Below, one piece after another: positions 1 to 64,000 of a DNA stretch of 64,000 nucleotides (position 1 is its first letter; each line of letters starts with the position of its first letter). The stretch is from Ranitomeya imitator (taxonomy: Eukaryota). The stretch is from contig NC_091288.1 of the NCBI RefSeq assembly GCF_032444005.1, positions 179,180,001 to 179,244,000 of the forward strand, read 5' to 3'. A program made the position numbers and the translations under genes. Below the pieces are notes generated by a model. The model made no database searches, was not told the origin of the DNA, and was given only the letters and a program-made list of their open reading frames with translations.

Positions 1-1686
1 GTATGAATGTCATGCCAGTAGCTCACACGCCTTCTCAACACCGTCCTACTCACTGTGTTTGCCTCTTTGTATCTCCCTATGTCAGACTGTCTCTCTGAGC
101 TGCCTCTTGCAATACTTCCAGCACTGTTGCTGTCTCCACCTGGCTATAGAGAAAATGGCCAGACTTTGCATGAGTTTAATCCTGCTGTGTCCTGCAGAGT
201 TTTGCTTCCCTGGCTTATCCCCTGCCAGCTGCGGATTAATTAGGCAGCTCCTCCCTCCACACCTTGCCTGAACTTAGGTTCTAGTATGCAGTCTGTTAAT
301 AGCTGCTGTGATTTTGGAGGTAAGTCCCAAAAAAATGCATGGCCAATGCATATTAATTTGAAAACAGTGCTGATATGAATTCATAGATCTGATCTGTTTT
401 CATTTGCATTGTGGCTAACACGTGTGTACTTACCCTAGTGCAATAGCAGGACTGGCTCCAGGTTTTTTTCAGTCCTTAAGGCAACAGAGTCTCAAGGGGG
501 CCCCTCCTCACGAGAATTTTCCTCCTCACCTCCCAATAACTATATTTTTTAAATTTTTCAATCAATAGGAAGTTGTATTACGGCTTGTTTTCTTTTTGCA
601 GCATAAACTTTAATTTTTATAATTTTTATTTAGGGGGCCATATAACTTTATGATGTTTTTTATTCTCTTTTTTTTTTGTCGGCAAAGGAAACGAAAAAGT
701 AGCGATTCTGCCATTTTGTTGTATTTACTGTTTTTTGTGTTTTCAACTTATGGAATAAATCTTATGATACAGTAGTTTATTAGATTGTACAGTTGTCTAC
801 ATGGTGAAATCAAACTTGAATTTTTTACATTTTCTTTTATATACTGTCTAAAAAAATGGAGGTGATTCAAACTTTTCCATGTTTTCTTTTTCTATATATG
901 TACAATATATAATATACTGTATGTACAATAATAATGTATTGCAATGTATTATAAAATTATTTATTTCATATAAAGCCCATGATGATGTAAAGAATGCATA
1001 ATTTAAATCACAATTACTCCACCCGCCCCCCCCACGAAAAAAAAAATTATCTAAAAAATATTGTGCAGTATACCTGGTAAATTCATTATTTGTACGTTTA
1101 TATTGTGAGAAGCCTGAATTATTATTTGAAGTTCCATATTATGTATCCCACCATTTATTTTCCTGAACCTCATAAAATGTATTTTATGCCAACTAGAATA
1201 TATAAAAAAACATACACTAAAAATATCCTGACCGCGGATGGATTTAATGCCCAAAAGTGCCATTATTATTCAAGACAACAATATTAATATACTTTTCTTA
1301 TAGTGGACATGTAGGAAGGTCCCGTGGGCATCAGTAAACCGCGTCCTTGTACTCACCTTTGGATGAATGATTATATATCTGGCATCAAACCCCAAACAGT
1401 ATGTGACAGAGGGAAAATAAGAGGATTCCTTTAGGGACTGCCTGCGTTAAATGGAATGTGTGCCATGTTAAACTAAGCGGAACAACTAAACTAACAAAAC
1501 AGGCTTGGCTTATGAATAATCCATCAATCGAAGGACAACATCTGCTTAGTATATGATGTCACTTAAATACTTTATAGGAAAAGCTGCTTGAAGGGCCAAA
1601 TGCACGGCTAACGCTAGATCCAGAAACTCCTCAATTTCATCATTCAATATACAGTGAGATTAATAGACACATATACTGTATATATA

Positions 1687-3128
1687 CTATATGGTGGTCC
1701 GATTCTAAAGCATCCGGTATTCTAGAACATGTATGTACGTCGCGCTGTGAGTGGGGGTTAAATTCCGCGCCAATATCGCTGATTGGTCGCAGCCAGCCGG
1801 GCGCGACTAATCAGCGAAGCGTGGTTGAAATCCTGCACCAATTCACGGCCGGACTGCGTTTTGCTGATTGATTGCGGTTGGCCGGGCACGACTAATCCCC
1901 AAAGCGGTGTTTAAATCCCATGGCAATATCGCTGATTGATCGCGGCTGGCCGCGTAGTATATAGCAAGCCACGTAGTATATAGCAGTATATAGCAGCCAC
2001 ATAGTATATAGCACAGCCATGTAGTATATAGCACAGCGATGTAGTATATAACACAGCCCATGCAGTAGATAGCACAGCCACGTAGTATATAGCACAGCCA
2101 TGTAGTATATTGCACAGCCACATAGTATATAGCACAGGCACATAGTATATAACACAGCAATGTAGTATATAGCAGCCACGCAGTATATAACAGCCCATGT
2201 AGTACATAGAACAGCGACATAAGATATACCAGCCACATAGTATATAACACAGACAGCCACTTAGTATATAGCAGTAACATAGTATATAGCAGCCACGTAA
2301 TATAAAGCAGCCACATAGTTTATAGCACAGCCACATAGTATATAGCACAGCACACGTAGTATATAGCACAGCGACATAATATATAGCAGCCACATAGTAT
2401 ATAACACAGACAGCCACGTAGTATATAGCAGTCACGTAGTATATAGCAGCCACATAATATATAGCAGCCACATAGTATATAGCACAGCCACGTAATATAT
2501 AGCACAACGATGTAGTATATAGCAGCCACATAGTATATGACACAGCCCAGGTAGTATATAGCCCAGTCACGTAGTATATACCAGCCACGAAGTATATAAC
2601 ACAGACAGCCACGTAGTATATAGCAGCCACGTAGTATATAGCAGCCACGTAATATATAGCAGCCACGATGTGGCTGGCAGCTTCCGTTTCAAAAGATGCA
2701 TTGCGAAATTACCCAGATGACGTAGCGGTCTTGCGAGACCGCTAAGTCATCTGGGTAATTTCGCAATGCATCTCTGGGAACGGAAGCTGGTGGCCGCATC
2801 GCGAGGAGCGGGAAAGCTGCGGAGGCGACGGAAGGTGAGAATAGCATGATTTTTTATTTTTTTTATTATTTTTACCATTATCTCTTTTTACTATTGATGC
2901 TGCATAGCCTGCATCAATAGTAAAAAGTTGGTCCGGGATGAGGCGACACACTGGCACTGACTGGAGGTGAGTAGGGAGGGGGCACTGACTGGAGGAGAGT
3001 AGGGAGCGGCCAATTCGCGGCCGGACTAAGCCTGTCGCTGCCGGCCGCGACCAATCAGCGATGCAGGATTTCCATTACAGACAGACAAACAGACAGACAG
3101 ACAAACAGACGGAAGTACCCCTTAGATG

Positions 3129-3137
<9 letters not shown>
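1687..3137 (-). mobile_element. Non-autonomous Helitron with internal minisatellite
   Basis: Minus-strand 3' end is a degenerate hairpin plus CTAG-like terminus (plus strand ctat-atggtggtccgattctaaagcatccgg), matching the cleaner copy at 49349. The 5' end (ggaagtaccccttagatgattatata) runs into (TA)n. Internal palindrome at 2678-2789. Confidence 0.8.
1950..2667. repeat. 17-22 bp minisatellite (gcagccacgtagtatata / gcacagccatgtagtatata)
   Basis: Directly visible tandem array; source of the Tyr/Ile/Cys-rich ORFs at 1843-2666. Confidence 0.95.
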
Positions 3138-3167
<30 letters not shown>

Positions 3168-3185
3168 TGGACTCACCTGCTCATA

Positions 3186-4215
3186 CAGTGGTTTTCTTTG
3201 TTCTTACTGGAACATGCACGATGTAGGTTCAGACTGAAAGCATTAAAACCACAAGGAGACACATATGAAAATAAGGCGCAAAGAAGAACGTATGAAACAA
3301 AGCAGAATATATGTTAAACCTTAGATTCCTCACAGTACCCCTTTTACTGTTTTGACAGCTTTATACACCCTTGCTATTCTGTCACATAGAAAGGCTTCCA
3401 ACAGTCTCTGTGGTCCAAATAATCCCACACCATCTCAACTGGGTTGAGGTTGGGTTATTTTCGAGGCCATATCATCTGATGCAGCACTCCATCCCTTTTA
3501 CTCTTGGTCAAACATCTCTTACATAGTCTGGAGGTATGTTTTGGTCACCTTTTCTGCATCTTACAAAGACATGACGGTTGATACCTAAATCTCTAATTTT
3601 GACTTATCAGATCAGAGTACAAATTTCACTAATCTAATTTTCAGTCATTTTGTTGGTTGGCCAAAACAAGTCTTTTCTTATTTTTGTGATCATCAGTGGT
3701 GGCTTCTTTCCAACAGTTAGACCATAAAGACCTACATATCACAATTTCCTCTGGCAGTTGATGTTAAGATCAATCAGCTATTTGATGTCAGTGCGTCATT
3801 TATAAGGGCTGTAGTCTTTTGTGCAGTCAAATTTCAGTTTCTGAGGCTGAGGTAACCTTTGGTTGTACTATCCAGGGGTGTTCCTCAAGAGAGTAAGTTT
3901 CTTCCTAGCAATTGATGGCTTTTATCACTGCACTTGAAGATACCTCCAAGATTCAAGCAATTTTCTGGATTAACTGATCTTCCTGCCTTAAATAATGATG
4001 GACTTTCTTTTCACTTAGTTGAGTGGTGCTTGCCATATTCTAGTCAGCTGTGGTATAGGGCTCAGCACTGTATGGAACTGTGTGCCAACACTGGCTCTGC
4101 AAAACAAAACATGATGGTTGCAAACACATTCTGAAGGCCAATGATTCCTCAAATGAATTGTTAACAAGGACACTAACACTGTCACAGAACTGGCAGGAAA
4201 ACTATATCAAGCTGC
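3186..4215 (-). pseudogene. Degenerate Tc1-like transposon relic
   Basis: Starts TA-CAGTGG. Minus-strand translation near 3420-3480 gives WPRK*PNLNPVEMVWD, resembling Tc1 [12 protein letters not shown]. Many stops. Right boundary approximate. Confidence 0.6.
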
Positions 4216-5806
4216 TTTGCCCTGCTTGCAAGTTATGAATATTTGAGTTTTTTTATGAACAACCAGGGTCTTACAGTATTGAAAGTCATATTTTCAGACT
4301 AGTGATGAAGTGGTGAATGAAACGCAATGTCTTACGTCACTGTGTGGTTACGGTAATATTTCAAAAATAGATATTGGTCAGATGGATGATGCTATCCATG
4401 CCATGTTTGATATTTATGGATTTATAAAATCATGATATTAAACATGACAGTAATATCTCACTCCTGGGACCTCCAGGGGTGAAGATATTGTGGATTTTTG
4501 GAATCCTATAATTTGTTAAAGACTGAGCCACATCCCCAATAATTTGCCTTGTAGTGGAACTGCCACAGACTCATTCATCATTCATCAGCCAATTGCATAA
4601 TTGTCCTGGCAATTGTAGGCAGTGGAGTGTTGTTCCTTGACATATTGGTAACAGCAGTAGAATCTGTGGGATCTCCCCTGCTGTTATTCCTTGGCTGGTA
4701 TAAAACACTTTCATGATAATCTTTCAATATAAACAGCCTCTTGATCACTTGATGAATGGGCAAAATGCTTTCTTCATCAAGTGAAATGGCCTTTTATGCA
4801 GCACCAAAGATAATCGTTCTCCGAGGTGCATCAATGACTCACACTACCAAGAACAATGGCAGCTTATGGACACTGAATGATCTATTACAGATTGTTTAGT
4901 GCACATAGTTTACTGCAGGTGGCCTGTGTAAACAGGCTATTAAACAACTGCCAATTAGTGGTTGATTAGTGCTGTCAGTTGGTCGGGGTAAACAGACCCT
5001 TATTTTGTAGCATTTTTTCCACACAAGCCTACATTTTTTGCACTATACTGTATATATCAAATTATGGTTGGAATTTACAATTTTTCCTGTTACAGATTGT
5101 TCAAAAGGTGTACATTTTAGGGTAACTTAATTTTTCACATTTTCGATAATTGATAATGTTATTCCTGCTATGCATCGAGTTATCATTCTAATGTCTTAAT
5201 ATGAGACCCAAGCAACCACCTTTGTGAACCTACAACAGTAGGAAAGATCCTCAACAAAGTAATATTAATTCCTTTATGCAGTTGATCATAATTGGAATTT
5301 ACTATCTGAATCATCATCCTACTCTAGCACTGTTACTGAGTGGTGGCTCCACTGTTATACACTATACAAAATATGTCTGACAGTATAGTGTCCTACTATG
5401 AAAGGCGTAGTTAGGAGTTCAGCTCTGGGGGCACAAAACATCGGAGGGAACCCATAACCAGTAGCCTGGATTACAACTTCTGTGGCGTACCCCAATTGTG
5501 GGTACACGGGAACCTCAGCAGATGACTGCACTGTTCTTGGAAATAAATCTCTATACTAAGACAGAGACTGATATGACCGCCCTATGGTGATCATATAGGG
5601 GTAGATACCAGTCCTGCAGAACATACAAGTGATCACAGTACAGTTATAGAATTGACTTACAGCTGACATTCCATCTGATGGTATCGTTCACTTTTCCCAT
5701 CTTTTCCATCTGTCCCAGACCAATATGACAACTTCTTCCAGCCAGGACATCTTAACATTTAATTATGTCCCCTGAGACTTCCAATACACAGCAGTAATGT
5801 TTTCAT

Positions 5807-6054
5807 GGCCGGTCACAACATTTTAGAAAGTTCGGCCTAACCCGACGGACCCGAACATCCATGGGTCCAACCATTGCTCTTATAGATCCATCCAATGTAA
5901 ACATACGCATGCTGCGATTTTTTTCAAGTCCGATCGTGATCCGATCCGAGCTGGAAAAAAAACGAGGATTAACACACATTGATGGAATAACATTGATCCG
6001 AATGCAATCCGATTTTTGGATACATCTGATTTCATTGTAAGTGAGCATGAGCCC
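5807..6054. mobile_element. Degenerate PIF/Harbinger-like MITE
   Basis: Right end gtgagcatgagccc-TTA; left end degenerate; internal ggatc/cgat palindromic motifs. Confidence 0.4.
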
Positions 6055-7123
6055 TTACTGTTTGCACTTTAAAATAGTCACAGCTTCTTTATTCATAGCT
6101 TTATCAAGGTTTATACAGGGCTGTAACTACAATGGGTGAAGAGCTTGTGGTCAAACCAGATCACTAGAGGCCAAGGACCTCCTTATAAAAGGGACCTCCT
6201 TATAAAAAGGTCAGAATTATACATAATGTATAATAGTTATGGGTTTCATGAGTCATACAGAATTTTTTTTAACACTGAGTTCAATGAACACATGTACGGT
6301 AATTAATCTTGTAAGACAAGTTATCAAAAATGCCATATAATTTTGGAAACAATTTATATTATCTTGTTCCCTTTAGCACACCCTTATTTTCCTAAATACC
6401 TTGTGTTTCACGTAGTGTTAGCTGAACAGGTGGCTGTCTTCATTTGTCATAATTACAGTTAGTATAAAGTCCTTGGCTGGCATTAATATACCGAGTAATA
6501 GAGCTGTGATCAGTGGGGAACCTACTATAATATTAAAACAAACGACAATTAATATTTCAAAAATCAAATGTAAAATCTCCGGGTGTTCATGTATCTAGTT
6601 CTCAAATATTATTTAAACCTAGTGCTGTAAATGGCTGTAAATGATAAGCTGCTCTCAGTTCTATGGTTATAAGAAGAAAAACTAACAACGATATCATATT
6701 CAACAGAACAGTTTGATTCAAATATATATATTTTTTTATTCTAAAATTAGGATTCATAGATAGCTGGGCTTGCTGATAGAGACGATGTTAGTTGTTATAA
6801 TTGGTTTCCTTTTTGGTCAGCTGATCTTACATTCTATTCTAGAATGTTTTTTCAAGTTGAAATTATGGTGATTTATAAATCCACCTAATATAAAAAATGA
6901 CCTGATAAAGATCCATAAAAAATTTGCAACCACCTTATTGTATATGAAATTGCCAATGCTTTTATATAACCAGTCCACTAGCGGTTTCCATCCCATTTAC
7001 AGACAGCGTTCTCTAAAAACCTTATACCTTAAATAGTTAACATTAGTGATGAGCTGATTGATCACTGATTGATCATCAGTGGATCGAGATCAGGTCAAAT
7101 TTCCTGAAACTTGTGGTTCCAAG

Positions 7124-7898
7124 TAGTGTTGAGCGATACCGTCCGATACTTGAAAGTATCGGTATCGGATAGTATCGGCCGATACCCGAAAAATATCGGA
7201 TATCGCCGATACCGATATCCGATACCAATACAAGTCAATGGGACATCAAGTATCGGAATGTATCCTCATGGATCCCAGGGTCTGAAGGAGAGGAAACTCT
7301 CCTTCAGGCCCTGGGATCCATATTAAAGTGTAAAATAAAGAATTAAAATAAAAAATATTGTTATATTCACCTCTCCGGCGGCCCCTGGACATCAGCGGGA
7401 GGATCCGGCGTCCGGCACGGCTTCTTTCTTCAAAATGCGCGCCTTCAGGACCTGTGGAATGACGTCCCGGCTTCTGATTGGTCGCGTGCCGCCCATGTGA
7501 CCGCCACGCGACCAATCAGAAGCCGCGACGTCATTCCTCAGGTCCTAGAAGGCGCTCATTCTAGGACTTTAGCTGAGGAATGACGTCGCGGCTTCTGATT
7601 GGTCGCGTGGCGGTCACATGGGCGGCACGCGACCAATCAGAAGCCGGGACGTCATTCCACAGGTCCTGAAGGCGCGCATTTTGAAGAAAGAAGCCGTGCC
7701 GGACGCCGGATCCTCCCGCTGATGTCCAGGGGCCGCCGGAGAGGTGAATATAACAATATTTTTTATTTTAATTCTTTATTTTACACTTCCGATACCGATA
7801 CCCGATATCACAAAAATATCGGATCTCGGTATCGGAATTCCGATACCGCAAGTATCGGCCGATACCCGATACTTGCGGTATCGGAATGCTCAACACTA
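7124..7898. mobile_element. hAT-family MITE with 8-bp TSD and internal 463-bp palindrome
   Basis: TIR TAGTGTTGAGC/GCTCAACACTA; TSD GTTCCAAG at 7116-7123 and 7899-7906; subterminal CCGATA/TATCGG arrays; internal inverted arms 7326-7541 and 7573-7788. Confidence 0.95.
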
Positions 7899-8402
7899 GT
7901 TCCAAGCGAATTTGAACACTTTGAGAATCGGATCTCGGAACTCAACATAAATCAAAAACTTGCCAGGAATGAAGCATCATAGAGTTGGCTGATGCTTTTT
8001 TGCGTGGCCGTGCTAGCTTCCCTATAATACACTGCAGGTATGATATGTTAAGGGAATCTCATGCCCAATCAAGTTAATATGAAATATTCTTCATTAGTAC
8101 AAAAAATATAAGATAAAAAATATTTTAAAAAAGGGAAAACATATACAAAGATTACTACACATCTCAGGACAGTAACAAATGGGCCTTCCAACAGACAGCT
8201 TATACAAGGCACCAAATAATTAAATACATCTGGCTGATACAATGTAAGAACACAGCATAAACATAGTGTATGTTAAATAGGCAATTTGATACAACCTGAG
8301 TAGCACTGGCCCCAACGCGCGTTTCGCATCCGGCTTCTTCCTTGGGGGGATAAGTATAGCTTGGAAGTGCTCCTTGTTGGGTCATTATTTTTGGTTTATA
8401 TT

Positions 8403-8512
8403 TAGTGATGAGCGAGTGTACTCATTGCTCGGGTGATCTCCGAGTATTTGTTAGTTTTCGGAGATTTCGTTTTCATAGCGGCAGCTGAATGATTATACTA
8501 TGCTCATCACTA
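8403..8512. mobile_element. Short hAT MITE derivative
   Basis: TIRs TAGTGATGAGC/GCTCATCACTA 110 bp apart; no clean TSD. Confidence 0.7.
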
Positions 8513-9188
8513 TATTATATATTGCGGATTATCATACCTTGTACAGTGATGGTCAGTACCTGGGCAATTACAGATCAGTGCTTCCCAATGGAGCACAGTT
8601 TGTAGAGCAGATTTACTTTTCATCTCCAGAGTCAGTTCTCTCTCCTGTAGAGCGTCAGCTCTCATGGTCAGCATTTGGTCAAATTCCCAGCACATGCCTG
8701 GATTGTTGGATATAAAATGTATAATATTGTTGTAGGTTAGATTTCACATGATTCAAAGGAGATCATTCAATGTATCAATTGACATAATTTAAAGCTTTAT
8801 CAGACATCAGACTATATTATGACGTTTTGACGCTCCCAGATCTTGGTGGTCACAACATCACAGCATACTTGTGGATAAAAGGTTAGAATGGTGTAGGTAG
8901 TTCAGAGGCTACAGATGTGTGTTACATGCACAGGTTGCAGCATCAGGTGGACATTTTATGTTCAAGAATCCAGGAGTGTGCAATAAATTTGCCTAGATTT
9001 ATTAAGGGTCCCACCCTAATCTACTAGTACCTCCGAACAGTACAAAGCAAGAGCACTCCACTTACTTCCATTCTTATGGTGAGCAGACAGCATCTGACTG
9101 GGATGCCATGGGCCCACCAGTAACACTAACTTTGTGGGCCCACAGTTCATCAACATTCATTTTGATTCTTCTGAATTTCTTTTAGTCT

Positions 9189-9229
9189 TTGCCTGATGTA
9201 GAGACCTGTGTAGTCTCGAAAGCTTGCAA
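9189..9229 (+). ncRNA. Minimal type-I hammerhead-like motif (A9 mutated) in a Penelope-like tail
   Basis: TTGC-CTGATGT-A-GAGAC(ctgtgta)GTCTC-GAAA-GC-TT-GCAA: helix I TTGC/GCAA, helix II 5 bp, palindromic AAGCTT helix III. Confidence 0.55.
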
Positions 9230-10849
9230 TTTGTTACCATCTTTTCAGTTAGCCATTAAAACTTATCAACCACTGAGGACTCTCAATTCTAAATATTTTT
9301 CCAACTGAATGATGAAATGCTTCACTTGTCGGTAAATAGAAAATCAAATATTTTGTGCCAGCTACTGTCATGTTGTGTAGGCTAAGAAACCCATTCATGC
9401 AAAGAGGTCCACCAGAGATTCACCTGTTGTCCGGTGCGACAATCTGAGCCTGTCAGTAGGGTCCTCTCTTTGTCTTTCTTTCTGCTGTAGAGAGTAATCC
9501 CTCGTGTTCAGCAAGGTCTTTGTCCTGTAGAGTTTAAGCTCTTATGATCAGCTGGGTCCTCCCTCTCTTTCCTCTCCCCCACGAATATATTCTGAGTAAT
9601 TGCAATCTTCCAGATTTGAGATTCATGGAAATCGACTTGCAGAAAATTAATTTTGGGTGGAAAATTGGTGAAGCAAAATCAAATTTCTGTCTGTATTTTC
9701 AGACAACTTGTTATAATTTACTAAAGAATGTGATAAATAGAAAATATATCACTTCACTAAACAATTATGTTGCCTTACCCCTGAAAATTCACTCCAAACT
9801 GGCCATCCACTGGGTCTTTCTACTAATTTGCTGTCACTCCACGTGGTCAAATGTAATCCATTCCAAGCAGCAGAGACACTAAAATTGATTACAGGAAGTG
9901 GGGGGCGAGTTATTGTGTCTATGCTCTTGCTCTCCTGTCTGTCATACTGGAAAAAAGGCATTAAAAAGAGGTGAGCTTTCATTTCTGTTCAGGGCAGGCA
10001 ATCCAATGGACAATGTTGGGTGCAGTGCATGGTATGAATTTAAGGAATGAAGTATCAGATCCTATAGTGACTGATTGCCAAAATATCACATCGGACTTGA
10101 TGGCAAGTTTCATGAACTGAAAAAGTTCCTGGACATATATTAGACTGGTATTTGTACCAAAAGTAGCTTTAACAATTGTCAGTGATAAGTGCCCCAAAAC
10201 AGGATTTTCACCAGGTTTGTTTTGTAAAATGACAAGTACTCATTAAAGTTGTTAATGGCTGCCCACTGCTAGTTGTATAGAGTATGCAGTAAAAAAAAAA
10301 CAATACACAGAAAAACTAAGTACATCCCATTGTTTTATATATCAGGATGTAATAACAGAGATCTCGTTTTTAGAAGGTCTTAAAATTAGGTACATAAAAC
10401 TTCCAATGAACAACACATGACAAATTGCACAATGTTATTATTTATTTACACTACTCAACATTGAAAGTGCAAACCTGCCTGGCGCCAGCACTTAACTTAA
10501 CACTGCAGGGAGAAAATTAACTTTATTCCCCCCTCAGTAGCGAGTTTTAGCCATGGGAGCAGTGCCAGCACGGGTCCAGTCATCGCTCTCAGTATACAAA
10601 GTGGAAGCTGTATCCGCGCTCCCCACACTGACTGACAGCCAGCCCCAATGCAGAGCCAGTGTCAGTCAGTGCCAGGGGCACAGTTACAGACACCATCTCT
10701 ATACACAGCGTGGTGACTGAACCCCCCCCCAGTGCCGCCTCGATAACTGCAACCCGAATGCTGCCAGCAGGAATAAAATTAATTTGTAATAATCCCACCC
10801 ATCTTGGGCACCATGCTATAATATTTTCTCCCATCCTGGGCTTTTTTCT

Positions 10850-11008
10850 GGTATAGTGTGCCCCATCCTGGTATAGTGGTCCGCATCCTGGTATAATGTC
10901 CCCTTATGGTAAAATGTCCTCATCCTGGTATAATGTCCCACATCCTGGTATAATATCCCACATCCTGGTAAAATGTCCCCCACTTAGGTATAATGTCCCC
11001 CATCCTGT
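10850..11008. repeat. ~20-bp minisatellite (cccatcctggtataatgt) inside a degenerate hAT-like MITE (~10470-12140)
   Basis: Tandem units visible; TIR-like ctaaacccctg ends at 12140; left end unclear. Confidence 0.6.
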
Positions 11009-11206
11009 TCCCTTTCTGCTCTTCTCCAGCATATTATAAAAAGAAACAAACAATTCTATTCATCTACCCCAGCTGCCATGCTGCGCAGCATCCTCTTCTA
11101 TAGCCGGCAGAGAAGCTGGTGGCTGACTTTGGCATGCAAGTATGGGCAGTGCATGACATCACTGCCATGTGCCGTGTGTCACTGGCAAGCCAATATCCCT
11201 ACACCA

Positions 11207-12005
11207 AGTTAGGAGTTGAGTTCCCACCGCTGTACAATGGGAATCTCAAGCCATGTCTGCTGCGGTCTCCCATTTTACTTCTGCCACAGTGGAGCCTGCT
11301 CAGCGGAGACGTCGGTCCCAGCGTCTCACTCAGCCTGATACTGTGCAAAGGGTTACTGCTGCCTTTCCAGGTTCTGCTTTTGTAGCCAGCACTGGTCAGC
11401 GGCGTGCAGGCTTTTCTGGGACTAAGTCCTGCTTTGCACACACTGAGCATGCCCACAGGAGGACCTCTCATTGGAGGTCTGGGGTCACACACTCAGGCCC
11501 TGTAGCAGCTCCTATTGGACCACTTGGAAGGTCCTTGTCTGCTACAGCTATAAAAGGTTCGCATGGCCGTACGGCCATGCGCTAGTATCAAACCAAAGTC
11601 TATGAGCTCAGCGCCAGTGTGGTCATGTCTGAATGTGGTTAGGGTTTGGCTGAAATAAGCCCCTAGAATACCGGCACCTTTGGTGAGGAGTTTGTATGTG
11701 TGTATCCAGGGCCTTGGCTGAAATAAGCCGCTAGAATACCGGCACCTCCGGTGAGGTGTTTCTCTGACTGCATGACCACAGTTTTGCTCTGTTTGGTAGC
11801 TGTGTACCTCTGTGAGGTTAACAGGGCACAGCATCTTGTTTCTAGCGAATCTGTGGAGTTAACAGAGTTTGCTTTTACCGCCATATAGCGCTGCCATTTG
11901 CCAGCATCAGGTTCCTCTCCTGCACGGTGGACCCCGGGTTGTGAACACACCTATTAATACATATATATATATATATATACTCGGTGCGTTCCGCCAACCC
12001 TAACA
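11207..12005 (+). mobile_element. Ty3/Gypsy solo LTR (family copy 1)
   Basis: (A)GTTAGG...CCCTAACA; 5-bp TSD CACCA (11202-11206, 12006-12010); TATAAAA at ~11549; homologous to 46224-46935 and 56522-57311. Confidence 0.9.
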
Positions 12006-13254
12006 CACCATAATACATTTCACTTGAATTTATGCATCCAAGGATAAACATTCAGGTGAAAATGGCGCGGGCGGCGGGCCCCCTCTTGCACACGCTCAGT
12101 TGCAGTCGCACCCTCTGCAACTGCAATCGCTAAACCCCTGGAAAGTAGCATCCAGGTGCTGATAATCAAATCCCTTTGAATACTTATTCATCAACAAGTT
12201 GGACCGCGTCTAACGGCAGAGGTTTTCTCAGTTTGCTGGTATGGAGCACTCAGGCGTGTGTTACCACAATGCCAAGGAGGAAAGTCTTCAGCAATAATCT
12301 AAGAGAACTAATTGATGCTGGGAATGCTTCAACAATTTGAAGTCCATCATTTTACTGTAAGAAACATTATATACAAGTAGAAAACATTCAAATCAGTTGG
12401 CAATCTTCTCAAGAGAGGAGGTCAGACCAAAATCACCACAATGCTCAGAAATATTGCACAAAGAACAAAAGCTTTGGCCTTAGTCTTTGCCTAGAAAAAA
12501 ATGCTGGAATTTTATGGAATGTTCTGCTGGGGTCTTTTGGAATTCTTTTTGCTGCTTGGAGAGGAAAATGGCTGTGCACAAGTTGTAGTGAGCTGATTTA
12601 TTATCTTTATTTTATAAAAGCTTCAGAATACAATGCTCAGAAATGCTGCAAAAAAAAAAAAAGAAAAGCTTCAGCTCAGACGCTAGTTAGCAAATTATAT
12701 GTTTCAGTTCAAGACAATACAATTAGAAAAAGACTGAACAATTGAGGTTTATTTGGAAGGGTTGATAGGAGAAAGCCATTTCTTTCTAAAAAAATAAAAA
12801 CATGGCAGCACGACTTACATTTGCAAGTTGCATCTGTACAAAGACAACTTTCTGGAACAATGTCCTTTGAACAACTCAGAAGATAGAGAAGTCTGGTCAT
12901 AATGTCCCTTTGGTGAAACAGATCATAACATCTCAAACACCTCATTTCAATAAGTCACAATAGTTGAGGGGTGATGATTGGGCTTGTTTTGTAGCCATAG
13001 GTTCTGGGCAACTTGCAATCTTTGAGTTGATGTTGAACTTTTGGGTAAGTTAAAGTGTTTTAGAGTAAAAATTGACGCCATCTATCTAAAAGCTAAAGCT
13101 TGGCCAAAACCGGGGCATACAATAGGACCGTGTTCCCAAGCGTACCTACATTAGAATGGCTGGAAAAAAAATCAGAATCAAGGTATTGCAATGGCCTTGT
13201 CTAAATTCAGACCTCAACTAAATTGAAATGATATGGTGGATTGTTAAAGATCTG

Positions 13255-14413
13255 CAATAATGTAAAAATATCACTGGCGCTCACCACTAGATATCCACTG
13301 GGTAAGTGGGAGTAAAATGTAGAATCCCCCAGCTGCTGGAATCACCAGAATATGTGCCACTTCTGTACAAACCAACAATAATCAAATATCAGATACCGCG
13401 CTTAGGGGATACAGATAAGGATGCCACTAAACACATGAGCGCAACCAACATGTGTTTGCTCTAGCCAGATACCTACAGTAACACACTAAATAGTGGTGAG
13501 AAAGCAATGTAGTATAAAACGTCCTTACACGGCTATTTAAACCCACTGAGTTCGAGAATGGTGTAGCCGTGTGCGCCTAAATGATAGAACACTTACCCCA
13601 CCCAGGCTGTGTCTGCGTCCGGATGATACGACTGCTGCGTGCGGCTGTGCAGTTGGAAGCCGGGAGAGCAGAGGCAGAGTGGCGAGGGGTGCAGGCCAGA
13701 GGAGCCCCGGCCGGTGGCATCCCTTGTTACGGCTAGTAAAAAATGGCTGCCAGCGTCTGCTGGCGAGTGCTCAGATGTGACGTCACAGAGCTAGGGAGCA
13801 GCGTGAAGGACAAAAAGGCAATATTTCGGTGTGTTGAGGTTTGTGCCATGTGATGGGCGTTTTTATGACATCACATTGGTGATTTTTAGTGGTTTTTAGC
13901 ATTTATCTAATAATAAAGGTCATTATTTATTTTTTAATTTCTTATTTTTTATTCATGTATGATTTTCGAATGGTTGTCACATATATACGTATTATGTAGG
14001 TTTCCGGAATATTATCTGGCACAAGTCACATTTCTTGCAGTAATCCTGGTGTTATTGTAGGGACTGGCATTGCGTGACGGAATTTGGATGCTAATATAGG
14101 CCTATATAGGTAAAGACAGCTGGGGCGGGATTTGGAGGTTTTGGGGGCAGGTACACACTTTCAGCGAAGGTACATATATAAGGGAAGCTCTAACAGAGGG
14201 CATCAACCTTGACGAAGAAGGGCGCATCCCTTCGAAACGCGTTGGTAGCTCTCCCGGCTACCAACGCTTTTTGTTTTATACTACATTGCTTTCTCACTAC
14301 TATTTAGTATGTTTCTGTAGGTATCTGGCTAGGGCAAACACATGTTGGTTGCGCTCATGTGTTTAGTGGCATCCTTATCTATATCCCCTAAGCGCGGTAT
14401 CTGATATTTGATT
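13255..14413 (+). mobile_element. Penelope-like (PLE) remnant with inverted tail duplication
   Basis: 15-bp flanking duplication ATTGTTAAAGATCTG (13240-13254, 14414-14428); ~145-bp inverted copies at ~13373-13520 and ~14273-14417; TATA followed by a hammerhead-like motif. No RT/EN ORF seen, so PLE identity is inferred. Confidence 0.65.
14204..14248 (+). ncRNA. Minimal type-I hammerhead-like motif (C3U variant)
   Basis: CAACC-TTGACGA-A-GAAGGG(cgcat)CCCTTC-GAAA-CGCG-TT-GGTAG; 6-bp helix II; palindromic ACGCGT helix III. Confidence 0.6.
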
Positions 14414-14797
14414 ATTGTTAAAGATCTGTACATAAAGGAATGCCCATCATACATCAATGAACTTGAAAAGATTTGTGGGCCAAAATTTCTCTATAGGCAG
14501 CATCAATAGTAAAAAGTTGGTCACACAGGGTTAATAACAGTATTAACGGACTGCGTTACACCGTGGCATAATGCGGTGTAACACAGCCATTAACCCTGTG
14601 TGAGCGCTGACTGGAGGGGAGTATGGAGGGGGAACTGACAGAGAGTAGGAAAGGGCGAATTCGCGGCTGGACTGTGCCCGTCGCTGATTGGTCACGGCCA
14701 GCCGGCCGCGACCAATCAGCGACGCAAGATTTCCGTGACAGACAGACAAACAGACAGACAGACAAACAGATGGAAGTGCCCCTTAGACGATTATATA

Positions 14798-16404
14798 CAG
14801 TGGGGCAAAAAAGTATTTAGTCAGTCAGCAATAGTGCAAGTTCCACCACTTAAAAAGATGAGAGGCGTCTGTAATTTACATCATAGGTAGACCTCAACTA
14901 TGGGAGACAAACTGAGAAAAAAAAATCCAGAAAATCACATTGTCTGTTTTTTTTAACATTTTATTTGCATATTATGGTGGAAAATAAGTATTTGGTCAGA
15001 AACAAAATTTCATCTCAATACTTTGTAATATATCCTTTGTTGGCAATGACAGAGGTCAAACGTTTTCTGTAAGTCTTCACAAGGTTGCCACACACTGTTG
15101 TTGGTATGTTGGCCCATTCCTCCATGCAGATCTCCTCTAGAGCAGTGATGTTTTTGGCTTTTCGCTTGGCAACACGGACTTTCAACTCCCTCCAAAGGTT
15201 TTCTATAGGGTTGAGATCTGGAGACTGGCTAGGCCACTCCAGGACCTTGAAATGCTTCTTATGAAGCCACTCCTTCGTTGCCCTGGCAGTGTGCTTTGGA
15301 TCATTGTCATGTTGAAAGACCCAGCCACGTTTCATCTTCAATGCCCTTGCTGATGGAAGGAGGTTTGCACTCAAAATCTCACGATACATGGCCCCATTCA
15401 TTCTTTCATGTACCCGAATCAGTCGTCCTGGCCCCTTTGCAGAGAAACAGCCCCAAAGCATGATGTTTCCACCACCATGCTTTACAGTAGGTATGGTGTT
15501 TGATGGATGCAACTCAGTATTCTTTTTCCTCCAAACACGACAAGTTGTGTTTCTACCAATCAGTTCCAGTTTGGTTTCATCAGACCGTAGGACATTCTCC
15601 CAAAACTCCTCTGGATCATCCAAATGCTCTCTAGCAAACTTCAGACGGGCCCGGACATGTACTGGCTTAAGCAGTGGGACACGTCTGGCACTGCAGGATC
15701 TGAGTCCATGGTGGCGTAGTGTGTTACTTATGGTAGGCCTTGTTACATTGGTCCCAGCTCTCTGCAGTTCATTCACTAGGTCCCCCCGCGTGGTTCTGGG
15801 ATTTTTGCTCACCGTTCTTGTGATCATTCTGACCCCACGGGGTGGGATTTTGCGTGGAGCCCCAGATCGAGGGAGATTATCAGTGGTCTTGTATGTCTTC
15901 CATTTTCTAATTATTGCTCCCACAGTTGATTTCTTCACTCCAAGCTGGTTGGCTATTGCAGATTCAGTCTTCCCAGCCTGGTGCAGGGCTACAATTTTGT
16001 TTCTGGTGTCCTTTGACAGCTCTTTGGTCTTCACCATAGTGGAGTTTGGAGTCAGACTGTTTGAGGGTGTGCACAGGTGTCTTTTTATACTGATAACAAG
16101 TTTAAACAGGTGCCATTACTACAGGTAATGAGTGGAGGAAAGAGGAGACTCTTAAAGAAGAAGTTACAGGTCTGTGAGAGCCAGAAATCTTGATTGTTTG
16201 TTTCTGACCAAATACTTATTTTCCACCATAATATGCAAAAAAAATGATAAAAAAACAGACAATGTGATTTTCTGGATTTTTTTTTCTCAGTTTGTCTCCC
16301 ATAGTTGAGGTCTACCTATGATGTAAATTACAGACGCCTCTCATCTTTTTAAGTGGTGGAACTTGCACTATTGCTGACTGACTAAATACTTTTTTGCCCC
16401 ACTG
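14798..16404 (-). mobile_element. Full-length Tc1/mariner IR/DR transposon (1607 bp)
   Basis: ~208-bp near-identical TIRs beginning CAGTGGGGCAAAAAAG (14798-15005, 16197-16404) with outer/inner direct repeats; TA TSD on both sides. Confidence 0.98.
15015..16037 (-). CDS. Tc1 DD34E transposase, 340 aa, uninterrupted ORF
   Basis: Paired-like HTH N-terminus, GAPRK motif, SDETK, HDNDPKH and SPDLNPIE with 34 residues between the second D and E. Confidence 0.97.
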
Positions 16405-17372
16405 TATATAGATTTATGGAGTGTACTTAATTTTTCATTTACTTGTACTTAATTTTCACACTCACATTTTGGTCTAGTTTTTGACAAATAATGACATGTG
16501 CAATTTGCTCAATTGAGGTTGTATTTACCTAATTTTAAGACCTTCTAAGATTAGATTTTTTTTATTATTATGTCCAGATTTGTAAACACTGTAGAGGGTG
16601 TACTTAGTTTTTCTCATGACTGTATATAGAATCAGTAGGCAATATTAGTCTCTGTAAGTTTTTATTTTGCATTGTTTTTTCTACATTTTTGTCCTGTTCA
16701 CCTCTAGACATAACACAGACATTTTCCTCTAGAGAAAGTGCACGTGTTGTAAACTTGTGTGACATGCTAGAGTTAGCAATTTTCTACGACAAGCGAGTAA
16801 AAAGTAGTGTGTATAAGTGCTTGGCAGCAGGTGTTGAACACCTAGGACTTTACAAGGACAAAGAACAGTGAAATGGAGTTTTATTTCTCTTTACCTTTCT
16901 TTCTACCAACCCTGGAAATAATCTCACTCAATCATAAAATGCGAGATAGAATCTCTTGGGAAAGTGGTGCATTCATCTGCCACTCTTCAAAAACTGGGCA
17001 AACCTAATGTCAAAACCATATTGCCTCTATTCCACTGAGTCTACATGTAAGATTGATGCAACCCGGCCTTATTGTTTTGTTTTGTTTTTTTGTTTTTTAA
17101 AAAATTATGGGAACCTAAAAACTTTATTTCTAGTTTCTTTGTATGGCATCTCTATGCTTAATTTATCATTACAAGTCTCTTTAGATTTTCTCTTTTATTG
17201 TATTTTATACTGTATCTTCCAAAAATTATAATAAAATACAACTGAACAAGAAAAAATTATTTGAATTTTAATAAAAAAAAATAGATTTTGACGATTTAAA
17301 TAGACAATAATACCTATTTTAAAAGGGAAATGATAAAAAAAATGTATCATATTCAAGGAAAATGTTTGATAA

Positions 17373-18706
17373 TGTGTGAATCTTGCAAGCCTATGATCCG
17401 GGTGGGCACACGGGTCTGAGGCGTCTGTGAAGCAGATAGGTAAAGGCACACAGGACATGGACAGCTGAGGGACAGGAAACTGTAGACAGGTGGTCAGGAT
17501 GTAGGAAGATACAGACAGGTGGTATACGCCCAGGAAGCTGCAGGCTAGCAGGCGGGATGACGCTAACCGCAGGCAGAAAGGTGATGTCCTGGATACCAAA
17601 GGCAATCAAACTTGATGCTAGAAACTGCTTGAAGATGGAAGATATCCAGAAAATCAGAGTCAAGCAGGCGGGATGCTGAAAAATACTGTCAGGAGTGAAA
17701 CATCAAGGAGATCACAGGCAAGCAGGTGGGAGGGGTCTGTTATGATCTGGTGGCCTTGGAGCAGCATGAGACGTACCCTGGACAAGGTGGTCCCTCTACT
17801 GACTGCAAACCCTGAACCTAGCAGCGCAACTAGAAGTAGCCGTGGGGGGTACCTAACACTCCCTAGACCCCTCGACACAGCCTAAGATCTAACTACCCCT
17901 AAAGACAGAAACAGGAAACCTATCTTGCCTCAGAGAAAATCCCCAAAGGATAGATAGCCCCCCACAAATATTGACTGTGAGAGGAGAGGGAAATAACATA
18001 CGCAGATATGAAATCAGATTTTAGCATAGGAGGCCATACTAGCTAAAAGAAAGAATAGAACAGAGTACTATGCGGTCAGTATAAAAACACTAGAAAATAT
18101 CCACCGCAGAAAATACGGATCACCACATCTGACTAAAGACATGGGGGGTATATCTGCATCTCCAGAGAAATAGCTAGGCTGCAAAAAATCCTTCACAGAC
18201 CAAGCTGGACAAGACAAAAACATGAAAATGCACAGAACAATAAGGTCCACTGCAGGTGGACAGCAAAAACAAAGCCAGGACTTATCTTTGTAGAAAAACA
18301 CAGCAAACTGGAGAGACCAGCAGGGAAGTGAATCCTTCAAGAACAATGGACAACTGGCACTGACTAAAGGATCCAGCAAAGCTATATACCCCAGTCAGTT
18401 TTGCAATTAGTAGATACACCTGTCCACTCCTGCAGTCCAGGCACAACCCTCTACAACCACCGGAGGGAGCCCAAAAGCTGAATTCACAACAGGGGTCCAG
18501 AAGACCATGGGTAGGCAAGCGAGAGAAATCCAGGTGACTGCAGACATCAGCTGAGCAGGTCAAGGAGTGAAGGGCAAGTCAGAGTATAGCAACATTGAAG
18601 TCTTACTACCAAGGCAAAGGTGTGTGTGCTGGTGGGCCTTATATAGACCCAGGCAGATGATCACATGGGAGCATGCTGGGCCACCTGCAAAGCCTGACGT
18701 GGTACA
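17373..18706 (-). mobile_element. Older degenerate LTR-like element hosting a younger solo LTR
   Basis: Purine-rich LTR-like sequence on both sides of 17738-18491; TATA-like ccttatatag near 18638; boundaries approximate. Confidence 0.4.
17738..18491 (-). mobile_element. Solo LTR (754 bp), unrelated to the copy 1-3 family
   Basis: TGTTATGA...TCACAACA termini; flanked by GGGGTC on both sides (17732-17737, 18492-18497). Confidence 0.85.
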
Positions 18707-19335
18707 CCACAGAGTTTAGCGGACTGAGGTGAGGGAAGCAAAGTAAGGATCTGGGAAAGGGCTGTAAAGCAAATTATTATAATATAAGAAGTGATGATTT
18801 GGAATTGCATCATTGTATTATGTATTAGATAGGATTCAGACTAGCGTATTTTTGGTCAATATGTTGTCCATATTTGCTATGACCAACACTGACCAATGCT
18901 CATCAATGTGCAAATGCAGGTAAGCGATTTTCCAAATGTACCTATGGTAGTCTGAGCTCAGCCTAACAATGATGGCAACTAGTACAATTTGTAAAATAGC
19001 ATCTAAGGAGGAGAGGGTACTTTTTTTAATAGTACAGTATATATGGTCCGATTCATCATCGTCTGTGAACCTTTTTTCTGGAGTAAAAATAGTTGTAATA
19101 GTAACTTTTGTGTTTCTCACTTATTAATTATTTAATTTGTATTTTTTTTAGTTCACTTTTCATGCTTTCACCTTTTTTTTGTTCCGCAATGCAGGCGTGG
19201 GTTTCCTAATCCAGATGTTTTAGCCTAATTCATAATTTACAACATATTGAAATATCACTATATTGTTGTGTAATTGCACTCCAGTGCTCTAGTGGATTAT
19301 AAAATCTATTTTTTTCGCAGTTGAAGACATTTTAA

Positions 19336-20576
19336 CCCCTTTCTGACCTCGGACGGGATAGTACGTCCGAGGTCAGAAGCCCCGCTTTGATGCTGGCTCC
19401 GGCGGTGAGCCCGCACCAAAGCCGGGACATGTCAGCTATTTTGAACAGCTGACATGTGCCCGTAATAGGCGCGAGCAGAATCGCGATCTGCCCGCGCCTA
19501 TTAACTAGTTAAATGCCGCTGTCAAACGCAGACAGTGGCATTTAACTACCGCATCCGGCCGGGCGGCCGGAAATGACGTCATCGCCGACCCCCGTCACAT
19601 GATCGGAGGTCGGCGATGCTTCTCCATTGTAACCATAGAGGTCCTTGAGACCTCTATGGTTACTAATCGCCGGTAGCTGTGAGCGCCACACTGTGGTCGG
19701 CGCTCACAGCACACCTGCAATTCTGCTACATAGCAGCGAACAGCAGTGCCTGCTTCTAGCCTCCCATGGAGGCTATTAAAGCATGGCAAAAGTAAAAAAA
19801 AAAATGTGAAAAAAATAAAAAAAATATAAAAGTTTAAATCACCCCCCTTTCGCCCCAATCAAAATAAATCAATAAAAAAAAATCAAATCTACACATATTT
19901 GGTATCACCACGCTCAGAATCGCCCGATCTATCAATTAAAAAAAAGCATTCACCTGATCGCTAAACAGCGTAGCGAGAAAAAAATTAGAAACACCAGAAT
20001 TACATTTTTTTGGTCGCCGCAACATTGCATTAAAATGCAATAACGGGCGATCAAAAGAACGTATCTGCACCAAAATGCTATCATTAAAAACGTCATCTCG
20101 GCACGCAAAAAATAAGCCCTCAACCGACCCCAGATCATGAAAAGTGGAGACGCTACGAGTATCGGAAAATGGCACAATTTTTATTTATTTTTTATTAGAA
20201 AAGTTTGGAATTTTTTTTCACCACTTAGGTAAAAAAATAACCTAGTCATGTTAGGTGTCTATGAACTCGTACTGACCTGGAGAATCATAATGTCAGGTCA
20301 GTTTTAGCATTTAGTGAACCTAGCAAAAAAGCCAAACAAAAAACAAGTGTGGGATTGCACTTTTTTTGCAATTTCATCGCACTTGGAATTTTTTTCCCGT
20401 TTTCTAGTACACAACATGCTAAAACCAATGATGTCGTTCAAAAGTACAGCTCATCCTGCAAAAAATAAGCCCTCACATGGCCAAATTGACGGAAAAATAA
20501 AAAAGTTATGGCTCTGGGAAGGAGGGGAGTGAAAAACGAACACGGAAAAATGAAAAATCCCAAGGTCATGAAGGGA
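19336..20576. mobile_element. piggyBac-like non-autonomous element (1241 bp)
   Basis: TTAA-CCCCTTTCTGACC ... GGTCATGAAGGGA-TTAA; TTAA TSDs at 19332-19335 and 20577-20580; no ORF. Confidence 0.85.
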
Positions 20577-22605
20577 TTAAAGGATCATATGACTTTTTAC
20601 TCTAAACAGGTGCAAAAAAAGCCAAAAGTAAAATGAACAAATAAATAAAAGAAAATGTTTAATTTTATTCAAAATTTGTCAAATCGCTTGCACCATTTTG
20701 AAGAATTTAAAAATAAATTACAGGTCACCACACTCGTAAGTCTTCATTCTCTGGTACTCGGTGCCAAGAGCAAAAGCAAGGCAATAAAAACCACTGTGAC
20801 CAAGAGACACTCCACCTTTCTTTTAAGAATTATCCAGTGTATTCCATTTCATGAATGGTAAAAGATCACATAAAGGCACCAAAAATTTGCAAAAAAAATT
20901 CTAAAAAATAAAAATCTTCAGTTTTACTCAAAATTTATCAACCTGCTTGCTCCATTTTGAAGAATTTGGTGCAAGAAATCAGCTGATATCACAAGTCAAG
21001 CCAATTTTAAGAAATTAAACTCCTGACTTCCATCTACTGATAAATATATAGAATATAACTTTTATTCTCAACCACTAGCATATCTAATATCTTTTACAAT
21101 TAAAATGATCAGGTAACCAAATCTACTTAGTTTTCCTACAGCTGAATCCAAAAATATAGATGCACAATATACTTTATACAAAAAAAAAACAATACAAAGA
21201 AGGTGCAGCGCTTAATAAGTAAATAAAAATATGTTCTTCATTGAAACGTGATTAAGAAAAAGGTTGAAAAACATAAAATGCCAAAAACAGGGAAAGTAGC
21301 CTTCTGAAATGTTTAACTGCTGCTGTGGTGTTTTCAAGGGCCATCGCCGCATGAACCCTTGAAAATGCAGCAGCAGTGGTGAAGCATGTCAAAGACAACG
21401 TCCTTTCAATACAGGGAAAAATAACACCAACAGGCATTTCATAGCAGCAATATCAGCCGCTTGGCAAAAATACAATTTATAAAATGAAATCTCTGTTAGT
21501 TTATGAAAGTCATAAGGCACAATACAGTTGTTAGCTCTCAATATTGGTGCATACTAATTAAATAAATTATGTAGGCTGCTTATTTTAATGGATATTTTTA
21601 CTGCTGGCTGCAGACGTGGAAAAAGATAGAGGAGGGCGCCCGAGCAAGAACAGTCCAATAGTTCAACATAATGCACTTGTTTTTGTGCTTTTTTGCAGGT
21701 GGCCCCTCTACCTCTTGAGCCACAGGTTGCACCAATGGTGTATGAGTATAAAAGTTATATTTTATATATGTATCAGTCAGGGGAATTTGTGGCCAAAAAA
21801 ACGGCAATAATAAAAAAAGAAAAGTATAAAAAATGTACGAATGATGAATTAGACATTTCTGTTTTATTTGTGTTTTACTTCTATTTTGCCTGAGAGTGCT
21901 CAGCAGTTTGCAACTTTACAGTTATATCTTTTTCTATGTTTTGATTTTTACTTCTTTAGCACCATTTGGCACTGGAATACGAGCATTATACACAGGGGCG
22001 TACCTGGTGTTTCCATTTCTAGTAGTCGAATCCTGACTGCGGTGTTTGGTTTACCTTTTATCTAGAGGCCTTGTATTTTGAATTTTGTGGCCAAGAAAAT
22101 TCAAGTAATTTCTATGATTATATAGAAAGAAAAGAACCAATTATTCAGATTGGACTACGACCAACGACTGGAGATTGACTGTAATCTTATTTTTAGGGGA
22201 AACATATCTTTTGTACCCTGCAGAGTACAGTATGGTATAAAATCACAGCTCCGCTACTCACAGTACTATTTTCTTGATTTATTGCAAAAATCTTGGCAAC
22301 AAACCTACAGAAAATGGAAACGTGTGCAGTTTTGGGTCCATATTAAGTTTTACACGGGGGATTTTCTATAATTTGCTCCATAACGTTTTCATGCTCTACA
22401 TAACATCAGTCTAATAAATATCTAGGAAAGTAAAATGTAGTAAAATATATGCTGGGTGAGATCATCACCATAAAATCTAAGTGCTACTTTTCTTCCTAAA
22501 AATGTAGCCTGAGTGTATCTATTTTAGAAAACACCTGTTACCCATTAACGTGCAGACCAGGCTGCCGTTCTTCAGATTATACTTATCTCTGAAAGAATTC
22601 CTTTT

Positions 22606-22960
22606 ACATAGTTATATAGATAGAAAGGTTGAAAAAAAACACATATCCATCAAGTTCAAACTGGGCGATGAGCGAGGAAAGGTACAACTATAATACATCA
22701 ACCAATCAGCCCTAAAAGACAAAAATGTTCTCTTCTGATCCTCCTGAGTGTTGATCGTCCCCATCAACATTCAGAACAAGAATTTTCTAAATGTAAATAC
22801 TATAAAAATTTATTTTATTTTCTTCTCAAAAAAGCTCATCTAAGTCTTTTTTGAAACCATCAATGGGTTCTACCATAACCAGCCCCTCAGGTAGGCTGTT
22901 GCACAGAAGGTAACGAAGGCTTGTGTCCTCTGGAGATTGAACCTTGGGCGGAATCCACAT
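22606..22960 (-). pseudogene. CR1 LINE 3' end fragment
   Basis: Minus strand encodes NSLPEGLVMVEPIDGFKK (CR1 ORF2 C-terminal-like), followed by the ttgaacttgatgg...ttttcaacc...taactatgt 3' tail. Confidence 0.75.
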
Positions 22961-23255
22961 TTCTCTGTCAAGGGAATTTTACATTAAACCTTTCAAAGCA
23001 GGGTAATTTTCCATTTTTTTCATTTTTGTTTTTTCTTCCCCTTCTTACTAGAGCCAATTTTTTTTAATGTTCTGTCCACATAGCCATGTGAGGGTTTGTT
23101 TTTTTGCAAGACGAGTTGTACTTTTCAGTGACACCATTCCTTTTATCATGCGATGCACAAGAAGTTGGGAAAAAAATTCCAAGTGTGTTTTAATTACCAA
23201 AAAAAGTGCAATTTCACAATTATTTTTTGAGCTTTTTAATTTACCATGTTCATTA

Positions 23256-23444
23256 GGCCGGGATCACAAACAGCGAGATACGTCCGAGTCTCGCTGGTTA
23301 AAACCAAGCTCTGGCACCGACACTCCGGAGCGGAGCGTGCGGCCGCATCGCAATACATGGTGCCGCACGCTCCGCTCCGGAGTGCCAGAGCTTAGTTTTA
23401 ACCAGCGAGACTCGGACGTATCTCACTGTAGTGTGACTCCGGCC
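23256..23444. mobile_element. PIF/Harbinger MITE, fold-back
   Basis: TTA TSD on both sides; TIR GGCCGGGATCACA/TGTGACTCCGGCC; largely palindromic. Confidence 0.85.
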
Positions 23445-23602
23445 TTATACGGTAAAACTGAACTGGCAATATGATTCTCCAGGTCAGTATGAATCAGATA
23501 TCAAACAAGGAAAGTTTTTTTTATTTAAATAGGGTTGTCCAATGAACAAAGTACATTTTAATCAATAAATCTTGTAATAATACTAATTTCCACATTTGGA
23601 TG

Positions 23603-24405
23603 TGTTCTGCCCATCTTAATGTGCAAAGAGTTAATTATCATGTTATTCAAGTTGTGGCCACTGGAGGTCATCAGTTGCCTACTTTTCATGTTGTTTACCA
23701 ACCTTTCCCTCCTAAGAGCAATGTCTTATGGGTTAGTTCCGCCCACATTCTTCTTGTGAAGACAAGCTTCAGTAGCCATTTTTCCTCAGATCTGCAGAGA
23801 GGCACACGTGCTCCTGTCTCGCTTGCTTTCTTACCCCTGTCCTAACGGATCTCGGTACGTTTATAAAGGTTTAATGCATCTTATGTTTGTGTTAGTATTT
23901 AAGCCTTATGCAGCTCCTATAGTCAGATATAGTTAGGCAGATGTGCTTTGCAGCTTGCAGTTAGGTTAATGTGTACTCTGCATGTAGATAGATGCATTGT
24001 TGTATAGAATAGGGCAGTGCTGTTAGAATTACTGTGTAATGCACTCTGTATAATTCTTGCTGTAATGCCCCAATTATTTATGTGATTGCACCCTGTATGT
24101 GCATATACTGAAATGCTGTTATTCTTTACAGTTTTTCACCAGTCATCCACTATGATCAGTCATCCACTATGATCAGTCATCCACTATAATTATTCACTGA
24201 ACATCCACTTTGTACATCAACATCATTCACTATTCGATCATCTACTATGAATACTGTCCACCATTGTTCAACGTTATAGTTTTGGTTATCATCACCCTAA
24301 TAAATAAGACTTAAGCATCAACACAGTCTGTTTACTGGGATGTGGATGAAGGTTTAGCCGTATGTTAGAATCCACACAGCATCCTACGTGGAGGAAGACA
24401 GAACA
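23603..24405 (+). repeat. 5' LTR of BEL element (803 bp)
   Basis: TGTTCTG...CAGAACA; AATAAA at 24299-24304; 3 copies of a 17-bp repeat cagtcatccactatgat; by eye 8 substitutions and one 3-bp indel versus the 3' LTR. Confidence 0.97.
23855..24131 (+). other. Predicted 277-nt GT-AG intron inside the BEL LTR (also 34239-34515)
   Basis: Donor CG|GTACGT; branch-like tactgaa; acceptor tgttattctttacAG|. Joining the exons recreates the complement of the PBS. Confidence 0.65.
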
Positions 24406-24421
24406 GTGAAAAACGAGACCG
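24406..24421 (+). promoter_or_regulatory. Non-canonical primer-binding site GTGAAAAACGAGACCG
   Basis: Abuts the 5' LTR and lacks the TGG needed to pair a tRNA CCA end; complementary to the spliced LTR junction. Confidence 0.7.
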
Positions 24422-24690
24422 CCAGTCGCAGGCGGTGATTGTAAAGTAAGAACAGATTAGCTGCCTTCAGTGAAACTGATAGCCGGTCGCAGGCTGTAGT
24501 TGATCAGACTGTATGGAACCGCTAACACCCACACTGCTCCGCATTCGGGTATCACAGCAGCCGCCATACAGCCGCAGGACTATACTGCAGCCCGCCAAGA
24601 GGAGCTACATCATTCCCGCCACGTGGAAGCTCACCGCACATAGACTCAGTTTCCCGCCAAAACACTCAGCAGTACGCAGCTAAGTGCACA

Positions 24691-25325
24691 ATGTCTCGAA
24701 ACAGCACATCCTCACTCAAGACGAGGTCACGAGCAAGCTCTAGCAGGTCATCATTAGCAGAGCTGGCTGCTGTCGCTCGTGCTGAAGCTGAAGCAGCCAA
24801 AGCGAGGTCTTCCTTCGCCGAGAAAGAAATGCATCTAAAGCTGAGACAAGCAGAGCATGCAGCAGAAAATGTACGTTTGCAGGCTGAAACCGCACGTTTG
24901 CGGGCAGAGCAAGAAGCAGAAGGTGCGCGCCTGCAAGTGTCTCTAGAAAGACTTATGGTAGACAAAGAGGCAGCAGCTGCAATAGCTAAGGCAGAGTACT
25001 TGGAAGCCATGAAGGATCCTGATTATGAGGGACGCAGCAACGTTCTTGGAACAGATCTAGAGCAGCAAGATCCAGCTCAGCGCGTCGCAGAGTACGTTCA
25101 TCGACACTCCAGCATGGACAACACCCTCGACAGACTACGGAAGAGAGCAAACCTCAGGATGTCAGTAAGCAGTGTCCTCTACACAGGAAACCACATCCTC
25201 TACTAAAGTGCAGAGCCTTCAGGGAGAAGACTTTAGAGGATCGCAAAGGTTTCCTCAAGGAAAACAACATCTGCTTCAAATGCTGTGCTACGACCTCTCA
25301 CTTCGCCAGGAACTGTGGAGCTAGC
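24691..25325 (+). pseudogene. BEL gag: N-terminus fused out of frame to the C-terminal Cys-His knuckles (central gag deleted)
   Basis: Ser/Ala-rich coiled-coil start (MSRNSTSS...ARAEAEAAKAR). From ~25146 another frame gives QCPLHRKPH...CFKCCATTSHFARNC...CAECSSTDHNTALH. Confidence 0.85.
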
Positions 25326-27521
25326 GTGAAATGTGCAGAATGCAGCAGCACGGATCACAATACAGCCTTGCATTCTGGACCACCTCCAGGAGTGTTGTCA
25401 CAAGCAGAGGAGCACGATGAGAAACAGAAGAACACCGTCGAAGACACCCCTGCGGTCACCTCTCAATGTACGGAGATCTGTAAGGGACTCAAGGGAGGAA
25501 GATCCTGCTCAAAAATCTGCCTTGTCCGAGTCTATCCAACAGGCCACAGAGACAAAGCGCTCAAGATATATGCAATCCTAGATGACCAAAGTAATAGGTC
25601 TTTAGCCAGGTCCATCTTCTTTGATAACTTCAACATTGTAGGCCCCGGTTCTCCCTACTCCCTTAGGACATGTTCAGGTACCGTCGAGACGGCGGGGAGG
25701 AAAGCAACCGGATACAAAGTGGAGTCCATGGATGGCCAGGCCTGTCTGTCACTACCGACCATCCTGGAGTGCAACCAGATTCCTGACAACAGGTCTGAGA
25801 TACCTTCACCAGAGGTGGCAACGTATCACCCCCACCTGAAGCATATAGCCCACCTGATACCTGAGTTGGAACCAGAAGCGCCAATAGCTTTACTTCTGGG
25901 AAGAGATATACTACGAGTCCACAAGACTAGAGAATATATCAACGGCTCACGGAATGCTCCATACGCGCAGAGGCAAGACCTTGGATGGGTCATTGTAGGA
26001 GATGTCTGTCTAGGAGGAGCACACAAGCCGGTCTCAGTCAACAGTATGCTTACCAGCACACTAGAAAATGGACGTCCATCTCTCTTCCAGCCGTGTCACA
26101 ATAGTCTGCTGGTAAAGGAACTACCGAGCAGCACTCCCCTACCTTGCCCTTTCTCAGTTCCTATCAACGAAGACCACGCCTGTGAAGGTGAACAAGACCA
26201 CATAGGATGTACAGTCTTCCACAGGACGAAGGAAGACAACAATTTAGCGATGTCTATAGAAGACAAGATATTCCTGGACATCATGGACGAACAAATAGTC
26301 AAGGATACGTCGAATAGTTGGGTTGCACCTCTACCATTTCGACCTCAGAGGAGATGCCTACACAACAACAAGGAATTGGCCTACAGCAGATTCATCTACC
26401 TAAGACACAAGCTTCAGAAGTCACCTGAGACGAAGGCACATTTCTTTACCTTCATGGGAAAGATATTCCAGAACAACCACGCAGAGATTGCACCTGCACT
26501 TCGACACGGAGAGGAGTGTTGGTACCTGCCCATCTTCGGAGTGTACCATCCTAAGAAGCCAGGTCAAATTAGAGTGGTATTCGACTCAAGTGCCAAATGC
26601 GAAGACGTGTCATTGAATGATGTCTTACTGTCGGGCCCAGACCTCAACAACAGACTTCTGGAAGTATTACTCTGTTTCCGTAGAGATTCAGTGGCATTTA
26701 TGGCTGACATACAACAGATGTTCCACTGTTTTCTCGTCAAAGAGGAACACAGAAACTACCTGAGGTTCTTCTGGTACCGTGACAACGACCCGGACGAAGA
26801 CATCGCAGAGTACCGGATGCGGGTACACATCTTTGGGAACAGTCCTTCCCCAGCGGTCGCAATCTACGACCTCCGACATTCTGCCAAAATGGGTGAAGAA
26901 GAGTATGGCTCGGACGTCAGGTCCTTTGTGGAAAAGGATTTTTACGTGGATGACTGTTTGAAGTCCACACCGACAAGTGAGGCCGCAATCAGTCTACTAA
27001 AGAGGACTCGTGACATGCTCGCCCAGTCTAACCTAAGGTTACACAAGATTTCTTCCAACAGCCGAGAGTTGATGGAAGCCTTTCCCTCTGAAGACTATTC
27101 TAGCGATCTAAATGATTTAGACCTCAGCATCGACCCCCTTCCCATGCAGCGGAACCTTGGATTGCTGTGGGACCTGAAGACAGATACCTTCACCTTTCAG
27201 ATCAGCAAGGATGAGAAACCCTTCATGCGCAGAGGAGTTCTTTCCTTCGTGAATAGTTTATACGACCGCTTGGGGTTCGTAGCTCCAGTAACCATCCAAG
27301 GGAAGCTGATGCTCAGGGACTTCACCCAAGACACTACTGATTGGGATGATCCACTTCCAGCAGAAAAGGCTGACCTGTGGGCAGAGTGGAGGAAGTCTCT
27401 TGAAGCCCTGACCAACCTTCGTGTGAAACGACCATATGCTCCTGTGCCATCCACAGAGGTCAAAACGCAAACACTTTTTGTATTTTCTGTGATGCATCAG
27501 TCAAAGCGATTGCAGCAGTAG
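25326..27521 (+). CDS. BEL pol part 1: aspartic protease + reverse transcriptase
   Basis: AILDDQSNRSL (protease); WYLPIFGVYHPKKPGQIRVVFD, ADIQQMF, FGNSPSP, FYVDD (Pao RT). Frameshift near 27485 before RNase H (CDASVKAIAAVAY in the next frame). Confidence 0.95.
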   Translation: MKCAECSSTDHNTALHSGPPPGVLSQAEEHDEKQKNTVEDTPAVTSQCTEICKGLKGGRSCSKICLVRVYPTGHRDKALKIYAILDDQSNRSLARSIFFDNFNIVGPGSPYSLRTCSGTVETAGRKATGYKVESMDGQACLSLPTILECNQIPDNRSEIPSPEVATYHPHLKHIAHLIPELEPEAPIALLLGRDILRVHKTREYINGSRNAPYAQRQDLGWVIVGDVCLGGAHKPVSVNSMLTSTLENGRPSLFQPCHNSLLVKELPSSTPLPCPFSVPINEDHACEGEQDHIGCTVFHRTKEDNNLAMSIEDKIFLDIMDEQIVKDTSNSWVAPLPFRPQRRCLHNNKELAYSRFIYLRHKLQKSPETKAHFFTFMGKIFQNNHAEIAPALRHGEECWYLPIFGVYHPKKPGQIRVVFDSSAKCEDVSLNDVLLSGPDLNNRLLEVLLCFRRDSVAFMADIQQMFHCFLVKEEHRNYLRFFWYRDNDPDEDIAEYRMRVHIFGNSPSPAVAIYDLRHSAKMGEEEYGSDVRSFVEKDFYVDDCLKSTPTSEAAISLLKRTRDMLAQSNLRLHKISSNSRELMEAFPSEDYSSDLNDLDLSIDPLPMQRNLGLLWDLKTDTFTFQISKDEKPFMRRGVLSFVNSLYDRLGFVAPVTIQGKLMLRDFTQDTTDWDDPLPAEKADLWAEWRKSLEALTNLRVKRPYAPVPSTEVKTQTLFVFSVMHQSKRLQQ

Positions 27522-28795
27522 CGTACCTCGAATCCACAGACGTAAGTGGACAATGCCATATCGGGTTCGTTATGAGCCGGACGAAATTGGCGCCACTTCG
27601 TGAACACACGATACCCAGACTGGAACTCTGTGCTGCTGTCCTCGCAGTTGAGACGGCCGAACTGATCTCGGATGCGATGAGCCTGAAGATCAAGGATGCA
27701 GAGTTCTACACCGATAGCAAGGTGGTGCTGGGGTACATCTGTAACAAGACACGACGCTTCTACGTCTACGTCAGCAACCGGGTACTTCGGGTAAGAAGAT
27801 CCACCGACCCTAATCAGTGGCACTACGTACCTACTCACCACAATCCTGCGGACCACGCGACTAGATCCGTTGCACCCAGTCATCTGAAGGACACTTCTTG
27901 GTTCACAGGTCCTACCTCTTTGTACCGTTCGATGCCCCACATCAGCAGGCCTGAAACTTTCGAACTAGTGGGTCCAGACACAGACGAAGAGATCCGACCT
28001 CAAGTGTCTGCTCTACATACAGAGATTTCAAGCTGCCACCTCGAATCTCACCGGTTCAGCAGGTTCTCCACCTGGAAGTCACTTGTTCGAGCTATAGCTT
28101 GTCTATTTCATGTAACCCAGTCCTACAAGTCAGCACTACCTGATAGCCAGAGACGTTGTAAAGGTTGGCATCACTGCAGGGTTGCGTTTACTGCTCCCAA
28201 CCTGGAAAGAGCCAAGGTTATAATACTTCGTGCCATACAAAGAGAAACCTATGGCAGAGAAATAGACAACCTCAACAAGGGACAACCCATTCCTGAGGTC
28301 AGTGGGCTGAGGAAGCTCGATCCGATTGTCGATCAAGAAGGGCTGCTGAGAGTCGGTGGCCGTCTTCAAGAAGCTGAGGTAGAAGTTTCAGAGAAGCACC
28401 CGGTGATAATTCCTGGACGTCATCACGTAACAACCCTGCTGATTCAACACCATCATGTCTTGGTGAGACACCAAGGCCGTTTGTTCACTAAAGGAAACCT
28501 AAGGGCAGCTGGACTATGGATAGTTGGAGCTAAGAGAAGAGTGAGCAAACTCATCTTCGACTGTGTTACGTGTTGCAAACTCCGGGGCACATTCCAAAAT
28601 CCGAAGATGGCCAATCTTCCACCCGACAGACTCAGTTCTGAACCTCCCTTCACCAACGTTGGACTAGATGTATTCGGTCCTTGGTCTGTGGCTACACGAC
28701 GGACTAGAAAAATACTTACGGAAGCAAAGTGTTGGGCGGTTCTATTCACGTGTCTGTCCGTCAGAGCCGTTCATATCGAAGTAATCGAATCGATG
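27500..28795 (+). pseudogene. BEL pol part 2: RNase H, integrase HHCC and first catalytic Asp
   Basis: KLAP, IPRLELCAA, YTDSKVVLGYI, HPVIIP...HH...H...C..C, VGLDVFGP, AVHIEVIESM; then interrupted by repeat DNA. Confidence 0.93.
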
Positions 28796-29934
28796 GGGCA
28801 GATTGCCATGGGGCAGATTGCTGGACACACTGGGGCAATACTGGAGACCATGGGGCAAAATGCTGGACACACTGGGGCAATACTGGAGACCATGGGGCAG
28901 AATGCTGGACACACCGGGGCAATACTGGAGACCATGGGGCAGATTGCTGGACACACTGGGGCAATACTGGAGACCATGGGGCAGAATGCTGGACACACCG
29001 GGGCAATACTGGAGACCATGGGGCAAATTGCTGGGGCACACTGGGGCAATACTGAAGACCATGGGGCAGAATGCTGGACACAATGGGGCAATACTGGAGA
29101 CCATGGGGCAGAATGCTGGACACACTGGGGCAATGCAGGAGACCATGGGGCAGATTGCTGGACACACTGGGGCAATACAGGAGACCATGGGGCAGATTGC
29201 TGGACACACTGGGGCAGATTGCTGGACACACTGGGGGTAATATGCTGGACACACTGGGGGTAATATGCTGGACACACTGGGGGTAATATGCTGGACACAC
29301 TGGGGCAGACTGCTGGACACACTGGGGCAATGCTGGACACTGGGGCAGATTGCTGGACACACTGGGGCAATGCTGGACACTGGGGCAGATTGCTGGACAC
29401 ACTGGGAGTAATATGCTGGACACACTGGGGCAGATTGCTGCACAACATGGGGGTAATATGCTGGACACACTGGGGCAGATTGCTGGACACACTGGGGGCA
29501 GGACTTGGGGCATGATTGGAGACATGGGGCAGGATTGGATCATGGGGCAGGACGGATACGATGGAGGCTGGTGGGGCAGGATGGGGAGATCATATGGGGT
29601 AGAATGGATAGTCATGAGTGCAGGATACGAGAACATATGGCTGGAGCCAGGAATGAGATAAACGGGGCCAGGGTGGGGAATAGTGTTACCATAGGGGCTA
29701 ATTAAGGGATATTATTAATGCAGTAATGTATTTATTTTATTTTTTGAGTATACTGTTTTAAATGGGGGGGCGGTACTGTTATTGTGCAAAGTGACACTAT
29801 ATCGCCTTTTTGTCTTCATGTGGTGTAATGTAGAAGTTGTGAAAAATTAAGTAATGTGTTCTGCAAGCGGAGCTCGAGATAACTGTGTTATTTCCTGCAG
29901 AGACGAGTCCTGGCTGGAAGGAATGATGGCGGTC
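28793..29934 (-). repeat. Inverted copy of the internal segment 30549-31697 of the adjacent hAT element
   Basis: Reverse complement matches, including the diagnostic order of variant minisatellite units; no TIRs or TSD of its own. Confidence 0.93.
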
Positions 29935-29976
29935 AAGTTTTATAAACGCACTTCGACGCTTCATCGCAATCAGAGG
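29933..29976 (+). pseudogene. Isolated 44-bp integrase segment (SSFINALRRFIAIRG)
   Basis: Fills the gap between ...IESM and IRGPVKHIRSDRGTNF of the integrase core. Confidence 0.9.
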
Positions 29977-32900
29977 CAGAGGCGTAGCTAGAGCTTTTGC
30001 CGCCCGGGGCTGTTCCCGAGTTTGGCGCCCCCCCCCCCCCCCCGGCTCAATACACACAAAGGTTACCAAAAATGGTTTTCCTGTTTTGTAGAACTTAAAC
30101 TGGGCCTAATGGTGTCACCCCCACATGCCAAACCTGTGACTTAATACCACCACACCATGACCAGACCACATAGTGACCGAATAATACTACATACAAGGGA
30201 CAAATACCACAACACCATTTCCAGACCACATATTACCACCACATAGTGACTGAATACTACAATACTGATCAGTAATAAAAAAAAAAACACAATACTATCA
30301 CCATAAGTGCCAGTATTCACAGGAGATCTGTACTTAGTATGCAGTGTCTGTGTAGAGGTAATACAGAGATCACTGGTGGTATTATACACAGGAACTCTGT
30401 ATATAATGTATAGGTAATACAGTGATCACTGGTGACATTGTACACAGGACCGCTGTATATAGTATACAGTGTATAGTGTCAGTGTTTAGGTAACACTGAC
30501 TCACCAGTGACGTCTCTAGGTGAAGTCCTTCATCTTTCATCCAGCACAGACCGCCATCATTCCTTCCAGCCAGGACTCGTCTCTGCAGGAAATAACACAG
30601 TTATCTCGAGCTCCGCTTGCAGAACACATTACTTAATTTTTCACAACTTCTACATTACACCACATGAAGACAAAAAGGCGATATAGTGTCACTCTGCACA
30701 ATAACAGTACCGCCCCCCCATTTAAAACAGTATACTCAAAAAATAAAATAAATACATCACTGCAGTAATAATATCCCTTAATTAGCCCCTATGGTAACAC
30801 TATTCCCCACCCTGGCCCCGTTTATCTCATTCCTGGCTCCAGCCATATGTTCTCGTATCCTGCACTCATGACTATCCATTCTACCCCATATGATCTCCCC
30901 ATCCTGCCCCACCAGCCTCCATCGTATCCGTCCTGCCCCATGATCCAATCCTGCCCCATGTCTCCAATCATGCCCCAAGTCCTGCCCCCAGTGTGTCCAG
31001 CAATCTGCCCCAGTGTGTCCAGCATATTACCCCCATGTTGTCCAGCAATCTGCCCCAGTGTGTCCAGCATATTACTCCCAGTGTGTCCAGCAATCTGCCC
31101 CAGTGTCCAGCATTGCCCCAGTGTGTCCAGCAATCTGCCCCAGTGTCCAGCATTGCCCCAGTGTGTCCAGCAGTCTGCCCCAGTGTGTCCAGCATATTAC
31201 CCCCAGTGTGTCCAGCATATTACCCCCAGTGTGTCCAGCATATTACCCCCAGTGTGTCCAGCATATTACCCCCAGTGTGTCCAGCAATCTGCCCCAGTGT
31301 GTCCAGCAATCTGCCCCATGGTCTCCTGTATTGCCCCAGTGTGTCCAGCAATCTGCCCCATGGTCTCCTGCATTGCCCCAGTGTGTCCAGCATTCTGCCC
31401 CATGGTCTCCAGTATTGCCCCATTGTGTCCAGCATTCTGCCCCATGGTCTTCAGTATTGCCCCAGTGTGTCCAGCAATTTGCCCCATGGTCTCCAGTATT
31501 GCCCCGGTGTGTCCAGCATTCTGCCCCATGGTCTCCAGTATTGCCCCAGTGTGTCCAGCAATCTGCCCCATGGTCTCCAGTATTGCCCCGGTGTGTCCAG
31601 CATTCTGCCCCATGGTCTCCAGTATTGCCCCAGTGTGTCCAGCATTCTGCCCCATGGTCTCCAGTATTGCCCCAGTGTGTCCAGCAATCTGCCCCATGGT
31701 CTCCAGTATTGCCCCAGTGTGTCCAGCAATCTGCCCCATGGTCTCCAGTATTGCCCCAGTGTGTCCAGCAATCTGCCCCATGGTCTCCAGTATTGCCCCG
31801 GTGTGTCCAGCAATCTGCCCCATGGTCTCCAGTATTGCCCCGGTGTGTCCAGCATTCTGCCCCATGGTCTCCAGTATTGCCCCAGTGTGTCCAGCAATCT
31901 GCCCCATGGTCTCCAGTATTGCCCCGGTGTGTCCAGCATTCTGCCCCATGGTCTCCAGTATTGCCCCAGTGTGTCCAGCATTCTGCCCCATGGTCTCCAG
32001 TATTGCCCCAGTGTGTCCAGCAATCTGCCCCATGGTCTCCAGTATTGCCCCAGTGTGTCCAGCAATCTGCCCCATGGTCTCCAGTATTGCCCCGGTGTGT
32101 CCAGCATTCTGCCCCATGGTCTCCAGTATTGCCCCAGTGTGTCCAGAAATCTGCCCCATGGTCTCCAGTATTGCCCCGGTGTGTCCAGCATTCTGCCCCA
32201 TGGTGTCCAGTATTGCCCCAGTGTGTCCAGCAATCTGCCCCATGGTCTCCAGTATTGCCCCGGTGTGTCCAGCATTCTGCCCCATGGTCTCCAGTATTGC
32301 CCCAGTGTGTCCAGCAATCTGCCCCATGGTCTCCAGTATTGCCCCGGTGTGTCCAGCATTCTGCCCCATGGTCTCCAGTATTGCCCCAGTGTGTCCAGCA
32401 ATCTGCCCCATGGTCTCCAGTATTGCCCCAGTGTGTCCAGCAATCTGCCCCATGGTCTCCAGTATTGCCCCAGTGTGTCCAGCAATCTGCCCCATGGTTT
32501 CCAGTATTGCCCCGTTGTGTCCAGCAATCTGCCCCATGGTCTCCAGTATTGCCCCAGTGTGTCCAGCAATCTGCCCCATGGTCTCCAGTATTGCCCCAGT
32601 GTGTCCAGCAATCTGCCCCATGGTCTCCAGTTTTGCCCCAGTGTGTCCAGCAATCTGCCCCATGGTCTCCTGTATTGCCCCAGTGTGTCCAGCAATCTGC
32701 CCCATGGTCTCCTGTATTGCCCCAGTGTGTCCAGCATTCTGCCCCATGGTCTCCAGTATTGCCCCATTGTGTCCAGCATTCTGCCCCATGGTCTTCAGTA
32801 TTGCCCCCAGAGTCAGACATAAAGAAAAAAAAAAAAAAGTTAAATCCTCACCTCTCCCGTTCCTAGTGCAGGTCCGGTGCAGTCAGCGTCTCTCCGGCTC

Positions 32901-33216
32901 TGCGACGCTCAGGACAGAGAGGTTGAGCGGCGCGCACAGTAGTGACGTCATCGCGCCCTCTGCTCTGAGACGTCGCAGAGTCAGAGGACGCTGTAGCTGC
33001 CGGCGCCGCAGGAACCAGGAGAGGTGAGTATTAGAGCGGGGGGCGGGGGCCCAGGGGCGGGGGGAGCCTGGTCGTGGCGGCGGACGGCGCCGCCCGAAGA
33101 TTTAAAGGGGCGTCTTTTTTTTTTTTTTTCTTTCTCCTGCAGCGCCGGCCGCCCCCCGCATTGTGCCGCCCGGGGCGGACCGCCCCCCCCCCCGCACCCC
33201 CCTTCCTACGCCACTG
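29977..33216. mobile_element. Non-autonomous hAT element (3240 bp) inserted in the BEL integrase
   Basis: TIR CAGAGGCGTAGC / CCTACGCCACTG; perfect 8-bp TSD ATCAGAGG (29969-29976, 33217-33224). Confidence 0.96.
30985..32808. repeat. Minisatellite: ~20-22 bp units followed by ~36 copies of a 42-bp unit
   Basis: Unit atggtctccagtattgccccagtgtgtccagcaatctgcccc; stop-free, hence the overlapping long ORFs. Confidence 0.98.
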
Positions 33217-33972
33217 ATCAGAGGACCTGTGAAGCATATTCGTTCTGACCGAGGTACGAATTTCGTCGGAGCGGCAAGAGAACTCCAAATCCCTTCCAAT
33301 CTGGACATCGATAATGTGGAAAGGTATCTAGGTGAGCAAGTATGTACCTGGACCTTCAATCCACCACACTCTTCGCACATGGGAGGTGCGTGGGAAAGGA
33401 TGATAGGGATAGCACACAGAATATTAGACTCTATCTTCTTGCAAGCTAACACCAGACTTACACAAGAGAGTTTATCCACGTTCTTGGCAGAGGTCTCAGC
33501 CATCATGAATGCCAGGCCACTGACAGCACTTTCTAGTGATTCTGGAGATCCATCCATCCTTACTCCTGCAATGTTACTCACACAGAAAACCTGTGTCCCG
33601 AAAGCTCCACTCGGAGAATTCAATGACAAAGATCTCTACAGACGACAATGGAGGCAGGTACAAAGCGTGTCCAACGTCTTCTGGAATAGATGGAGGAAAC
33701 AGTATCTTTCCACTCTGCAAAGCAGGACAAAGTGGCAGAAAGACCGCCCAAACATTCAATCTGGCGATGTTGTACTCGTCAAAGACAGTCAGTCACATCG
33801 GAACGAGTGGCCACTCGGCCTAGTCATTAAGACCCTGCCCAGTAAAGATGGGAAAGTGCGGAAAGTAGAGGTCAGAGTGTGCAAGCTTGGAGAAAACAAA
33901 CTGTTCCTCAGACCCGTTACCGAGCTTGTATTATTATTTTCCCCAAAAGAACCTAATTGTGGCATCTGTTGA
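33217..33972 (+). pseudogene. BEL pol part 3: integrase core and C-terminal domain
   Basis: IRSDRGTNFVGA, GGAWERMIG, FWNRWRKQYL, WPLGLV...DGKVRKVEV...RPVTELVLL. Confidence 0.95.
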
Positions 33973-33974
33973 CG

Positions 33975-33986
33975 CCAAGCGGGGAG
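33975..33986 (+). promoter_or_regulatory. Polypurine tract
   Basis: gccaagcggggag immediately 5' of the 3' LTR TG. Confidence 0.75.
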
Positions 33987-34792
33987 TGTTCTGCCCATCT
34001 TAATGTGCAAAGAGTTAATTATCATGTTATTCAAGTTGTGGCCACTGGAGGTCATCAGTTGCCTACTTTTCATGTTGTTTACCAACCTTTCCCTCCTAAG
34101 AGCAATGTCTTATGGGTTAGTTCCGCCCACATTCTTCTTGTGAAGACAAGCTTCAGTAGCCATTTTTCCTCAGATCTGCAGAGAGGCACACGTGCTCCTG
34201 TCTCGCTTACTTTCTTACCCCTGTCCTAACGGATCTCGGTACGTTTATAAAGGTTTAATGCATCTTATGTTTGTGTTAGTATTTAAGCCTTATGCAGCTC
34301 CTATAGTCAGATATAGTTAGGCAGATGTGCTTTGCAGCTTGCAGTTAGGTTCAGGTGTACTCTGCATGTAGATAGATGCATTCTTGTATAGAATAGGGCA
34401 GTGCTGTTAGAATTACTGTGTAATGCACTCTGTATAATTCTTGCTGTAATGTCCCAGTTATTTATGTGATTGCACCCTGTATGTGCATATACTGAAATGC
34501 TGTTATTCTTTACAGTTTTTCACCAGTCATCCACTATGATCAGTCATCCACTATGATCAGTCATCCACTATGATTATTCACTGAACATCCACTTTGTACA
34601 TCAACATCATTCACTATTCGATCATCTACTATGAATACTGTCCACCATTGTTGTTCAACGTTATAGTTTTGGTTATCATCACCCTAATAAATAAGACTTA
34701 AGCATCAACACAGTCTGTTTACTGGGATGTGGATGAAGGTCTAGCCGTATGTTAGAATCCACACAGCATCCTACGTGGAGGAAGACAGAACA
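33987..34792 (+). repeat. 3' LTR of BEL element (806 bp)
   Basis: Near-identical to 23603-24405; AATAAA at 34686-34691. Confidence 0.97.
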
Positions 34793-35978
34793 GGATGTGT
34801 TTAAATAAAATGTTCCTATGCTGAGATAATCTTATAAATGTGCCCCTGCTGTGTCTGACTGTACAGGAACATGGTCTGATCAGGGGAGGAAGCGAAAGAG
34901 AGAATACAGAAATTACATTAAGGGATCGCAAATAATTCCTTCTTTGAGGTAAATCATTTTTTTAAAACAGGCAAGGAAATGCTTCATCTCAATAAAAGAA
35001 TCAGCTGCGATCCCATGCTGTAGTGTCTGAATTCTCTTTTGCTTCCTCCCCTGCCCAGGAGATGTGGTATGATCAGACTATGTTCCTGTACAGTCAGACA
35101 CAGCAGGGGCACATTTATAAGATTATCTCAGCCCAATGCAATGCTGCCATCTGACCATTATTGTTCATTGTCCTGATTGTGGGCTCATTAACATTTAATT
35201 TACCTAATGAGAGAGAGGCCTTTAGTTGCTTAGAGGTTACCATGGGTTCTTTTCTGATATTACAGACTATAATACATTAAACAATTTCATTAAACAATGT
35301 TGATCCAGCACTCTTGGGGAGGCTAACAATAGTCTTTGACTTCCTCCATTTAATATGTGCTAACCTCTAAGCTGGAGGATAAAAAAGTGCTTGTAATATC
35401 AAATATATTAAAATGATTTGCTTTATTAACTCAATAAATATACAAAATATTCACAAAGGATCTCCTGCCTAGAGAAAAACCGCTTCTCTTCTATTGTATA
35501 GGTGTCTATTATTGACAGTTTACAATCAAAGCACACACCTAAGAATAATAGTCCATATTTACAATATTAACCATTAATATTATACCAATCATTAAATAAT
35601 TAATTAATAATATGGTAAGAATATCGAATTCAGGCAATATACTGTTAATGTATTTACTTATGTCCAATGGCACATGGGTGAAACCAGATACGGATTGGGG
35701 CTGAAATTCAGTCCTGGCATTTGAAATCAGACAGGCCCATGTTGTCCCCGTCCCCATGAACCAGATGGGATATTTTACTAATTTTACCCTGTTATTACAA
35801 AATCCACCCAAGGATAAGGGAGTGAACAAGTAAATGTTAAAAAACAAGTTTTTATTTTATTAAATCAGTAACATGATAAAAAATGAATAAAATGTTTAAG
35901 AGAGATGCAGGATTGAAAAAAAAGGGACGTAGAACTCAAAAATAATAATAATTGCTGCTTGGTAAAAAAAAAAATGTT

Positions 35979-36890
35979 CTCAAACAAAAAAGGCAGCACA
36001 CTGTAGCGCCAAAACTTGCAAACATGCAAAGTGCTCAGTCAGAAGGCTAATGAATACAAATTTCAAAAAACTGACCTAGCAATGCCTTTCCTCACTTATA
36101 ATAAAGTCTTCATCTGTATGGGAACAGGAATCCTCTGTTATTGTAAGTGAGGAAAGGCATTGCTAGGTCCTGGTATACGTGAAATGCCTTATCGTGGCTA
36201 CCAGGTACACATGAATTGGCCAATTTTTGTGCCAAACTTTCTAAATTTTTCATATTTCTAGAGCAGTAATGCAATTCAATTTTCATTTTCATGTTTGCAA
36301 GTTATGGTGCTACAGTGTGCTGCCTTTTTTGTTTGAGAGTATATGAGTTGGTGACTCTAGGTTCAGCACCTGTTCACACTTAGTCTATGTTTGGATGTGA
36401 CGGTCAGTTTTTGAAATTGGTAAAAAATATGTGTCTATAGTGGTCAGTAATAACCCAAAGCTCAAATGTGTCAGAACAGAAAAAGCTAGAAAGTAGAGAC
36501 TGATGTAGACACCCTACAAAGCCCTAGATGTATGCACATAATATATACATAACCTTTGCCAAAACAGGCATCTACAAGTGGTTTCTTATGCAACTCAGTC
36601 TATGCAAAGTGATCACCACCAGGTTTACCCTATCCCAAGCAAACCTATATCTGTGATTCATATAAAGTAGAAAAAGTCATAATATTCCTAAGTGTGACAA
36701 CACATATTAGTTACTATACTTCTAAACTGACAAGCAATGCACAGAATTTCTATCTGGATCCTTGCAGCATACAAAGTGGTGAGTGAGTTCTGTCCCTCTG
36801 CCCCGACGCGCACGTTTCACCCAGCTTCTTCAAGGGGGGGGCCATCTTGCACACATTGCAGCCGGAAACAGCACAGTGAGAGCGTAGTGT
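35979..36890 (-). mobile_element. Probable Penelope-like remnant with inverted tail
   Basis: Inverted repeats spanning 35979-36337 and a minus-strand hammerhead-like motif at 36801-36837; identity inferred. Confidence 0.45.
36801..36837 (-). ncRNA. Type-I hammerhead-like motif (C3U, GUC site)
   Basis: Sense CCCC-TTGAAGA-A-GC(tgg)GT-GAAA-CG(tgcg)CG-TC-GGGG; helix II is weak. Confidence 0.5.
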
Positions 36891-37412
36891 GAGCAGGTAC
36901 GAACTGGGGCTGAAATTCAGTCCTGGCATTTGAAACAACACAGGCCCATGTTGTCCCCATCCCCATGAACAAGCTGAGATATATTACTAATATTACCCTG
37001 AATGGAGGAAAGGAAGATTTTCTACAAGACCAATATTTCTAATGACAATTTGCTTCATCACAACTCTTAACAATATGGGTGTCTTGAGGACACCGATTCT
37101 GTTAACAACATAGCAGAAAAGGCAGCCCATGACCAGACAGGCCCTTCTAGCATTTGTCAGAATTGCCAGATGGCCAGTTCGGCCCTGGGTGGAACCTATT
37201 TGCATTTGTCACTTGCATATCCTAAGAAATCTCCTTTGTTCCTGCCATGATACACTTCCACATTTAGATGTTGTGAAGATTAGACTTTGAGAGATCCATG
37301 TTCTTTAAATAAAACAGGTCACCCACTCACACTTGATTGTCATCCCATTGTTTAAAAACAAAAGATTCTAATTTTACCTCTAATTTATGTGCTAATCCTG
37401 AAGGGTAACATA

Positions 37413-37725
37413 TAGAGATGAACGAACTTGAAATGTAAAGTTCGTGTTTTGTACCGGACACGTGTCCGGTGATGAACTCCGAGCATGGACTTCTCCCGAA
37501 AGCCTGTTTTAGTGTTCGAGGTCCTGGGAGAAGAGAGAGAGACTCTGCTTCCTCTGGCAGCCCCCTAGCCCCTAGTCCTTACTACGACCATTTTACAACA
37601 CCAAAGTTCGAATCCTCATTGACTTTTATGTTGTTCGGGTTCAAGTTCAGGTAGAATTCTGGTACCTGAACCAAACTTTGGTCGAACACGACGAACCCGA
37701 ACATCCACAGGTCCGCTCATCCCTA
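37413..37725. mobile_element. hAT MITE (313 bp)
   Basis: TAGAGATGAACG...CGCTCATCCCTA; perfect 8-bp TSD GTAACATA. Confidence 0.92.
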
Positions 37726-38927
37726 GTAACATACTTTGGTCACTCACAGAGATGTGATATTGGATCATTTTCCTAATTAATTAGAGTCTAATATTTTTGA
37801 CTCTTTTGCTTGATTTGGTTCTCTTTACCTACTTTTAGGATTTCTGATCTGATGTAGTTTTAGATCAAATTTATGCAGAATTATGGAAAATCCTGAAGGA
37901 TACATAATGTTTTTCCAATCAGCTCTGTACAGTTATACAATCGTGATGAATTTAGCTGTGTTCCATTAAGAAAAGCTCATTTCCTAAAGTGGCTGTACCA
38001 ACAACACATGACCTGAGGATTTATTTCAAACTAAGTGACATTACAGTAATATCCATTAACAAGAAACACATCTAGGACCAAAGAGACAGAGAATGAAATA
38101 AGCTACTTTTGATGTCTTTCCCTTATATGTTTAGATCTAAGGTTGCACATTTACGATTCAGTCATTTTGGCAGATCGGCAATTACCTTGCTTACTAACAT
38201 CCATTCCCGTGTACGGTAAGTGTTAAATTCTAACAATTATGAGCCGCTATGCTTGCTGTATGTATTATAAACCTTTCACATTAAAATCACATCTATGCTT
38301 GTCATCTTGGACAATCAAGTCAGATTGTGCTGTCATAAAGATTTGGTTTGACAGGTCAGAGAAAAGTCAATTGAAATCAAGCGTATAATGTCAAACTAAC
38401 AAGGCAATTAGCCCAAAGGTAGTATTCCAATGACAGCCCCTTGAGGTTTGACAATGTGAATAACAGAAAAACACCGAGAGGCCTTCATCACATGGAATGG
38501 CAGCAGGAAATCAACACAACTGCAATAAAGTGATGGACAGGGGAGGTATATCTGCTTCAGAGGATGAACATGCCTCGTCCTAGTTATTGTCTTCTTCAGA
38601 TCTCTATAAAAGAGTCTCTTCTCCAGCAAGCACTGAACAAAGTGGGAAACCCAAAGCTGTCAATCATTCTACTTCTTTATATCATGGAAGTGACTGGCAT
38701 TTACAGCATTCTTCTTGAATTGATGTACCTGAGGCTAGCGGATTTCTTCATATTGCAGATTTTGAAGGCAACACATGATCGCCAGGTCAAACGAAATGAA
38801 GATATAAAGAAGTTCTCATTTGTTTTAACAAATTCGGTGACTAAAAAATTGTATCTTGAAGGACAGGAAATAAAGAACCATTGTAAATGGTACAACCTCC
38901 AATATGGGGTAAAGTCAGCATCATTAA

Positions 38928-39362
38928 AGGGAACCTGTCAGATGATACCCGCTACCTGATCCACAGGTATCAGGTATTGGCTGTATGATTTTAACCATCT
39001 ATGTTTTACTGTGAAAACATATTTTATAAGTCATAGAGGACGGAGTCGCACAATAGACTAGTCAGACAAGCAGGTCCCGGGTGGCTTGTCCTACTAAATG
39101 TCATGGCCGGACAGCATCTCCCTATGCACACACTCAGGGAGTGACCCTCTAGGGCAGCAGGCGGGAAGAAGCCACCAGGGATCCACCTTTCCGACTAGTT
39201 TTCCATGCTTCTAGTTCCCTGGATGCTTTTTCAAGTATCTTTTTTTCTCAAACACCACAGCGGTTCAGAGTCAAACATACCTATGTGGCTGAAATCATAC
39301 AACCAGTGTCTGATACTTGCCAACCGTAGATCAGGCATCATGTATCAGCGGTCAGGTTTTCT
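38928..39362. mobile_element. T2/Kolobok-type MITE
   Basis: TTAA-AGGGAACCTGTCA ... GGTCAGGTTTTCT-TTAA. Confidence 0.8.
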
Positions 39363-39465
39363 TTAATGACTTTGTGGTTACGATTGAGAGTAAAGTATTT
39401 TTCTGATGACATAAAACTACATAGGGTAATAAAAACTGACTATGACAGTATAATATTACAAAAGG

Positions 39466-39715
39466 AATTAGATAAAATATCTGCATAGGCAAACACTTGG
39501 CAGATAAGGTTTAATGTAGATAAATATAGAGTAATGCACTTGGGACGGAGTAATCCTATAGCTGCATATACAATAAATGGGAGTATACTCGGGACTACAG
39601 AACAGGAGAAGGACTTGGGTATTCTGGTTACAAGTAATCTGAGCAGCAGTACTCAATGTCAAGCAGCAGCCACAGAAGCAAACAAAATTTTAGGATGTAT
39701 AAAAAGAGAGATAAT
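39466..39715 (+). pseudogene. CR1 LINE ORF2 fragment (RT C-terminal region)
   Basis: WQIRFNVDKYRVMHLG...EKDLGILVTSNLSSSTQCQAAATEANKILGCIKR. Confidence 0.88.
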
Positions 39716-40757
39716 ATATAGAGAAGCTCCTCATGTCACAATTTGGACTTATTCAAGGGGCTATGCAACTCTTTTAAAATTATATTTCAATTTTGTAATA
39801 TGCCAGAGTAATTAACTTATGAACATTCATTACATTGCAAATTTACAGAAGAATGCAGCACTGCATTATAGTCAGCTGATTACCAGGTCACTGTTTACCT
39901 TCTGATAAAGTGACGTTTTGCCTTGTGGCCACATGGTCCTTTCCCTTGTGTAAATTCACAAAACACAAAATGTCACTCTAAGGTACTCCTCACCACTGGG
40001 TATTGTGACAAAGTCATTGGCAAGGTGCTGGAGGGGACATATGTTTAGCTGAGGCTCATAGTTTCACTGATCTAAAAACCCAGAGGTTTTTCCTTGAACA
40101 CACTAAGTGTTGCAAGGAGATAAGAGCCAATTTAAGTAAGGAGCTTGGTTTTTAGTTAACGACCACAGGGTGGGTGGGAGGTTGGCCACCTTATCTCCAC
40201 CCCAGGGTGTGGTATGGGGCTGCCAGAGGCAGTAGGCTTTCAGTGTCTGGAGAGGAAACACTCCAGAGATGTGTTTTTTGTGTTGTATGCTAGCACCTGA
40301 ACCGTGGACCTTGCTAGCTCAGAGCGAGCTGATCCCCGCAAGCTGAAAGACTGTGTTTTATTGTATTTAGTTTAGCTGTTGTTGCCCAGAGGGCAGTGTT
40401 TACTTTTTCCAGCTTGGTTTATGCTGCAGCTAATAAACCAAGGACGTTCTTAAAGAGACAGTGTTCCCGTTTCTACCTCCGTGTCCAGTCGAGTGAGCCG
40501 ATCTACCACAGTATACTCAAGACATGTAATCAATATCATAATCCAAGAAAATCTTTTAAAAGGGTTGTCTGAAATCGATAGATGATGAAATTGTAATGTA
40601 CTTCTGATGAGTTGGTGCACACTGAATTGTTTGGCCACACCAAAAGTGCATCAAGCGCCTGTACTTGTGCCGAGAGTCCCTTTAACAAGGAAGAGTAATA
40701 CCAGTAGTCAGTCTTTTGTGATCTACCTTCAATTTACCACCTTGACAAAATGACTTA

Positions 40758-41133
40758 GGCTAGTTTCACACTAGCGTTTACCTGATCAGAGGCAGGCTGC
40801 GGACTTCCTCCGTGAAGCCCCACCCTCGGCCGCACCTCCGCCGCTATCTCTGCCTACTTCTGCATGCGGCCTGCGTACCTATCTTTAACATTAAGTACGC
40901 AGGTCGTGCGGCTACAGGCTGCGTCCTACGCTGGTCGCCGCATCGTCAAAACGACGCATACGGAAGCATCCGCATATAGCGGCACGACCTGTGTACCTAA
41001 TGATAAAGATAGGTACGCAGGCCCCATGCAGAAGTAGGCGGAGCTAGCGGTGGAGGTGCGGCCGAGGGCGGGACTTCACGGAGGAAGTCCACAGCCCGCC
41101 GCAGATCAGGTAAACGCTAGTGTGAAACTAGCC
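40758..41133. mobile_element. PIF/Harbinger MITE, fold-back
   Basis: TTA TSD; long TIR GGCTAGTTTCACACTAGCGTTTACCTGATC. Confidence 0.92.
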
Positions 41134-42981
41134 TTAAACATGTCAAAAACAAATCAAACATAAACCAGTGTGCATTATTCCATACATGAAAGATTAATTG
41201 TGTATAAAAATGCAAATGAGATAAAATGAGATAAAAGAATATCACTCCAATGGTGCAGAACCTGAAGTGCAGGACACTGTGAATCTCTGTTGTGTTCGTC
41301 TTTTCCTTTGCTTATGATGTACATATAGATATACAATGCATATAAAGAGAAGGCACTGTGCAATTTCTTCAATGGTCCAGTGTAAGGAAGCGGAGCAGAA
41401 AATAGCAGTAAGCTCGGCTTTGCTGTGGGTTGGATCCCAGGCCTGAATAGGTTAAAAAAGAAAATCACCGAAAAAGGCAACCTCCGCTTATGACTGCCAA
41501 GTCCCAATACCAAACCAGAAAAGGATGCAGCAGACCCCCATAATAAAATCAGGGTCAGGTATAATCTTAGAAATTCACAGTATGAGGTTACACCAGGATC
41601 TGTCACTATAAGGACGTGTGATTTATTCCATCTGTGTTATTCCCTTTACTTCTCTGTGTAATTAGCAAAAATGTAGAAAACACATGTTAGAAAGCTTAGA
41701 TTACACCATCTGTAATGATCTTTGATTTTTCGCTCACAATTTTAATCGGTATCTTGTGATGTGGCTCTGTCCTTACTTCAATCAACGAACATTGTGTGCC
41801 GGAGATGTAATGTAATTGCTCTTTTTTTTGCCTATCGAATTTTAGGCATAAACATCATGGACTTGCATACATATTTACTCGTTATCTGTATAAAGAACGT
41901 ATAAAGCAGGACACAAGGAGGTGAGAAGAAAATTACAGCCTGATTAGAAGACCTGTGTGGACTTGATGAAAGACGGGAGACCCTGCGAAAGAGCAAATCC
42001 TCCTAGATTGCCAAAAGATTTGGCAACCTCCTGGTAGAGTTCCTCCCATGCAATGAATATCGAAGAAGCAGGGAAGAAATGTGTTTACAGTGAAAATACA
42101 GACTTAAAATACAAATTAATAATTTCATATTAACTAAAAGCTAATATGTACTTGACCGACCAACTACTGTTCAAAATCGTACGAAGCCATATATTAGGTT
42201 TCGAGATATTTAATAAAGTAGGTTCTACACATTTGACAGCTGTCAGCTATCTCTACCATCTCACGAATCAACATGCACACTGGGGGTACTTGAGTGCGCA
42301 TGTTTATTTTAGTACAAAACCCAAGAGAAAAGCAAAATGAGCAAATACCCTAAAGTAAATATACAGTATAAACAGGATCAGGGCTGTTATTTATTTACTG
42401 CAGGGTATTTGGTCATTTTGTTTTTATCTTGGGTTTTGTCTGCTTAGTGGCCAACATGCACTTACATGCTGCATGCACACCAACTTATATTCCAGTTCAC
42501 TGTTTTTGCTTGCTGTTTATTTCAGTAGACAGAGGAAATACCAGTTCGTATGGGAACAAAGATCAGGTACAGTATGTTGAAGTTTGGGGGGATCTGTTTG
42601 GAGGAACCTTACACATTATATTATCACACTCATTCCAGTTAAAAATGGCCGGCGTGGCCAACTTGCATTCAGTGTGTCTTGCTAGCCTAAAGCGTATCTA
42701 TTAGACATAAGCGGATTGAATTCACATCATTTGTAATTCGCCGTTTCACACAAATTCGAATATTTTGAAATTCGATTTTCAGTTTAAAAAAACAAAAAAA
42801 TAAATAACTTCCTAGCAACATTTACCACATTGCTGAAGCAGCAGAGAGAGGGCTAAAGTCATTTTATGATGCATGGATTTTCCCATAATGCACTGTAGCT
42901 ATGACATCTAGCAGACTATTTCACTTTAAACAGAGGTGGTCAGTACCTGGGCCATCACAGATCCCTGAAGTCACTGAGTAA

Positions 42982-43718
42982 AGGTACCGTCACACTAAGC
43001 GACGCTGCAGCGATACTGACAACGATGTCGATCGCTGCAGCGTTGCTGTTTGGTCGCTGGAGAGCTGTCACACAGACAGCTCTCCAGCGACCAACGATCC
43101 CGAGGTCCCCGGTAACCAGGGTAAACATCGGGTTACTAAGCGCAGGGCCGCGCTTAGTAACCCGATGTTTACCCTGGTTACCAGCGTAAACGTTAAAAAA
43201 AAAAACACTACATACTTACCTTCAGCTGTCTGTCCTCCGGCGCTCTGCTTTCCTCTGCACTGTCAGCGCCGGTCAGCCGGAAAGCAGAGCGGTGACATCA
43301 CCGCTGTGCTTTCCGGCTGGCCGGCGCTGACCCAGGATGCAGGAGGAGTGCAGAGAAGCACAGCGCCTGGGACAGACAGCAGAAGGTAAGTATGTAGTGT
43401 TTGTTTTTTTAACGTTTACGCTGGTAACCAGGGTAAACATCGGGTTACTAAGCGCGGCCCTGCGCTTAGTAACCCGATGTTTACCCTGGTTACCAGTGAA
43501 GACATCGCTGGATCGGTGTCACACACGCCGATCCAGCGATGTCAGCGGGAAGTTCAGCGACGAAATAAAGTTCTGGACTTTCCTCAGTGACCAACGATCT
43601 CCCAGCAGGGGCCTGATCGTTGGTCGCTGTCACACATAACGATTTCCTTAATGATATCGTTGCTACGTCACAAAAAGCAACGATATCGTTAACGATATCG
43701 TTATGTGTGACGGTACCT
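42982..43718. mobile_element. PIF/Harbinger MITE (737 bp)
   Basis: TAA TSD; TIR AGGTACCGTCACAC/GTGTGACGGTACCT; two internal ggtaaccagggtaaacatcgggttactaagcg hairpins. Confidence 0.93.
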
Positions 43719-43721
43719 TAA

Positions 43722-44645
43722 GTCTCTCTCTTCTGTAGACTGCAAGCTCTTATGGTTAGCAGAATCCTCTCCCTCTCCTGTAGAGTGTAAGCTCTTATGA
43801 TAAACAGGGTCCTCTCTCTTCTGTAGAGTGTAAGCTCTTATGATAAGCGGGGTCTTCCCTCTCCTGTAGAGTGTAAGCTCTTATGATAAGTGGGGTCTTC
43901 CCTCTCCTGTAGAGTGTAAGCTCTTATGATAAGCAAGGTGTTCTTTTCCTCACTTTTCTAGCGTGTGAGCACTTATGGTCAGTGGAGTCCTCTCTCTTCT
44001 TCTCTCTCTCTCTCCTGTAGAGTGTAAGCTCTTATGATAAGCGAAGTGTTCTTTTCCTCACTTTTCTAGCGTGTAAGCACTTATGGTCAGTGGAGTTCTC
44101 GCTCTTCTTCTCTCTCTCCTGTAGAGTGTAAACTCTTATGGTCAGTGGGGTCCTCTCTCTCTCCTGTAGAGTGTAAGCTCTTATCGTCAGCAAAGTCCTC
44201 TCTCTTCTTCTCCATCTCCTGTAGAGTGTAAGCTCTTATGGTCAGCAGGGTCCTCTCTCTCTCTCCTGTAGAGTGTAAGCTCTTATGGTCAGCAGAGTCC
44301 TCTCTCTTCTTCTCTCTCTCCTGTAGAGTGTAAGCTCTTATGGTCAGCAGAGTCCACTCTCTTCTTCTCTCTCTCCTGTAGAGTGCAAGCTCTTATGGTC
44401 AGCAGGGTCCTCTCTCTCTCTCCTGTACAGAGTAAGCTCCTATGGTAAGCGAGGTGTTCTCTTCCTCCCTTTTGTAGAGTGTAAGCACTTATGGTCAGTG
44501 GAGTTCTCTGTCTTCTTCTTCTCTCTCTCCTGTACAGTGTTAGCTCTTATGGTCAGTGAAGTTCTCTTTCTTCTTCTTCTCTCTCCTGTAGAGTGTAAGT
44601 TCTTATGGTCAGTGAGGGCCTCTCTCTTCTTCTCTCTCTCCTGTA
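43722..44645. repeat. ~40-50 bp tandem repeat (ctctcctgtagagtgtaagctcttatggtcagcagggtcct)
   Basis: Roughly 18 units; degenerate units of the same repeat at ~8638-8672 and ~9463-9570. Confidence 0.95.
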
Positions 44646-44782
44646 GCATGCAAGGCAAGATGGGAATATGTGTTAACTTGACTTTAATTGGAATCCTGCC
44701 GGCTTATGTAGGGATTTAGGTAATAGCCAACCTGATATCCAACCTGATACTCCAACTGAACTATTATTTTATTGATAATAAT

Positions 44783-45078
44783 TAGTGATGAGCAAACATA
44801 CTTGGATAAGGTGTTATTTGAGCATTCTCGGGTGCTAATCAAGTATCTTTGGTGTGCTCGAAAAATATGTTCGAGCCCCAGCTGCTGTTTAAGAGCCGCA
44901 ACACATGCAGGGATTGCCTGTTTGTTAGACAATCCCTGCATGTGATGCAGCTGTCAAACAGCCACGTGATATGCAACTGCCGTGACTCGAACACATTTTT
45001 CAAGCACGACGAAGACACTCGGTTAGCACACGAGCGGGGTCAGATAACGCCTTATCCGAACACGTTTAATCATCACTA
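44783..45078. mobile_element. hAT MITE (296 bp)
   Basis: TAGTGATGAG...ATCATCACTA; 8-bp TSD ATAATAAT. Confidence 0.88.
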
Positions 45079-45185
45079 ATAATAATAATCAATTCTTTAG
45101 CTTTTTAATAATTCAATTCTTGAGCTTTTAGCATGACAACCTTTTTTAATTAATATTGTTCTTGTGTTGCAGAAAGGCTCATGAT

Positions 45186-45455
45186 TAGGGATGAGCAGAA
45201 CCATGGATTTTTGGGTTCGTTGGGTTTGAGCGAACTTTAGCCCAAAGTGCGGCTTGGGTACCAGAATTCTAACCAAACCCCATAGAAGTCAATGGTGACT
45301 CAGACTTTGGTTGTGTGCTGCACTCTCTCTCTCTCTCTCTCTTCTCTCATCATCCGAGTTCCGAACACTGAAAAGGACTTGTTTGGAGTTCATCACCGGA
45401 CACTATGTTTCTAGTACTAATCCCAAACTTTACAGTTTGGATTCTCTCATGTCTA
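45186..45455. mobile_element. hAT MITE (270 bp)
   Basis: TAGGGATGAG...CTCATGTCTA; TSD CTCATGAT/CTGATGAT (7/8). Confidence 0.75.
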
Positions 45456-46223
45456 CTGATGATCCCCACTACCCTCTATATAAATCACTGTATTGCAGCA
45501 GGTAGACTCCTTTAATTTTAAGGTTAAAGCCAATAATCCTTTATTATTTAAAAAAAACTCTTCTTTGTGTGACCGTAGACATTGTCTTGGGAGCAAAGTC
45601 CCCCAAGAGTTCTTAATATCAAAGAGCCATGAAGTGCGCGTCTGTCAGATTATAAAGTCCTCACAAACGAGAGTGGGCCTTCCAACACTCTTATAAATGA
45701 TCTGACACTTCATTTGCATTTGAACTGAATTATAACTTGTTGTGTTCATTATTAGATAAAAGATTAAAGTCGCCCATCACATCTTTTTCTTGATAAATTT
45801 CAAAAGTGAAATGTAGAAAATGTGCCTTGATCATTAGCTTAGAGCTCGATCTCTGAAAGTAATGAAGCCAATTAAGTACAGCCAGACAGATATTTGAAGG
45901 ATGGTGCGAAACATTTTTTGGGAGGAGGAGGTATGTAAATTCATTATAATGAGACTTTTAATCTGAATCTATGAAGTTTATGTCACTTTTATATTTCTTC
46001 TGTTATTTCTTTACTTTTGTGCATTTCTGTCTCATTGACACTGCCTTATCATGGCTACGAGTCTTACACATCCTTAATATGGCACTCATAGACTTTTGTG
46101 GGATTACACTAGTCCTCCTTATGACTCCATTGTCATACTAAGACCTTAAGAGAATTTTTTCTTACAAATTAATACAGAATCCTTCAGAAAAAAAAAATGT
46201 GTCATGTTTCATCAGATGCGGTG

Positions 46224-46935
46224 TGTTAGGTGTCGAGTTCCCGCCGCTGCACAGGCGAAATCTCCAACGATGTCCACTGCAGTCTCCCATTCTTCTCCAG
46301 CCACAGTGGAGCCTGCTCAGCAGAGATGTCAGTCCCAGCGTCTGGCTCAGGCAGATACTGTGCGCTTGGTTACTGCTGATCTTCCAGGCTCAGCCATTGT
46401 AACCAGCACTGTTCTGCGGTGAGCAGATGCTCCTGGGACTAAGTCCTGCCATGCGCTAGTATCAGCTTATGTTCATGAGTTCATGAGCTTTGCTACATGT
46501 GGTCTGTGTCTGCATATGCTCTGGGTCGGCTGTATAGCCACTTGAATTCCAGCACCTCTGGAGAGGAGTTTGGTTGAATGAATTCAGGGCTGGCGTATAA
46601 CCACTAGAATTCCGGCACCTTCGGAGAGGAGTTGTTTGAGTGCTGTTGCTGACTGTATGACCACTGTATGCTACCTGCTCCGTTTGTGAGCTTCGCTCCC
46701 CTGTGAGGCTAACAGGGCACAGCGTTATCTTAAATCCCGGCAACTCTGTGAAGCAACAGAGTTTGCTCTTATACAGACCAGGTGACGGAACCCGTGTCAA
46801 TTCAGGAGTAGTACGGCCACATAGAGCCGCCATTTACTAGCAGCAGGTTCCACTCCTGCACGGTGGACCCGGGGGCTGCAAACGCATCTATACTATCTCT
46901 ATATTTCCTCGGTGCATTCCGCCCAGCCCCTAACA
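46224..46935 (+). mobile_element. Ty3/Gypsy solo LTR (family copy 2), TATA region deleted
   Basis: TGTTAGG...CCCTAACA; TSD CGGTG; lacks the segment between aagtcctg and ccatgcgctagtat that is present in copies 1 and 3. Confidence 0.92.
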
Positions 46936-47147
46936 CGGTGTTATGGAGATATTCCAATAGTAAGGAACCATAGAACCAAGGACTCTGTATACCCACACAT
47001 ATTAGGTCTAAGAATGCGAGTTACAGACATTTCAAAGCTGGTGAGACGATGGGGAAATCCAGCAAAATGATTTTTTGACATGACTTTGAGATATGACAGA
47101 AGATCACGTCAGTAGTAATTGCATTTCTATCGAACGGAGCAAAGTGG

Positions 47148-47348
47148 AATAGGATAAGCATTCTGGGGATTCCTGAGGAAATGAAAAAGGATCTATTCCT
47201 GAGAAGGTTCTTTAACATCCCTAATATCTTACTTTCTACTTCGTTATTAGAGATCCACAGATTGAAAAATAAACTCCAATGTGAGTATATTAAAGAGATT
47301 CTGCAACGTGCTGCTGAGAACAATCCTCGTTCTATTCTACAAAAATAA
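47148..47348 (+). pseudogene. Possible L1/Tx1 ORF1p (RRM) relic
   Basis: NRISILGIPEE...LEIHR...KEILQRAAE resembles the L1 ORF1 NIRIxGIPE / IxRAHR / KExILRAAR motifs. Confidence 0.4.
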
Positions 47349-47543
47349 CTAAATATTTACAAAGGAGACAAACGCATTCCTATCAAATGTTTACTTTTGT
47401 TGAGCATCATGTGTGTAAGTGTCATGAAGGTAGTGAAATGCTCACCGATAACTGTATTCTCCCAGTTTAAGCGCCACTCCGGCACCATGTGACCACATCT
47501 GCAACCTCCTGGATCACTTTGTGGAACTCCGGTTATACTCTAA

Positions 47544-47890
47544 GGCCCCTTTCACACATTCGTGTTTAAACATGTGCGTGAAAAAATGGCTCCTGTGTCA
47601 TCCGTGTGTCAGTTTTTACTATCAGGGTGTCATCAATGTTTCTCCAGTATGCATAAAGAAATAAATAAATCACAAAGCTTCTCCGATACTTTGCAATGTC
47701 AAACATGGACAAAACACATACGGCACACCTATGTCATCCGTGTGTTGAACAGATTTTTCACAGACCCATAGACTTGTATTGGCCCTTGTCATCCGTGCTG
47801 CCAGAAAAAAAAACTGTCATGTCTCCGTGTGTGTTGCACAGACACACGGTCCATCTAAAAACATGGATATGTGTATAGCAACATAGGTTA
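47544..47890. mobile_element. Degenerate PIF/Harbinger MITE
   Basis: TAA-GGCCCCTTTCACACAT left end; right end decayed. Confidence 0.45.
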
Positions 47891-47952
47891 TAATTAGAGA
47901 TGGGCGAACCTCAACAGTAGTTTGGCGTCTGTACCGAGCACCTACTGTTTGA

Positions 47953-48921
47953 CAGAGGCATATCTAGGGGGGAGCATGCAGGGCATGGGTCCCGGGTGCA
48001 GACGACAGGGGGGTGCAGTTGGGCCGCCTAATGGAGCTGTCCATAGTGTCTCCCCCGGTGTCTGCATTCTGCGGCTCCTAGAGGGAATATAGTGAGGGGC
48101 AATTATTTATTTAGGGGCTCAGCGTAGGGCAGATATTTTTATTCATGCCCATTATAATGACACTGATATCTTTAAGGACATCGTATGGGGATGGACAAGA
48201 TGAAGAAGAAAAGAAAGAGAACGACTCCAGAGACAACGTCATCTATCAGATACCTGGGGGTAAAAGTTGTTATGCAATACTGACTAATTCTCATATTTTT
48301 ATTTATGTTAGTAGCATTAAAGGAGTTGTCCAAGTTTGTGCTGAGTCTTCACGCTTCTAAGATTCTCTGGTACCAGCGATTTGCATACATGGAGTCACAT
48401 ACTGACTAGACATGTGTGGCCTCACTCAATGAAAATGAATTGAGCAAGTCTAGTCAGAGTGTGGTGAAAAGTATACAAATCACATACTTGTGCTGACATG
48501 ACTGTCAATTCTTGCCACTGGCAAGGGAGAATCCTAAAAGTGTGCAGCGTCTGCGCTGTGAGAATTCAGAAGCCTGTAGTCACTTAGAATGACTGCAGAC
48601 TTTGATCTCAAACCAGAATGCACCTTTTAATTATAAAATGAAGCTCTGTAGCCAATCCTAATAGCATGTGATATCCTCACTGTCAGGATTCAGCTCTGCA
48701 GGTTCTCTCAGTCATCACATGGCTGCTTCAATCATATGCGATTTTTATACTGGCGATCACGTGACAATCAGCTTCTCTCAGTTTTTCACTGAACATTGAG
48801 AGAATTAGTCAGAGCAGCTCATCGACACATGACTAAGTGTGTAAAGCACATATGTGCTAGAGGGGGGAGGCACCAAACTGAATTCTTGCCCCAGGTACCA
48901 GAAATCCTAGATACACCTCTG
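47953..48921. mobile_element. hAT non-autonomous element nested in a TAGAGATG-type hAT MITE (from ~47896)
   Basis: TIR CAGAGGCATATCTAG / CTAGATACACCTCTG; TSD CTGTTTGA/CTGTTTGT; contains a decayed TTAA-AGGAGTTGTCC T2 MITE at 48321-48626. Confidence 0.85.
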
Positions 48922-49029
48922 CTGTTTGTGTATGGACACTGAATACGGACTTCACCAGGAAGTCCATGTTACTGTTCAGGTTCGGCCCCCCGAGCAGCGA
49001 GTGTTTGTCGTGCTGTCATGTGCAAGAAA

Positions 49030-49268
49030 AACCCAAATCCTAACAACAAAAACTTTTGGGACTACAGCACGTCATCGGAGCACTAATGCCACCTAGATGT
49101 TTAAAGGACTATTAGTGTAAGAAAATCCCAAATTCCAACACCTTCGGGACTACAGCACATCATCAGAGCACCAATGCCATCTAGATGTTTAAAGGACTAT
49201 TAGTGTAAGAAAATCCCAACACCTTCGGGACTACAGCACATCATCAGAGCACCAACGCCACCTATGCA
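49030..49268. repeat. Three-copy 81-88 bp tandem repeat
   Basis: gggactacagcacatcatcagagcaccaatgcc...aaaggactattagtgtaagaaaatccc repeated, starting at 49058, 49146 and 49227. Confidence 0.85.
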
Positions 49269-49348
49269 TCCATTGCTTGTGGCAAATACTACCTTGGATC
49301 CTTGTGCCATATTTCAAAATAGACGTTTAAAGGACTATTATTTATATA

Positions 49349-52007
49349 CTAGATGGTGGCCCGATTCTAACACATCGGGTATTCTAGAATATACATGTCC
49401 ATGTAGTATATTGCCCAGCCACGTAATATATTGGCCAGCCACGTAGTATGTTGCCCAGTCACGTAGTATATTGCCCAGTCACGTAGTATATTGGCCAGCC
49501 ACGTAGTATATTGCCCAGCCACGTAGTATATTGCCCAGTTACGTGGTATATTGCCCAGCCACATAGTACATTGCCCAGTCACGTAGTATATTGCCCAGCG
49601 ACGTAGTATATTGCCCAGTTACATAGCATATTGCCAGCCACGTAGTATATTGCCCAGCCACATAGTATATTGCCCAGCCACATAGTATATTGCCCAGTTA
49701 CGTAGTATATTGCCCAGCCACATAGTATATTGCCGAGTCACGTAGTATATTGCCCAGCCACGTAGTATATTGCCCAGCCACATAGTATATTGCCCAGTCA
49801 CGTAGTATATTACCCAGCCACGTAGTATATTGCCCAGTCATGTAGTACATTGGCCAGCCACGTAGTATATTGGCCAGGCACGTAGTATATTGCCCAGCCA
49901 TGAAGTATAATGCCCAGCCACGTAGTATATTGGCCAGGCACATAGTATATTGCCCAGCCACGTAGTATATTGCCCAGCTACGTAGTATATTGCCCATCCA
50001 CGTAGTATATTGCCCAGCCACGTAGTATATTGCCCAGTCACGTAGTATATTGCCCAGTCACGTAGTATATTGCCTTTCACGTAGTATATTGGCCAGTCAC
50101 GTAGTATATTGCCCAGCCATGTAGTATATTGCCCAGCCACGTAGTATATTGCACAGCGACGGAGTATACAGCACAGAGCCACGTAGTATAGAGACTTAAA
50201 ATAAACATATACTCACCTTCCGAAGGCCCGTTGAAGTCCTGCTATACTCACCACCCGCCGCCTTTCCCGCTCCTCGCCACACTCCGGTGACCGCTCCATT
50301 GCAAGCGGCAACTTCCGGTTCCAGGGCTGGTATGACTGCAGGACCTGTGATGACGTCGCGGTCACATGACTGTGACATCATGGCAGGTCCTTGTCGCATA
50401 CAATCCTTGCCACCGGAACCTGCCGCTTGCATGGAGTGGTCACCGAAGCTTCGCGAGGAGCGGGAAAGGCGGCGGATAGTGAGTATAGCAGGTTTTTAGT
50501 TTTTTTAATTATTTTTAACATGACATATTTTTACTATTGATGCTGCATAGGCAGCATCAATAGTAAATAGTTGGGGACACGCAGGGTTAATAGCAGCGGT
50601 AACGGAGTGCATTACACCGCGGCCCATTACCGCTGCCATTAACCCTGTGTGAGCGGTGACTGGAGGGGATTAAGGAGTGGGCACCGGGCACTGACTGCAG
50701 GGGAGTAGAGGAGGGACTAATCGGACTGTGCCCGCCGCTGATTGGTCGCGGCAGCCATGACAGGCAGCTGCCGAGACCAATCAGCGACGCGGGATTTCAG
50801 TTACGGAAGTTGAGGACAGAGGACAGGTATTCTAGAATATGCATGTCCACGTAGTATATTGCCCAGCCACGTAGTATATTGCCCAATAACAAAGTATATT
50901 GCCCAGCTATGTAGTATATTGGCCAGTCACGTATATTGCCCAGCTATGTAGTATATTGCCCAGCCACATAGTATATTGCCCAGCCACATAGTATATTGCC
51001 CAGTCACGTAGTATATTGCCCAGTCACGTAGTATATTGTCCAGTCACGTAGTATATTGCACAGCCACGTAGTATGTAGTATATTGGTCAGCTACATAGTA
51101 TATTGCCCAGTCATGTAGTATATTGCCCAGTCATGTAGTATATTGCCCAGCCCCGTAGTATATTGCCCAGCCATGTAGTATATTGCACAGCCACGTAGTA
51201 TGTAGTATATTGGTCAGCCACGTAGTATATTGCCCAATAATGTAGTATATTGGCCAGTGACATAAAATAAAAAATAAACATATAGTCACCTTAGTCCTGG
51301 CTCCTGTGTACGGTGCACGCGGCAGCTTCCAGTCCCAGGGTTGGTATGACTATGAGCGCAGGACCTGTGATGACGTCGCGGTCACATGACCATGACGTCA
51401 TGGCAGGTCCTTCTCGTGCAGGCACGCAGGACCTGTGATGACGTCGTGGTCACATGACCATAACGTCATGGCCGGTCCTTCTCGCGCAGATGCGCAGGAC
51501 CTGTGATGACGTCGCGGTCACATGACCGTGACGTCATGGCAGGTCCTCCCATAGCATCCTTAGCACCAGAACCTGCCGGCGGACAGGACGCGACATTGGA
51601 GGGTGAGAATAAATTTTTTTTTAAATTATTATTATTTGTAACATTAGATCGTTTTATTATTGATGCTGCATACGCAGCATCAATAGTAAAAACTTGGTCG
51701 CACAGGGTTAATAGCTGCGTAACCGGAGTGCGTTACACTGCGCTCCAGTAACGCTGGCATTAACCCTGTGTGAGGGCTGAGTGGATGACTGGAGGGGAGT
51801 ATGGAGCGGGCACTGACTGTGGGGAGGAAGGAGCGGCCATATTGCCGCCGGAATGTGCCCGTCTCTCATTGGTCGTGGCAATGGTCATGGGTGTTTTGCC
51901 ATGACCAATCAGCGACTTGGATTCCATGACAGACAGAGGCCGCGACCAATGAATATCCGCGACAGAAAGACAGACGGAAGTGACCCTTAGACAATTATAT
52001 AGTAGGA
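49349..52007 (-). mobile_element. Composite non-autonomous Helitron with 20-bp minisatellites
   Basis: Minus strand A|TC...CTAG|T; 3' hairpin cccgat-N8-atcggg (49360-49379); arrays of gcccagccacgtagtatatt at ~49400-50190 and ~50850-51260; a second unit restarts at ~50825. Confidence 0.92.
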
Positions 52008-52916
52008 TTTCTAGGTGCACATGGAAGAGTTAATCTGGCTGCATTGGCGTTGTGTGCATTACATATTAAAGTACAGGAACTTAAGTGATTCATTATGAGA
52101 ACCTTTCTGTGCGGAAATGGCATTGATGCGTTAACCAGTCCATTTATTTCAATCTGGTTGTAATAATATCACAAGATGAAAAATGATCTTTCTCTGCAGG
52201 TCACCACGGAAGTTCAAGGTAGTTCGGCTTTCAAGGTAACCTGCGTAGACTGCGGCTCAGCTGTTTTGGGCAATGGATGCAGAAACTGTTAATAATTTTC
52301 TAGCTTTTTTAGAGGAGTTCTTATAACTGTACTAAAACAATAAGAAATGGGAACCTGTAGCGTCTTTGACCCCTCGCAGGTGTTTCCTTTAATACATTTG
52401 ACTAACAGGAAGATGATCAGGAGAGATTTCCTTTACAATGTACCAGATGTTCTAATTTTACCTCTTGATTCAAAAGCTACTATATTATTTTCTAAATCCC
52501 AGTGGATTAAATGATTTTGTTTTTCTACTGTATAATACAGTAGAAACATTTGTACTGTGATAATCCTCTGAACGTTATACGGTTACAATCTGAGATTATT
52601 ATTATAATCAGCTTTAATCAGTTTTCATAGCAGTTAAGTAGCTTTATTTTTTTTAAACAATACCATTGTTTTTTTTCTACTGGTAATATCCGAGACTCTA
52701 TTTTAAGTAAGTCATAGAAATGAGACAATGTTTTATTCATCTGATGCTCTTCTAACATAATAGGGCAAAATCTGTTTTTATAATCTGATTTTTCCTCTTG
52801 TTTGGATAGAAATACTAATATTTTATTCCCTGGTGGTCTAAGGTAATACCTGTTCCTTTGTTGTCTACTGTAAAAGAAATGTTAAAGCCTACTAATTTAA
52901 ATTAAGGGCTTATCAG

Positions 52917-53147
52917 TAGAGATGAGCGAATATGTTGGGAAACGATAGCCGAATTTGCCATATTCGAGCCATATTGGTCTCCTATTTGTGCCAAATTTAA
53001 GTTTGATGATCGTTTCCGAACACATTTGCTCATTTCTACTCCCATTGACTCCAATGGCGTTCAGCTATGTTTCGATGAATATTGCAAAAACAATATTAGC
53101 CGGTGATCATAATCCGAAACGAATATTGAAATATTCGCTCAACTCTA
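52917..53147. mobile_element. hAT MITE (231 bp)
   Basis: TAGAGATGAGCGAATAT...ATATTCGCTCAACTCTA; TSD CTTATCAG/CTTATAAG (7/8). Confidence 0.85.
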
Positions 53148-53154
53148 CTTATAA

Positions 53155-53777
53155 GGCTATGTGCACACATGGGCCCAAATTAATCGAGGCATTGTTCATG
53201 CTTGTCTTGATGAGGGGTCATGCTGTAGTCAAACCCTTCCGATTCATGGAAAGGAGCACGCCTCTTCTTGAATCTGGAGCATCTGACAAGTGGCAAGGAC
53301 ATTCATGCGCCACACCAGAAATCTTACACCAGTAAGGGACTGGAGTGAGATATCTGATGTAGGGAATGCAAAAGCTCATAATGAATTAGACGAGCTGTTG
53401 TGTGGTATCCTGCCACTGATGCGCCTCCTTCCCACCCCAGCTCTACCCACCCATTTTGACGGAGCTGGGAGAAAGTTATCTGAAAACGCCACAGTTGGGC
53501 CAAAGTTTTGCAACTTTTCAAAGTTTTTATACCAGAATTCTGGTGTTAAAGCTTTGATGAATCAGGCCCAATGTATTTTTCAGTAACATTTTCATTCTTC
53601 AGACCACTCACTGTATATACTTAGAAGTACAGGTAAAAACTACTGTGGCCGAGTGGATACAAAACCGACGGCAAGTACATGTCAGGAAAATGATCTTTGG
53701 AATTTTCATAAAGTATTTTAAAATTGTAAAATTCAGTGCCACTGCTGACATCTTGAAGATGCTGTGTGCACATACTC
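53155..53777. mobile_element. Degenerate PIF/Harbinger MITE
   Basis: TAA-GGCTATGTGCACAC left end; GTGTGCACATAC right end. Confidence 0.5.
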
Positions 53778-54513
53778 TACAGTTTATGTGCACTTAATGT
53801 CTTTCCTATGTGTGCAGACCCGCCAATTTTTTAGGAGGAAGATGTTTTAGGACAAGCTGACATCTTTACAACTATATATTTTGGTGTCTTTTTTGTTTAT
53901 TTTCTGAGCATCTTCGGCCACCGGTGTTTTCTTTGAACATTGTAAGGCCGCTACCGGTGTTATTTGTGAGGGTTGCTATGTGTCCCCCAGGATGCACGGA
54001 CTACAGGATGGCAGTGGGGCAGTTCGTTTCCTTCTGGGATGGATTTTCCAGATGGCTTATGGCCACAGGTTGCTTATAAAAAAAACCTGAAGCACAGGGT
54101 TTGGGTGTGTCAGTGTCAGAGTGGAGTTTTCTGCAAGCAGACCACTCTGAAAAAGCTCAGCCTGTGTGAGAGTAACACAGAGCCCAGCAAGGTGAACTCC
54201 TGGCACCCCGAAGCATGATACGTTGGTGCAGTGGCCTTCGGAAACTGGACGCATTTATGGACTGTCTCGTTTCCCAGCTGTGGTACGGAGGATACCGTGT
54301 GCTGTACACTGTGTGAGTTTTCGATATTAAGCACGTTTTGCTGTGAACTTTCCCTGTGGTCACTGCCTGTCACACTGCACCAACATGTATGGTGTAAACT
54401 ATTGGGCACTTTCCAAGCTGAAGCTGCCAGAAAAATGGTCAAGTAATTTCTTTTAACCGCTTTGCATCTAATCCCGAAGCAGTTAGAAAAGAGGTGAAAT
54501 GCCTGAATATATG

Positions 54514-55512
54514 CAGTCATGGACGAAAGTGTTGGCACCCTTGAAATTGTTCCAGAAAATGAAGTTTTTCTCCTAGAAAATAATTGCAATTACACAAGTT
54601 TTGTTATGCACATGTTTATTTCCTTGGTATGTATTGGAATAACACAAAAAAAACTGAGAAAAAAAGGCTATGGACATAATTTCACTCAAAATCCCAAAAA
54701 TGGGCCAGACAAAATTGTTGGCACCCTCAACTTAATATTTGATTGCACACTTTTTGGAATAAATAACATCAATCAATTGCTTTCTATAACCATTAACAAG
54801 CTTCTTATACCTATCAATTGGAATTTTGGACCACTCTTCTTTCGTAAACTGCTTCTGGTCTCTCATATTTGAAGAGTGCTTTCTCCCAACAGCAATTTTA
54901 AGATATCTCCACTGGTGTTCAATGGGATTTAGATCCGGATTCATTGTTGGCCAATTCAGAAATCTCCAGTACTTTGTTTCCATCCATTTCTGGGTGCTTC
55001 TTGAAGTATTTTTGGGGTAATTTTCCTGCTCGAAGACCCATGACCCAGTACCAACAGCAGCTAAACAAACCAAAAACATCTTTGAACCTCAATCAGATTT
55101 GACTGTAGGTTCTGTGTTCTTTTCTTTGCAGGCCTCATCCCATTTTTTGTAAACAGTAGAATGACGTGCTTTAACAAAAAGCTGTATCTTGGTCTCATTT
55201 GTCCACAAGACGCTTTACCAGAAGGATTTTTGCTTACTCACGCACTTTTTGGCAAGCCACAGTCTAGTTTTTTATGTCTCTGTGTCAGCAGATAGTTTGT
55301 GCTGACACTGATGCACCCTGTGCCTGCAGGACAGCTTGAATTTATTTGGAACTTGATTGGGGCTGCTTATCCACCAACCGGACTATCCTACATTGCAATC
55401 TTTCAACAATTGTTCTCTGCCATCCACATTCAGGGAGATTAGCTACAGTGCCATGGGTTGTTAACTTCTTGATTATGTTGCGCACCGTGCACAAAGGAAC
55501 ATCAAGATCACT
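54514..55512 (-). pseudogene. Decayed IR/DR Tc1 transposon
   Basis: TIR CAGTCATGGACGAAAGTGTTGGCACCC with inner DR; WPTMNPDLNPIEH; VLWTNETKIQLF; VPLCTVRNIIKK; internal deletions. Confidence 0.85.
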
Positions 55513-55513
55513 G

Positions 55514-56493
55514 TGAGTTAATACAGTTATTAGCTCCTCCAGTGTGGCAGGAATCTCCCTGGTGGCCTAAGCGTCCTTCACACGGTCAGCCAGCCTCCTC
55601 CAAAATATAGGGATGAGGGCTTTATCTGGCCACTCCAGCTCAGATGCTAAAGTCCGGAAGTGGACGGCAAAATGGCTGACCATGTATGATCCCTGGGTCA
55701 ATGCCAGCAGTTGGAGCGCCGTATCATGGATGACTCGAGGTCCTAAAAAGACCTGTTTCAGAGTGCTCAGAAACAATGGAGCACTCTGCACCACATGATC
55801 GTCATGCTCCCACAATGGCATAGCCCACTCCAATGCCCTGTCCGACAGAAGTGATATAATGAGTCCCACCTTTGCCCGCTCTGTGGGAAAACGTGCTGCC
55901 AGGAGCTCAAGGTGTATTGCGCACTGGCTCACGAATTCCCTACATGACTTGCAATCACCAGAGTATTTATCAGGCAGCGGAAGGTGGGATAAGGTGAGAA
56001 CAGGGGTGGCAGTGGACAAACTTGCTGCAGCCACTCTAGCAGCCTGAACAGCTACTGCGGTAAGGCAGGGTTTACAATGCATTAAACAGCAGCCCGTTCA
56101 ACATACGCTAACGGGCTGCTGTCAACGCAAGTGCCGGTATATGCAGAGCGCTAGCACAGATAGAGCATCTGCTAGCTCTATCTGCGCTAGCAGTGACGGA
56201 CCCGGAAACGCTGCAGCCCTCATCTCAGGGTCCGTCACTCAATGATGGCACATGGCTAGCGCACGCCCATTGTGGGTGTACGCTAACGATGCGTCCGACA
56301 TTGCATTCAATGGCGGCGTTACTGGACTACGTTACACTGCGTTATGCCGCGGTGTAACGTAGTCCATCTAACGGACACCATGAACGCAATGTGAACCCAG
56401 CTTAACATCCACAACTGAGGTTTCACGCTCGAGAGCCGCCAACCTGCCCTCCAGCTGCTGCATGAACTGCTGTAGTCGCTGTTCATCCGCTAT
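55514..56493 (-). pseudogene. Ty3/Gypsy (chromovirus-like, PEG10/RTL1-type) gag, truncated and MITE-interrupted
   Basis: LPLPDKYSGD...FVSQC...FPTERAKVGLIISLL...ALEWA...LTQG...F...LASEL.W; start codon reads ATA; in-frame stop near 55567. Confidence 0.9.
56064..56402. mobile_element. PIF/Harbinger MITE inside gag
   Basis: TAA TSD; removing it restores gag ...VDVTAVAV...; TIR GGCAGGGTTTACAATGC vs AGCTGGGTTCACATTGC. Confidence 0.88.
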
Positions 56494-56509
56494 TACTTGC
56501 CAGACTCTG

Positions 56510-56519
56510 GCGCTAGTAT
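56510..56519 (-). promoter_or_regulatory. Self-priming type PBS (ATACTAGCGC)
   Basis: 2 nt from the LTR end; perfect complement of LTR 56931-56940, which lies 30 nt downstream of TATAAAA. Confidence 0.75.
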
Positions 56520-56521
56520 AT

Positions 56522-57311
56522 TGTTAGGGCTGGCGGAAGGTACCGAGTAAATATGGAGACAATATTGGTGCGTTCGTAGCCCGGTGTCCACCGTGCAGGA
56601 TTGGAACCTGCTGCTAGTAAATGGCGGCACTATATGGCGGTATTACTCCTGAACAGACATGGGTTCTGTCACCCAGTCTGTGTAGGAGCGAACTCTGTTG
56701 CTTCACAGAGTCGCCGGGATAAAAGATAATGCTGTACCCTGTTAACCTCACAGAGGGTCACAGCTCTCTAACGGAGCAGGTAGCATATAGTGGTCACACA
56801 GTCAGCAAAAGCACACAAACAACTCCTCTCTGGAGGTGCCGGAATTCTAGTGGCTATACAGCCGATGCTGAGCACATGCTGACAGCGAACACAAAAGAAG
56901 CTAAGCTCATACACACATGAACTTAAGCTGATACTAGCGCATGGCCGTGCGGCCATGCAAACCTTTTATAGAGGAAGCTCTCCAGGACCTTCCTAGTGGT
57001 CCAATAGGAACTGTTTCAGGACCTGAGCATGTGCCCCCCGACCTCCAATGAGAGGCGTCCCTTGGGCATGCCCAGTAGAGGAAAAGCAGGACTTAGTCCC
57101 AGGAGCATCTGCTCGCCGCAGAACAGTGCTGGTTACAATGGCTGAGTCTGAAAGATCAGCAGTAACCAGGTGCACAGTATCTGCCTGAGCCAGATGCTGG
57201 GACCGACGTCTCCGCTGAGCAGACTCCACTGCGGCCGGAGAAGAATGGGAGACCATAGCGGAGGTGATTCAAGATTCCCCCTGTGCAGTGGTGGGAATTT
57301 GACACCTAGCA
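56522..57311 (-). mobile_element. 5' LTR of the Gypsy remnant (family copy 3)
   Basis: Reverse-complement homolog of 11207-12005 and 46224-46935; joined to PBS and gag; no matching TSD, as expected for a non-solo LTR. Confidence 0.9.
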
Positions 57312-57935
57312 GCGGGTTATGGAACATCCTTGCCTGTAAAAAACGTTGTGTCCCTGAGCTCATGATTAAGTGGCTAAATGTCTGTGCAAGTGTTCTATCC
57401 TAATCACTGGTTTGGGTATTTTCAGCCATCAACCTACACCTAAGCAAAAAAAAAATGATTTAATCTTTTATCCTTATGTTAAAGATATAATTTGTCGACA
57501 GCACATTGCTCCTGGTAAGCAGGGATGTGCTGTCAAAATAATAAAACCGTATTCTAGCTATGTCACTAATGATCAATTGGTCAAGGGCCAATGATTGTTT
57601 TATGTAAATGGAGCTAAACATGTTAATTTGTCCATGTGATAAATCAAAACCCTTTTTCAAGCTGAAAATCTACTAATTTAAAAGGATCCTTATGCTCTAC
57701 CTTAGGACCAGCGATGTGACCCATCTCTGATAGGAAGCTGAAATGGATGTACACATGGAATTCAGCATTTCTTCTTGCTCTGGACTGATCAGAAAAATTA
57801 TTAAAAGGCAGAAACAAAGAGAACTGTGTAGTTATAATGAGCTGCACAGTTCTCTCAAGGGATGCATTAAATGAAGGTTACATTGGGTAAATTGCATACT
57901 TTTACATTGCGTAGAACCCCTTCTTTGATATCATT

Positions 57936-58174
57936 TTAACAATTCTTGCATCCATTGTACTTGTTTATTTTTATCATTTCTGCTTGAATCTCTTTGCAGG
58001 ACAACAGAATAGCCTCCCAGAGTTGCTGTTTTGATGTGAGCTGCCTCCCACCCTCATAGATCTTTTGTTTGATGATGCTCCAATGCTTCTCAATAGGGTC
58101 GAGGTCAGGGGAGGATGGTGGCCACATCATGAGCTTCTCTCCTTTTTTTCCCAAAGCAGCCAATGACTCAGGAG
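57936..58174 (-). pseudogene. Tc1-like transposase C-terminal fragment
   Basis: KLMMWPPSSPDLDPIEKHWSIIKQKIY. Confidence 0.8.
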
Positions 58175-59000
58175 TAGTGTTGAGAGATACCTTCCGATAT
58201 CCGAAAATATTGGATCGGATTGGATCGGACCGATACCCAAAAAATATCGGGTATCGCCGATTCCGATACCGGAAACCAATGCAAGTCAATGGGACAAAAA
58301 TATCGGAATTAAAATGAACCCTTTCTTTCTTTGTATGTTACTTCTACTTGATGGAAAACAACTAAGAATAATGTAGAATGTATTGGGGGAGGAGACATTA
58401 AAGGCATAGAGGTTTAGGCCAATCAAATGGAATAGCAGGAATTATTATTTTTCTTTTTCGTTCGGAGTTACAAAGATATTGACTATGTTAAGCTTTTTTA
58501 TATTTTGTCAGATATTTATGGTTCACTACTTCCATGCTCTTCACCTTCTTTTTTACTTCTCCCACACTTTCTCCTTCATCATCCTCAGCAGCAGCATCTT
58601 TTTCATCAACTTCTTCTTCACCTTATTCATCTTCTTCTCCTTCACCGTCTTCCTATTATTCCTTTTTTTTACATTCTTCATATTTTTCTTATTCAACTAT
58701 TATTATTCTTCATATTCTTCATATTCTACTTCTTCATCTTTTTCATATTCTTCTTCTTCATCATAATCTTATTTGTGACAGGCATTCCTGTAGTTGTTAT
58801 CTATAAAAGTTTGAAGATTACACGTTCCGTTATGCCTGTCACAAAAGATTTACAACAGGATTTGTCCGTGTTCAGTTTTGCCTGCAGCAGCAGGTTTTTT
58901 CCAGGGGTACCACGAGGAGGAACGGACTCACTCCCATACACTGCTTAGTCTTCTTCTGCTTATAATTTAGATAATATCTTTTGCTCTTTTAGTCTTATCC

Positions 59001-59320
59001 TTAATGTTCTTCTACTTTTTGTTCTGCAGCTTCTTGTTCTTCTGCTTCTTGGTCTTCTGTCTCTTCTTCTTCTGTATCTTGGTGGTTGTCTTCTTGTTCT
59101 TTGTCCTTTTGGTCATCTTCTTCAGGGTCATTTTCTTGGTCTTCTTTGGGGTGGTCTTCAGGATCGTCGTCTCCAGGGTCGTCATCTCCAGGGTCATCAT
59201 CTCCGGGGTTGTCATCTCCCGGGCCGTCGTCTCCGGGGTCATTGTCTTCTTTGGGGAGGTCTTCAGGGTCATCGTCTCCAGGGTCATCGTCTCCGGGGTC
59301 ATCATCTTCTTCGGAGTGGT
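59001..59320 (-). repeat. Low-complexity acidic repeat (15-bp gatgaccc.ggagac units; DDDPG)
   Basis: Replaces the transposase catalytic and C-terminal region; further GAA-rich tract at 58530-58770. Confidence 0.8.
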
Positions 59321-61218
59321 ATAGTCCTTGTCCATGGTTACTGGTCCACGCATCGGTGGTCAGGTGGACCTTGCAACTGACGGCGTTTAGTAGCGCATGT
59401 TTAATTTTTCCCTCAACATGCTCTTGCAGGGCAGGGACGGCTTTCCTGCTGAAGTAAAAGCGGCTGGGCACGTTGTATTGTGGGACTGCCAATGCCATGA
59501 AGTTACGGAAGGTGTCAGTCTCCACCAGCCTGAATGAGAGCATTTCAAGGGACAGTAGTTTTGCAAGGCCAGCATTCAGAGCCTGTGCTCGGGGGTGGTT
59601 TGCCAAGTATGGGCGCCTTTTCTCCCATGCCTATGCTACCGATGGCTGTAGACTGGCCTGGGGGTGTGAGGATGACAGGGAACGTGGTGCTGTGGGTGGA
59701 ATTACACTGTGTCTCTGTACAACAGTGCCAGAGGTTCTTCCATGGCGATCCTGTGAGGAAGCCGAACCAGCTGTGTGTGAGCTGGAGGAAGAGGCTACAG
59801 CACGAGCTGAAGAGGTGGTAGGTGGTGCTGTAGGTTTGCCTAGGTCTTCAGTGTGTCTTTCTAACTCCACCACGTGCTTGGTCCACACATGTTTCCACAT
59901 ATTTGCGGTATTGAGGTTGCTGACACTTTTCCCTCTTTTCACTTTCTGATTAGACTTCTTTCACATTTCCGTTGGTACGGGTCCGTCGCTATGCATTGGG
60001 CCGACGTATCGACAGACGTTGTGAAATTTGGGGATGACGTTGGCAGCGGATGCAGTTTTTCAACGCATCCGCTGCCCATTCTGAAGTCCATGGACGAGGG
60101 GGCGGAGTTTCAGCCACGCATGCGCGATCGAAAATGGCGGGTGCGTCGCACAAAAAAGTTACATTGAACGTTTTTTGCGACGATGGTCCGCGAAAACATG
60201 ACGGATCCATCGCACGATGGATGTGACGTGTGGCAATCCATTGCAATCCGTCGCTAATACAAGTCTATGGGTAAAAAAAGGAACGTGCAAGCACATTTGC
60301 AGGATCCCTTTTTTTCCCAAAGGATGGATTGTGACGGTTTGCCAAAGACGGAAATGTGAAAGAGGCCTTACACAGCTTGCATTTGACAAAGCAAATGTTA
60401 TCTGCAACTGTGTCAAAAAAGGACCAGGTACAGCAAGTCTTGGGAGCGCCCGTTTTGGGTTTTGAAAGAGGCGTGCTCCTAATGGGTGCCAAAGTGGAGG
60501 CTACAGGCAACCCAGTCTGCCCCCTCCCTCTACCTCCTTTTTGGGCCATACGGGGAATCTCTTCCTCAGAGCTGCTCCCACCACCTTCCTGTACCTCACG
60601 CCATGATGGGTCAAGGACCTCATCATCTACACTACCCTCTTCCAACAACTGTTTCTCCTGGGTAGTCTCGGCAGCACAGTACGCACCAGAAAGTGGCACC
60701 TGAGTCTCATCATCAGATGCGTACTGAGGTGTGCTGACCGTAGGCACTGGCCCACCCGCCTCTTCAGATTCAGAGAGACAAAGCAGTTGCGCATCACTGC
60801 ATACTGCTTCTTCTTCAATTTCTTGAATGCTGGTTGGCTGGCCCCCTCTTTCCAAGCCAAGAGATTCAGAGAGCAGAAGTAGAGATGGCTCCTGTCCAGG
60901 GCTCTCTGACTGCCTGGGCAATTTGGCAGGTTGTGAAGAGACAGATGGGTGCTCTTCAGTGCTCTGGACCTGAGAGGATGTGGCACTAATGGAAGTCGAT
61001 GCGTTAGCTGCCATCTATCCGACAACGGCTTCAATTTTTTCTTCCCGCAGCAGTGGGGTACGGCGAGCTCCTACAAAGCTGCGCATAAAGGACTGTACCC
61101 TGGTAAAACTGGGGGCTGCTGAGTCACTGGTGCCTTCAGCAGGCACAGAATCCCCACGTCCTCTCCCTGCAGAAACTCCACGCCCACGACCACGTGCCTT
61201 TCTCCCTGCCTTCTTCAT
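59320..61218 (-). pseudogene. BED-finger hAT transposase, N-terminal half
   Basis: One frame with stops at 61015 and 59631: WSFF...CKLC|N...HVWTKH (BED finger, split by a MITE), LAKLL...SFRLVE...FRNF...YNVPSR, HLTTDAWTS; then fused to an acidic repeat. Confidence 0.9.
59953..60367. mobile_element. PIF/Harbinger MITE inside the BED finger
   Basis: TTA TSD; TIR GACTTCTTTCACATTTCCGT / ACGGAAATGTGAAAGAGGCC. Confidence 0.92.
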
Positions 61219-63376
61219 CTTGGTAGACTGATAAAGATAGGCAGAAAAGTACTAAGGGCTTAGTGTGCTTATTCCTGAACAGCTGCTAACAGGTATAAGA
61301 AACACTAATTTTATAAAGTGTGGGCTAGACTTTAATATGAGCTAATGTGGCCTACACAACTGTAAAGTGGAATATTTGTTGAACTTTATTAACTTTTTGT
61401 TTTCTTCCCAAAAAGACACTGGATGTGCCCAAAGATGTAAAACCGATAGTATCACAAACTTTTTGTAGCTATTACAATGCAGGAAGGTAACCTACAATGC
61501 AATAGATGAGGCTCCAAAAAATAGGCTAATACTAATCTGTCTGGGGCTGCAGGGCACAAGCCAGCAGAAAGGCTCCTCTATCTACTCCTATATAGTGTTT
61601 GCACACAATCTAGCTGGATACGGATGGAAACACACTAATAGGAGAAATCAGGCAAAATGTGCAGCAGCACTAATGACGCACGCTGAGCGGACTACAACCA
61701 GATGTGGCTGCAGAACACACTGCAGCGTGAGCTGCACTCACACACAGAGACCTCGCAGACAGCCATGAACAGCGCTGCAAGGCAAAAAAAAGCTTCTCAC
61801 ATAGCGGTTGCTAAATTAGCCTGGTAAAGCAAAATGAAGCAAATCGCTATCTCAAACTGTCCCTCAGTCAGAACAGCAGCGTCCTGTCCCTAACTGAATT
61901 CACAACAGAGTGAACCCAAAATGGCGGCGGCGGCTTTTATAGTGCATCATGACATCATTTCAGCAGCCAATCACAGCCATGCCATTAGTTATATGCCTAA
62001 CATGCATAACAGGATGTGCCCACACTTCTTAGGATTCCTCATTGGCTGAATTAAATCAAACTGGCTCATTGCATTATGGGAACTTCTGATTCCGGTATTC
62101 GATATTGCAAAAGTATCGGAACTCAGTATCGGAACTCCGATACCGCGAATATCGGCTGATACCCGATATTGCAGTATCGGAATGTGTACTGAAACCTTTA
62201 GTATTGTGACCATCTTCCTTATAGGGGCCCAATCATGACTATATGTCTGTCTCTAACCATTGCATTCCTTATTGCCAATTAATTCTGCATCTTACCATAT
62301 TAGTTGGAGGTCGCAATGATTTCCATCTCAGATCTGCCTATATAATATCTATGTCTATTAGGTAGGAATATAAATCATTTTTTTATATTTGCAGAACGAA
62401 ACGTGCAAATGAACTCAAGGTCTTCACATCACAATAAGGAACCTGATATATGGTTGCAATCAAAATTATTCTACTCCCATCTCAAATTAAGTTTAAGTGC
62501 AAACTTTATACTTTTTGATGTTTGCCAATCAACCAGTCAAACAAGAAAAATAGCGGAACAACTAACAAAAGTGATTTATTAATTTATTAACACTGGCTTT
62601 TCATATCTCAGTCTAAGTAAGGGCCATATGGGACTACAACATGCCGAATAAGACCGCAGTAGTCAGTAAAGTTGGCATTTTGTGCTGAGTTTGGAATAAC
62701 CATTTGTTTTATTAGTTGTGTTGTGCTGTTTAAATTTGTTTTTGTCTCATTGTTTTATTGCAAACAGCAGAAATCTTGTATATTTTGCTAATAACCCTAT
62801 TTTGTAATGGAGATTGAATCATTTTGATTGCAAAAGTAACTTTCTAATAAAAGTGTAATACTAAGTATACTAGAATTAACCCTTAGAACATGCTATATTT
62901 GGGACTATTGTAGTCCAACGCTCTGCAAAAATAATTGAATGTAGCTTTGTAACTGAGTGTATCATATATGTGAAAAGTGACTTTCCTGAGTTTACATCAC
63001 TGGCAAATTCTGGTAGAAGCACCCAAGTGTAGAATTGGCTAACGTATAAGAAATGTGAACGGGGATCGCATTAGCACAGATGTCTGCAGTGATTGCAGCT
63101 CTGATAATTACGCTTCATTAGTACACAAAATGACAATCTTTGTCTTGCTCAGGAATACTTGAGGAGGTAAGGAAACAACCTTATTTATCTCATCATTTGC
63201 AGTGAAGTCAGCATCGTATAACTGACAGGATAACTTAGTTCTGGCTCTTGATATGATTATTACAAAGATATCAAATTAAATTTTTTTTTTACATTGTTCT
63301 TTTCCACAAAAAAAATCATTGACCACTAACAGTAATTTTTCTGTTTGGATTTGTCATTGGTATACAGTTGAATTAA

Positions 63377-63933
63377 AGGGAACCTGTCACCCCCAAAATC
63401 GAAGGTGAGCTAAGCCCACCGGCATCAGGGGCTTATCTACAGCATTCTGGAATGCTGTAGATAAGCCCCCGATGTATCCTGAAAGATGACAAAAAGAGGT
63501 TAGATTCTACTCATCTGGGGGGCGGTTCGATCCGATGGGTGTCGCGGTCCGGTCCGGGGCCTCCCATCTTCTTACGATGCTGTCCTCTTCTTGTCTTCAT
63601 GCTGTGGCTCTGGCGCAGGTGTACTTTGTCTACCCTGTTGAGGGCAGAGCAAAGTACTGCAGTGCGCAGGCGCCGGGCCTCTCTGACCTTTCCTGGCGCC
63701 TGCGCACTGCAGTACTTTTCTCTGTCCTCAACAGGGCAGACAAAGTACGCTGGAGCCGCAGCATGAATACAAGAGAGGACGTCATTGTAAGAAGATGGGA
63801 GGCCCCGGACCGGACCACGACGCCCATCAGACCAGAACCGGACCAGGACCACCACTGGGTGAGTATAATCTAACCTCTTTTTCTCATCTTTCAGGATACA
63901 TCGGGGCTCGATTTTGGAGTTGACAGGTTTCCT
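63377..63933. mobile_element. T2/Kolobok-type MITE, fold-back
   Basis: TTAA-AGGGAACCTGTCA ... TGACAGGTTTCCT-TTAA; internal inverted symmetry. Confidence 0.92.
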
Positions 63934-64000
63934 TTAAAGGGTTTCTACATTGGGAACTGAGTGGAGCTGATACCCTGTGGTGAAACCATACCCACCAAGA

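Follow-up and report, generated by a model that had tools for sequence, protein, structure and literature searches.

BEL/Pao retrotransposons of one clade probably prime reverse transcription with their own spliced RNA rather than with a host tRNA. In an element of the frog Ranitomeya imitator, as in relatives from lamprey, three fishes, and Xenopus, a small intron lies within the long terminal repeat (LTR), and its removal joins two short pieces into an 11-13-base sequence that matches the exact spot where DNA copying must start. We place the probability that spliced own RNA is the primer at roughly 0.62, and our confidence is higher, indeed high, for self-priming of some kind in this clade. 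We examined a window of 64,000 nucleotides (assembly GCF_032444005.1, contig NC_091288.1, positions 179,180,001 to 179,244,000 of the forward strand); coordinates below are those of the window, and all features of the element lie on the plus strand.

The element spans 11.2 kb. Its 5' LTR occupies 23603-24405 (803 nt) and its 3' LTR 33987-34792 (806 nt); both begin TGTTCTG and end CAGAACA, and they differ by 8 substitutions and one 3-nt indel. A 5-bp target-site duplication (TSD), GGATG, flanks the element at 23598-23602 and 34793-34797, and a polypurine tract (PPT), AAGCGGGGAG, lies at 33977-33986. The internal region (24691-33972) carries broken gag-pol open reading frames (ORFs) interrupted by 42-bp tandem arrays, such that this copy is defective; contigs of all the public runs compared continue at about 25135-25138 into sequence that the window lacks. 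A Pfam search identified the Pao reverse transcriptase-associated domain (Peptidase_A17, PF05380; E 9e-17 and 3e-10) and the integrase C-terminal DUF5641 (PF18701; E 1.5e-27), and the ORFs are 54-69% identical to annotated Pao-type proteins of frogs, a lizard, fishes, and a lamprey. The element is thus BEL/Pao and does not belong to the Ty3/gypsy chromovirus lineage.

An earlier note, made from the sequence alone, had claimed that the primer-binding site (PBS) of this element pairs only with a spliced junction of its own LTR, and the observation holds at every coordinate. The 5' LTR ends at 24405 and is followed at once by GTGAAAAACGAGACCG (24406-24421), that is, GTGAAAAACGAGA plus CCG, with no TGG. 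The exon-1 side of the proposed primer, CGGATCTCG (23846-23854), is followed by the donor GTACGT; the exon-2 side, TTTTTCAC (24132-24139), is preceded by the acceptor ttattctttacAG. Between them lies a spliceosomal-type GT..AG intron of 277 nt (23855-24131), with a branch-like tactgaa about 20 nt upstream of the acceptor. The 3' LTR holds the same exon-1 side (34230-34238), intron (34239-34515), and exon-2 side (34516-34523), and the differences between the LTRs all lie elsewhere. One correction is needed: the G of the AG acceptor also pairs, so that the unspliced LTR already has a 9-nt contiguous complement, GTTTTTCAC, at 24131-24139.

The spliced sequence ..CGG(A)UCUCG^UUUUUCAC pairs with the PBS over 13 bp, then, after a bulged A, over 3 more. 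The last 5 nt of the exon-1 side pair perfectly, and CGG pairs beyond the bulge. The last C of the exon-2 side pairs with the first base after the LTR, whereas the next primer base (C) faces the last A of the LTR and cannot pair. Duplex dG is -22.9 kcal/mol for the spliced form and -10.3 kcal/mol for the unspliced acceptor context, and the helix is part of the minimum-free-energy fold of the spliced leader. An anchored complement of 13 nt or more, contiguous or split at GT..AG, arose in 0 of 2000 dinucleotide shuffles of the LTR and in 0 of 569 pseudo-PBS windows taken from the interior of the element.

The note had named the absence of a 23854^24132 junction from transcripts as grounds for rejecting its proposal, and we looked for this joint in contigs of public sequencing runs. 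A joint that skips exactly the 277 nt, with GT..AG ends, is present in 2 small runs from different studies, here X1 (depth 28.6 joined, 38.6 unjoined) and X11 (24.7 joined, 33.4 unjoined), or about 43% of molecules. It is also present in X15, a run with 2.7 Gb of contigs that must be genomic DNA, at a depth of 393 against a summed 13,000-45,000 for the unjoined form, or about 1-3%; X16, from the same sample as X15, lists no joint. Two other small runs differ: X5 shows no joint, and X6 shows only a contig break at 23854. A few percent of LTR copies in the frog genome therefore lack the segment precisely, as reverse transcription of spliced RNA would leave behind, and the joined form is 14-fold or more enriched in X1 and X11 over DNA, where X11 carries the same organism label as X15. 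The run types are guesses rather than matters of record, so that the enrichment, together with the presence of the joined form as DNA at 3% or less, leaves undecided whether the joined form is made in RNA or merely inherited. Nonetheless, the depth ratio between the LTR and a neighboring repeat varies from about 7 to 44 among X1, X5, X6, and X11, and the dominant LTR variants differ between those runs; we therefore read X1 and X11 as RNA and the joint as splicing. The junction contig holds 28 nt of exon 1, and the spliced molecules reach at least that far upstream.

A second condition that the note had set was that related families should share the junction-PBS complementarity, with covariation, and this was found. 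Of 8 related loci obtained, 7 hold an element with both LTRs; the oyster locus showed no LTR pair, and a single metagenome hit was a 3-kb fragment without an LTR. The closest frog relatives (Rana, Phyllobates, and Hyla) and one ENA contig were not part of the comparison. The LTR end is fixed by a TSD in 6 of the 7; the duplication of the lamprey copy is unclear. In every one the next bases are GTRAAA.., with no TGG. In Xenopus tropicalis (L002), the post-LTR bases are GTAAAACAACA, and the complement is split into TGTTG, followed by the donor GTGAGT, and TTTTAC, preceded by the acceptor tatttcAG, across an intron of 166 nt (11 bp). In sardine (L003), the corresponding features are GTGAAAAAGCA, TGCTT before GTAAGT, TTTCAC after tatttAG, and 289 nt (11 bp); in cavefish (L005), GTAAAACAACG, CGTTG before GTATGT, TTTTAC after gtttcAG, and 206 nt (11 bp); and in stickleback (L008), GTAAAAAGATGA, TCATCT before GTAAGT, TTTTAC after cttttcAG, and 254 nt (12 bp). 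In lamprey (L004), they are GTAAAAGACAC, TGTCT before GTAAGT, TTTTAC after ctcaccAG, and 467 nt. The lamprey copy is older (LTRs 96.4% identical); its junction is identical to the primer of the tick element, and its PBS has one A fewer than a perfect match needs, most simply a 1-nt slip within the A-run of this decayed copy. Lizard (L001; post-LTR bases GTAAAACAACG) and tick (L006; GTAAAAAGACA) elements have no intron and carry the complement as contiguous 11-mers, CGTTGTTTTAC and TGTCTTTTTAC, respectively. Donors fit GTRNGT and acceptors are Y-rich in the 5 intron-bearing relatives, and the intron always sits 5 nt into the perfectly paired stretch.

Across the 7 elements other than the lamprey (the window element and 6 relatives), 77 of 77 base pairs are Watson-Crick, and 6 of 11 positions carry compensatory double changes. 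The primer of each element fits its own PBS 11/11 but fits the PBSs of nonmatching families only 6-10/11. Shuffled LTRs reach the observed match in 0 of 2000 trials for the window element and in 1, 25, 25, 7, 4, and 1 of 2000 for L001, L002, L003, L005, L006, and L008. The LTRs themselves are almost unalignable between species, so the shared architecture is not simple sequence inheritance. On a pol tree, the intron-less lizard element is sister to the frog element (support 100/99), and both lie inside a clade with the intron-bearing Xenopus and cavefish elements; the lizard lineage most likely lost the intron.

With both of these checks in its favor, the interpretation given in the note is supported. 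We propose that this BEL/Pao family, and the clade it belongs to, does not use a tRNA 3' end but primes minus-strand synthesis with its own LTR RNA, through a duplex of about 11 bp whose 3' end sits exactly on the U5/PBS boundary. In the frog, Xenopus, three fish, and lamprey families, the primer would be interrupted 5 nt from its start by the intron, such that only RNA from which the intron has been removed carries it in full. A cut after the last paired base (after 24139 in the window, as the note suggested) would free a 3'-OH; synthesis would copy U5 and the part of R downstream of the cut, and the strand would then be transferred to the matching segment of a 3' LTR copy. Copying an unspliced 3' copy would rebuild the intron in both progeny LTRs, whereas copying a spliced one would give intron-less progeny, which the rare intron-less frog copies and the lizard lineage fit. 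That the PBS tracks the LTR of each family is what self-priming predicts, because the plus strand recopies the PBS from the primer. A poly(A) signal lies 12-170 nt after the primer in 7 of the 8 elements (AATAAA at 24299-24304 in the window); the sardine LTR has no canonical one. Our data establish the anatomy, the junction, the pairing and its covariation, and the existence of intron-less copies; priming itself, the cleavage (whose enzyme is unknown), the site of transcription initiation, and the choice between action in cis and action in trans from a short spliced LTR transcript (an alternative also raised in the note) are inferences, and neither RNA ends nor RNase H-dependent cleavage were assayed. 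The start that the note placed at 23769 was not examined, and TATA- or Inr-like motifs around exon 1 and inside the introns are inconsistent between families and were not used to place one.

This model faces difficulties. The primer is internal in the junction-bearing molecules and not at the 5' end of the RNA as in Tf1, although contigs do not reveal RNA starts, and whether the complementary sequence can form the very 5' end of other transcripts is not settled by them. A long, unmodified primer would also complicate plus-strand transfer. The model needs the 5' (or trans) copy spliced and the 3' copy of the template unspliced, and nothing seen here explains that asymmetry. The suggestion in the note that splicing acts as a switch for retrotransposition is weakened by the lizard and tick lineages, which manage without the intron. 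A stronger version of the model, about as likely as not, is that in a widespread and ancient clade (lamprey, teleosts, and frogs) the host spliceosome assembles the primer: the intron splits the self-primer 5|6, only spliced LTR RNA can prime, and an unspliced 3' copy must serve as template to pass the intron on. Host splicing would then be an obligatory gate for retrotransposition, conserved for hundreds of millions of years.

Among the alternatives, all of which we regard as unlikely, the best surviving is that the primer is a host RNA, for example a 5' tRNA half as in copia or another small RNA ending ..UUUYAC, and that the junction-PBS complementarity serves leader folding, control of primer annealing, packaging, or dimerization. 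The conservation of the first 6 PBS bases, GTRAAA, across all 8 elements is what a shared host primer would require, and the ICTV profile states tRNA priming for the family (PMC8742986). Beyond base 6, however, the PBSs differ between families and each matches its own LTR 11/11; the helix ends exactly at the U5 boundary in all 8 elements, which a purely structural helix need not do; and there is no TGG. ARAGORN found no tRNA genes in the window or in any of the loci, and the PBSs were not compared with the host tRNA and small-RNA sets; an informal comparison with vertebrate tRNA-Glu, Val, Asp, and Lys sequences gave no convincing match and is not counted as evidence. An Rfam search gave only a subthreshold chance hit.

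Nearly as viable is the possibility that the joint is a DNA-level variant only, a subfamily of LTRs that lost the segment once, with no present-day splicing and with complementarity as a relic of an intron-less ancestor. The joint is present in the DNA run X15, the joined:unjoined ratio is identical in X1 and X11 (0.74), as would also fit a DNA copy-number ratio in a different population, and depth across U3 and U5 is flat in those runs; we do not exclude this reading from the frog data alone. Against it, the joined share differs 14-fold or more between X11 and X15, and the variant make-up and depth ratios differ among X1/X11 and X5/X6, unlike copy-number ratios of one genome. Moreover, intact consensus splice signals and the split complement are kept in five other families with 99.7-100% identical LTRs, so the split state is transmitted by active elements.

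Less likely still is plain Tf1-type self-priming without splicing, where transcription starts at or near the acceptor (about 24131), the first 9 bases, GUUUUUCAC, pair with the PBS, and the exon-1 match and the donor are irrelevant. This reading fits the contiguous 9-nt complement of the window; a TATA-like catatac lies about 28 nt upstream, the start would give a compact U3/R/U5 layout, and the lizard and tick relatives have contiguous 11-mers. It fails for X. tropicalis, sardine, cavefish, stickleback, and lamprey, where the unspliced match is only 6-7 nt (dG -2.9 to -6.6) and the missing 5-6 nt lies exactly in front of a consensus donor upstream; in addition, the junction is physically present. 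Chance, despite the 11-nt split matches that arise in the low-complexity T-rich LTRs of L002 and L003, is effectively refuted by recurrence of the match in 7-8 independent families with different sequences and by the independent confirmation of the junction.

The closest system is that of Tf1/Tf2 of fission yeast and the vertebrate sushi group (Ty3/gypsy chromoviruses), which are reported to self-prime reverse transcription (Levin 1995-1996; Lin and Levin 1997; Butler et al. 2001); hairpin priming is mentioned in PMC3601003. As in Tf1, there is no tRNA site, an own-RNA sequence of about 11 nt pairs with the PBS, the helix ends exactly at the U5 boundary, a cut after the paired stretch would give the 3'-OH, and the primer sequence in progeny is recopied from the 3' LTR. 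In Tf1, the primer is the first 11 nt of the mRNA and is contiguous; here the superfamily is another, the primer is interrupted by an intron in most families, and in the frog the spliced molecules extend at least 28 nt upstream of it. The ICTV profile of Belpaoviridae (PMC8742986) describes gene content, LTR ends, a 5-bp TSD, and a PPT as found here, but also an 18-nt PBS complementary to the 3' end of tRNA-Arg or tRNA-Gly and priming by a host tRNA; none of the 8 elements has such a site next to the LTR. In Drosophila copia and relatives, priming is by an internal fragment (5' half) of initiator tRNA-Met: the PBS likewise lacks TGG and the primer 3' end is made by cleavage inside a longer RNA, but the primer is a host tRNA fragment and is the same across copies, whereas here the PBS varies between families and tracks each family's own LTR. 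Host splicing also acts on retroelement RNA at donors in R of HTLV-1/BLV and foamy viruses and at the intron of plant Ogre elements, where unspliced RNA must be kept as template; those events make subgenomic mRNAs or join ORFs, none creates the primer for reverse transcription, and none lies wholly inside the LTR across the primer sequence.

The ICTV profile calls BEL/Pao replication poorly understood, and our literature searches, in an incomplete library, found no paper on self-priming or LTR introns in BEL/Pao; the Sinbad paper does not discuss priming. The present findings give the family a concrete priming mechanism that is open to test. They would extend self-priming from the Tf1/sushi group to a second superfamily and would add a feature not known to us in any retroelement, a primer made by splicing. 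They also raise a sharp question: an intron in the repeated R/LTR region of a spliced RNA should be lost, yet it is transmitted, and the lineages that lack it (lizard, tick, and a few percent of frog copies) act as natural controls. LTR annotation tools that look for tRNA-type PBSs will miss or misclassify these elements, and on this reading the LTR also carries functional splice sites in thousands of genomic copies that can act on host transcripts.

Other features of the region were noted. The 3' end of the excised intron and free exon 1 were considered as primers with a natural 3'-OH, but neither pairs next to the LTR boundary. An 11-nt match to the PBS at about 20529-20539 lies in an unrelated A-rich repeat and is chance. 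Three tandem 17-nt units (cagtcatccactatgat) at 24140-24190, directly after the proposed cleavage point, show raised k-mer depth in the public runs; they would be part of the effective R region, which the note ran from 24140 to the poly(A) site. Finally, a hairpin, CCGCC-AGTCGCA-GGCGG (24419-24435), read directly from the sequence, overlaps the 3' end of the PBS, and a related motif lies at 24481-24495.

Downstream of the primer-binding site, the window copy of the element seems to differ from most copies. Contigs of the public runs X1, X5, X11, X15 and X16 leave the window sequence at ~25135-25138 on both sides; X5 has a 1078-nt contig with 778 extra nt, and a contig of a further run, X6, runs 129 nt past 25138. 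The window copy therefore seems to carry an internal deletion in gag relative to most copies. Further downstream, long arrays of a 42-bp tandem repeat lie inside the pol/integrase region of the element, at 28739-29258 and 31164-~32900; a separate earlier note reads part of this as an inverted templated insertion. Just upstream of the element, at 23400-23500, a different repeat has very high depth (541-7480) in the small runs.

The surroundings of the proposed primer and of the primer-binding site (PBS) contain additional sequence features. Three tandem 17-nt units (cagtcatccactatgat) occupy 24140-24190 and begin exactly at the base after the proposed primer; their k-mer depth is raised about threefold in all runs. 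Two related hairpin motifs, CCGCC-AGTCGCA-GGCGG at 24419-24435 and AGCC-GGTCGCA-GGCT at 24481-24495, lie just after the PBS, where they may be leader structure or packaging signals. Elsewhere in the window, a separate earlier note flagged a Tf1/sushi-type self-priming signature in a Gypsy family at 56510-56970, a locus that we did not examine. In the Xenopus tropicalis element (L002), the LTR intron begins with GTGAGTGTATACAG followed by a second TTTTAC (8808-8827); this is a second acceptor-like copy of the exon-2 start, positioned only 14 nt after the donor.

The LTR family represented at 23603-24405 is very high-copy. In a genome-size DNA run (X15/X16), its summed k-mer depth is 8,000-79,000, roughly 4-20 times the depth of the leader and gag region. 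This implies many solo LTRs, each carrying a working donor and acceptor.

The related elements provide 2 more observations. The BEL/Pao element of the tick Ornithodoros turicata (L006, 7300-14323) is 57% identical in pol to the frog element and falls among vertebrate elements on the pol tree, where its position is unresolved; its primer 11-mer is identical to the lamprey junction, and horizontal transfer between ticks and vertebrates is possible. In the sardine locus (L003, Sardina), a second, small LTR element with 384-nt LTRs that are 100% identical and have TG..CA ends sits next to the BEL/Pao copy, at 22618-27341, and its post-LTR sequence is unrelated to GTRAAA.
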